DNA of 12,437 nucleotides from a virus (lineage: Duplodnaviria; Heunggongvirae; Uroviricota; Caudoviricetes): the IMG/VR virus record IMGVR_UViG_2671180415_000014; one strand, given 5' to 3'. The number at the start of each line of letters is the position of its first letter. Within the stretch, counting starts at the first letter, position 1. Shown here in pieces: positions 1 through 12,437 of the stretch. The notes below the pieces were generated by a model that was not told the DNA's origin, ran no database searches, and was given only the letters and a program-made list of their open reading frames with translations. The position numbers and the translations under genes were made by a program.

Positions 1-201
1 CTACATATAGTGCTATATACAGGGCTATATAACGATATATAGATGCTTGGTCACATGGTGTAACTATCAAACCACTTAACAATTTCCTACGTGAAAGTTA
101 GAAAGTGATGGTTACAGTTACCCTCCTAAAATCTTCATAGTTGATTCGGTTAGTTGGGCTTGTACCAACCCCTAATCAACCTCATAGCTCCTTCATAACC
201 A

Positions 202-227
202 GTCTTAAAAGGACTTCCTTTTGAGAC
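202..227. promoter_or_regulatory. 26-bp imperfect palindrome with 12-2-12 architecture (gtcttaaaagga-ct-tccttttgagac); candidate serine-recombinase crossover site or operator
   Basis: Read directly: the two 12-bp half-sites are reverse complements at 11 of 12 positions around a 2-bp centre, the same geometry as hix/gix/cix-type sites. Sequence similarity to canonical hix half-sites is only partial. Confidence 0.35.
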
Positions 228-232
228 ACTTT

Positions 233-262
233 CAACGTAACGGTAGAATGCACCCTCAAGTA
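233..262 (+). repeat. 30-bp direct repeat, copy 1 (caacgtaacggtagaatgcaccctcaagta), abutting the left edge of an N-masked block
   Basis: Exact 30/30 identity with 475-504. The copy ends exactly at the mask boundary, so the true repeat may be longer. Confidence 0.9.
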
Positions 263-474
263 NNNNNNNNNNNNNNNNNNNNNNNNNNNNNNNNNNNNNN
301 NNNNNNNNNNNNNNNNNNNNNNNNNNNNNNNNNNNNNNNNNNNNNNNNNNNNNNNNNNNNNNNNNNNNNNNNNNNNNNNNNNNNNNNNNNNNNNNNNNNN
401 NNNNNNNNNNNNNNNNNNNNNNNNNNNNNNNNNNNNNNNNNNNNNNNNNNNNNNNNNNNNNNNNNNNNNNNNNN

Positions 475-504
475 CAACGTAACGGTAGAATGCACCCTCA
501 AGTA
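475..504 (+). repeat. 30-bp direct repeat, copy 2, abutting the right edge of the N-masked block
   Basis: Exact identity with 233-262 at a 242-bp offset. Its left neighbour is masked, so the repeat may extend further. Confidence 0.9.
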
Positions 505-530
505 GTCTCAAAAGGTTGTTTTTGGATTAT
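505..530. promoter_or_regulatory. Second candidate recombination/operator site: a half-site (gtctcaaaagg) matching the 202-227 palindrome, followed by a degenerate partner half (tttttggattat)
   Basis: 505-515 is the exact reverse complement of 217-227. The partner half loosely resembles the GGTTTTTGATAA-type hix/gix half-site. It lies about 50 bp upstream of the recombinase start. Confidence 0.25.
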
Positions 531-566
531 GAGACAGCTAAGCTTATGAGACTAACTTTTGAGACT
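527..566 (+). repeat. Three direct copies of a tNtgagac motif (527-535, 545-553, 558-566) just upstream of the recombinase start
   Basis: Read directly. The same gagac/gtctc core occurs in the half-sites at 202-227 and 505-515. Possible protein-binding sites. Confidence 0.3.
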
Positions 567-581
567 TCTAAGGGGAACATT

Positions 582-1133
582 ATGGCGATACTTGGATATT
601 GCAGGGTGAGTACAGATGACCAATCCATCACTAACCAGCAAATGCAAATTGAAGAGGCAGGGTACAACATTGCTAAATGGTTCGCTGATGAAGCTGTCAG
701 TGGTTCTGTCAAAGCTTCTTTAAGAAACGGTTTCAGCAGTTTGTTAGCTTATGCACGAGAAGGTGACACCGTAGTTGTGGTAGCTGTAGACCGTCTTGGA
801 CGTGACACAATTGATGTGTTATCAACGGTTAAAGCGCTACAGGCTAAAGGTGTGACAGTTATCAGCCTTAGAGAAGGATTTGACTTATCAAGCGCTATGG
901 GTGAAGCAATGTTAGGCATTATGTCAACGTTGGCACAGCTTGAAAGAAGCTTGATAGCAGAGCGTAGAAAGGCTGGTATTGAACGTGCTAAAGCTGAAGG
1001 GGTACATATGGGAAGACCTGTAAAAGCTTCTTCAGAGGCTGTACAGATGCTTATTTCACAAGGTAAAACGAGGTTGCAGATTCAGGAAGAGCTAGGAATC
1101 TCTAGAGCAACTTATTACAGACTTGCTAAATAA
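582..1133 (+). CDS. Small serine recombinase, DNA invertase/resolvase family (Hin/Gin/Cin/Pin-like), 183 aa
   Basis: N-terminus MAILGYCRVSTDDQS carries the catalytic-serine motif; VDRLGRD motif present; C-terminal GRP...ISRATYYRLA matches the resolvase-type HTH. RBS aagggga sits 6-7 nt upstream of the ATG at 582. The six-frame ORF beginning at 516 is an upstream read-through. Confidence 0.85.
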   Translation: MAILGYCRVSTDDQSITNQQMQIEEAGYNIAKWFADEAVSGSVKASLRNGFSSLLAYAREGDTVVVVAVDRLGRDTIDVLSTVKALQAKGVTVISLREGFDLSSAMGEAMLGIMSTLAQLERSLIAERRKAGIERAKAEGVHMGRPVKASSEAVQMLISQGKTRLQIQEELGISRATYYRLAK

Positions 1134-1501
1134 GTTACTGAATAGTTACATGGATGTAGCTGATATTTGGCTTTTTTGCCAAGGGGGTCACATAGCTGGT
1201 GTGACGGGTACTAAACACGTATACATCATGAGGTAGATTCTACCGAATCAACTAGACAGATATTTTCGAAGATTCGGGGAAGATGAGATTCAAAGAGGGC
1301 TAGTCATTTTTTATAAAAATTTTCAGACTCTGAAAAGTTACTGTACAGAATATATACAGATATCTTTAAAGTATCTGTAAAAACTTTTAAGATAAAAGAT
1401 AGATATCCCAGAAAGGATATCCGTTTAGAAAACCTGTTAAGCATCTCTTAAAAGAGAGTAAACCTTGTCAAGAGTGATTGCAATAAAAATTTTTATTTCT
1501 T

Positions 1502-2164
1502 ATGTCAATTGAGCATATTTTAATCGGGAAGCATCATGGGGGTTCTGATTACTGGAGAACTCCATTTTTGTTATTTAAGAACTTACACCGTGAATTTATT
1601 TTCAGTCTAGATGGTGCTGCAACTGAGCATGACACGCTGTTACCACGATTCACCGATGATATAAGCCGTCAATCATGGGTTAGTGAAAAGGTCTTCTGTA
1701 ACCCGCCGTACAGCGATATTCCGTCGTTCCTCTTAAAAGCGTCTGAAGCGGATTTAGTAGCTTTCCTGATACCGCATAGAGCCAACACCAGCTACTGGCT
1801 TAGGCACATTTACAGCAATAACCACTGTCATGAAATCCGTATTCTTCATCGTGCAGTTAAATACCTTCCACCAGCAGGCCATAACGGGCTTACTATTCGT
1901 TCACCGTTTCCTAGTGCAGTCGTTGTTTTTAAAAAAGAACCACGTAAGCACGAAATTACACAGACGGTTTGCTGTGGTGACACGCTATTACCGTTAACCA
2001 TCATTAACAGAGGAGGCTTGAGAGGAAGACCCACCATTTACCCACCTGAGACGCTCGACAGCTTCATAAAACTATACAGGCAAGGAAAACCCATTAAGTG
2101 CATTGCAGATGCTCTCAGAATGCCTCTGAGCACGTCATACAGGATTGCTCAAAGGTTGAGCTAA
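1502..2164 (+). CDS. Phage-type DNA N6-adenine methyltransferase with a C-terminal resolvase-like HTH extension, 220 aa
   Basis: WRTP...FSLDGAAT...FCNPPYS contains the (D/N)PPY motif typical of small phage N6A methyltransferases. The C-terminal roughly 60 aa (GRPTIYPPETLDSFIKLYRQGKPIKCIADALRMPLSTSYRIAQRL) parallels the recombinase HTH (GRP...QGKT..IQEELGISRATYYRLA). No obvious Shine-Dalgarno before the ATG. Confidence 0.7.
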   Translation: MSIEHILIGKHHGGSDYWRTPFLLFKNLHREFIFSLDGAATEHDTLLPRFTDDISRQSWVSEKVFCNPPYSDIPSFLLKASEADLVAFLIPHRANTSYWLRHIYSNNHCHEIRILHRAVKYLPPAGHNGLTIRSPFPSAVVVFKKEPRKHEITQTVCCGDTLLPLTIINRGGLRGRPTIYPPETLDSFIKLYRQGKPIKCIADALRMPLSTSYRIAQRLS

Positions 2165-2546
2165 AATTCTCATAAATATGGTCATTTACAAGATAGGTGA
2201 TTCAGATATTAAGAAGTATCCCTGTGAACAATAAATGACCAATCAGTAATTATTCTGTGAAATAATTGTTGCAATTTATAATCACATCTGTTATAGTTTT
2301 TATATGGGGTGATAAAAGAACTCAGAACATTAAGAGGTTACAACGTTGGGAGGCGTCAGGGTATTGACAGATTTTCACGGCCTCTTATTCAATCAAGGCT
2401 TTTCCTTTTGCTGTTAATACTCGCGTAATCGCTCAGGCTTCTGAGTTCCTTTATCAGTCCATCTTCTAATTAATTCACTCCCTCTGGGGTTGGTCACTAT
2501 ACGTGGTCAGCCCTTTCTTTGTTTTATTTTTAAAAAGGAAAATATA

Positions 2547-3368
2547 ATGGAAAAATTCCACATGTTTGATGACCGTATTTATCAGATGACTAATGGCGTT
2601 AAAGCTGCCGACCGTATTATTTACACTGTCATGTTGAATGAACAAAAGTTTTATCACGATAAGGGGCAATATTATACCCCTTCATATGCTCATCTTGGTC
2701 AGTATGCTGGAATCACAAGAACATCCGTGATTGCATGTATGAAACAACTTGAGGCACATGGTTTAATCAAGAAAACTAACGTTGCAAGCAATCAGTGTGT
2801 TATTAAAGTTTATTCACTTGATGAAGTACCGGAGGTTTTAACAGAGCTTACAGCTAAGGAAGCCAGAAAGGCAAAGCTGGAGTCTAAAGTTACTCAGTCA
2901 GTCAAGAAAGATGACCCACTGAGTCAAAATTCTTTACCCACTGAGTCAAAATTTTTTACTCAGTCAGTCAAAATCTTTGACACGTATAATAACAGTAATA
3001 ACAAGAAAGAACTTATTAATAACAATAAAGAAGATGACTTTGAAGAAGAATATTTTAAGAAGGGAGCTTCGCTCTGTGATTCACATGAATGTGATTCTCT
3101 TGGTATTGAAGAGGCTATTAAAGAGACTGTTNNNNNNNNNNNNNNNNNNNNNNNNNNNNNNNNNNNNNNNNNNNNNNNNNNNNNNNNNNNNNNNNNNNNN
3201 NNNNNNNNNNNNNNNNNNNNNNNNNNNNNNNNNNNNNNNNNNNNNNNNNNNNNNNNNNNNNNNNNNNNNNNNNNNNNNNNNNNNNNNNNNNNNNNNNNNN
3301 NNNNNNNNNNNNNNNNNNNNNNNNNNNNNNNNNNNNNNNNNNNNNNNNNNNNNNNNNNNNNACTTTGA
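2547..3368 (+). CDS. Phage replication initiator (lambda O-like / replisome organizer) with winged-HTH N-terminal domain; 3' part N-masked
   Basis: RBS aaaaggaa then ATG at 2547. N-terminal domain with HTH-like segment YAHLGQYAGITRTSVIACMKQLEAHGLIKK. Iterons and an AT-rich tract lie inside the coding region as in lambda O. The frame runs into the mask at 3132-3361 and the in-frame stop is at 3366-3368; the true 3' end is uncertain. Confidence 0.6.
   Translation: MEKFHMFDDRIYQMTNGVKAADRIIYTVMLNEQKFYHDKGQYYTPSYAHLGQYAGITRTSVIACMKQLEAHGLIKKTNVASNQCVIKVYSLDEVPEVLTELTAKEARKAKLESKVTQSVKKDDPLSQNSLPTESKFFTQSVKIFDTYNNSNNKKELINNNKEDDFEEEYFKKGASLCDSHECDSLGIEEAIKETVXXXXXXXXXXXXXXXXXXXXXXXXXXXXXXXXXXXXXXXXXXXXXXXXXXXXXXXXXXXXXXXXXXXXXXXXXXXXXL
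2891..2978 (+). repeat. Four tandem 22-bp iterons (agtcaa core at 2900, 2922, 2944, 2966); putative replication origin
   Basis: Units tactcagtcagtcaagaaagat / gacccactgagtcaaaattctt / tacccactgagtcaaaattttt / tactcagtcagtcaaaatcttt, with an exact 22-bp period. Outer pair and inner pair are each near-identical. Confidence 0.8.
2979..3060 (+). promoter_or_regulatory. AT-rich tract immediately after the iterons; candidate DNA-unwinding element of the origin
   Basis: The run acacgtataataacagtaataacaagaaagaacttattaataacaataaagaagatgac is strongly A/T-rich and directly follows the iterons, the lambda ori-type arrangement. Confidence 0.5.
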
Positions 3369-3474
3369 TGATAGTGACGATGATTTTACTTTTACACCAA
3401 AAAAGAAAACTCACACCGAGCCAAAGAAAGAAAAAGTTAAAGTCAGACGTGTTTATGGTGGAGGAATGTTTTAA
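3362..3474 (+). CDS. 3' end of a coding frame emerging from the masked block (FDDSDDDFTFTPKKKTHTEPKKEKVKVRRVYGGGMF); either the C-terminus of the initiator or a gene starting inside the mask
   Basis: Open in frame +1 relative to the initiator frame. Its stop TAA overlaps the next ATG (TAATG at 3472-3476), typical translational coupling. The start is hidden by the mask. Confidence 0.35.
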
Positions 3475-3770
3475 TGAAAACTTATAATGGCGAGAGAAAA
3501 TACCGTGACTATTTACTCAGACGTTACAGCATTTCTCGTGAAGGTTACTTGATGAAAGATACTCACGGGGAAGTTTACCGGATTCGACCGAAGAAAGAAG
3601 GGAGGGATTATTATTTCGTCGATGATGTGACAGATTTAAAGATTGACGCTTTGAAGTTTGCGGTGCTGTATCATTACGATTTATGGGATTCAGTCCACCA
3701 GCTACGATTAAAAGACGGTGACCCCGGTAATCTGAGGGCCACCAATATTATCAAGGGAAAGTGCCGGTAA
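3474..3770 (+). CDS. Hypothetical protein, 98 aa
   Basis: ATG overlaps the upstream stop; ggtggagga lies 8 nt upstream. No family recognised by eye. Confidence 0.5.
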   Translation: MKTYNGERKYRDYLLRRYSISREGYLMKDTHGEVYRIRPKKEGRDYYFVDDVTDLKIDALKFAVLYHYDLWDSVHQLRLKDGDPGNLRATNIIKGKCR

Positions 3771-3779
3771 GGCCACCAG

Positions 3780-3956
3780 CTATTTATTTACTGAAATCTC
3801 TATCTCAACACGAAGAAGTTTAAGTCGAATTGTAAGCTTTGTCTTTTTTGTAATGACTCGATTCATAACGCAAAACACCAATAGCACAATAAATACCGCA
3901 AAGCCCAACGAGCTAAAACGATGAGATTCAATAATTGCTGTGAAAAAATCATGCAT
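3780..3956 (-). CDS. Small single-pass membrane protein, 58 aa, on the opposite strand
   Basis: Minus-strand ATG at 3954-3956 preceded by aaaggaaa. Hydrophobic stretch LGFAVFIVLLVFCVM followed by basic residues. Convergent with the upstream plus-strand gene. The longer ORF to 3986 would need a GTG start. Confidence 0.4.
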   Translation of the reverse strand: MHDFFTAIIESHRFSSLGFAVFIVLLVFCVMNRVITKKTKLTIRLKLLRVEIEISVNK

Positions 3957-4093
3957 TAATTTTCCTTTTGTGAAAGGAAACAGCACCTGTATCAGCCCCT
4001 ACAACCATAGTATCATGTAAATGAGGTACTGACAATATGTTAAATAGATGTTAAGATTGTAGTATGAGTAAGAGATTTAAGGAGATTTTTACA

Positions 4094-4384
4094 ATGACTC
4101 ACACAGTTACGCGCCTTTTGCCAGAGGCATTTGAACGACTGGCAGCAATCAAAGCCAAATATCCCGATATGAAGCACACAGCGCTTGTTGGGGAGATTTT
4201 AAAAGAGTCGGTAAACCTTAGCCCTTTCGATAACGTTAAGGGCGTCGCAGAGGGTTCTAAGGCCATCAGAATCACAACGGGCCAACTGGAACTACTCAAA
4301 GCACAGTCCGCAGTAGCAGGTTGCTCAATGATTCAGGTGTTAAGCGCTAAGGTCCATCAACTGGCGGATAGATTGGAGGTTTAA
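4094..4384 (+). CDS. Hypothetical protein, 96 aa (possible small DNA-binding regulator)
   Basis: Strong RBS taaggag 9 nt upstream of the ATG at 4094; stop overlaps the next start. The sequence is faintly ribbon-helix-helix-like, which is a weak impression only. Confidence 0.5.
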   Translation: MTHTVTRLLPEAFERLAAIKAKYPDMKHTALVGEILKESVNLSPFDNVKGVAEGSKAIRITTGQLELLKAQSAVAGCSMIQVLSAKVHQLADRLEV

Positions 4385-4605
4385 TGTGTTATAGGTTCCA
4401 ATATTCCACACTTGGCCGCCACCTAATCAGACAGAATTTAGCAGATGCTGAATTTGAAGATGTGACCCTCAAAGCAAACAAACGATTAAAACCCTCTCAA
4501 ATCCACCAGCTTAAACACGAATTAAAGCCACTGGTAATACTCGACTATAACGACCCTGAACAGCTTGAGCAGGGAATTAAGCTTATTTCTGAATGGGGTG
4601 CTTGA
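4384..4605 (+). CDS. Hypothetical protein, 73 aa
   Basis: TAATG stop/start overlap with the upstream gene, preceded by ggagg. Its stop TGA overlaps the next ATG at 4605. Confidence 0.45.
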   Translation: MCYRFQYSTLGRHLIRQNLADAEFEDVTLKANKRLKPSQIHQLKHELKPLVILDYNDPEQLEQGIKLISEWGA

Positions 4606-4847
4606 TGAAAACNNNNNNNNNNNNNNNNNNNNNNNNNNNNNNNNNNNNNNNNNNNNNNNNNNNNNNNNNNNNNNNNNNNNNNNNNNNNNNNNNNNNNNNN
4701 NNNNNNNNNNNNNNNNNNNNNNNNNNNNNNNNNNNNNNNNNNNNNNNNNNNNNNNNNNNNNNNNNNNNNNNNNNNNNNNNNNNNNNNNNNNNNNNNNNNN
4801 NNNNNNNNNNNNNNNNNNNNNNNNNNNNNNNNNNNNAACGTTTTTAA
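4605..4847 (+). CDS. Hypothetical protein, about 80 aa, almost entirely N-masked
   Basis: ATGA overlap with the upstream stop (4603-4607). The frame exits the mask and stops at 4845-4847. Content cannot be assessed. Confidence 0.3.
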   Translation: MKXXXXXXXXXXXXXXXXXXXXXXXXXXXXXXXXXXXXXXXXXXXXXXXXXXXXXXXXXXXXXXXXXXXXXXXXXXXXRF

Positions 4848-4939
4848 GCCCCTAATCAGGGTAACTTAGGGAATCGCCTTAAGTGGTCTAAAAAAGGGGT
4901 TAAAACGTCTTAGAATGCGATACAGGAAGGATTTTAAAA

Positions 4940-5245
4940 ATGAATTACCCAATGCAAATTATGGTTGACCAAGAAACCATGAATTGGTTGATTGACCTGA
5001 ACAGGTCGGGCTTTAATATCTATTTCATGCATTGTTTTGAAGCGTCAACGTATATTGACAAGCATATAATCAACGAAATTAAACTTGGTGACTATGTTCA
5101 CAAGCTGGAAGTAACAGACCCATACAATAAGCGCTTTATCATTGAAGAGTGCAATCGACTTGATTTAAGCCCTGAGCAATTATTGAAGCTGAATGTATTC
5201 TTGACCTATCAGAATGAATTAAACCCTTACAGCGAGGTGATGTAA
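4940..5245 (+). CDS. Hypothetical protein, 101 aa
   Basis: RBS aggaagg 9 nt upstream of the ATG at 4940. No family recognised. Confidence 0.5.
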   Translation: MNYPMQIMVDQETMNWLIDLNRSGFNIYFMHCFEASTYIDKHIINEIKLGDYVHKLEVTDPYNKRFIIEECNRLDLSPEQLLKLNVFLTYQNELNPYSEVM

Positions 5246-5322
5246 TGACACTCGTTATTCTCTGGATGACTTTAGGGTTATTTGTTGGTTGCTGGGTAGG
5301 TAATACGGTAAATAAGAATTGA
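5245..5322 (+). CDS. Very small hydrophobic peptide, 25 aa (MTLVILWMTLGLFVGCWVGNTVNKN)
   Basis: TAATG overlap with the upstream stop; gaggtg lies 5 nt upstream. A single hydrophobic helix-length segment. Too short for the supplied ORF track. Confidence 0.3.
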   Translation: MTLVILWMTLGLFVGCWVGNTVNKN

Positions 5323-5346
5323 TGTTACCAATCTGTTAAAAAGCTG

Positions 5347-5375
5347 TTGACAAATAACCTTAAGCATGAGATGAT
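5347..5375 (+). promoter_or_regulatory. Candidate sigma70-type promoter (TTGACA, 17-bp spacer, GATGAT)
   Basis: Perfect -35 hexamer at 5347-5352 and a 4/6 -10 at 5370-5375, in the intergenic gap upstream of the gene that starts within or near the next mask. Confidence 0.3.
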
Positions 5376-5382
5376 GGTAATA

Positions 5383-5399
5383 GGGAAGAGCAACTCTTC
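5383..5399. promoter_or_regulatory. 17-bp perfect palindrome ggaagag-caa-ctcttcc just downstream of the putative -10; candidate operator
   Basis: Read directly: 7-bp arms are exact reverse complements around a 3-bp centre. Confidence 0.3.
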
Positions 5400-5756
5400 C
5401 TGAATTAAACTATTAATCATTCTACATCAATGATAGTTATTCTGAAAGGTGCAATGCTTTTCGCTACATGACCTTTCAGGTNNNNNNNNNNNNNNNNNNN
5501 NNNNNNNNNNNNNNNNNNNNNNNNNNNNNNNNNNNNNNNNNNNNNNNNNNNNNNNNNNNNNNNNNNNNNNNNNNNNNNNNNNNNNNNNNNNNNNNNNNNN
5601 NNNNNNNNNNNNNNNNNNNNNNNNNNNNNNNNNNNNNNNNNNNNNNNNNNNNNNNNNNNNNNNNNNNNNNNNNNNNNNNNNNNNNNNNNNNNNNNNNNNN
5701 NNNNNNNNNNNNNNNNNNNNNNNNNNNNNNNNNNNNNNNNNNNNNNNNNNNNNNNN

Positions 5757-6439
5757 AAGTGATTGATAGCTTCAGTGACTGGTCGCCACAGACTGAACAT
5801 CCAGCTATCACTATTCAGCGTAAAGAGCATGACAAGCGTATTGAGCTTGAGCAATCGCTAAAGATGTCACCAAAAACAACCATCTTTGTGTCTCCTGAGC
5901 CTCAAGAGATGCCTGATATTTGCAAGAGTGAAGCATTACTTGAGCTTGAAAAGAAATATTACCAACTGCTGAAAGAACAGCGCCTTAGATTAGATGACGC
6001 TTACAGCAAAGTTACCTTGATGCAATCAGCTATTGAGCCGTCAGAATTTGAGATTCAGGATGAATTGTCACAGAAACCATTTGTCTATTACCAATACGAA
6101 GATAATGATGGTTTTGGTACTTTTCAAGAAAACGTCGCAGCCGTGATTAGTAGTCTTCCTGCTGGACATCGAATTGTGAAGATGGTTAAGGCATCAAGAG
6201 GTGCTGGTCAGTTTATTTACATGACTAATAAGAGCGATGAAGAACTCGCTGAAATTGCTAGACAGAACATCTTGGCATCACGTAACAAGCAACTTGATAA
6301 TGTTAAGTTGTATCTCTCAAGAGAGCTTCAGGCTATGAAAGAGCTTGTGAAAGAATATGAAGATGCTAAGAAGATTGCTATGCAGGCTGATATTGAGCAG
6401 CTTACGAAGATTTCTAGCAAATATGCAAAGGCTATTTAA
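5757..6439 (+). CDS. Hypothetical phage protein; only the C-terminal 227 aa are visible, the start is in or before the masked block 5482-5756
   Basis: Long open frame with coding-like composition ending at TAA 6437-6439. First gene after the putative promoter. No family recognised. Confidence 0.55.
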
Positions 6440-6463
6440 TTAATAATTAAAAGGTGGTGGTGA

Positions 6464-6670
6464 ATGATTGATTTAACAGAACGCTATGAGCTTATTAAAG
6501 CAATTAGTGAACGATTGAAAGAACAACCCAACAAACCAAAACGAATCAAATCATTCACCTCCTCTAAGCAAAAGAATAGAATCAGGAAAATAGCTAAGTG
6601 GTGTCTTGATAAATTACCAAGTGATTGTCAGATTGTTGGTGAAGATGGTAATTATTATCTGGTTAGGTAA
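6464..6670 (+). CDS. Hypothetical protein, 68 aa
   Basis: RBS aggtgg 6 nt upstream of the ATG at 6464. Basic, lysine-rich middle region. Confidence 0.45.
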   Translation: MIDLTERYELIKAISERLKEQPNKPKRIKSFTSSKQKNRIRKIAKWCLDKLPSDCQIVGEDGNYYLVR

Positions 6671-6768
6671 CAAGATTGGTTGGGTGAAAATCTACGGGAG
6701 AGATTATCGAGTGATATCGGTAGTCTTTCCCTTTTTCGTATATGAACACTTAAAGAGGTGAAACATGA

Positions 6769-8949
6769 ATGAGCAAATTCACAGTTGATAGTTTTATCGT
6801 TGAACTTAGTTTCAGTGAAAACGTTATTAAGGGCTTGCAAAGAGTTGAAAAGGCAGCTTTGCAGTCAGCACAAAGAATTGAACGCAATTTGAATAGAGCG
6901 TTTAAGGTCGATACCAAGCAACTTGACAGCAATCTGACAAGTTCTTTAGGGCAGCTTGAAAGGAAGTTTAATAAGACCTTTGACAAGATTGAGCAGAGAG
7001 CAAGAAGCACAAAAGCATTTCAGTTTGCCACCAGATTTAATGACACTGTTAATCCTCCAAAACAATCAAGGCAACCACGAATTAGCGGAAACAGAGCAAT
7101 CACAGCAGCGCATAGCGTGAATATGTCTAAGCTTGGTGATATTAATCCGCTGATGGCTAAAATGTTTAAAGCACAGTATTACAGCTTAAGCGGTAAGGCT
7201 GGTAATATTGGAAGTGAAAAGTTTAACGCTGAACTTGCAAAATTAAATCAATCTCTTCGTGAAACGTTGAATAAACTCAGGTCACAGACAAAGACCGCCA
7301 GCATTAACAATACAAGCGACGCATTTAATAATCTTGCAAGCAATGCGATTAAATTATCTGGTGCATTTTACTCTGTGATGGGTGCTCTTAACGCTTACAA
7401 GGCCATTATGAATGCAGGTCTTAAACGAGATTCCGCACAGAGAGCCGCTAAGTTTGTACTTGGTGATAAAGCATCTGAAGCTGAGGTATTTATTCGAAAT
7501 TTAGCAGACAAGACAGGTCTTAATATCTCTGAAGGGCTATCAAGCTACGCTAAGTTTGCAGCAGGTGCTCAGGGTTCTATGTCACAGGAACAGACACAGG
7601 AGCTATTTGGTAATGCAACGGCTATGAGTCGCTTAATGGGGCTTTCTAACGATGAGCTAAACGGCATTTTGAGAGCATTTGAGCAGATGGCGAGCAAGGG
7701 CAAGATTCAGGCTGAGGAATTACGTGGGCAGTTAGGTGACCGTATGGCTGGTGCATTTAAGCTATTCGCTGAAGCATTGGGTATGACTGCTACAGAGCTT
7801 GATGCAGCCATGAAAAACGGGAAGGTACTTTCCGCTGATACTCTCCCTAAAGTCGCTAAACAGATGGGCTTGATGATTGATAAAGCGGGTGGCTGGGCTG
7901 AAGTCACTAAGAGCACTCAGACAGCTTTAGGTAAGTTAGCAAACAATTGGGATGATACGATGGTGAAAATCTTCTCAGGTTCACAGGATGAGCTAAACGG
8001 CTTCTTATCCAGCCTGAGTAACCTGCTTAGTGAAATGGGGATGAGTTCTTCTATCGCTGGTGATGCTATCGGTGGACTTATCGACATGCTTAAAGCTGGT
8101 GTAGATGATATTCGCGTATTCAATAACACCATTGAAGGCTGGATTTTACAGACTAAGAAGTTCTATTACAGCCTTGATGACACTAAACGAAAACTACTTG
8201 ATGAAGTCGGTGATGGTTTTATCAACTTCGTCAAAGGTCTTGCTATAGCGTTATCTGCAAAGACGCTATTCAGTGCTACTACAGGGGTTATGAACCTGAC
8301 AAGAGCAATCACAACGTTAGGTACAAGAGCTAATCAGGTGGCTGGTCAGGTAGCTACTGGTAAAGGTGGTGGAAAACTGAAAGGTGTAGCTGGTGGTGTA
8401 GGTAGTGCTCTTGCAATTGGTTATGCTGATGACGGTTATGAAACAGCGTTAGCATTAGCTTCAATGATTCCACAAATCAGAGGCGTCACTCTTGGTTTAT
8501 ATGCATTGAAGAAAGCACTGGATTTTATGAATCAGGAAGTAGTCAAAAACGCTAATATGCATCCGTCTGGGGTAGGTGTGGGTAGTGACTTTAATCCCGT
8601 GTATTCTGGTGACCCTAATAAACCGAATATGATTAACGAAGGATGGAGTAGAATTTTTAGTTCAATGGGTGAATTGTTTAACAATGCCACAATGAATATT
8701 GCAAGATTCAATCATCCAGAGTTAAACAACATTAAGCAAGATTCAGCATTAACGAGTGCAGATATTCAGGGTCTGAGGGATGAAATTAGTGCTTTGAGTA
8801 AGCGTATTCAGGAGCCAGTGAAAGTTTCACTTGGTGGTCAAGTTGTCGTTCGACCAGATGAACCATCTTTCTTTACTTTCAATCAATCAGCTAATGACCA
8901 GTTCACGCAGGATATGCTCTTAAGTTCAAGCTATCCAGAGGAAGAATGA
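6769..8949 (+). CDS. Phage tail tape measure protein, 726 aa
   Basis: RBS agaggtg 8 nt upstream. Long helical N-terminal part; the segment LRAFEQMASKGKIQAEELRGQLGDRMAGAFKLFAEALGMTATELDAAMKNGKVLSADTLPKVAKQMG matches my recollection of the conserved tape-measure domain; glycine-rich hydrophobic segment GGGKLKGVAGGVGSALAIGYA. Size fits a tape measure. Confidence 0.75.
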   Translation: MSKFTVDSFIVELSFSENVIKGLQRVEKAALQSAQRIERNLNRAFKVDTKQLDSNLTSSLGQLERKFNKTFDKIEQRARSTKAFQFATRFNDTVNPPKQSRQPRISGNRAITAAHSVNMSKLGDINPLMAKMFKAQYYSLSGKAGNIGSEKFNAELAKLNQSLRETLNKLRSQTKTASINNTSDAFNNLASNAIKLSGAFYSVMGALNAYKAIMNAGLKRDSAQRAAKFVLGDKASEAEVFIRNLADKTGLNISEGLSSYAKFAAGAQGSMSQEQTQELFGNATAMSRLMGLSNDELNGILRAFEQMASKGKIQAEELRGQLGDRMAGAFKLFAEALGMTATELDAAMKNGKVLSADTLPKVAKQMGLMIDKAGGWAEVTKSTQTALGKLANNWDDTMVKIFSGSQDELNGFLSSLSNLLSEMGMSSSIAGDAIGGLIDMLKAGVDDIRVFNNTIEGWILQTKKFYYSLDDTKRKLLDEVGDGFINFVKGLAIALSAKTLFSATTGVMNLTRAITTLGTRANQVAGQVATGKGGGKLKGVAGGVGSALAIGYADDGYETALALASMIPQIRGVTLGLYALKKALDFMNQEVVKNANMHPSGVGVGSDFNPVYSGDPNKPNMINEGWSRIFSSMGELFNNATMNIARFNHPELNNIKQDSALTSADIQGLRDEISALSKRIQEPVKVSLGGQVVVRPDEPSFFTFNQSANDQFTQDMLLSSSYPEEE

Positions 8950-8961
8950 TTTAACGGTGTT

Positions 8962-9014
8962 CTACGTGAATAAAGCAAAGTTAATACCCACACCAAAAAT
9001 TATTTTTCACGTAG
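8962..9014. promoter_or_regulatory. Inverted repeat ctacgtgaa ... ttcacgtag (9-13 bp arms, about 35-bp spacer) after the tape-measure gene
   Basis: Read directly. Not followed by a T-run, so not a canonical intrinsic terminator. Confidence 0.3.
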
Positions 9015-9044
9015 CTCACGCTTAACAGAGAAAATACATATATA

Positions 9045-9850
<806 letters not shown>

Positions 9851-10000
9851 TTTGGCATCCATCTCCGATCACAGTTTGGCATCACAATCGATCACGATTT
9901 GGCATACTTCCGATCATTGATTGGAATTCGCCAGTCACTCCGGGAATTAACTCTTTTCACCACAGTCTCCATTGCCGTGTTTAAACCAGTGGAGACGTCA

Positions 10001-11566
10001 ATGTCCAAAAAGAGAAAATCCAGGAGCACTATGGAAACTTGTTTTAAGATCCTTCAGCTCAAGTTCGATAAGAAGCTGACTAACCGTTGTATCGGACTGA
10101 CGTTACACATCAGCGCCTCAACCGTTTTTGAGGTTCTTGCCCGCTTCAAAGCCTCTTCTCTGTCATGGCCATTACCTGCGGATATATCCCATGACACGCT
10201 GGAGAAACTCATTTTCCCGCCCAAAGACACCTCTGCGTCAGAGCTTGTTATGCCTGACATGCTGTACTTCGATACGGAAATGAGAAAACCTGGCGTGACG
10301 CGCCAACTGTTGTGGATGGAATACAAGGCACAGGCGGGTGACAAAGCGATGGGATACTCACACTTCTGCCGTTGCTACCGGAAGTGGAAAAAAACGCGAC
10401 GCCTCTCCATGCGACAGGAGCATCGTGCTGGCGAAAAGCTCTTTATCGACTTCTGTGGTCCTACGGTCCCTGTTATTAATCCGGACACCGGAGAGATACG
10501 CCGCGTGGCAATCTTCGTGGCTGTAATGGGGGCGTCCAACTATACCTATGTTGAAGCGTGCGAAGGTCAGGACATGATGTCATGGTTAAATGCCCACAGC
10601 CGTTGCCTGACCTTCCTGGGCGGCGTACCGAAGCTGCTCATCCCCGATAACCTCAGAAGCGCAGTGAAAAAAGCCGATCGCTATGAGCCTGTCATCAACG
10701 ACAGTTATCAGGCGCTGGCTGAGCACTATGGCACGGTTATTATCCCGGCCCGCCCGCGCAAACCTAAAGATAAACCAAAAGCAGAAAACGGCGTCCTCAT
10801 CGTCGAGCGATGGCTTCTTGCCCGCATCCGTAATGAAACCTTCCACACGCTCAGGGCGCTGAATGCACGCCTTCGGGAGTTGCTGACGGACATGAATAAC
10901 CGACCAATGAAGGGATACGGTAATCAAACCCGCGCAGAACGCTTCCGCATGCTGGATGCACCAGCACTCTCTCCGCTGCCTCTGGAGCCTTATGAATACA
11001 CGGAATACAAAGCCGTGAAGGTTGGCCCTGACTACCACGTTGAATATGCCCGTCACTGGTACTCCGTTCCACACGAACTGGTCGGTCAGCGTCTGTCACT
11101 GAAGGTGGGGCAGTCGGTGGTACAGCTCTGGCACAAGGGGCAGTGTGTGGCGCAACATCCGCGCAGCACACATGAATATAAACACACAACCAATCCGCTT
11201 CACATGCCAGAACGCCACCGGCGGCATGGGACATGGACACCGGAACGCCTTATCGAGCAGGGAAACCGTACAGGTCCGTCCACAGGCCGGGTGGTTGAAT
11301 CCATGCTGAAAGCCAAACCCCATCCGGAGCTGGCTTACCGTGCAGTCCTGGGTCTGCTGGCACTTCAGAAAAAATACGGCCCGGAACGGCTGGAAAAGGC
11401 CTGTTACGTTGCCCTGCACTATAACGCCCCGGACAGACGCTTTATCGACAATCTGCTGCGTCATCATCGGGATAACGTTGAGCTTCCGTTATCCCGCCAG
11501 GGCGAACAACATCCGGCATATGCTTCAGAGCATGAAAACCTGCGTGGTCCTGGCTACTACCACTGA
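10001..11566 (+). CDS. istA: IS21-family transposase IstA, 521 aa
   Basis: RBS ggaga 5 nt upstream of the ATG at 10001; N-terminal HTH region; long DDE-type core; followed 16 bp later by istB. The ORF-track start at 9899 lies inside the terminal repeats and is unlikely. Confidence 0.85.
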   Translation: MSKKRKSRSTMETCFKILQLKFDKKLTNRCIGLTLHISASTVFEVLARFKASSLSWPLPADISHDTLEKLIFPPKDTSASELVMPDMLYFDTEMRKPGVTRQLLWMEYKAQAGDKAMGYSHFCRCYRKWKKTRRLSMRQEHRAGEKLFIDFCGPTVPVINPDTGEIRRVAIFVAVMGASNYTYVEACEGQDMMSWLNAHSRCLTFLGGVPKLLIPDNLRSAVKKADRYEPVINDSYQALAEHYGTVIIPARPRKPKDKPKAENGVLIVERWLLARIRNETFHTLRALNARLRELLTDMNNRPMKGYGNQTRAERFRMLDAPALSPLPLEPYEYTEYKAVKVGPDYHVEYARHWYSVPHELVGQRLSLKVGQSVVQLWHKGQCVAQHPRSTHEYKHTTNPLHMPERHRRHGTWTPERLIEQGNRTGPSTGRVVESMLKAKPHPELAYRAVLGLLALQKKYGPERLEKACYVALHYNAPDRRFIDNLLRHHRDNVELPLSRQGEQHPAYASEHENLRGPGYYH

Positions 11567-11582
11567 CAGAAGGAACAACCGT

Positions 11583-12338
11583 ATGAGTGATAATCTGTTA
11601 AACAAACTGACCCAACTGAAACTCCCGGCGATGGCCGGGAGCCTGATACGGCAACGGGAAACGCCTCAGACTTACGACGAACTGTCGTTCGAGGAAAGGC
11701 TGACACTGCTGGTTGATGACGAGCTTCTGAGCAGAGAAAACAGTCGTGTGGCACGGTTGAGAAAAAATGCCTGCCTGAAATATCAGGCAACACCGGAAGG
11801 GCTGCGTTATCCGGCCTCAAGAGGTCTGCGGGCTGAACAGATGAGGGAACTGCTGAACGGCCACTACATAATCCACAGGAAAAACCTACTGATAACCGGT
11901 CCGACAGGATGCGGTAAGAGCTGGATAGCCAATGCGCTGGGCGAACAGGCATGTCGACAGAAATACAGCGTCCGGTACTGTAGAACCGGGCGATTACTGG
12001 AACAGTTGGCTCAGGGACGTGTTGATGGCAGTTGGCTGAAATATCTGAAACAGTTGCAAAAAATACAGGTTCTAATCCTGGACGATCTGGGGCTGGAACA
12101 GTTAAGTAACGCCCAGTGTAATGACCTTCTGGAGATCACAGAGGATCGTTACGGACAAAGCAGCACGATAGTGGTAAGCCAGTTCCCGGTAGATAAATGG
12201 CATGGTCTGATGGAGAACCCAACAACAGCAGATGCCATCCTGGACAGACTGGTACATAACTCACACAGAGTGGTCCTTCAGGGAGAGTCCCTGAGGAAAA
12301 ATCCCCCGACAGTGGAAAGCAGCGAAAAAACGAGTTAA
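11583..12338 (+). CDS. istB: IS21-family ATP-binding helper protein IstB, 251 aa
   Basis: Walker A GPTGCGKS and Walker B VLILDDLG; RBS aggaa 7 nt upstream. The ORF-track start at 11340 overlaps istA in another frame and is unlikely. Confidence 0.85.
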   Translation: MSDNLLNKLTQLKLPAMAGSLIRQRETPQTYDELSFEERLTLLVDDELLSRENSRVARLRKNACLKYQATPEGLRYPASRGLRAEQMRELLNGHYIIHRKNLLITGPTGCGKSWIANALGEQACRQKYSVRYCRTGRLLEQLAQGRVDGSWLKYLKQLQKIQVLILDDLGLEQLSNAQCNDLLEITEDRYGQSSTIVVSQFPVDKWHGLMENPTTADAILDRLVHNSHRVVLQGESLRKNPPTVESSEKTS

Positions 12339-12364
12339 AAAGCGGTAGAAAAAGTTAAGTTCCC

Positions 12365-12430
12365 GGTTGATCGAATGGATGCGAATCGCTGATCGAACTT
12401 CGATGCCAATCCGTGATCGAATAGAGCGGA
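12365..12430 (-). repeat. IS right-end repeats (tgatcgaa / atgccaat units), inverted relative to the left-end repeats
   Basis: Three copies of tgatcgaa at about 24-bp spacing, reverse-complementary to the cgatca...ttggcat units at the left end. Truncated by the window end. Confidence 0.6.
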
Positions 12431-12437
12431 ATACGCA

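What the first reader, a model, noticed from the sequence alone, without database searches (positions are those of the whole stretch)
200..581. Recombinase-site-like palindromes and a 30-bp direct repeat bracketing a masked 212-bp segment upstream of the serine recombinase
A 26-bp palindrome with hix/gix-like 12-2-12 geometry sits at 202-227, and a copy of its half-site sits at 505-515 in inverted orientation relative to 217-227. Between them, identical 30-bp sequences at 233-262 and 475-504 abut both edges of the mask, implying a repeat of period 242 bp whose real extent is hidden. Three tNtgagac motifs follow at 527-566. This could be a short invertible or excisable switch, a tandem duplication, or repeated binding sites for the recombinase or the methyltransferase HTH. 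Classical invertible segments are kilobase-sized with inverted, not direct, repeats, so the arrangement is unusual.
Basis: seen in the sequence. Interest (0 to 1): 0.6.

Follow-up and report, generated by a model that had tools for sequence, protein, structure and literature searches.

The report
Assembly gap beside a resolvase site
The "masked segment" is an unsequenced gap in a draft E. coli/Shigella assembly, and the 30-base repeat around it is almost certainly an assembly artefact; what is real is an ordinary-looking cluster of recombinase binding sites and a promoter in front of a resolvase gene.

Summary
The framing is wrong. The window is the whole public draft contig CWTA01000117.1 (GCA_001250475.1), and its four N runs are scaffold gaps, not masks. 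For the other three gaps, the true lengths in genomes with 100%-identical flanks are 256, 251 and 267 bp, against 230, 224 and 275 N. N-run length is therefore only an estimate, and the "242-bp period" is not an observation.

In 39 of 39 other occurrences of the 30-mer (E. coli, Shigella-type genomes, E. albertii, metagenomes), it is single-copy and directly joins the palindrome to GTCTCAAAAGG. The duplicated 30-mer is best read as an unmerged contig overlap. Thirty nt equals GapFiller's default k-mer and k-1 of a 31-mer graph.

The real feature is a conserved ~122-bp region upstream of a 183-aa small serine recombinase closest to gamma-delta/Tn3 resolvase. It holds six GTCTCA-type half-sites arranged 12-2-12, 12-7-12 and 12-1-12, overlapping a TTGAGA-17-TAGAAT promoter. 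The best reading is a res-like recombination and autoregulation site. No second crossover site exists in the island, so there is no invertible switch.

Interest is low. In passing, the island looks like an undescribed satellite of Felix O1-like phages.

The parts
202..227 (.). Site I: 26-bp imperfect palindrome (12-2-12), GTCTTAAAAGGA CT TCCTTTTGAGAC; candidate crossover site and operator
   Evidence: pair I4. It occurs once in the window and once in the complete island L001, against 0 expected by chance. It is conserved in alignment A3 and in 39 loci.
221..249 (+). Sigma-70-type promoter-like site, TTGAGA-17-TAGAAT (10 of 12). The -35 lies in the right arm of site I and the -10 lies inside the 30-mer.
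   Evidence: it is the best promoter-like match in the region. Both hexamers are invariant in A3.
233..262 (.). 30-mer, copy at the 3' end of the first scaffold piece (1-262)
   Evidence: (family D1)
263..474 (.). Scaffold gap (212 N) in the public draft record; not a mask, and its length is an estimate
   Evidence: The other three gaps are mis-sized relative to genomes with identical flanks.
475..504 (.). 30-mer, copy at the 5' end of the second scaffold piece (475-3131); most likely the same genomic bases as 233-262
   Evidence: It is single-copy and contiguous in 39 of 39 other loci and in L001-L011.
505..535 (.). Site II: inverted pair of half-sites, GTCTCAAAAGGT (505-516) and GGATTATGAGAC (524-535), 12-7-12
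   Evidence: The cores are invariant in A3.
541..565 (+). Site III: two half-sites in direct orientation, AGCTTATGAGAC (541-552) and AACTTTTGAGAC (554-565), 12-1-12
   Evidence: family D2
570..576 (+). Ribosome-binding site, AAGGGGA, 6 nt before the ATG
   Evidence: Read from the sequence. GGGG is conserved in A3.
582..1133 (+). Small serine recombinase, 183 aa (Resolvase N-terminal domain plus HTH_7), with Ser10 aligned to the gamma-delta resolvase nucleophile
   Evidence: gamma-delta resolvase E 3e-30 to 3.5e-28, Tn3 2.6e-27, Gin 8e-22. PF00239 at 142.7 bits, HTH_7 at 23.9 bits.
1502..2164 (+). Context: Dam-type N6-adenine methyltransferase with a C-terminal resolvase-type HTH (aa 175-215), a possible second reader of the same half-sites
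   Evidence: PF05869; HTH_7 at 21.9 bits, below the cut-off; 33% identity to the recombinase HTH

Best explanation
The finding combines two things.

(1) An artefact. The window is a draft short-read scaffold. Positions 263-474 are a scaffold gap of estimated size, and the identical 30-mers on its edges are the same genomic bases written twice. In the real chromosome, 262 is most probably followed directly by 505.

(2) A real element. Read contiguously, 202-565 is a ~122-bp res-like site immediately upstream of a gamma-delta/Tn3-like small serine recombinase. It has three parts:
- a 26-bp palindrome (site I, the presumed crossover site);
- after a 35-bp spacer, a 31-bp inverted pair (site II);
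- after a 5-bp spacer, a 25-bp pair of direct half-sites (site III).

The gene's promoter has its -35 inside site I. Its -10 and likely start lie in the spacer, which is the '30-mer'.

Inferred mechanism: recombinase dimers bind the six half-sites. This represses the gene's own promoter. On multimers or cointegrates of the excised, replicating island, it also synapses two directly repeated copies and resolves them at site I.

Shown: the sequence anatomy, the conservation, the protein family, and the gap status. Inferred: binding, autoregulation and resolution.
For: Gap and artefact:
- The window equals CWTA01000117.1, Ns included, and gene calls end at the N edges.
- The three other N runs are 230, 224 and 275 N. 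The true lengths are 256, 251 and 267 bp in four or more genomes with 100%-identical flanks.
- The 30-mer is single-copy, preceded by ...GAGACACTTT and followed by GTCT(C/T)A..., in 39 of 39 other loci: complete genomes, drafts, a viral contig and 19 metagenome contigs.
- The 60 listed E. coli matches to the joined model all have a record span close to the query span; none shows about +242 bp.
- The pattern 30mer-N{200,225}-30mer has 0 hits in genome contigs and 0 in viral contigs.
- GapFiller extends both gap edges with 30-nt k-mers. It refuses closure if the insertion differs by more than 50 nt from the estimated gap, and its authors say correct closures can be rejected for this reason (PMC3446322). 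The Sanger pipeline paper says SSPACE and GapFiller are greedy and can make false joins (PMC5320598).
- The scaffold is demonstrably composite. Positions 475-1878 are 100% identical to one island type and 1705-12437 to a paralogous island type of the same genomes. Sister drafts of this locus show nonsensical resolvase-dam-resolvase-dam joins with 1-N gaps.

Res-like site:
- Palindrome statistics and TGAGAC clustering.
- Promoter TTGAGA-17-TAGAAT.
- Conservation runs from the right half of site I to the RBS: 0.93 mean pairwise column identity. The N-terminal two-thirds of the coding sequence scores 0.77-0.83 and the DNA upstream of site I scores 0.29. The recombinase HTH-coding part is the most conserved part of the gene, at 0.90-0.94 (A3).
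- Closest solved proteins are gamma-delta and Tn3 resolvases.
- The paralogous island carries a different resolvase at the same position, with its own upstream cluster of TGTCTATAG-type half-sites.
Against: - The implied gap overestimate (+242) is much larger than for the other three gaps (8-27 nt).
- Piece 1-262 is not the allele found upstream of the otherwise identical sequence in other genomes (93-94% identity, central dinucleotide CT rather than AG). It may come from another island copy, so the join itself may be false.
- I could not confirm which assembler produced the record; the accession is not in the pipeline paper's supplements.
- Site III has direct rather than inverted half-sites.
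- The half-site shares only GTCY with the Tn3-family consensus.
- Gamma-delta 2-3' interface residues are not conserved: Ala2, Tyr57 and Arg59 stand where gamma-delta has R2, K54 and E56. This comes from the alignment plus my recalled wild-type sequence.
- The conservation estimate is inflated by ascertainment, because most loci were found by exact match to the 30-mer.
- No binding or recombination data exist.
Confidence: 0.78

Rival explanations
1. The gap hides a real tandem duplication of about 240 bp (30-mer, sites II and III, and the first ~45 codons of the recombinase). Short-read assembly collapsed it, leaving the unit's first 30 nt at both gap edges.
For: - An overlap of exactly k-1 (30 nt for k=31) is what a de Bruijn graph gives where a node has two incoming paths.
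- A gap of 212 plus 30 would then be the unit length.
- The other three gap estimates in this scaffold are within about 30 nt of the truth, so a +242 error is an outlier.
Against: - No other genome or contig shows it: 39 of 39 are single-copy, with 0 hits to the spaced pattern and none among the listed E. coli genomes.
- Contig 475-3131 runs through the predicted right boundary (about 716) without a break.
- The left piece is a different allele from the right piece, which points to a false join rather than a local duplication.
- The scaffold is chimeric elsewhere.
Confidence: 0.09
2. The gap hides foreign or rearranged DNA (a small insertion, or an invertible or excisable cassette) bracketed by 30-bp direct repeats. 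This would be a recombinase-operated switch that separates the promoter from the gene.
For: - These islands do carry small variable inserts just upstream: a 47-57-bp palindromic segment at 131-187, with a further 27-bp insert in L001.
- The bases under the Ns are unknown.
Against: - Serine recombinases do not create 30-bp duplications.
- There is only one 26-bp site per island.
- The 30-mer carries the -10 of the promoter and is never seen in another context.
- Gap length is only an estimate.
Confidence: 0.03
3. The half-sites are operators only. They control transcription of the recombinase gene, through the recombinase itself or through the Dam methyltransferase's resolvase-type HTH. The recombinase's true recombination target lies elsewhere, or the enzyme is an invertase acting on a distant or trans site.
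For: - The promoter is embedded between sites I and II.
- Dam has an HTH_7-like tail 33% identical to the recombinase HTH.
- The 12-2-12 geometry and the TCAAAA core resemble hix, from my recalled hix sequence.
- The DLSSAMG motif at the start of helix E matches the Hin-derived segment of chimaera 2gm4.
Against: - A symmetric 26-bp site with a 2-bp centre, plus accessory sites next to the gene, is the standard layout of a recombination site, and in Tn3-type systems the same DNA is both res and operator.
- No partner site was found in the island.
- The protein is nearer to resolvases than to Gin.
Confidence: 0.2

Closest known systems
Tn3 / gamma-delta res site with TnpR resolvase
   Same: - The protein is 183 aa, like gamma-delta resolvase, and matches it at E 3e-30 to 3.5e-28 over its full length, with Ser10 aligned.
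- The site lies directly upstream of the gene and overlaps its promoter.
- It has three subsites built from 12-bp half-sites with different internal spacers.
- Site III is 25 bp and the II-III spacer is 5 bp, as in gamma-delta res. From established knowledge, gamma-delta has sites of 28, 34 and 25 bp, spacers of 22 and 5 bp, and 114 bp in all.
   Different: - There is no Tn3-family transposase and no terminal inverted repeats; the host element is a chromosomal island with a large serine recombinase.
- Site I is 12-2-12 rather than 12-4-12.
- The I-II spacer is 35 bp rather than 22.
- The site III half-sites are direct.
- The half-site is GTCTCAAAAGG rather than TGTCYNNTA.
- The 2-3' interface residues are not conserved.
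Hin/Gin/Cin/Pin DNA invertases with hix/gix sites
   Same: - The crossover-type site is 26 bp with 12-2-12 geometry, a TCAAAA core and a non-palindromic central dinucleotide.
- The protein matches Gin at E 8e-22.
- It has a DLSSAMG motif like the Hin segment of 2gm4.
   Different: - There is only one such site per island, so no invertible segment is defined.
- Four extra half-sites lie beside it, and invertase systems lack accessory sites.
- The protein scores better against resolvases.
- The NCBIfam Mpi invertase model scores 92.7 bits against a cut-off of 272.
Sin / beta recombinase res sites; plasmid multimer-resolution systems such as RP4 ParA
   Same: A crossover site is combined with an accessory site made of direct repeats, next to the gene, and serves multimer resolution of a replicon (established knowledge).
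   Different: - Similarity to Sin is much weaker (E 5.5e-13).
- There are three subsites here rather than two.
- No evidence was sought for a role of an architectural protein in the 35-bp spacer.
Duplicated gap flanks in scaffolded, gap-filled short-read assemblies (SSPACE/GapFiller, Velvet)
   Same: - The N run has an estimated size.
- The identical flanks have the length of the tool's k-mer (30), which is also k-1 of a 31-mer graph.
- False joins are acknowledged (PMC5320598).
   Different: The assembler used for GCA_001250475.1 could not be verified here. The link between a 30-nt overlap and k-mer exhaustion is my inference.

Membership tests
Small serine recombinase (resolvase/invertase family) | N-terminal catalytic domain with the Ser10 nucleophile in the YxRVSTxxQ motif | tested here: met
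   PF00239 at 142.7 bits. GYCRVSTDDQS aligns with gamma-delta GYARVSTSQQS.
Small serine recombinase (resolvase/invertase family) | C-terminal helix-turn-helix DNA-binding domain after a GR(P/K) arm | tested here: met
   HTH_7 at 23.9 bits against a cut-off of 23.8, aa 144-180. The match to gamma-delta resolvase runs over the full length to residue 181.
Tn3/gamma-delta-type res site | Located immediately upstream of the resolvase gene and overlapping its promoter | tested here: met
   Sites span 202-565 and the ATG is at 582. TTGAGA-17-TAGAAT lies at 221-249.
Tn3/gamma-delta-type res site | Three subsites, each an inverted pair of 12-bp half-sites with distinct spacers | tested here: inconclusive
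   Sites I (12-2-12) and II (12-7-12) are inverted pairs. Site III (12-1-12) has direct half-sites. An alternative pairing of 503-517 with 540-554 also exists (pair I3).
Tn3/gamma-delta-type res site | Half-site consensus TGTCYNNTA | tested here: not met
   The half-site is (A)GTCT(C/T)A(A/T)AAGG and shares only GTCY. The paralogous island's resolvase does have TGTCTATAG-type sites.
Tn3/gamma-delta-type res site | Part of a Tn3-family transposon (tnpA, 38-bp terminal repeats) | tested here: not met
   No Tn3 transposase is present in the window ORFs or in the fully annotated island L001.
Tn3/gamma-delta-type res site | Recombination between directly repeated copies, with crossover at the centre of site I | not testable with these tools
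   This needs in vivo or in vitro recombination assays.
Hin/Gin-type invertible segment | Two crossover sites in inverted orientation flanking the segment | tested here: not met
   The degenerate 26-bp pattern with up to 3 mismatches occurs once in the window and once in the 26-kb L001 locus.
Hin/Gin-type invertible segment | 26-bp site with 12-2-12 geometry | tested here: met
   pair I4: arms 202-213 and 216-227, with 2 nt between them.
Hin/Gin-type invertible segment | Fis-bound enhancer inside the 5' part of the recombinase gene | not tested
   No enhancer search was done.
Genuine direct repeat or tandem duplication bracketing DNA | Sequenced bases between the repeat copies | tested here: not met
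   The interval is an N run in the public record, and N lengths in this record are unreliable.
Genuine direct repeat or tandem duplication bracketing DNA | The same arrangement in related genomes | tested here: not met
   39 of 39 other occurrences are single-copy, with 0 spaced-pattern hits and no record span about 242 bp longer than the query among the 60 listed E. coli records.

The most novel reading that the evidence does not exclude
The six-half-site region and its resolvase would be the multimer-resolution and autoregulation cassette of an undescribed family of E. coli/Shigella phage satellites.

Features of the family:
- The satellites are integrated by a large serine recombinase, for example into the 5' end of tonB.
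- They depend on Felix O1-like (Ounavirinae) helper phages.
- They carry their own tape-measure and Dit-like tail genes.
- Next to the cassette they carry a regulatory module shared with the helper's non-coding region.
- The resolvase-plus-site cassette is swapped between islands at the same position.

A narrower version, in which the gap hides a real duplication or switch, has a probability of about 0.1.
Probability: 0.25. Interest if true: 0.6.

Novelty: new member of a known kind. Interest (0 to 1): 0.18.

Why it matters
There are two practical points.
- N runs in this kind of window can be scaffold gaps from the public record. Identical k-mer-length flanks around them are a recognisable assembly signature, not biology.
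- The real feature is an uncharacterised but conventional-looking resolvase site, whose architecture mixes traits of res (accessory sites, promoter overlap) and hix/gix (a 12-2-12 core).

The feature would matter mainly as a handle on the biology of the surrounding island. The island is widespread in E. coli and Shigella (thousands of assemblies) and may be a new kind of phage satellite.

Tried and rejected
- Megablast of 1-2500 against plasmids gave no match.
- Against phages, only a short block at 1174-1269 matched.
- I tried to recover the bases under the Ns with a spaced 30-mer pattern in genome contigs and viral contigs: 0 hits.
- The plain 30-mer gave 1 viral locus and 19 metagenome loci, all single-copy.
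- Exact-protein look-ups of the recombinase, tape measure and Dam found the source contig but no unscaffolded copy from the same isolate.
- I tested whether the other three gaps coincide with sequence shared between the two paralogous islands, which would indicate repeat collapse. They do not: those regions are only 76-81% identical or absent in the other island.
- I tested whether any natural sequence is 100% identical across both 1-262 and 505 onward. None is.
- The accession was not in the supplements of the Sanger pipeline paper.
- The search for related loci in genome contigs gave only two relatives.
- A paper search for 'phage satellite' plus 'Felixounavirus' returned nothing.
- I rejected an IS or MITE insertion with a target duplication: 30 bp is too long, and the gap is too short for an IS.
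- I rejected inversion between sites I and II: they are only about 64 bp apart in the contiguous sequence.

Full report
**Observation**

The sequence features are real and at the stated coordinates.
- Positions 202-227 read GTCTTAAAAGGA-CT-TCCTTTTGAGAC, with 12-nt arms that are 92% complementary and 2 nt between them (pair I4).
- A degenerate version of the 26-mer occurs once in the window and once in a complete relative island, against 0 expected in shuffles.
- GTCTCAAAAGG at 505-515 is the exact complement of 217-227 (pair I5).
- Identical 30-mers at 233-262 and 475-504 touch both edges of the N run at 263-474.
- Five of the six TGAGAC hexamers in the 12.4-kb window lie in 222-565.

**What the N run is**

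The window has four N runs: 263-474, 3132-3361, 4613-4836 and 5482-5756.

An exact-protein look-up of the window's Dam protein returned NCBI GCA_001250475.1 contig CWTA01000117.1. That contig is 12437 bp long, with the same gene coordinates as the window. Its first 6164 bases are identical to the window, Ns included, and its stored gene calls stop at the N edges. The window is therefore a whole draft scaffold, and the Ns are scaffold gaps in the public record, not a mask laid over known sequence.

From 3362 onward the sequenced parts of the window are 100% identical to several complete genomes, such as CP104423.1. In those genomes the three other gaps measure 256, 251 and 267 bp, against 230, 224 and 275 N in the window. 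N-run length here is an estimate. Neither '212 bp' nor 'period 242' is an observation.

**Relatives**

I checked the 30-mer in every locus I could reach:
- E. coli islands next to yciI/tonB;
- Shigella-type islands next to yecE/yecN/cmoA that encode the identical recombinase;
- E. albertii;
- one IMG/VR contig;
- 19 metagenome contigs.

In all of them the 30-mer occurs once, preceded by ...GAGACACTTT and followed by GTCT(C/T)A.... That is 39 of 39 occurrences outside the source contig.

A model with the 30-mer written once matched 418 E. coli genomes. None of the 60 listed matches spans about 242 bp more than the query. The pattern 30mer-N{200,225}-30mer has no hit in the species-representative genomes or in IMG/VR.

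**Why two copies of exactly 30 nt**

The scaffold is composite. Positions 475-1878 are 100% identical to the yecE-locus island. Positions 1705-12437 are 100% identical to a paralogous island at the rutG-wrbA locus of the same genomes. The switch falls in a 174-bp stretch of dam that the two islands share.

This hybrid Dam protein is on record only on contigs shorter than 20 kb. Sister drafts of the locus show impossible resolvase-dam-resolvase-dam chains with 1-N gaps.

Piece 1-262 is a different allele from what precedes the otherwise identical sequence elsewhere, so the join across the first gap may itself be false.

GapFiller extends both gap edges with 30-nt k-mers. It closes a gap only if the filled length is within 50 nt of the estimate, and its authors note that correct closures can be rejected when the estimate is wrong (PMC3446322). 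The Sanger pipeline, which produced hundreds of Shigella sonnei drafts, says SSPACE and GapFiller are greedy and can make false joins (PMC5320598).

Thirty nt is also k-1 of a 31-mer de Bruijn graph.

My inference is that the two ends overlap by 30 nt and were never merged. I could not verify the assembler for this record. The implied overestimate (+242) is larger than for the other gaps (8-27 nt). I therefore leave about 10% for a real tandem duplication and a few per cent for other hidden DNA.

**What is really there**

Read contiguously, with 262 followed by 505, the region is a compact 122-bp array:
- site I, 26 bp (12-2-12);
- a 35-bp spacer;
- site II, 31 bp: GTCTCAAAAGGT, 7 nt, GGATTATGAGAC;
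- a 5-bp spacer;
- site III, 25 bp: two direct half-sites, AGCTTATGAGAC and AACTTTTGAGAC, 1 nt apart;
- then the RBS and the ATG at 582.

The best promoter-like site in the region is TTGAGA-17-TAGAAT at 221-249. Its -35 lies in the right arm of site I and its -10 lies inside the '30-mer'. The right arm of site I and the left arm of site II are perfect 11-nt complements that bracket the -10.

**Conservation**

I compared 25 distinct islands.

| Region | Mean pairwise column identity |
|---|---|
| Right half of site I to the RBS | 0.93 |
| First two-thirds of the recombinase gene | 0.77-0.83 |
| HTH-coding end of the recombinase gene | 0.90-0.94 |
| DNA upstream of site I | 0.29 |

Binding sites and DNA-binding domain are thus conserved together while the catalytic domain drifts. 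One caveat: most loci were found by exact match to the 30-mer, which inflates the non-coding figure.

**The protein**

The protein is 183 aa, with PF00239 plus HTH_7. Matches to solved structures:

| Solved protein | E-value |
|---|---|
| gamma-delta resolvase | 3e-30 to 3.5e-28 (full length, Ser10 aligned) |
| Tn3 resolvase | 2.6e-27 |
| Gin | 8e-22 |
| Sin-type | 5.5e-13 |

No NCBIfam equivalog reaches its cut-off.

The paralogous island carries a different small resolvase at the same place on the other strand. It has its own upstream cluster of TGTCTATAG-type half-sites. A 'resolvase plus site' cassette is therefore a regular, exchangeable part of these islands.

**Mechanism**

This part is inferred. 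Recombinase dimers occupy the six half-sites. Occupancy of sites I and II covers the -35 and brackets the -10, giving autorepression.

The island has a large serine recombinase at its far end. It also has a DnaD/HTH-like putative replication protein with 22-bp tandem repeats inside its gene. When the island is present as a multimer or cointegrate, two directly repeated arrays would synapse and recombine at the centre of site I.

This is how Tn3/gamma-delta res works, by established knowledge. It is not a member of that family in the strict sense:
- the half-site consensus differs;
- site III is direct;
- there is no Tn3 transposase.

The invertase reading fails on its defining feature, because there is only one crossover-type site per island. 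An operator-only role, or a role for the Dam protein's resolvase-type HTH, is not excluded.

**Verdict**

The unusual part of the finding is an assembly artefact with high probability: the direct repeat bracketing a hidden segment, and the possible switch it implied. The palindromes and TGAGAC motifs are a genuine, conserved, uncharacterised res-like and promoter region of a known kind. Interest is low.

**In passing**

The island shares a patchy ~170-bp regulatory-looking block with a non-coding region of Felix O1-like phages. The block includes 47 nt at 100% identity. The island's 726-aa tape measure has its best full-length phage matches in the same phage group. Together these suggest an undescribed satellite-helper relationship. 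I did not pursue this further.

Noticed in passing
window 1160-1330 (47-nt core at 1220-1266): The intergenic DNA between the recombinase and dam aligns patchily over about 170 bp with a ~1.6-kb non-coding region of Felix O1-like phages (Moogle, JH2 and others). Shared blocks are TGATATTT..TTTTGCAAAGGGG, a 47-nt block at 100% identity, and TTTTATAAAAATTTT. It may be a shared promoter, operator or packaging signal.
   Followed up: partly
window 6769-8949; L001 20966-21736 and 21768-23288: The island's 726-aa tape measure has its best full-length matches among 50,697 phage records in the tape-measure proteins of 83-88-kb Felix O1-like phages (100% coverage, about 29% identity, E about 1e-70). 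The complete island also has a Dit-like tail protein and a large serine recombinase, and is inserted in the 5' end of tonB. It may be an undescribed satellite family; no paper was found.
   Followed up: partly
window 475-1878 versus 1705-12437: The scaffold is a perfect hybrid of two paralogous islands of the same genomes (yecE/cmoA locus and rutG-wrbA locus), switching inside a 174-bp identical stretch of dam. The hybrid Dam protein is on record only on contigs under 20 kb, in 42 blocks. This is either recurrent misassembly or a real inversion-type recombinant lineage.
   Followed up: partly
window 131-187; L002 2430-2486; L001 12136-12210: A 57-bp imperfect palindromic segment (TTGATTCGG...CCTAATCAA, flanked by TCATAG repeats) sits between the upstream region and site I in the window, L001 (with 27 extra bp), L030 and L035. 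In the yecE-locus islands it lies in the opposite orientation at the extreme left end. Related units, TGAGG-(T/A)(T/A)GATT...CCGAATCAAC-TA, recur, including inside the Felix O1-like 47-mer. This is unexplained.
   Followed up: partly
window 214-215 versus L002 2874-2875: The central dinucleotide of site I is CT in one allele group and AG (its reverse complement) in the other. Sequences to the right of the site centre are identical for more than 80 bp, and sequences to the left diverge. This would flip the polarity of a serine-recombinase crossover site.
   Followed up: no
window 1502-2164 (aa 175-215): The Dam-type methyltransferase carries a C-terminal resolvase-type HTH (HTH_7 at 21.9 bits, just under the cut-off). 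It is 33% identical to the recombinase's own HTH.
   Followed up: partly
L013 3604-4173 (minus strand) and 4175-4290: The paralogous island has a different 189-aa resolvase in the opposite orientation at the same position. Upstream of it are repeats of TGTCTATAG and TATATAGACA that fit the gamma-delta-type half-site consensus.
   Followed up: partly
L013 6087-6165 (about window 2900-2978): 22-bp tandem repeats (about 3 copies) lie inside the HTH/DnaD_N-like gene and are possible iterons.
   Followed up: no
window 9899-12338: An IS21-family istA/istB pair interrupts the right part of the island. In complete genomes, IS1 and IS3-family elements also disrupt the large serine recombinase gene.
   Followed up: no

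What the first reader, a model, noticed from the sequence alone, without database searches (positions are those of the whole stretch)
1502..2164. N6-adenine methyltransferase fused to a resolvase-type HTH, next to a serine recombinase
The first roughly 150 aa look like a compact phage N6A methyltransferase (FCNPPYS motif). The last roughly 60 aa align motif-for-motif with the C-terminal DNA-binding HTH of the adjacent recombinase. That domain normally targets recombinases to their sites, so this protein may methylate at or near recombinase-type sites, or act in an epigenetic switch coupled to the neighbouring recombinase. The invertase-then-modification order recalls Mu gin-mom, but this is a different enzyme class. 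I do not know whether this fusion has been described.
Basis: partly seen in the sequence, partly recalled or inferred. Interest (0 to 1): 0.62.

Follow-up and report, generated by a model that had tools for sequence, protein, structure and literature searches.

The report
Adenine methyltransferase fused to resolvase-type HTH
A small phage-type DNA adenine methyltransferase really does carry a recombinase-style DNA-binding domain, but it is the conserved first gene of a mobile island that looks like a parasite of FelixO1-like phages, keeps its own palindromic DNA site beside it, and is not tied to the recombinase next door.

Summary
ORF 1502-2164 (220 aa) is a PF05869 Dam-type N6-adenine methyltransferase (aa 15-145, NPPY intact), joined by a low-confidence linker to a GRP arm plus three-helix domain (aa 175-220). 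That domain matches the DNA-binding domains of Sin, gamma-delta and Tn3 resolvases and Hin.

The fusion is rare. About 8 of the 150 best 50%-identity clusters (2560 family hits) carry it, all named sources being Enterobacterales. No paper describing it was found.

The proposed coupling to the neighbouring recombinase is not supported. That gene is missing from many islands with the same methyltransferase. The HTH also scores closer to Sin and gamma-delta resolvase than to the neighbour.

What travels with the gene is a 28-bp palindrome, TCYC-N18-GRGA, right beside it in 7 of 8 lineages. In this window it is imperfect (2167-2194). The HTH-coding DNA and flanking non-coding DNA are the most conserved parts of the locus, while the catalytic core is exchanged between islands.

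Best reading (about 0.5): an active orphan methyltransferase whose HTH docks on this operator-like site ahead of the island's replication gene, as in M.SsoII.

The host island carries FelixO1-type tail genes and a phage-identical non-coding stretch, so it is a candidate satellite.

The parts
1502..2164 (+). MTase-HTH gene (220 aa); stop codon TAA at 2162-2164
   Evidence: ORF list. Full-length 220-aa homologues at 85-95% identity in E. coli, Shigella and E. albertii.
1544..1936 (+). Dam-type N6-adenine methyltransferase domain (aa 15-145)
   Evidence: Pfam PF05869 E=4e-15. phrog_111 DNA methyltransferase 2e-24. PADLOC orphan MTase 1e-13. The AF2 core's best solved-structure matches are N6-adenine MTases such as PCIF1 (E=1e-4), KsgA, HsdM and CcrM.
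1700..1711 (+). Catalytic motif IV, NPPY (aa 67-70, within FCNPPYS)
   Evidence: Read from the sequence. N67, P68 and P69 are invariant across fused and unfused family members.
1949..2023 (+). Clade-specific linker (aa 150-174): extra strand, conserved C(C)xDT..L segment, RGG
   Evidence: Absent from unfused members. Conserved within the fused clade. pLDDT 53-66 in the model.
2024..2161 (+). Serine-recombinase-type DNA-binding domain (aa 175-220): GRP arm plus three-helix HTH
   Evidence: HTH_7 hits. Profile hits to Sin, gamma-delta and Tn3 resolvase DNA-binding domains. AF2 and Foldseek results. Within E. coli, dN=0.010 and dS=0.058, against 0.095 and 0.36 for the MTase domain.
2167..2194 (.). 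Imperfect 28-bp palindrome TTCTCATAA-N10-TTACAAGAT; candidate cognate site of the HTH
   Evidence: It has the same position (+4 after the stop) and the same 18-nt spacing as the strict TCYC-N18-GRGA palindromes beside the gene in other lineages. This lineage has one mismatch in the right arm (AAGA instead of GRGA).
1279..1501 (.). Highly conserved non-coding block upstream of the gene; A/T-rich leader with no obvious Shine-Dalgarno; ACAGATA palindrome at 1356-1378; GATATC palindrome at 1405-1424
   Evidence: 94-99.6% mean pairwise identity among 8 E. coli copies, against a 70-85% background. Repeats listed. The motifs are not enriched over shuffles.
2165..2298 (.). Highly conserved non-coding block downstream; contains the palindrome, the inverted repeat 2179-2188/2232-2241, and a sigma-70-like promoter at 2269-2297 facing the replication gene
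   Evidence: 95-98% identity. Inverted repeat I8. Promoter-like site TTGCAA-17-TATAGT with an upstream TG.
2547..3368 (+). Replication-initiator-like gene downstream (HTH; partly N-masked)
   Evidence: PHROG replication-initiation families, 2e-11 to 4e-8. Weak DnaD_N and HTH_36 hits.
582..1133 (+). Small serine recombinase of the resolvase/invertase family; accessory neighbour
   Evidence: Resolvase 1e-41 plus HTH_7. phrog_125 DNA invertase 2e-57. Closest solved structures are gamma-delta and Tn3 resolvases (3e-30), then Gin (8e-22). Absent from many sister islands.
   Evidence: Read from the sequence. Conserved in L001.
   Evidence: Read from the sequence. In L001 the two sites are only about 60 bp apart.
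1174..1269 (.). Non-coding stretch shared with FelixO1-like (Ounavirinae) phages
   Evidence: 47-96 nt at 81-100% identity to unannotated regions of Moogle, JH2, BPS15Q2 and others.
6769..8949 (+). Tape measure protein of the island (context)
   Evidence: PF20155 2e-21 and phrog_4036 4e-93. Best full-length matches are Ounavirinae tape measures of equal length, about 29% identity.
9106..9799 (+). Baseplate/Dit-like gene, split over two frames in this window (context)
   Evidence: tblastn with the L001 protein. The intact L001 protein is 71% identical over 98% of its length to Ounavirinae proteins. Pfam Dit_like in a sister island.

Best explanation
The gene encodes an orphan N6-adenine DNA methyltransferase of the phage Dam (PF05869) type that is probably active. 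A flexible linker of about 25 aa joins it to a serine-recombinase-type DNA-binding module, consisting of a GRP minor-groove arm and a three-helix HTH. It is the conserved leading gene of a family of 10-11 kb integrative islands in E. coli and Erwiniaceae. It sits just ahead of a repeat-rich non-coding region and the island's replication gene. The HTH, probably as a dimer, most likely binds a 28-bp palindrome next to its own gene. The consensus is TCYCATA-N12-TATGRGA; in this window the site is imperfect, at 2167-2194. Binding there would give operator-type control of its own gene and/or the downstream replication promoter, as M.SsoII and M.Ecl18kI do with their separate DNA-binding domains. 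Meanwhile the catalytic domain methylates the element's DNA as phage Dam enzymes do. It is not functionally tied to the adjacent small recombinase. Shown here: the domain architecture, the rarity and distribution of the fusion, co-occurrence of the palindrome with the gene, the conservation pattern, and the accessory status of the recombinase. Inferred: that the HTH binds this palindrome, that binding regulates transcription, and that the enzyme is active.
For: Architecture is established. The catalytic NPPY and the D-x-A-A motif are invariant across the family. The MTase domain is under purifying selection, dN/dS about 0.26. The fusion is a small clade: about 8 of the 150 best representative clusters reach aa ~219, out of 2560 family hits. 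A strict TCYC-N18-GRGA palindrome lies within 25 nt of the stop codon in 5 lineages. It lies about 40-65 nt upstream of the start in L006/L007, and occurs with one mismatch at +4 in this window's lineage. The spacing is always 18 nt although the spacers are unrelated. Background frequency is about 0.04 per kb over 243 kb. L004/L021 carry symmetric arm changes, GTCCCAT..ATGGGAC. The site's geometry is an outer 5-bp block, an inner A/T tract and 28 bp in total. From my own knowledge, this matches dimeric serine-recombinase sites such as the 26-bp hix and the 28-bp gamma-delta site I. The HTH-coding DNA and the flanking non-coding blocks are the most conserved DNA of the locus (95-99.6%, against 70-92% elsewhere). 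The catalytic core, by contrast, is swapped between island types: aa 61-125 are 95-97% identical across types, while aa 126-157 are 35-47% and the HTH about 59% identical. Recombinant L022 keeps the 222-type HTH together with the 222-type palindrome behind a 220-type upstream block. A sigma-70-like promoter facing the replication gene lies at the end of the conserved block. Precedents for an MTase with a separate operator-binding domain on a flexible linker are PMC3978073 and PMC2760811.
Against: There is no experimental evidence for binding, regulation or methylation. The palindrome pattern was defined after looking at the same loci, so its statistics are inflated. In the only truly new lineage tested afterwards (L020/P0123) it is absent; that locus has a shorter CCATAT-TAC-ATATGG palindrome and a terminator instead. 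In this window's own lineage the right arm is degenerate. The inverted repeat could instead be an RNA or DNA hairpin, or the site of another protein, whether island- or helper-encoded. Low dS in the HTH-coding region could reflect recent recombination or a cis-acting DNA element rather than protein constraint. The window protein's HTH_7 score is just below Pfam's threshold. No differences in the recognition helix could be mapped onto differences in the palindrome arms.
Confidence: 0.5

Rival explanations
1. Tethered, local methylation. The HTH is a targeting device that docks the otherwise weakly specific catalytic domain at the palindrome. Adenines in the adjacent replication or packaging control region then become methylated. 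This would be a natural DamID-like epigenetic mark that licenses or blocks replication or packaging of the island.
For: The architecture and site evidence are the same as for the best explanation. The site lies at the start of repeat- or iteron-rich non-coding DNA ahead of the replication gene in several lineages. The flexible linker would allow reach. From my own knowledge, adenine methylation controls the P1 plasmid origin and P1 pac cleavage.
Against: PF05869 enzymes work without any extra domain (unfused members), so the HTH is not needed for catalysis. Nothing here shows local methylation. The MTase core is freely exchanged between HTH types, which fits a generic rather than a site-tuned catalytic module.
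Confidence: 0.2
2. The HTH recognises the neighbouring recombinase's sites (200-225 and 505-530), and the MTase modulates or is coupled to recombination there as an epigenetic switch.
For: The two genes are adjacent in this window and in part of the E. coli islands. Both proteins have HTH_7-type domains with (S/A)T.YR recognition helices. The recombinase-proximal repeats TTATGAGAC and TTTTGAGAC share TGAGA with the palindrome's half-site.
Against: The recombinase is absent from many islands that carry the same MTase, and from all other genera examined as an adjacent gene. The MTase's HTH is closer to Sin and gamma-delta resolvase than to the neighbour. The recombinase sites lack the 18-nt spacing; TCTC to GAGA is 21 nt there (read).
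Confidence: 0.06
3. Generic DNA affinity. The HTH only raises non-specific DNA binding or processivity, as the C-terminal domain of CcrM does. This would let a fast-replicating mobile element be methylated quickly to escape restriction. The palindrome would then be unrelated, for example a hairpin or another protein's site.
For: The protein is an orphan MTase in a mobile element with no restriction partner (PADLOC 'oMTase' only). One lineage lacks the palindrome.
Against: HTH_7-type domains with a GRP arm are sequence-specific in all characterised recombinases (my own knowledge). Near-invariance of the HTH within E. coli and co-occurrence of the palindrome with the gene in 7 of 8 lineages argue for a specific partner site.
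Confidence: 0.12
4. A regulator first and foremost. The protein acts chiefly as a transcription factor, or as an excision or replication control factor of the island, and the MTase domain is inactive or secondary.
For: The HTH is far more conserved than the MTase domain. One RefSeq name for the 222-aa type is merely 'helix-turn-helix domain-containing protein'.
Against: The catalytic motifs are invariant and the domain is under purifying selection, dN/dS 0.26.
Confidence: 0.08

Closest known systems
Phage-type Dam N6-adenine methyltransferases (Pfam PF05869; TIGR01712 phage_N6A_met)
   Same: The N-terminal 145 aa belong to this family: the score is above the Pfam cutoff, NPPY is intact, the size and fold match, and the gene sits in a mobile element as an orphan.
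   Different: It scores below the TIGR01712 equivalog cutoff (40 against 97 bits). It carries a ~70-aa C-terminal linker plus HTH that about 95% of the best-matching family clusters lack. Its specificity is unknown.
M.SsoII / M.Ecl18kI-type methyltransferases with a separate operator-binding domain (PMC3978073, PMC2760811)
   Same: It is a two-domain MTase with a DNA-binding domain on a flexible linker, and a candidate palindromic operator lies next to its own gene.
   Different: Those enzymes are C5-cytosine MTases of complete restriction-modification systems, with the HTH at the N-terminus. This protein is an orphan N6-adenine MTase with a C-terminal domain of the serine-recombinase (HTH_7) type. 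No restriction gene is nearby.
DNA-binding domains of small serine recombinases (Sin/Bin3, gamma-delta and Tn3 resolvase, Hin)
   Same: It has the GRP(x)LY arm plus three-helix HTH, with sequence and fold matches. The candidate site has recombinase-like dimer geometry.
   Different: There is no Resolvase catalytic domain in this protein, so it is not a recombinase.
Mu gin-mom, and Mu-like prophages with an adenine MTase at the mom position (Hin1523, Nme1821, Hia5; PMC3299994)
   Same: The gene order at an element's end is the same: a serine recombinase followed by a DNA-modification gene.
   Different: Mom is a different enzyme. The Hia5-type MTases have DPPY and FxGxG motifs and a TRD region, and no HTH fusion is reported for them. 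Here the adjacency is facultative.
Phage satellites of virulent phages (PLE of Vibrio cholerae with ICP1; PICMI)
   Same: This concerns the host island only. It is about 10-11 kb, uses a large serine recombinase integrase, has a replication initiator, and carries genes and non-coding DNA resembling those of a virulent phage group.
   Different: No induction, packaging or interference has been shown. It carries tail genes (tape measure and Dit-like) rather than capsid-remodelling genes. No paper on satellites of FelixO1-like phages was found.

Membership tests
PF05869 Dam-type N6-adenine methyltransferase | Score above Pfam's gathering threshold over most of the profile | tested here: met
   56.3 bits against 28.1; profile positions 9-145 of 169. 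80 bits over positions 9-164 for clade member P0123.
PF05869 Dam-type N6-adenine methyltransferase | Catalytic (D/N)PP(Y/F) motif and upstream D-x-A-A motif | tested here: met
   FCNPPYS at aa 65-71 and LDGAA at aa 36-40. N67, P68, P69, D37 and A39 are invariant in alignments with unfused members.
PF05869 Dam-type N6-adenine methyltransferase | Class-I MTase alpha/beta fold | tested here: met
   AF2 model with pTM 0.70. The best PDB matches are N6-adenine MTases, led by PCIF1 at E=1e-4 and 3.3-4 A over about 155 columns.
TIGR01712 phage N-6-adenine-methyltransferase (equivalog) | Score above NCBIfam's curated cutoff | tested here: not met
   40.4 bits against 97.05; only aa 15-99 matched.
PF05869 Dam-type N6-adenine methyltransferase | AdoMet-dependent m6A formation and its sequence specificity | not testable with these tools
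   Needs methylome sequencing or an enzyme assay.
HTH_7 / serine-recombinase DNA-binding domain | Score above Pfam's gathering threshold | tested here: inconclusive
   The window protein scores 21.9 bits against 23.8. All 9 clade members hit HTH_7, best E=8e-7. Precomputed Pfam lists PF02796 for several homologues.
HTH_7 / serine-recombinase DNA-binding domain | Homology to solved recombinase DNA-binding domains, including the minor-groove GR(P) arm | tested here: met
   Profile against PDB: Sin/Bin3 2r0q 8e-7 with GRPxLY aligned, gamma-delta 1res 9e-5, Tn3 1.4e-4, Hin 0.27.
HTH_7 / serine-recombinase DNA-binding domain | Three-helix HTH fold | tested here: met
   Three helices at pLDDT 77-93. 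Foldseek's top hits are 2r0q and Hin 1ijw (1.9 A over 41 aa, TMt 0.70), though E-values are weak for 56 aa.
HTH_7 / serine-recombinase DNA-binding domain | Sequence-specific binding to an inverted-repeat site | not testable with these tools
   There is only a candidate site: TCYC-N18-GRGA beside the gene in 7 of 8 lineages.
Small serine recombinase (resolvase/invertase) | N-terminal Resolvase catalytic domain with the active-site serine | tested here: not met
   No PF00239 hit in the MTase-HTH protein. Only the neighbour at 582-1133 has that domain.
M.SsoII-type regulatory methyltransferase | A separate DNA-binding domain joined to the MTase by a flexible linker | tested here: met
   Low-confidence linker at aa 158-180 between two confident domains.
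M.SsoII-type regulatory methyltransferase | Part of a restriction-modification system; C5-MTase; N-terminal HTH | tested here: not met
   No restriction gene in the island. PADLOC reports only an orphan MTase. The enzyme is an N6A type and the HTH is C-terminal.
M.SsoII-type regulatory methyltransferase | An operator near the regulated promoter that the MTase binds | tested here: inconclusive
   The palindrome at 2167-2194 lies about 75 bp upstream of a promoter-like site at 2269-2297. Binding has not been tested.
Mu gin-mom type module | A Mom-type modification enzyme with Com/Dam-dependent control | tested here: not met
   The protein is a PF05869 MTase, and no com-like gene was seen. Only the gene order is similar, and that order is facultative.
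Phage satellite (host island) | Integrase, own replication module, and genes or cis sequences derived from a helper phage | tested here: met
   Large serine recombinase in L001 and L009. PHROG replication-initiator hits. Tape measure and Dit homologues of Ounavirinae, at 29% and 71% identity. 47-96 nt of Ounavirinae-identical non-coding DNA.
Phage satellite (host island) | Helper-dependent induction, packaging and transfer | not testable with these tools
   Needs infection experiments with FelixO1-like phages.

The most novel reading that the evidence does not exclude
The protein is a natural 'DamID-like' enzyme. A dimer of resolvase-type HTH domains parks the methyltransferase on a 28-bp palindrome at the replication-control region of a previously undescribed satellite of FelixO1-like virulent phages. 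The local m6A mark it writes acts as an epigenetic licence or brake for replication or packaging of the satellite during helper infection.
Probability: 0.15. Interest if true: 0.8.

Novelty: new variant of a known kind. Interest (0 to 1): 0.55.

Why it matters
Minimal phage Dam enzymes are normally free-standing. A version hard-wired to a sequence-specific, recombinase-derived DNA-binding domain, with a candidate cognate site next to it, offers a simple natural system for asking how DNA-binding domains redirect or regulate methyltransferases. That is the principle behind engineered DamID. The gene is common: it occurs in about 8% of complete E. coli genomes. Many carrier strains may already have long-read data, so its methylation signature could be tested directly. 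Its setting adds weight. It is the leading gene of an island family carrying FelixO1-type tail genes and phage-identical non-coding DNA. This points to an undescribed satellite or hijacker of a phage group widely used for Salmonella and E. coli typing and therapy.

Tried and rejected
1. Rfam (gathering threshold) and tRNA scans of the window found nothing, so the phage-like stretch at 1174-1269 is not a known RNA or tRNA fragment.
2. PADLOC found no defence system around the gene, only an 'orphan MTase' hit.
3. The ACAGATA / CAGATAT-N6-GTATC motifs in the conserved flanks are no more frequent than in shuffled sequence. They are absent from other lineages. I dropped them as cognate-site candidates.
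4. The GATGAGATTCAA box at 1283-1294 recurs near 3921, but the second copy lies inside a minus-strand ORF, so I treated it as chance.
5. The hexamer ATGAGA is not enriched across the islands. Only its position and pairing next to the gene matter.
6. I considered the non-specific Hia5/Hin1523 enzymes as relatives. The paper describes DPPY and FxGxG motifs and a TRD region, and does not mention PF05869. No link is claimed.
7. I could not verify my recollection that PF05869 enzymes lack a target-recognition domain, so I have not used it.
8. The first attempt at search for related loci, with the 9-sequence alignment, failed for lack of a conserved stretch. It succeeded with 5 sequences.
9. The plasmid and phage collections hold no full-length fused homologue; every match covers the Dam domain only.
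10. I could not map differences in the recognition helix onto differences in the palindrome arms.
Full report

Yes. ORF 1502-2164 (+) encodes 220 aa, with FCNPPYS at residues 65-71.

Pfam places a Dam-type N6-adenine methyltransferase domain (PF05869) at aa 15-145, with E=4e-15 and 56 bits against a cutoff of 28. It places HTH_7 (the resolvase helix-turn-helix) at aa 175-215 with 21.9 bits, just under the 23.8 cutoff. PHROGs and PADLOC agree on a DNA or orphan methyltransferase. The NCBIfam equivalog for phage N6A methyltransferases matches, but far below its cutoff.

Several independent results remove the doubt about the HTH:
- All nine members of the fused clade hit HTH_7, best E=8e-7.
- A profile of the last 56 residues finds Sin/Bin3 resolvase (2r0q, E=8e-7, with the GRPxLY arm aligned), gamma-delta resolvase (9e-5), Tn3 resolvase (1.4e-4) and, weakly, Hin.
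- AlphaFold2 on a 16-sequence alignment (pLDDT 75, pTM 0.70) gives an alpha/beta core at aa 18-157, a low-confidence linker, and three helices at pLDDT 77-91.
- The core's best solved-structure matches are N6-adenine methyltransferases: PCIF1, KsgA/Dim1, HsdM and CcrM.
- The C-terminal domain modelled alone (pLDDT 81) ranks Sin and Hin DNA-binding domains first, with Hin at 1.9 A over 41 residues. The E-values are weak, as expected for 56 residues.
- Unfused family members stop at about residue 145-150, so the last ~70 residues are a true addition.

**2. How common is the fusion?**

A search of 1.84 billion representative proteins gave 2560 family hits. Among the best 150 clusters, only about eight align through to residue ~219.

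Named sources are E. coli, Shigella, E. albertii and Erwinia typographi. A genome scan added Winslowiella, Franconibacter and two Pantoea. No full-length fused copy occurs in the phage or plasmid collections.

In complete E. coli genomes the locus is chromosomal and present in 420 of 5426 genomes. Databases call it 'DNA methylase' or 'DNA N-6-adenine-methyltransferase'. I found no paper that discusses the fusion, and none mentions both Pfam accessions.

**3. Is it coupled to the neighbouring recombinase?**

The neighbour at 582-1133 is a small serine recombinase (Resolvase plus HTH_7). It is slightly closer to gamma-delta and Tn3 resolvases than to Gin. hix/res-like sites lie just upstream of it.

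It is an accessory gene:
- Many E. coli islands with the same methyltransferase lack it. They have about 1.2 kb of ORF-free DNA in its place.
- The 222-aa E. coli variant lacks it.
- It is not adjacent in the other genera.

The match between the two HTH domains is 14/43 identities, E=0.004. This is family-level resemblance only. The fused-clade profile gives the neighbour 13.5 bits, against 32 for Sin and about 25 for gamma-delta resolvase. The best plasmid matches to the C-terminus are staphylococcal Sin/Bin-type recombinases.

One caveat remains. The recombinase-proximal TTATGAGAC and TTTTGAGAC repeats share TGAGA with the half-site described in the next section.

**4. What does travel with the gene?**

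*A palindrome beside the gene.* Immediately beside the gene there is a 28-bp palindrome, [T/G/A]TCYC-N18-GRGA[A/C/T], with A/T-rich inner flanks (typically TCTCATA...TATGAGA).

| Lineage | Position and form of the site |
|---|---|
| E. coli 222-aa type (L008-L010, L022) | +4 after the stop |
| Erwinia (L002) | +14 |
| Winslowiella (L003) | +18 |
| Franconibacter type (L004, L021) | +18/+19 and +80/+82, with symmetric arm changes GTCCCAT..ATGGGAC |
| Pantoea borealis (L005) | straddles the stop |
| Pantoea piersonii type (L006, L007) | about 40-65 nt upstream of the start |
| This window's lineage | +4 (2167-2194), with one mismatch in the right arm |

The spacing is always 18 nt although the spacers are unrelated. 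Elsewhere the strict pattern occurs about 0.04 times per kb.

Two cautions apply. The pattern was defined post hoc. The only truly new lineage examined afterwards (L020) lacks it.

From my own knowledge, the geometry resembles that of dimeric serine-recombinase sites: an outer major-groove block, an inner A/T tract for the arm, and 26-28 bp overall.

*The conservation pattern.* Among eight E. coli copies, the most conserved DNA is the ~240 bp upstream of the start (94-99.6% identity) and the HTH-coding end plus ~130 bp downstream (95-98%). The methyltransferase-coding part is 81-92% identical and the replication gene 70-80%.

Correspondingly, dN and dS are 0.095 and 0.36 for the catalytic domain, but 0.010 and 0.058 for the HTH.

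The gene is mosaic. Residues 61-125 of the 222-aa type are 95-97% identical to some 220-aa alleles, while residues 126-157 and the HTH are only 35-59% identical. Recombinant L022 joins a 220-type upstream block to a 222-type HTH and palindrome. So the catalytic core is an exchangeable module, and the HTH stays with its adjacent DNA.

**5. Setting**

In L001 the gene lies in an ~11-kb insertion between yciI and tonB. The gene order is: small recombinase, MTase-HTH, replication-initiator-like gene, small ORFs, tape measure, baseplate protein, large serine recombinase.

Sister islands sit beside ymdF, and inside a DUF72 gene next to cmoA/cmoB. A Pantoea island occupies the same cmoA/cmoB neighbourhood with the same order.

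Three features point to FelixO1-like (Ounavirinae) phages:
- The tape measure's best full-length matches are Ounavirinae tape measures of equal length, about 29% identity.
- The baseplate/Dit-like protein is 71% identical to an Ounavirinae protein.
- 47-96 nt of the non-coding DNA just upstream of the MTase gene (1174-1269) are 81-100% identical to an unannotated Ounavirinae region.

The island therefore looks like a satellite or hijacker of FelixO1-like phages. I found no paper on such elements.

**6. Mechanism**

Most likely (about 0.5), this is an active orphan adenine methyltransferase whose appended recombinase-type domain binds the palindrome as a dimer. The site lies between its own stop codon and a promoter-like site facing the replication gene (2269-2297). 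Binding would give operator-type control, as in M.SsoII and M.Ecl18kI (PMC3978073, PMC2760811). The catalytic domain would methylate the element's DNA.

Rivals:
- Tethered local methylation acting as an epigenetic licence (0.2).
- Generic DNA affinity (0.12).
- A regulator with a vestigial methyltransferase (0.08).

The architecture, distribution, site co-occurrence and conservation pattern are shown. Binding, regulation and activity are inferred.

**7. Verdict**

This is a new variant of known kinds (phage Dam methyltransferase, recombinase HTH, regulatory methyltransferase fusions). It is present but unremarked in databases. Interest is moderate for the fusion alone, and higher because of the candidate cognate site and the satellite-like host element.

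Noticed in passing
window 1-9800; L001 20000-31014; L009 2600-13706: The host element is a 10-11 kb island integrated by a large serine recombinase. It has a replication initiator, a tape measure whose best matches are equal-length Ounavirinae tape measures (~29% identity), and a Dit-like baseplate protein 71% identical to FelixO1-like phage proteins. It has no capsid genes. This makes it a candidate satellite or hijacker of FelixO1-like virulent phages, and no paper on such an element was found.
   Followed up: partly
window 1174-1269: Non-coding DNA between the recombinase and the MTase gene shares 47-96 nt at 81-100% identity with an unannotated ~1.6-kb region of Ounavirinae genomes, often near the record ends. 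The core is ACATCATGAGGTAGATTCTACCGAATCAACTAGACAGATATTTT. It is not a tRNA or an Rfam family. It could be a promoter, pac or ori mimic.
   Followed up: partly
window 234-503: Two direct copies of a 29-nt sequence (caacgtaacggtagaatgcaccctcaagt, 234-262 and 475-503) flank an N-masked stretch (263-474). L001 has a single copy and no insert. This window therefore carries an extra 241 bp between the two recombinase-type sites, and its content cannot be read.
   Followed up: partly
window 9106-12338: The Dit-like baseplate gene is split over two frames (9106-9252 and 9269-9799). It is followed by an IS21-type element: an IstA-like ORF with rve plus Mu-transposase C-terminal domain at 9899-11566, and IstB (PF01695, 1e-59) within 11340-12338. 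The island's large serine recombinase is not in the window.
   Followed up: partly
window 1519-1998 versus L009 4076-4744 and L014/L015: The MTase gene is mosaic. The catalytic core (aa 61-125) is 95-97% identical between the 220-aa and 222-aa types in some alleles, while aa 126-157 are only 35-47% identical. This indicates recombination breakpoints inside the gene.
   Followed up: yes
L004 7768-10669; L006 10001-13936: In Franconibacter helveticus the MTase-HTH gene directly follows fljB-like flagellin and fljA (Flag1_repress, 5e-65) at a contig end. In Pantoea piersonii a flagellin gene lies 1.8 kb downstream, and a resolvase-domain gene lies 4 kb upstream. The link to flagellar phase-variation loci could reflect an insertion hot spot or something functional.
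   Followed up: no
L016 1990-3300; L009 2590-4075: Islands without the small recombinase have about 1.2-1.5 kb with no ORF longer than about 60 aa between the chromosomal flank and the MTase gene. The role of this DNA (att site, non-coding RNA, pac or ori) is unknown.
   Followed up: no
window 1461-1501: No Shine-Dalgarno sequence precedes the MTase start codon (tttttatttcttATG). Yet the N-terminus is conserved in distant homologues, and this 60-bp stretch is 99.6% identical among E. coli copies.
   Followed up: no
window ~3200-3360, ~4610-4840, ~5480-5760: Three further N-masked stretches lie inside or between island genes, including one inside the replication-initiator gene. They may hide tandem repeats or iterons.
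   Followed up: no
L002 10780-10900; L004 10687-10775: The non-coding DNA downstream of the MTase-HTH gene is rich in iterons in other lineages. There are at least four GGTGTATTA repeats in Erwinia and two copies of the 28-bp palindrome in Franconibacter. This suggests that an origin or control region begins right after the gene.
   Followed up: partly

What the first reader, a model, noticed from the sequence alone, without database searches (positions are those of the whole stretch)
2165..8949. Replication module directly abuts the tail module; no head, terminase, lysis, integrase or repressor genes
Between the initiator (ends about 3474) and the tape-measure gene (6769) there are only about 3.3 kb of small ORFs. 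A complete tailed phage would carry packaging and capsid genes between these modules. Together with the frameshifted tail gene and the IS insertion, this suggests a degraded prophage, a mosaic, or a phage-derived element reduced to selected functions such as a tailocin-like or satellite-like entity.
Basis: inference. Interest (0 to 1): 0.45.

Follow-up and report, generated by a model that had tools for sequence, protein, structure and literature searches.

The report
Putative satellite of Felix-O1-like phages
This is not a broken prophage but a damaged copy of a compact 11-kb mobile island, found in about 7-8% of complete E. coli genomes, that carries its own integrase, replication origin and two tail-core genes copied from virulent Felix-O1-like phages, and so most likely parasitises those phages.

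Summary
Between the initiator gene and the tape-measure gene (TMP) there are only small ORFs, with no head, terminase or lysis genes, and the masked blocks are too short to hide any.

The "degraded prophage" and "tailocin" readings fail; the "satellite-like" reading is supported. The same ~11.1-11.3 kb gene order recurs in hundreds of E. coli, Shigella, Salmonella and E. albertii genomes:
- small serine recombinase
- Dam-like methylase
- initiator with iterons inside its own gene
- six small unknown genes
- TMP
- tail-tube initiator
- large serine recombinase

It sits at several chromosomal sites. Its TMP, tube-initiator and h5 genes are under purifying selection. A sister lineage was assembled as an 11,253-bp circle with an attP junction.

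The TMP is about 29% identical to Felixounavirus TMPs overall, but it keeps their N-terminus and their hub-contacting C-terminus. The tube initiator is 75% identical. Two non-coding stretches upstream of the first operon match Ounavirinae intergenic DNA.

The closest known analogue is the Vibrio cholerae PLE, which builds chimeric tails with its own TMP. I found no paper describing this enterobacterial family.

The window's copy is decayed: a 74-bp deletion in the tube-initiator gene, an ISSso4 insertion, and possibly a frameshifted initiator. Helper-dependent transfer is inferred, not shown.

The parts
1..515 (.). Left non-coding arm of the island. The island's true left end (attL) lies roughly 300 nt beyond the window start. 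Contains masked block 263-474, flanked by a 30-nt direct repeat (233-262 = 475-504).
   Evidence: Window 1-120 aligns with L004 c.5437-5560, inside the island whose left boundary is at about 5144.
516..1133 (+). Small serine recombinase (resolvase/invertase type with C-terminal HTH). The likely true start is the ATG at 582.
   Evidence: PF00239 at 1.6e-41; phrog_125 DNA invertase at 6.6e-59. Present in most relatives, in unrelated alleles and in either orientation.
1252..1441 (+). Phage-like non-coding DNA upstream of the first operon. 1363-1441 is 80% identical to the divergent intergenic region between the two structural-gene clusters of Ounavirinae (garuso 57722-57799). 1252-1348 is 70% identical to part of the phage's 1.65-kb repeat-rich non-coding region (garuso 50018-50115). 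A palindrome lies at 1341-1379.
   Evidence: Database hit to 253 Ounavirinae records only, E 3e-10. Local alignments. Phage context.
1502..2164 (+). Dam-like N6-adenine DNA methyltransferase (NPPY motif present) fused to a resolvase-type HTH.
   Evidence: PF05869 at 4e-15; HTH_7 at 2e-4; phrog_111; PADLOC orphan MTase.
2547..3474 (+). Replication initiator (winged-helix/DnaD-like N-terminus, acidic C-terminus) with an origin inside the gene: four iterons at 22-nt spacing (2890-2971) followed by an A+T-rich stretch (2987-3032). The middle is masked (3132-3361). The frames differ on either side of the mask, so this copy may be frameshifted.
   Evidence: PHROG replication-initiation families at 7e-12. 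Iterons. Other initiator alleles carry different iterons at the same place. Frames.
3474..3770 (+). h1, a conserved 98-aa protein of unknown function.
   Evidence: ORF. Conserved in L002-L006. No family hit.
4064..4384 (+). h2, a conserved c.96-aa protein of unknown function (likely start at 4094).
   Evidence: No family hit.
4384..4860 (+). h3, the variable accessory slot, partly masked (4613-4836). Different genes occupy this position in different islands.
4940..5245 (+). h4, a conserved c.101-107-aa protein of unknown function.
   Evidence: No family hit.
5732..6439 (+). h5, an island-specific c.235-aa protein that GenBank mislabels 'transposase'. Its first codons lie in masked block 5482-5756. 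Predicted as a long coiled-coil hairpin plus a small alpha/beta domain.
   Evidence: 3076 clusters at 90% identity, all Escherichia, Shigella or Salmonella. Only about 5 distant full-length clusters in 1.8 billion representatives. AF2 pLDDT 79, with only generic coiled-coil fold matches.
6464..6670 (+). h6, a conserved basic 67-68-aa protein immediately upstream of the TMP gene.
   Evidence: No family hit.
6696..6740 (+). Terminator-like hairpin (15-bp stem) with a T-run, between h6 and the TMP gene.
6769..8949 (+). Intact tape measure protein, 726 aa (the phage's is 735 aa). Overall 29% identical to Felixounavirus TMP. The first c.30-45 aa are 79% identical, the central TMP_3 domain 63-73%, and the last c.12 aa (..LLSSSYPEEE) are essentially the phage's.
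   Evidence: PF20155, phrog_4036. tblastn and blastn against phage garuso. Identity profile. No closer phage TMP among 50,697 phage records. dN/dS 0.12-0.38.
9107..9799 (+). Tail-tube initiator gene (Dit_like fold; homologue of Bas63 gp18 / garuso_119), here a pseudogene. A 74-bp deletion at 9253/9254 shifts the frame, and ISSso4 cuts off the last 6 codons.
   Evidence: Relatives: PF21821 at 2e-20, phrog_3721 at 2e-130. 75% aa identity to the phage and nt patches of 87-95%. Deletion and IS junction. Role of the phage protein.
9800..12437 (+). ISSso4 (IS21 family: istA, istB), inserted at the junction of the tube-initiator gene and the position where relatives carry the large serine recombinase. 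The window ends at the IS's right end.
   Evidence: 100% identity to annotated ISSso4 copies. Junction.

Best explanation
The window holds most of a decayed copy of a c.11-kb integrative island that is most likely a satellite of virulent Felix-O1-like myophages (subfamily Ounavirinae). It is analogous to the PLEs that parasitise phage ICP1 in Vibrio cholerae.

Shown by sequence comparison:
- The island is a discrete unit bounded by att sites, inserted by a large serine recombinase at several chromosomal sites.
- In a sister lineage it exists as an 11,253-bp circle.
- It carries its own initiator, with allele-specific iterons inside the gene.
- It carries a TMP whose two ends match the phage's, and a tail-tube initiator 75% identical to the phage's.
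- DNA upstream of its first operon resembles Ounavirinae intergenic DNA.

Inferred:
- Infection by a helper phage switches the island on, through the phage-like regulatory DNA.
- The island excises and replicates from its own origin, using host or phage replisome parts.
- Its TMP and tube initiator replace the phage's at the centre of the baseplate hub, so tails are built on an island-encoded core. The island DNA is packaged in helper capsids and transferred.
- This costs the phage progeny, so the island also protects the bacterial population.

In this copy the tube-initiator gene is broken, the integrase side is interrupted by ISSso4, and the initiator may be frameshifted. This copy is therefore probably no longer mobile.
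For: 1. Conserved compact architecture at different sites: yecE (L004, L005), ymdF/wrbA (L006, L009), the tonB start codon (L002, L028, L038, L040), and mdtG/lpxL (L003, L031). An intact 506-547 aa large serine recombinase sits at the right end.
2. Prevalence: TMP-type DNA in 426 and tube-initiator DNA in 386 of 5426 complete E. coli genomes, always chromosomal, up to 5 places per genome. The h5 family has 3076 clusters at 90% identity.
3. Purifying selection: dN/dS is 0.12-0.38 for TMP, 0.02-0.13 for the tube initiator among islands, and 0.27-0.51 for h5.
4. Excised or circular form: contig L030 closes on itself (27-nt overlap, 11,253 bp) and carries attP, which joins the right arm of attR to the left arm of attL around the 13-bp core CAATGACCCTTGA. 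The same junction is in L032 and L033, from three sequencing runs.
5. Autonomous origin: iterons plus an A+T-rich stretch inside the initiator gene, with different iterons for each initiator allele.
6. Tie to one phage group: the only phages with related TMP or tube-initiator genes are Ounavirinae. The TMP keeps the phage's N-terminus and the C-terminal residues. In Bas63 those C-terminal residues contact the hub and the puncture apparatus. Nucleotide patches of 87-95% identity imply recent recombination with these phages. A sister island lineage matches Suspvirus and Mooglevirus best.
7. Phage-like non-coding DNA upstream of the first operon, matching 253 Ounavirinae records only.
8. Precedent: PLEs encode their own TMP, chaperone and hub protein and build chimeric tails (PMC12987554).
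Against: - No experiment or dataset here shows induction by a phage, packaging or transfer.
- The attP junction was seen only for a sister lineage. It could also arise from a tandem duplication.
- The predicted attP junctions were absent from IMG/VR and JGI metagenome contigs.
- IMG/VR hits are prophage calls from isolate genomes. The 11-kb metagenome contigs checked otherwise carry chromosomal flanks.
- No small terminase, capsid-size-redirection gene or recognisable pac site was identified. How an 11-kb genome would be packaged by an 86-kb phage is unknown.
- The six small genes have no assigned function.
- The phage-like non-coding DNA has not been shown to be a promoter.
Confidence: 0.6

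Rival explanations
1. A mobile anti-phage defence island that is not itself packaged. Its TMP and tube initiator act as dominant-negative decoys: they enter or block the tail assembly of infecting Felix-O1-like phages and yield non-infectious particles. The island spreads by other means.
For: The TMP keeps only the phage's interaction ends, and the tube initiator is phage-like, which is what a decoy would need. Blocking tail assembly is an established defence strategy: Tai (PMC11364771) and Rta of PLE11. No packaging-related gene was found. The window's copy keeps an intact TMP although its tube-initiator gene is broken.
Against: A pure defence cassette would not need its own initiator and origin, a large serine recombinase with several site specificities, or a circular form. 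No PADLOC defence model matches except an orphan methylase. In PLEs, defence and satellite transfer coexist, so this reading overlaps the main one rather than excluding it.
Confidence: 0.2
2. An integrative plasmid-like or mobilisable element unrelated to phage parasitism that captured two Ounavirinae tail genes by chance recombination.
For: It has a plasmid/lambda-O-like initiator with iterons, recombinases and a methylase. Most of its genes are unknown.
Against: TMP plus tube initiator are present, intact and under purifying selection in every lineage examined. These include lineages whose h5 gene is 30-40% identical to the E. coli type and whose tail genes track different Ounavirinae genera. 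Phage-like regulatory DNA is also conserved. No relaxase, oriT or conjugation gene was hit. None of the 420-565 places found in E. coli is on a plasmid.
Confidence: 0.1
3. A degraded prophage, or a tailocin-like remnant, that has lost its head, packaging and lysis genes.
For: This copy does carry a frameshifting deletion and an IS insertion, and possibly a frameshifted initiator.
Against: Intact relatives have the same 11-kb content, bounded directly by chromosomal genes. There is no sheath, tube, hub, wedge or fibre gene. The related phages are virulent 86-90 kb myophages without an integrase. Selection is purifying.
Confidence: 0.03

Closest known systems
[quoted passage not shown]
   Same: A small chromosomal island (11 kb here, about 18 kb for PLE, roughly 1/7-1/8 of the helper genome; the PLE and ICP1 sizes are from my own knowledge). 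A large serine recombinase as integrase, and its own replication initiator and origin. The helper candidate is a virulent contractile-tailed phage. The island encodes its own TMP plus a baseplate-core protein. In PLEs these are selectively built into chimeric tails (PMC12987554).
   Different: The host clade and helper subfamily differ. Here the second tail protein is the tube initiator (Dit_like fold), not the hub protein BhuB. No tail assembly chaperone was recognised. The island TMP keeps near-identical termini to the phage TMP, whereas the PLE TMP is about 20% identical to ICP1's overall. The island also has a Dam-like methylase and a small serine recombinase. No sequence comparison with PLE proteins could be made here. 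Induction, interference and transfer are untested.
PICIs, cf-PICIs and P4-like satellites of Enterobacteriaceae
   Same: Integrative, replicative islands of 7-20 kb in E. coli and relatives that depend on a helper phage.
   Different: Those use tyrosine integrases, AlpA, primase-type replicases and capsid-directed genes (terS, Sid/Psu, capsid sets), and they exploit temperate helpers. None of those families was hit here. The Nature 2026 paper notes putative tmp genes in some cf-PICIs, but those elements also encode capsids, which are absent here.
PICMIs (minimalist satellites of virulent vibriophages) and EPIPs (Mycolicibacterium satellites with a TMP)
   Same: PICMIs are small satellites of virulent phages without capsid-remodelling genes (PMC10803314, listed). 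EPIPs carry a serine integrase and a TMP (PMC12822802).
   Different: As far as the abstract shows, PICMIs encode no tail proteins. EPIPs also encode a small terminase, scaffold and capsid-related genes, and they act on a prophage.
Tail-assembly-blocking defences (Tai, Tab, Rta)
   Same: They target the phage tail and TMP stage, and they are carried on mobile elements.
   Different: Those are small inhibitor proteins, not homologues of the tail proteins themselves. No homology was tested or found.

Membership tests
Phage satellite (general definition) | Discrete integrative element with its own integrase and att sites | tested here: met
   Relatives have a large serine recombinase at the right end. 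attL/attR share the 13-bp core CAATGACCCTTGA at the tonB start codon. Four different insertion sites were seen. In the window itself the integrase position lies beyond the IS and is not visible.
Phage satellite (general definition) | Excision to a circular form | tested here: inconclusive
   An attP junction and a self-closing 11,253-bp contig were found for a sister lineage in three sequencing runs. This was not seen for the window's own lineage. A tandem duplication is not excluded. The attP patterns are absent from IMG/VR and JGI contigs.
Phage satellite (general definition) | Own replication initiator and origin | tested here: met
   PHROG replication-initiation hits. Allele-specific iterons plus an A+T-rich stretch inside the gene. 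Function not tested.
Phage satellite (general definition) | Lacks most virion and lysis genes, so needs a helper | tested here: met
   Only the TMP and the tube initiator are recognisable as structural. No capsid, portal, terminase, sheath, tube or lysis family was hit.
Phage satellite (general definition) | Induced by, packaged by and transferred with a helper phage | not testable with these tools
   Needs infection experiments.
PLE family (V. cholerae) | Sequence homology of core genes (integrase, RepA, TMP, TAC, BhuB) to PLE1-11 | not tested
The published PLE-like elements are from vibrios.
PLE family (V. cholerae) | Island-encoded TMP plus baseplate-core protein related to those of a virulent myophage helper | tested here: met
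   TMP is 29% identical overall with conserved termini. The tube initiator is 75% identical to the Felixounavirus proteins. The partner protein differs from PLE's: tube initiator rather than BhuB.
PICI / cf-PICI / P4-like | Tyrosine integrase, AlpA, primase-replicase, terS or capsid-directed genes | tested here: not met
   No such Pfam or PHROG family was hit in any island protein.
Prophage of an Ounavirinae-like phage | Head, packaging, sheath, tube, baseplate and lysis genes in or next to the element | tested here: not met
   Intact relatives are flanked directly by chromosomal genes. Only 2 of the 19 garuso head, tail and baseplate proteins compared (garuso_108-126) have a match.
Tailocin (R-type) | Sheath, tube, baseplate wedge, spike and fibre genes plus a lysis cassette, without a replication module | tested here: not met
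   None present, while a replication module is present.

The most novel reading that the evidence does not exclude
This is the first satellite family of virulent phages in Escherichia, Shigella and Salmonella. These 11-kb PLE-like islands sense Felix-O1-like (Ounavirinae) infection through copied phage regulatory DNA. They excise and replicate, then rebuild the core of the helper's tail with their own tape measure and tube-initiator proteins. They ride to new cells while cutting phage yield. With about 7-8% of complete E. coli genomes carrying one, they would be a widespread, unrecognised determinant of susceptibility to a phage group used for typing, biocontrol and therapy.
Probability: 0.5. 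Interest if true: 0.8.

Novelty: new variant of a known kind. Interest (0 to 1): 0.65.

Why it matters
Satellites that parasitise strictly virulent phages are known mainly from vibrios (PLE, PICMI). The finding that a satellite swaps in its own tape measure protein dates from a 2025 preprint, published in Nature in 2026, and that paper states that no other satellite had been reported to encode one.

An analogous island family in E. coli, Shigella and Salmonella would:
- make this biology testable in the best genetic model, with readily available helpers (Felix O1, the BASEL phage Bas63, and many biocontrol phages);
- explain the puzzling gene exchange between virulent Felix-O1-like phages and 'prophage-free' E. 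coli chromosomes;
- matter for phage therapy and biocontrol, where these phages are used.

It would also correct a routine misannotation: 'transposase', 'phage baseplate protein' and 'tape measure protein' scattered in what looks like a prophage remnant.

Tried and rejected
1. Plasmid origin: megablast against 72,556 plasmids hit only the IS end.
2. Known defence systems: PADLOC gave only an orphan methylase.
4. Homologues of other phage structural genes in the island: tblastn with the 19 garuso head, tail and baseplate proteins garuso_108-126 found only the TMP and the tube initiator.
5. Virion evidence: the IMG/VR hits are prophage calls from isolate genomes. Several 11-kb metagenome or isolate contigs proved to be integrated copies cut at att sites or at terminal inverted repeats, not circles. 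Exact attP patterns for the tonB and yecE types were absent from IMG/VR and JGI metagenomes.
6. Invertible-segment idea for the small recombinase: the opposite orientation in some islands is a different allele, not an inversion.
7. A shared repeated phage motif (CTGTTAAG-like) as a pac or ori signal: enrichment was suggestive in the phage's 1.65-kb non-coding region but not convincing in the island.
8. Known RNA families: none in the window.
9. Species-representative genomes: the scan found only E. albertii and S. flexneri relatives and did not locate the window's source.
10. Literature: six searches found no description of this island family. One paper noticed a 544-bp exchange between the virulent Escherichia phage vB_EcoM_DE7 and E. 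coli chromosomes at a TMP-annotated gene without recognising an element.

Full report
**The observation**

The window has four runs of N, 941 nt in all. From left to right on the + strand it encodes:
- a small serine recombinase (516-1133; PF00239 at 1.6e-41);
- a Dam-like methyltransferase fused to a resolvase-type HTH (1502-2164; PF05869 at 4e-15);
- an initiator-like protein (2547-3474; PHROG replication-initiation families at 7e-12);
- six small ORFs without any Pfam, PHROG, NCBIfam or PADLOC assignment;
- a 726-aa tape measure protein, TMP (6769-8949; PF20155 at 2e-21, phrog_4036 at 4e-93);
- the broken remains of one further tail gene (9107-9799);
- an IS21-family element.

About 3.3 kb of small ORFs separate the initiator from the TMP gene, and nothing resembles a capsid, portal, terminase or lysis gene. 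The masked blocks cannot hide such genes. In unmasked relatives those positions hold non-coding DNA, the acidic tail of the initiator, a variable small ORF, and an intergenic region plus the first codons of a 235-aa gene.

**What the element is**

The window is not a unique wreck. DNA similar to 1-9800 occurs in many complete E. coli chromosomes. TMP-type DNA is in 426 and tube-initiator DNA in 386 of 5426 genomes, never on plasmids.

Intact copies have one compact architecture of about 11.1-11.3 kb:
- small serine recombinase;
- Dam-like methylase;
- initiator;
- h1 to h6 (h3 is a variable slot);
- TMP;
- a 257-262 aa Dit_like protein (PF21821 at 2e-20);
- on the opposite strand, a 506-547 aa large serine recombinase with Resolvase, Recombinase and zinc-ribbon domains.

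The unit is bounded directly by chromosomal genes. It sits in at least four sites: inside yecE, between ymdF and wrbA, at the start codon of tonB, and between mdtG and lpxL.

The island-specific 235-aa protein h5, mislabelled 'transposase' in GenBank, has 3076 clusters at 90% identity in E. coli, Shigella, Salmonella and E. albertii. It has only a handful of more distant relatives among 1.8 billion representatives. Those distant relatives lie in islands of the same architecture in other enterobacteria.

Pairwise dN/dS is 0.12-0.38 for the TMP, 0.02-0.13 for the Dit_like gene among islands, and 0.27-0.51 for h5. These are working genes, not decaying prophage remnants.

**Mobility**

For the tonB-site type, attL and attR share a 13-bp core, CAATGACCCTTGA, which contains the tonB start codon.

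One Logan contig (SRR22802630) closes on itself through a 27-nt terminal overlap, giving an 11,253-bp circle with no chromosomal DNA. It carries the expected attP, which joins the right arm of attR to the left arm of attL. The same junction is present in contigs from ERR11042405 and SRR22802629.

This shows an excised circle, or less likely a tandem array, for a sister lineage of the window's island. I did not find the junction for the window's own lineage. Exact attP patterns were absent from IMG/VR and JGI metagenome contigs. Other island-sized contigs turned out to be integrated copies cut at the att sites.

**Replication**

The initiator gene contains four iterons at 22-nt spacing (2890-2971), followed by an A+T-rich stretch (2987-3032). 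Other initiator alleles carry different iterons at the same position in the gene: L004 7643-7711 and L006 8557-8647. This is the lambda-O-type arrangement of an origin inside its initiator gene. The co-variation of initiator allele and iteron argues that these are functional replicons. The comparison with lambda O rests on established knowledge, not on a test here.

**The link to one group of phages**

Megablast against 50,697 phage records hit Felix-O1-like phages almost exclusively, and only in 6748-9565.

The Dit_like protein is 75% identical to garuso_119, with nucleotide patches of 87-95% identity. The Bas63 cryo-EM study identifies that phage protein (gp18) as the tail-tube initiator, which sits on the baseplate hub.

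The island TMP has nearly the phage's length (726 versus 735 aa) but is only 29% identical overall, and no phage in the collection has a closer one. The similarity is concentrated in three places:
- the first 30-45 residues, at 79% (96% in the sister lineage);
- the central TMP_3 domain, at 63-73%;
- the last dozen residues, ..LLSSSYPEEE.

In Bas63 the C-terminal 25 residues of the TMP are the part seen in contact with the hub and the puncture apparatus. So the island protein preserves the surfaces that dock into the helper's tail while the rest has diverged.

The sister lineage's tube initiator is closest to Suspvirus and Mooglevirus phages. Different island lineages therefore track different Ounavirinae genera.

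Two non-coding stretches upstream of the methylase-initiator operon also match these phages.
- Window 1363-1441 is 80-84% identical to part of the divergent intergenic region between the two structural-gene clusters. It hit 253 Ounavirinae records and nothing else.
- Window 1252-1348 resembles part of the phage's 1.65-kb repeat-rich non-coding region.

Ounavirinae are virulent 86-90 kb myophages without an integrase, so the island cannot be their prophage.

**Most likely mechanism**

Putting this together, the best explanation is a phage satellite of Felix-O1-like phages.

Shown:
- a discrete integrative unit;
- a circular form in a sister lineage;
- an own origin;
- phage-fitted TMP and tube initiator under purifying selection;
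- phage-like upstream DNA.

Inferred:
- helper infection activates the island through that DNA;
- the island excises and replicates;
- its TMP and tube initiator replace the phage's on the hub, so that tails are built around an island-encoded core;
- island DNA is packaged in helper capsids, at the phage's expense.

A terminator-like hairpin directly upstream of the TMP gene (6696-6740) suggests that the two tail genes are expressed separately from the early operon. This is only a consensus match.

What remains unexplained is packaging. There is no small terminase, no recognisable capsid-size factor and no defined pac site. The coiled-coil protein h5 and the small basic h6, both just upstream of the TMP gene, are candidates for a scaffold, chaperone or inhibitor role. 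The h5 structure model gave only generic coiled-coil matches.

**Rivals**

1. Non-transferring defence island. The tail proteins would act as decoys and poison phage tail assembly. This fits the conserved docking ends and the precedent of tail-assembly defences. It does not explain the origin, the integrase diversity or the circle. In PLEs both activities coexist, so it overlaps the main reading.
2. Plasmid-like integrative element that captured tail genes by accident. This is contradicted by the conservation of both tail genes, and of the phage-like DNA, across lineages whose h5 gene is 30-40% identical. No plasmid copy and no conjugation gene was found.
3. Degraded prophage or tailocin. This is contradicted by the flanks of intact relatives and by the absence of any sheath, tube, hub, wedge or fibre gene.

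**Comparison with what is known**

The closest system is the PLE of Vibrio cholerae. It too is a small island with a large serine recombinase and its own initiator, and it parasitises the virulent myophage ICP1. PLEs were recently shown to encode their own TMP, tail chaperone and hub protein and to assemble chimeric tails. [quoted passage not shown] A 2025 preprint on Mycolicibacterium satellites says the same.

The island here works like a PLE on paper, but I do not file it as a PLE:
- host and helper differ;
- the partner tail protein is the tube initiator, not the hub protein;
- no chaperone was recognised;
- no sequence comparison with PLE proteins was possible;
- published PLE-like elements are confined to vibrios.

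It fails the defining features of PICIs, cf-PICIs and P4-like satellites.

Six literature searches found no description of this family. One paper recorded a 544-bp exchange between the virulent Escherichia phage vB_EcoM_DE7 and E. coli chromosomes at a TMP-annotated gene where PHASTER saw no prophage. That is probably this island. The library lacks most subscription journals, so prior description elsewhere cannot be excluded.

**State of this copy**

- Left end: the window starts about 300 nt inside the island's left end.
- Tube initiator: the gene has a 74-bp deletion at 9253/9254 that shifts the frame. ISSso4, 100% identical to E. coli copies, is inserted six codons before its stop, exactly where relatives have the 3' end of the large serine recombinase. 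The window ends at the IS's right end.
- Initiator: the two halves are in different frames across the masked block, 928 nt from ATG to stop. The closest homologue, in strain RM9088, is annotated as frameshifted.
- TMP: intact.

This copy is therefore probably immobile, and 'degraded' is right for the copy, not for the kind of element.

**Verdict**

- The element is best described as a new, enterobacterial variant of the PLE-type satellite strategy. Confidence is about 0.6, because helper-dependent induction, packaging and transfer have not been shown.

Noticed in passing
window 233-262 and 475-504 (flanking masked block 263-474): A 30-nt exact direct repeat (CAACGTAACGGTAGAATGCACCCTCAAGTA) brackets the masked block. 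Relative to L006 the window appears to carry a c.242-bp duplication upstream of the small recombinase gene.
   Followed up: partly
window 2547-3474: The N-terminal and C-terminal parts of the initiator gene are in different reading frames across masked block 3132-3361 (928 nt in all). If masking preserves length, the gene is frameshifted here, as its closest homologue is in strain RM9088.
   Followed up: partly
window 2890-3032; L004 7643-7711; L006 8557-8647: Iterons (3-4 copies at 22-23-nt spacing) plus an A+T-rich stretch lie inside the initiator gene, and the iteron sequence differs with each initiator allele.
   Followed up: yes
window 1341-1379: Overlapping palindromes (CTGTACAG; TACAGATA-N9-TATCTGTA) lie just upstream of the phage-like 80-nt element. 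They are conserved in all islands but absent from the phage. This looks like a possible operator for an island regulator.
   Followed up: no
window 6696-6740: A strong terminator-like hairpin (15-bp stem plus T-run) lies between h6 and the TMP gene. A second one lies at 2486-2514, just before the initiator gene.
   Followed up: no
window 9800-12437: The IS is ISSso4 (IS21 family), 100% identical to copies in E. coli chromosomes and plasmids and only about 67% identical to the ISEc12 that interrupts related islands in L002 and L003. IS21-family elements have hit this island type repeatedly at different points. The window ends at the IS end, as a draft-assembly contig would.
   Followed up: partly
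L002, L009, L028, L031, L040, L041 versus window, L003, L005, L006: The small serine recombinase module occurs in unrelated alleles and in either orientation, and it is missing in L004. This is module replacement, not inversion of one segment.
   Followed up: yes
L005 8697-10014; L009 3051-4567; L028 4562-9084: Some islands have an entirely different early or replication module. These include a small HNH endonuclease (L005) and, in L028, a 221-aa protein of unknown function where the methylase sits in other islands. The h4-h5-h6-TMP-tube initiator-integrase half is kept. L009's upstream region resembles other phage intergenic repeats (garuso c.4400-5870).
   Followed up: partly
L028 4432-4444 and 15685-15697; L030 3743-3755: The tonB-type island integrates exactly at the tonB start codon. 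Its 13-bp core regenerates the ATG and the first codons, so tonB stays intact.
   Followed up: yes
L004 10424-10517 (position equivalent to masked block 5482-5756 of the window): A 29-nt-arm inverted repeat (90% complementary, 36-nt loop) sits in the h4-h5 intergenic region of relatives, at the position that is masked in the window.
   Followed up: no
garuso 48952-50603 and 12075-12312: The phage's 1.65-kb non-coding region is packed with CTTGTTAG, CTGTTAAG and TATACAG-type repeats. Pieces of the island's 80-nt element also recur in the phage's other divergent intergenic region, which suggests shared regulatory motifs.
   Followed up: partly

What the first reader, a model, noticed from the sequence alone, without database searches (positions are those of the whole stretch)
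2547..3474. Replication origin embedded in the initiator gene: four exact-period 22-bp iterons plus an AT-rich tract
Iteron cores recur at exactly 22 bp (two helical turns), followed by an AT-rich stretch, all inside the open reading frame of a wHTH protein. This is the lambda O / ori arrangement and marks the element as once self-replicating. The coding frame after the mask is shifted relative to the frame before it, so the gene may be frameshifted or a second gene may start within the mask.
Basis: partly seen in the sequence, partly recalled or inferred. Interest (0 to 1): 0.5.

Follow-up and report, generated by a model that had tools for sequence, protein, structure and literature searches.

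The report
Replication origin inside its initiator gene
A gene on a small Shigella/E. coli chromosomal island encodes a DNA-binding replication starter whose own binding sites and DNA-melting tract lie in the middle of that gene, an arrangement known from phage lambda and staphylococcal plasmids; the island itself looks like an undescribed parasite of Felix-O1-type phages.

Summary
Four repeats at exactly 22-bp spacing (cores 2900-2982) are followed by the least stable, most AT-rich 40-mer of the whole 12-kb locus (2984-3023). Both lie inside one winged-helix gene (2547-3474).

The suspected frameshift is a masking artefact. Relatives with 100% identical flanks hold 256 nt where the window has 230 N, and carry an intact 317-aa ORF.

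In 49 unique homologues the N-terminal domain, iterons and AT tract form three discrete cassettes (A, B, C). Each cassette has its own four semi-palindromic, A-tract-centred iterons at the same gene position, as in lambda O. The C-terminal half is mosaic.

I read it as an iteron-type origin plus cognate initiator (confidence 0.8; no experiment exists). It is a new member of a known kind.

In passing: the island has zero GATC sites, carries tail genes up to 92% identical to Felixounavirus, and in intact copies a large serine recombinase. It may be a PLE-like satellite of Felix-O1-like phages.

The parts
2547..3474 (+). rep gene. It is masked at 3132-3361. The true length is 954 nt, 317 aa, in relatives with identical flanks.
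   Evidence: ORF and translation. The intact ORF L006:5048-6001 has 100% identical flanks. PHROG replication-initiator hits.
2547..2876 (+). N-terminal extended winged-helix DNA-binding domain (aa 1-110), predicted to recognise the iterons.
2900..2916 (+). iteron 1, AGTCAAGAAAGATGACC
2922..2938 (+). iteron 2, AGTCAAAATTCTTTACC
2944..2960 (+). iteron 3, AGTCAAAATTTTTTACT
2966..2982 (+). iteron 4, AGTCAAAATCTTTGACA. Its core GTCAAA-ATC-TTTGAC is a perfect inverted repeat.
2983..3052 (.). AT-rich tract, the candidate DNA-unwinding element. It encodes an N/K-rich linker.
   Evidence: 82% AT over 40 nt and 77% over 70 nt. It contains the least stable 40-mer of the 12.3-kb locus. GC is 25% in the composition profile.
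3053..3474 (+). Coding region for the acidic C-terminal half, which is mosaic among relatives. The nearly invariant block LD(D)FDD(S)DDDF...PKKK is visible at 3364-3408. Presumed partner-recruitment region.
   Evidence: Variability profile. Conservation over 49 unique proteins. Alignment A1.
3474..3770 (+). 98-aa gene whose ATG overlaps the rep stop codon. It follows rep in every homologous locus. No family match; function unknown.
2486..2514 (+). Terminator-like hairpin plus T-run, ending about 30 nt before the rep ATG, in the 380-nt intergenic region between Dam and rep.
   Evidence: L006 4987-5015, equivalent to window 2486-2514

Best explanation
Window 2547-3474 is the replication module of a roughly 12-kb integrative island of Shigella sonnei and E. 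coli. It combines an initiator gene with its own origin in the middle of that gene.

Proposed mechanism:
1. Dimers of the N-terminal winged-helix domain bind the four 17-bp semi-palindromic, A-tract-centred iterons. These are spaced 22 bp apart, two helical turns, so they lie on one face of the helix.
2. The resulting bent nucleoprotein complex opens the adjacent 40-70-bp AT-rich tract.
3. The acidic C-terminal half, with its invariant LDDFDDSDDDF motif, recruits a helicase or primase. The island does not encode one, so it must come from the host or from a helper phage.

The stretch of protein encoded by the origin is a linker. The N-terminal domain, iterons and AT tract form one specificity cassette that exists in three interchangeable versions.

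What is shown: the sequence anatomy, the conservation and co-variation, the fold, and the family-level homology to initiators. What is inferred: binding, melting, partner recruitment and the timing of firing.
For: Anatomy and statistics:
- Four iterons against 0.02 expected.
- Palindromic cores.
- The least stable 40-mer of the locus directly abuts iteron 4.

The signal is in the DNA, not the peptide:
- The 22-bp period puts the four iterons in codon phases 2, 0, 1, 2, so the same DNA is read as QSVK, LSQN, TESK, QSVK.

Comparative evidence, from 56 full-length genes (49 unique) in E. coli genomes and gut metagenomes:
- The genes fall into three N-terminal types that are 36-45% identical to each other.
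- Each type has its own four iterons at gene nt about 347-436, spaced 22/22/22, 22/23/23 or 23/23/22, followed by 82-85% AT.
- There are no cross-type iterons.
- Within a type the first roughly 500 nt are nearly invariant, while the 3' half is highly variable.
- More distant relatives (21-37% identity) show 15-aa peptide repeats at the same central position, equal to 45 nt or 22+23.

Protein evidence:
- All three types hit PHROG replication-initiator families at E 1e-7 to 1e-12.
- 17 of 30 distant relatives hit Pfam HTH_36.
- The AF2 model has pLDDT 91.
- Its best structural matches are PLE RepA-NTD (4RO3) and the RepA_N initiators 4PTA, 4PT7 and 5KBJ, then DnaD-NTD.

Literature criteria that are met:
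[quoted passage not shown] - The annotated lambda record places four iterons at O-gene nt 349-433.
Against: - There is no experimental evidence of replication, binding or excision for this island family. Nothing was found in nine literature searches.
- No helicase, primase or loader gene lies in the island.
- No consensus DnaA box or IHF site lies near the tract.
- The Pfam initiator families Phage_rep_O and RepA_N are not hit, and DnaD_N is only sub-threshold.
- No rep homologue was found in 50,697 phage records by tblastn, and none in plasmids by megablast.
- Because each cassette is almost invariant, extra constraint on the iterons relative to the neighbouring codons cannot be measured.
- The copy in this window sits in a decaying island, with an IS21-family insertion and a deletion in the tail gene, so it may never fire.
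Confidence: 0.8

Rival explanations
1. The module is intact in sequence but no longer active in this Shigella sonnei copy. On this view it is a relic origin in a decaying island that can neither excise nor be mobilised.
For: - The window's island is interrupted from about 9800 by an IS21-family element (istA 9899-11566, istB 11340-12338).
- Its Dit-like tail gene lacks 74 nt relative to L001.
- No large serine recombinase lies within the window, whereas L001 has one at the island end.
- S. sonnei relatives carry IS1 copies in and around the island.
Against: - Rep, the iterons, the AT tract and the downstream 98-aa gene are 100% identical to many S. sonnei genomes and form an intact ORF.
- Loss of mobility does not by itself stop Rep-dependent firing in situ.
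- This reading concerns activity, not identity.
Confidence: 0.35
2. The repeats are operator sites only. The winged-helix protein would be a transcription factor, for example an autorepressor or roadblock, binding inside its own gene, with no origin function.
For: - Sub-threshold Pfam and PDB sequence matches are to Crp, MarR and SlyA-type regulators.
- No replisome-loading gene lies in the island.
- Initiators of iteron replicons often autoregulate through the same sites.
Against: - PHROG hits are all replication-initiator families.
- The matches that cover more than 90 residues are PLE RepA, RepA_N and DnaD-NTD, not regulators.
- Four phased sites abutting the least stable DNA of the locus match origin anatomy.
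- The position and number of sites match lambda and pSK41.
- No copy of the iteron lies in the promoter region or anywhere else in the window.
Confidence: 0.08
3. The repeats are a packaging (pac) or partition (centromere-like) site bound by the winged-helix protein.
For: Phased direct repeats bound by small DNA-binding proteins also occur at plasmid centromeres and at some pac sites. The island is probably packaged by a helper phage.
Against: - No ParA/ParM-type or terminase small-subunit gene lies in the island.
- The protein's family and fold are those of initiators.
- An adjoining unwinding-prone tract is not a feature of such sites.
- No iteron-like sequence occurs in a Felix-O1-like phage genome of 88.8 kb.
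Confidence: 0.04
4. The repeats are a coding-level peptide repeat or a slippage product with no function in the DNA.
For: They lie in a coding region that encodes a low-complexity linker.
Against: - A 22-bp period is not a multiple of 3, so the units are read in three different frames.
- Three unrelated iteron sequences occupy the same position in three cassette types, always in four copies.
- Each unit is an inverted repeat.
Confidence: 0.01

Closest known systems
RepA_N-type theta replicons of Gram-positive plasmids (pSK41, pTZ2162; the chimeric pPR9 Rep with a pfam13730 N-terminal domain)
   Same: - Three-part initiator of the same size (317 aa here, 319 aa in pSK41).
- An N-terminal extended winged helix of about 110-120 aa binds four semi-palindromic, A-tract-centred repeats located centrally within its own gene.
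- The central linker is encoded by the origin.
- The C-terminal part is lineage-specific.
- The N-terminal domain plus origin (about 500 bp) is exchanged as a cassette, as in pPR9 (PMC5703833).
   Different: - No sequence-level match to Pfam RepA_N.
- The closest Pfam family among relatives is HTH_36.
- It sits on an integrated enterobacterial island, not a plasmid.
- The C-terminal half is acidic, probably disordered and highly mosaic.
- No antisense-RNA control was identified.
RepA and ori of the Vibrio cholerae phage satellite PLE
   Same: - It is also the second-best PDB sequence-profile hit (E 0.035).
- Both are on small chromosomal islands of Gammaproteobacteria that use a large serine recombinase (L001).
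- Neither initiator has a helicase or primase domain.
- PLE replication needs its virulent myophage helper (PMC7145576).
   Different: - The PLE origin lies in a non-coding region, whereas here it lies inside rep.
- Sequence identity is only about 18-19%.
- Helper dependence is not shown here.
- The putative helper is a different phage group (Ounavirinae, not ICP1).
Phage lambda O protein and ori-lambda
   Same: - Four iterons with internal dyad symmetry and an A-rich centre lie at the same place in the gene (O nt 349-433, against about 347-436 across the three cassette types here), followed by an AT-rich tract.
- The N-terminal domain binds the iterons, and the origin encodes the inter-domain linker.
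- Lambdoid phages likewise swap the N-terminal domain and iterons together (own knowledge).
   Different: - No detectable sequence similarity to lambda O and no Phage_rep_O hit.
- No P-like helicase loader follows the gene. The downstream gene is an unrelated 98-aa ORF.
- The C-terminal half is unrelated.
Rep-ori modules of SaPIs and PICIs
   Same: An island-borne initiator with cognate iterons flanking or adjoining an AT-rich tract, fired after helper-phage induction (own knowledge; PMC6092414 listed).
   Different: SaPI and PICI Rep proteins carry helicase (and Pri primase) activities, and their origin lies downstream of rep, not inside it. No such domains occur here.

Membership tests
Lambda O family (Pfam Phage_rep_O) | Sequence similarity of the N-terminal domain to lambda O or the Phage_rep_O model | tested here: not met
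   No Pfam hit at E<=0.1. hhalign probability 0.2 and BLASTP E 0.25 against lambda O. Only the generic 'O-like' PHROGs match.
Lambda O family (Pfam Phage_rep_O) | Four dyad-symmetric iterons plus an AT-rich tract in the middle of the initiator gene | tested here: met
   Gene nt about 347-436 across the three cassette types here (354-436 in type A), against 349-433 in lambda; 82% against 78% AT downstream.
Lambda O family (Pfam Phage_rep_O) | A P-type helicase loader encoded immediately downstream | tested here: not met
   The downstream 98-aa protein has no Pfam or PHROG hit. No loader lies elsewhere in the island.
RepA_N initiators (Pfam PF06970) | Match to the RepA_N sequence model | tested here: not met
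   No hit at E<=0.1 for types A, B or C. DnaD_N is sub-threshold (17.5-20.1 bits against a cut-off of 27).
RepA_N initiators (Pfam PF06970) | DnaD-NTD-like extended winged-helix fold of the N-terminal domain | tested here: met
   [not shown]
RepA_N initiators (Pfam PF06970) | [quoted passage not shown] | tested here: met
   Type A GTCAAA-ATC-TTTGAC, type B AACCA-GAATT-TGGTT, type C GTGACA-AAA-TGTCAC.
RepA_N initiators (Pfam PF06970) | The origin (four Rep boxes) is located centrally within rep, and the encoded segment is a linker (PMC5703833) | tested here: met
   Position and number of sites. The encoded segment differs completely between types, and its iterons are read in three codon phases. 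Whether it is dispensable was not testable.
RepA_N initiators (Pfam PF06970) | The C-terminal domain contacts a host replication protein (DnaG in pSK41) | not testable with these tools
   Only a conserved acidic motif, LD(D)FDD(S)DDDF, was found.
Pfam HTH_36 (PF13730) phage/plasmid replication-protein N-terminal domains | Score above the gathering threshold | tested here: inconclusive
   Type C passes (27.9 against 25). Type B scores 18.1 and type A (this window) 12.9, both failing. 17 of 30 distant relatives found with the N-terminal profile match, best E 9e-20.
Iteron-type theta origin (generic) | At least three phased direct repeats bound by the cognate initiator, next to an AT-rich unwinding element | tested here: met
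   Sequence features are met. Binding and unwinding are not testable here.
Iteron-type theta origin (generic) | DnaA box(es) or an IHF site, as in many plasmid origins | tested here: not met
   No perfect TTWTNCACA and no IHF consensus in L006 4600-6400. Lambda also lacks this requirement.
PLE-like phage satellites | Small island with a large serine recombinase, a RepA-type initiator and no capsid or terminase genes | tested here: met
   In L001 the island spans about 11.9-23.6 kb and ends with a 546-aa large serine recombinase. The Rep fold matches PLE RepA. No head or packaging genes are present. The recombinase is not within this window.
PLE-like phage satellites | Excision, replication and transduction triggered by a specific helper phage | not testable with these tools
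   Only indirect links to Felix-O1-like phages were found.

The most novel reading that the evidence does not exclude
The island is an undescribed family of PLE-like phage satellites in Escherichia and Shigella that parasitises virulent Felix-O1-like myophages (Ounavirinae). On this reading the rep-ori module examined here is its helper-triggered replicon. The three N-terminal-domain/iteron cassettes would act as incompatibility or specificity types. The hypervariable acidic C-terminal half would recruit the helper's, or the host's, helicase-primase.

Supporting observations:
- The Rep N-terminal domain is structurally closest to PLE RepA.
- Intact copies carry a large serine recombinase.
- The tape-measure gene and the next tail gene are in phage order, and a 510-nt stretch is 92% identical to a Felixounavirus.
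- A 58-nt stretch upstream of the Dam-rep genes is 86-88% identical to a phage intergenic region.
- GATC is completely absent from the island (0 against about 33 expected). The same holds for the phages examined (0 in 88.8 kb of one genome and in the first 50 kb of another).
Probability: 0.45. Interest if true: 0.8.

Novelty: new member of a known kind. Interest (0 to 1): 0.55.

Why it matters
The gene is annotated only as 'helix-turn-helix domain-containing protein' in the E. coli and Shigella records seen in these searches. About 150 of 5,426 complete E. coli genomes carry the module, and very many S. sonnei assemblies do (the adjacent 98-aa protein is indexed in 4,420 blocks of the assembly collection). 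Recognising it as an initiator with an embedded origin has several consequences:

- It defines the replicon of an uncharacterised mobile island.
- It gives three natural specificity cassettes for testing initiator-iteron recognition.
- It extends the RepA_N/PLE-RepA-type architecture, which the PLE paper describes as rare in Gram-negative bacteria, to Enterobacteriaceae.
- If the island is a satellite of Felix-O1-like phages, which are widely used for Salmonella and E. coli typing and biocontrol, the origin is where helper exploitation and possibly phage interference would act. The system would then be a tractable E. coli counterpart of PLE/ICP1.

Tried and rejected
- Megablast of the region against 50,697 phage and 72,556 plasmid records found nothing. 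tblastn of Rep against phages found nothing.
- An IMG/VR scan found nothing. The GTDB genome scan returned a single locus.
- Rfam gave no family in the window, so the long rep leader remains uncharacterised.
- Direct comparison with lambda O showed no similarity. Membership of the lambda O family is rejected.
- Single-sequence AlphaFold of the first 195 aa gave pLDDT 48 and was discarded. It was replaced by a model built on 30 distant relatives.
- The PDB sequence-profile search gave only weak winged-helix regulator hits.
- Scans for DnaA boxes, IHF sites and GATC around the origin were negative.
- I tried to measure extra DNA-level constraint on the iterons within a cassette type. This was impossible because the whole 5' 500 nt is nearly invariant.
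- The tail tape-measure and Dit-like genes first suggested a decayed prophage. I rejected that as the main reading because the island lacks head, terminase and lysis genes and keeps the same compact gene order in the related loci fetched.
- The PLE1 accession is not in the collections, so a gene-by-gene comparison with PLE was not possible.
- Nine literature searches found no description of this island or of satellites of Ounavirinae.
Full report
**What is in the sequence**

The window is a Shigella sonnei-type copy of a roughly 12-kb chromosomal island (best protein hit P0001, S. sonnei, 99%). Its genes, in order, are:
- a small serine recombinase (516-1133);
- a Dam-family methyltransferase fused to an HTH (1502-2164);
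- the gene in question (ATG 2547, stop 3474);
- a 98-aa gene whose start overlaps that stop (3474-3770);
- several small ORFs;
- a tape-measure gene (6769-8949);
- a damaged Dit-like tail gene;
- from about 9800, an IS21-family insertion.

The repeats are real. TRF reports a 22-bp array. The repeat finder reports four copies with spacing 22/22/22. The 14-mer consensus occurs four times in 12.4 kb, only here, against 0.02 expected.

Re-registering the unit shows that each iteron is a 17-mer, AGTCAARA-N3-DTKAC, at 2900, 2922, 2944 and 2966. Its 15-bp core is an inverted repeat converging on an A/T tract. Self-complementarity is 8, 10, 12 and 12 of 15 positions, against a background of 3.6 +/- 2.3.

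The 40 nt after iteron 4 are 82% AT. Window 2984-3023 is the least stable 40-mer in the whole 12.3-kb relative L006.

**The 'frameshift'**

In window coordinates the frame before the mask (from 2547) and after it (from 3364) differ by one. However, loci L006-L013 were found by exact look-up of the neighbouring 98-aa protein, and they are 100% identical to the window on both sides of three masks. They contain 256, 251 and 267 nt where the window has 230, 224 and 275 N.

The masks therefore do not preserve length. In these loci the gene is a single intact ORF of 954 nt, 317 aa. It is likewise a single CDS of 311-330 aa in the eleven E. coli records fetched. There is no evidence for a frameshift or for a second gene start inside the mask.

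**The signal is in the DNA, not the peptide**

A 22-bp period is not a multiple of three. The four iterons start in codon phases 2, 0, 1 and 2 and are translated differently. Selection for a peptide repeat cannot explain them.

**Comparative evidence**

The module occurs in about 150 of 5,426 complete E. coli genomes, always chromosomal and at more than one integration site: ymdF/wrbA in L001, next to yecN in L002 and L005. Together with 45 gut-metagenome loci, I analysed 56 full-length genes, 49 of them unique.
- They fall into only three N-terminal types (A, B, C), 36-45% identical to each other.
- Each type has its own four iterons at the same gene position (nt about 347-436). Type A is AGTCAAAAT..TTTGAC-like, spaced 22/22/22. 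Type B is AACCAGAATTTGGTT, spaced 22/23/23. Type C is GTGACAAAATGTCAC, spaced 23/23/22.
- Each array is followed by 82-85% AT.
- Iteron type and N-terminal type co-vary in 49 of 49 genes with no cross-type sites.
- Within a type the first roughly 500 nt (N-terminal domain, iterons and AT tract) are almost invariant. The 3' half is highly variable and mosaic.
- This is the pattern expected for a specificity cassette, a recognition domain plus its sites, joined to an exchangeable effector half.
- Proteins only 21-37% identical in the N-terminal domain carry 15-aa repeats at the same central position, for example TVLKPEDYGSQT twice and VVPETT three times. That equals 45 nt, or 22+23. The arrangement therefore extends beyond these three types.
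- One metagenomic copy (L028) has an in-frame 510-nt tandem duplication that gives eight iterons.

**What the protein is**

All three types match PHROG families annotated as replication initiation proteins, O-like initiators or DnaD-like loaders, at E 1e-7 to 1e-12.

Pfam gives no Phage_rep_O or RepA_N hit. DnaD_N is sub-threshold. HTH_36 passes its threshold only for type C. Direct comparison with lambda O is negative.

A profile of the N-terminal domain finds only 225 clusters among 1.84 billion representatives. Seventeen of 30 of these match HTH_36, and a few match DnaD_N, DnaB_2 or RP-C.

With those relatives as the alignment, AlphaFold gives a confident model of residues 1-110 (pLDDT 91, pTM 0.82).
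- Ordinary winged-helix regulators align over only about 70-80 residues.
- 4RO3 is the N-terminal domain of RepA, the replication initiator of the Vibrio cholerae phage satellite PLE (PMC7145576).

**Comparison with known systems**

The arrangement is the one known from two paradigms.

In lambda, the annotated record places four iterons at O-gene nt 349-433 with spacing 20/24/23, each a dyad with an A-rich centre, followed by 78% AT. That is the same place and number as here.

[quoted passage not shown] The central domain encoded by the ori is a linker, and the C-terminal domain binds DnaG. The pPR9 initiator arose by swapping about 500 bp, the N-terminal domain plus origin, for a pfam13730-type domain (PMC5703833). 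RepA_N iterons are described as semi-palindromic repeats converging on a poly-A tract (PMC7145576).

The module studied here meets these architectural criteria and the fold criterion. It does not meet the sequence-model criterion of either family. I therefore file it as working like lambda O or RepA_N, and as a fold-level relative of RepA_N and PLE RepA. I do not file it as a sequence-defined member of either Pfam family.

**Mechanism proposed**

Steps 1-3 are inferred from anatomy and analogy, not shown.
1. Dimers of the N-terminal domain bind the four phased iterons.
2. The bent complex opens the adjacent AT tract.
3. The acidic C-terminal half recruits a helicase or primase. Its best-conserved block is LD(D)FDD(S)DDDF followed by PKKK. 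From my own knowledge, this resembles the acidic C-terminal tip of SSB.

The island encodes no helicase, primase or loader. There is no DnaA box or IHF consensus nearby. Replication must therefore rely on host or helper-phage proteins, as PLE replication does.

**Context found in passing**

- The tape-measure protein is about 29% identical over its full length to those of Felix-O1-like myophages.
- The next gene (Dit-like) is 66% identical to the gene that follows the tape-measure gene in Mooglevirus Silverhawkium. It is 77-79% identical to Felixounavirus proteins, and 510 nt are 92% identical to phage pinkbiff.
- A 58-nt stretch upstream of the island's Dam gene is 86-88% identical to a conserved phage intergenic region. 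In this window, 24 of 25 nt at 1384-1408 match.
- The island contains no GATC at all (0 observed, 31-33 expected). Neither does the whole 88.8-kb Silverhawkium genome, nor the 50 kb of pinkbiff examined. The chromosomal flank and the IS have normal counts.
- Intact copies end with a 546-aa large serine recombinase.
- Together with the PLE-RepA-like initiator, this suggests a PLE-like satellite of Ounavirinae. I found no paper describing one. This is a hypothesis, not a finding.

**Verdict**

The main interpretation, an origin embedded in its initiator gene, is well supported by anatomy, co-variation, family-level homology and fold, but it is untested experimentally. The frameshift idea is an artefact of masking.

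The thing itself is a new member of a known kind. Its context may be considerably more novel.

Noticed in passing
window 1-9800; L007 2800-12297; phage loci L067+L068, L069: GATC is completely absent from the island (0 observed, 31-33 expected). The chromosomal flank (7 in 2.2 kb) and the IS21-family insert (13 in 2.6 kb) have normal counts. The Felix-O1-like phages Silverhawkium (88.8 kb) and pinkbiff (50 kb examined) also have zero GATC. The island nevertheless encodes a Dam-family methyltransferase (1502-2164), whose target is therefore unclear.
   Followed up: partly
window 6769-8949 and about 8950-9700; L001 18970-21940: The tape-measure gene and the following Dit-like tail gene are in the same order as in Ounavirinae phages. 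The TMP is about 29% identical. The Dit-like protein is 66-79% identical, with 510 nt 92% identical to Felixounavirus pinkbiff. There are no head, terminase or lysis genes, which suggests a satellite of Felix-O1-like phages.
   Followed up: partly
window 1384-1408 (58 nt in L001 12985-13042): A stretch upstream of the Dam-rep genes matches a conserved intergenic region of Silverhawkium (66211-66266) and pinkbiff (34846-34901) at 86-96% identity. It includes GATATC-type inverted repeats. It may be a shared regulatory site linking island expression to the phage.
   Followed up: partly
L001 21960-23603 (not in the window): Intact copies of the island end with a 546-aa large serine recombinase next to the integration site (wrbA side). 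Other copies sit next to yecN, so the family uses more than one site. Many metagenome contigs of 11.5-13.7 kb consist of the island alone.
   Followed up: partly
window 9800-12437: An IS21-family element (istA 9899-11566, istB 11340-12338) is inserted at the right end of the island. At its end are 23-bp tandem repeats (9807-9930, 4.3 copies), each containing GATC, probably the multiple terminal transposase-binding repeats typical of IS21.
   Followed up: no
window about 9250 and 9085-9850: The Dit-like tail gene lacks 74 nt relative to L001 (21315-21388). It is split into short ORFs and then cut by the IS, so the S. sonnei copy of the island is decaying.
   Followed up: partly
window 3053-3474; alignment of 49 unique proteins: The C-terminal half of Rep is acidic, probably disordered and highly mosaic between copies. 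Three blocks are nearly invariant: SDV..SD..T.C, TDDE and LD(D)FDD(S)DDDF..PKKK. The last resembles the acidic C-terminal tip of SSB (own knowledge) and could be a recruitment motif.
   Followed up: partly
window 2165-2546: A long 380-nt leader lies between Dam and rep. It has a promoter-like site (about 2269-2297), 38-nt inverted-repeat arms (2304-2341 and 2425-2462) and a terminator-like hairpin (2486-2514) just before the rep start. No Rfam family matches. It may be a regulated leader or an antisense-RNA target, as in pSK41.
   Followed up: partly
window 3474-3770: A 98-aa gene is translationally coupled to rep in every copy of the island. It has no Pfam, PHROG or phage match. Its sequence loosely recalls NUMOD4/HNH_3-type motifs (own impression, untested).
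   Followed up: partly
window 55-1160 against L006 2855-3680: The small serine recombinase (invertase-like, PHROG 125) at the left end is a replaceable cassette. It is unrelated at the DNA level and on the opposite strand in otherwise near-identical S. sonnei copies, and its orientation also varies among E. coli copies.
   Followed up: no
L028 (metagenome contig SKEP01004909.1) 2501-3994: One type A copy carries an in-frame 510-nt tandem duplication spanning the iterons, the AT tract and most of the C-terminal half. This gives eight iterons and a 497-aa protein. It may be a real variant or an assembly artefact.
   Followed up: no
window masks 263-474, 3132-3361, 4613-4836, 5482-5756: The runs of N do not preserve the length of the hidden sequence: 230, 224 and 275 N stand for 256, 251 and 267 nt in relatives with identical flanks. 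Reading frames cannot be carried across any mask in this window.
   Followed up: yes
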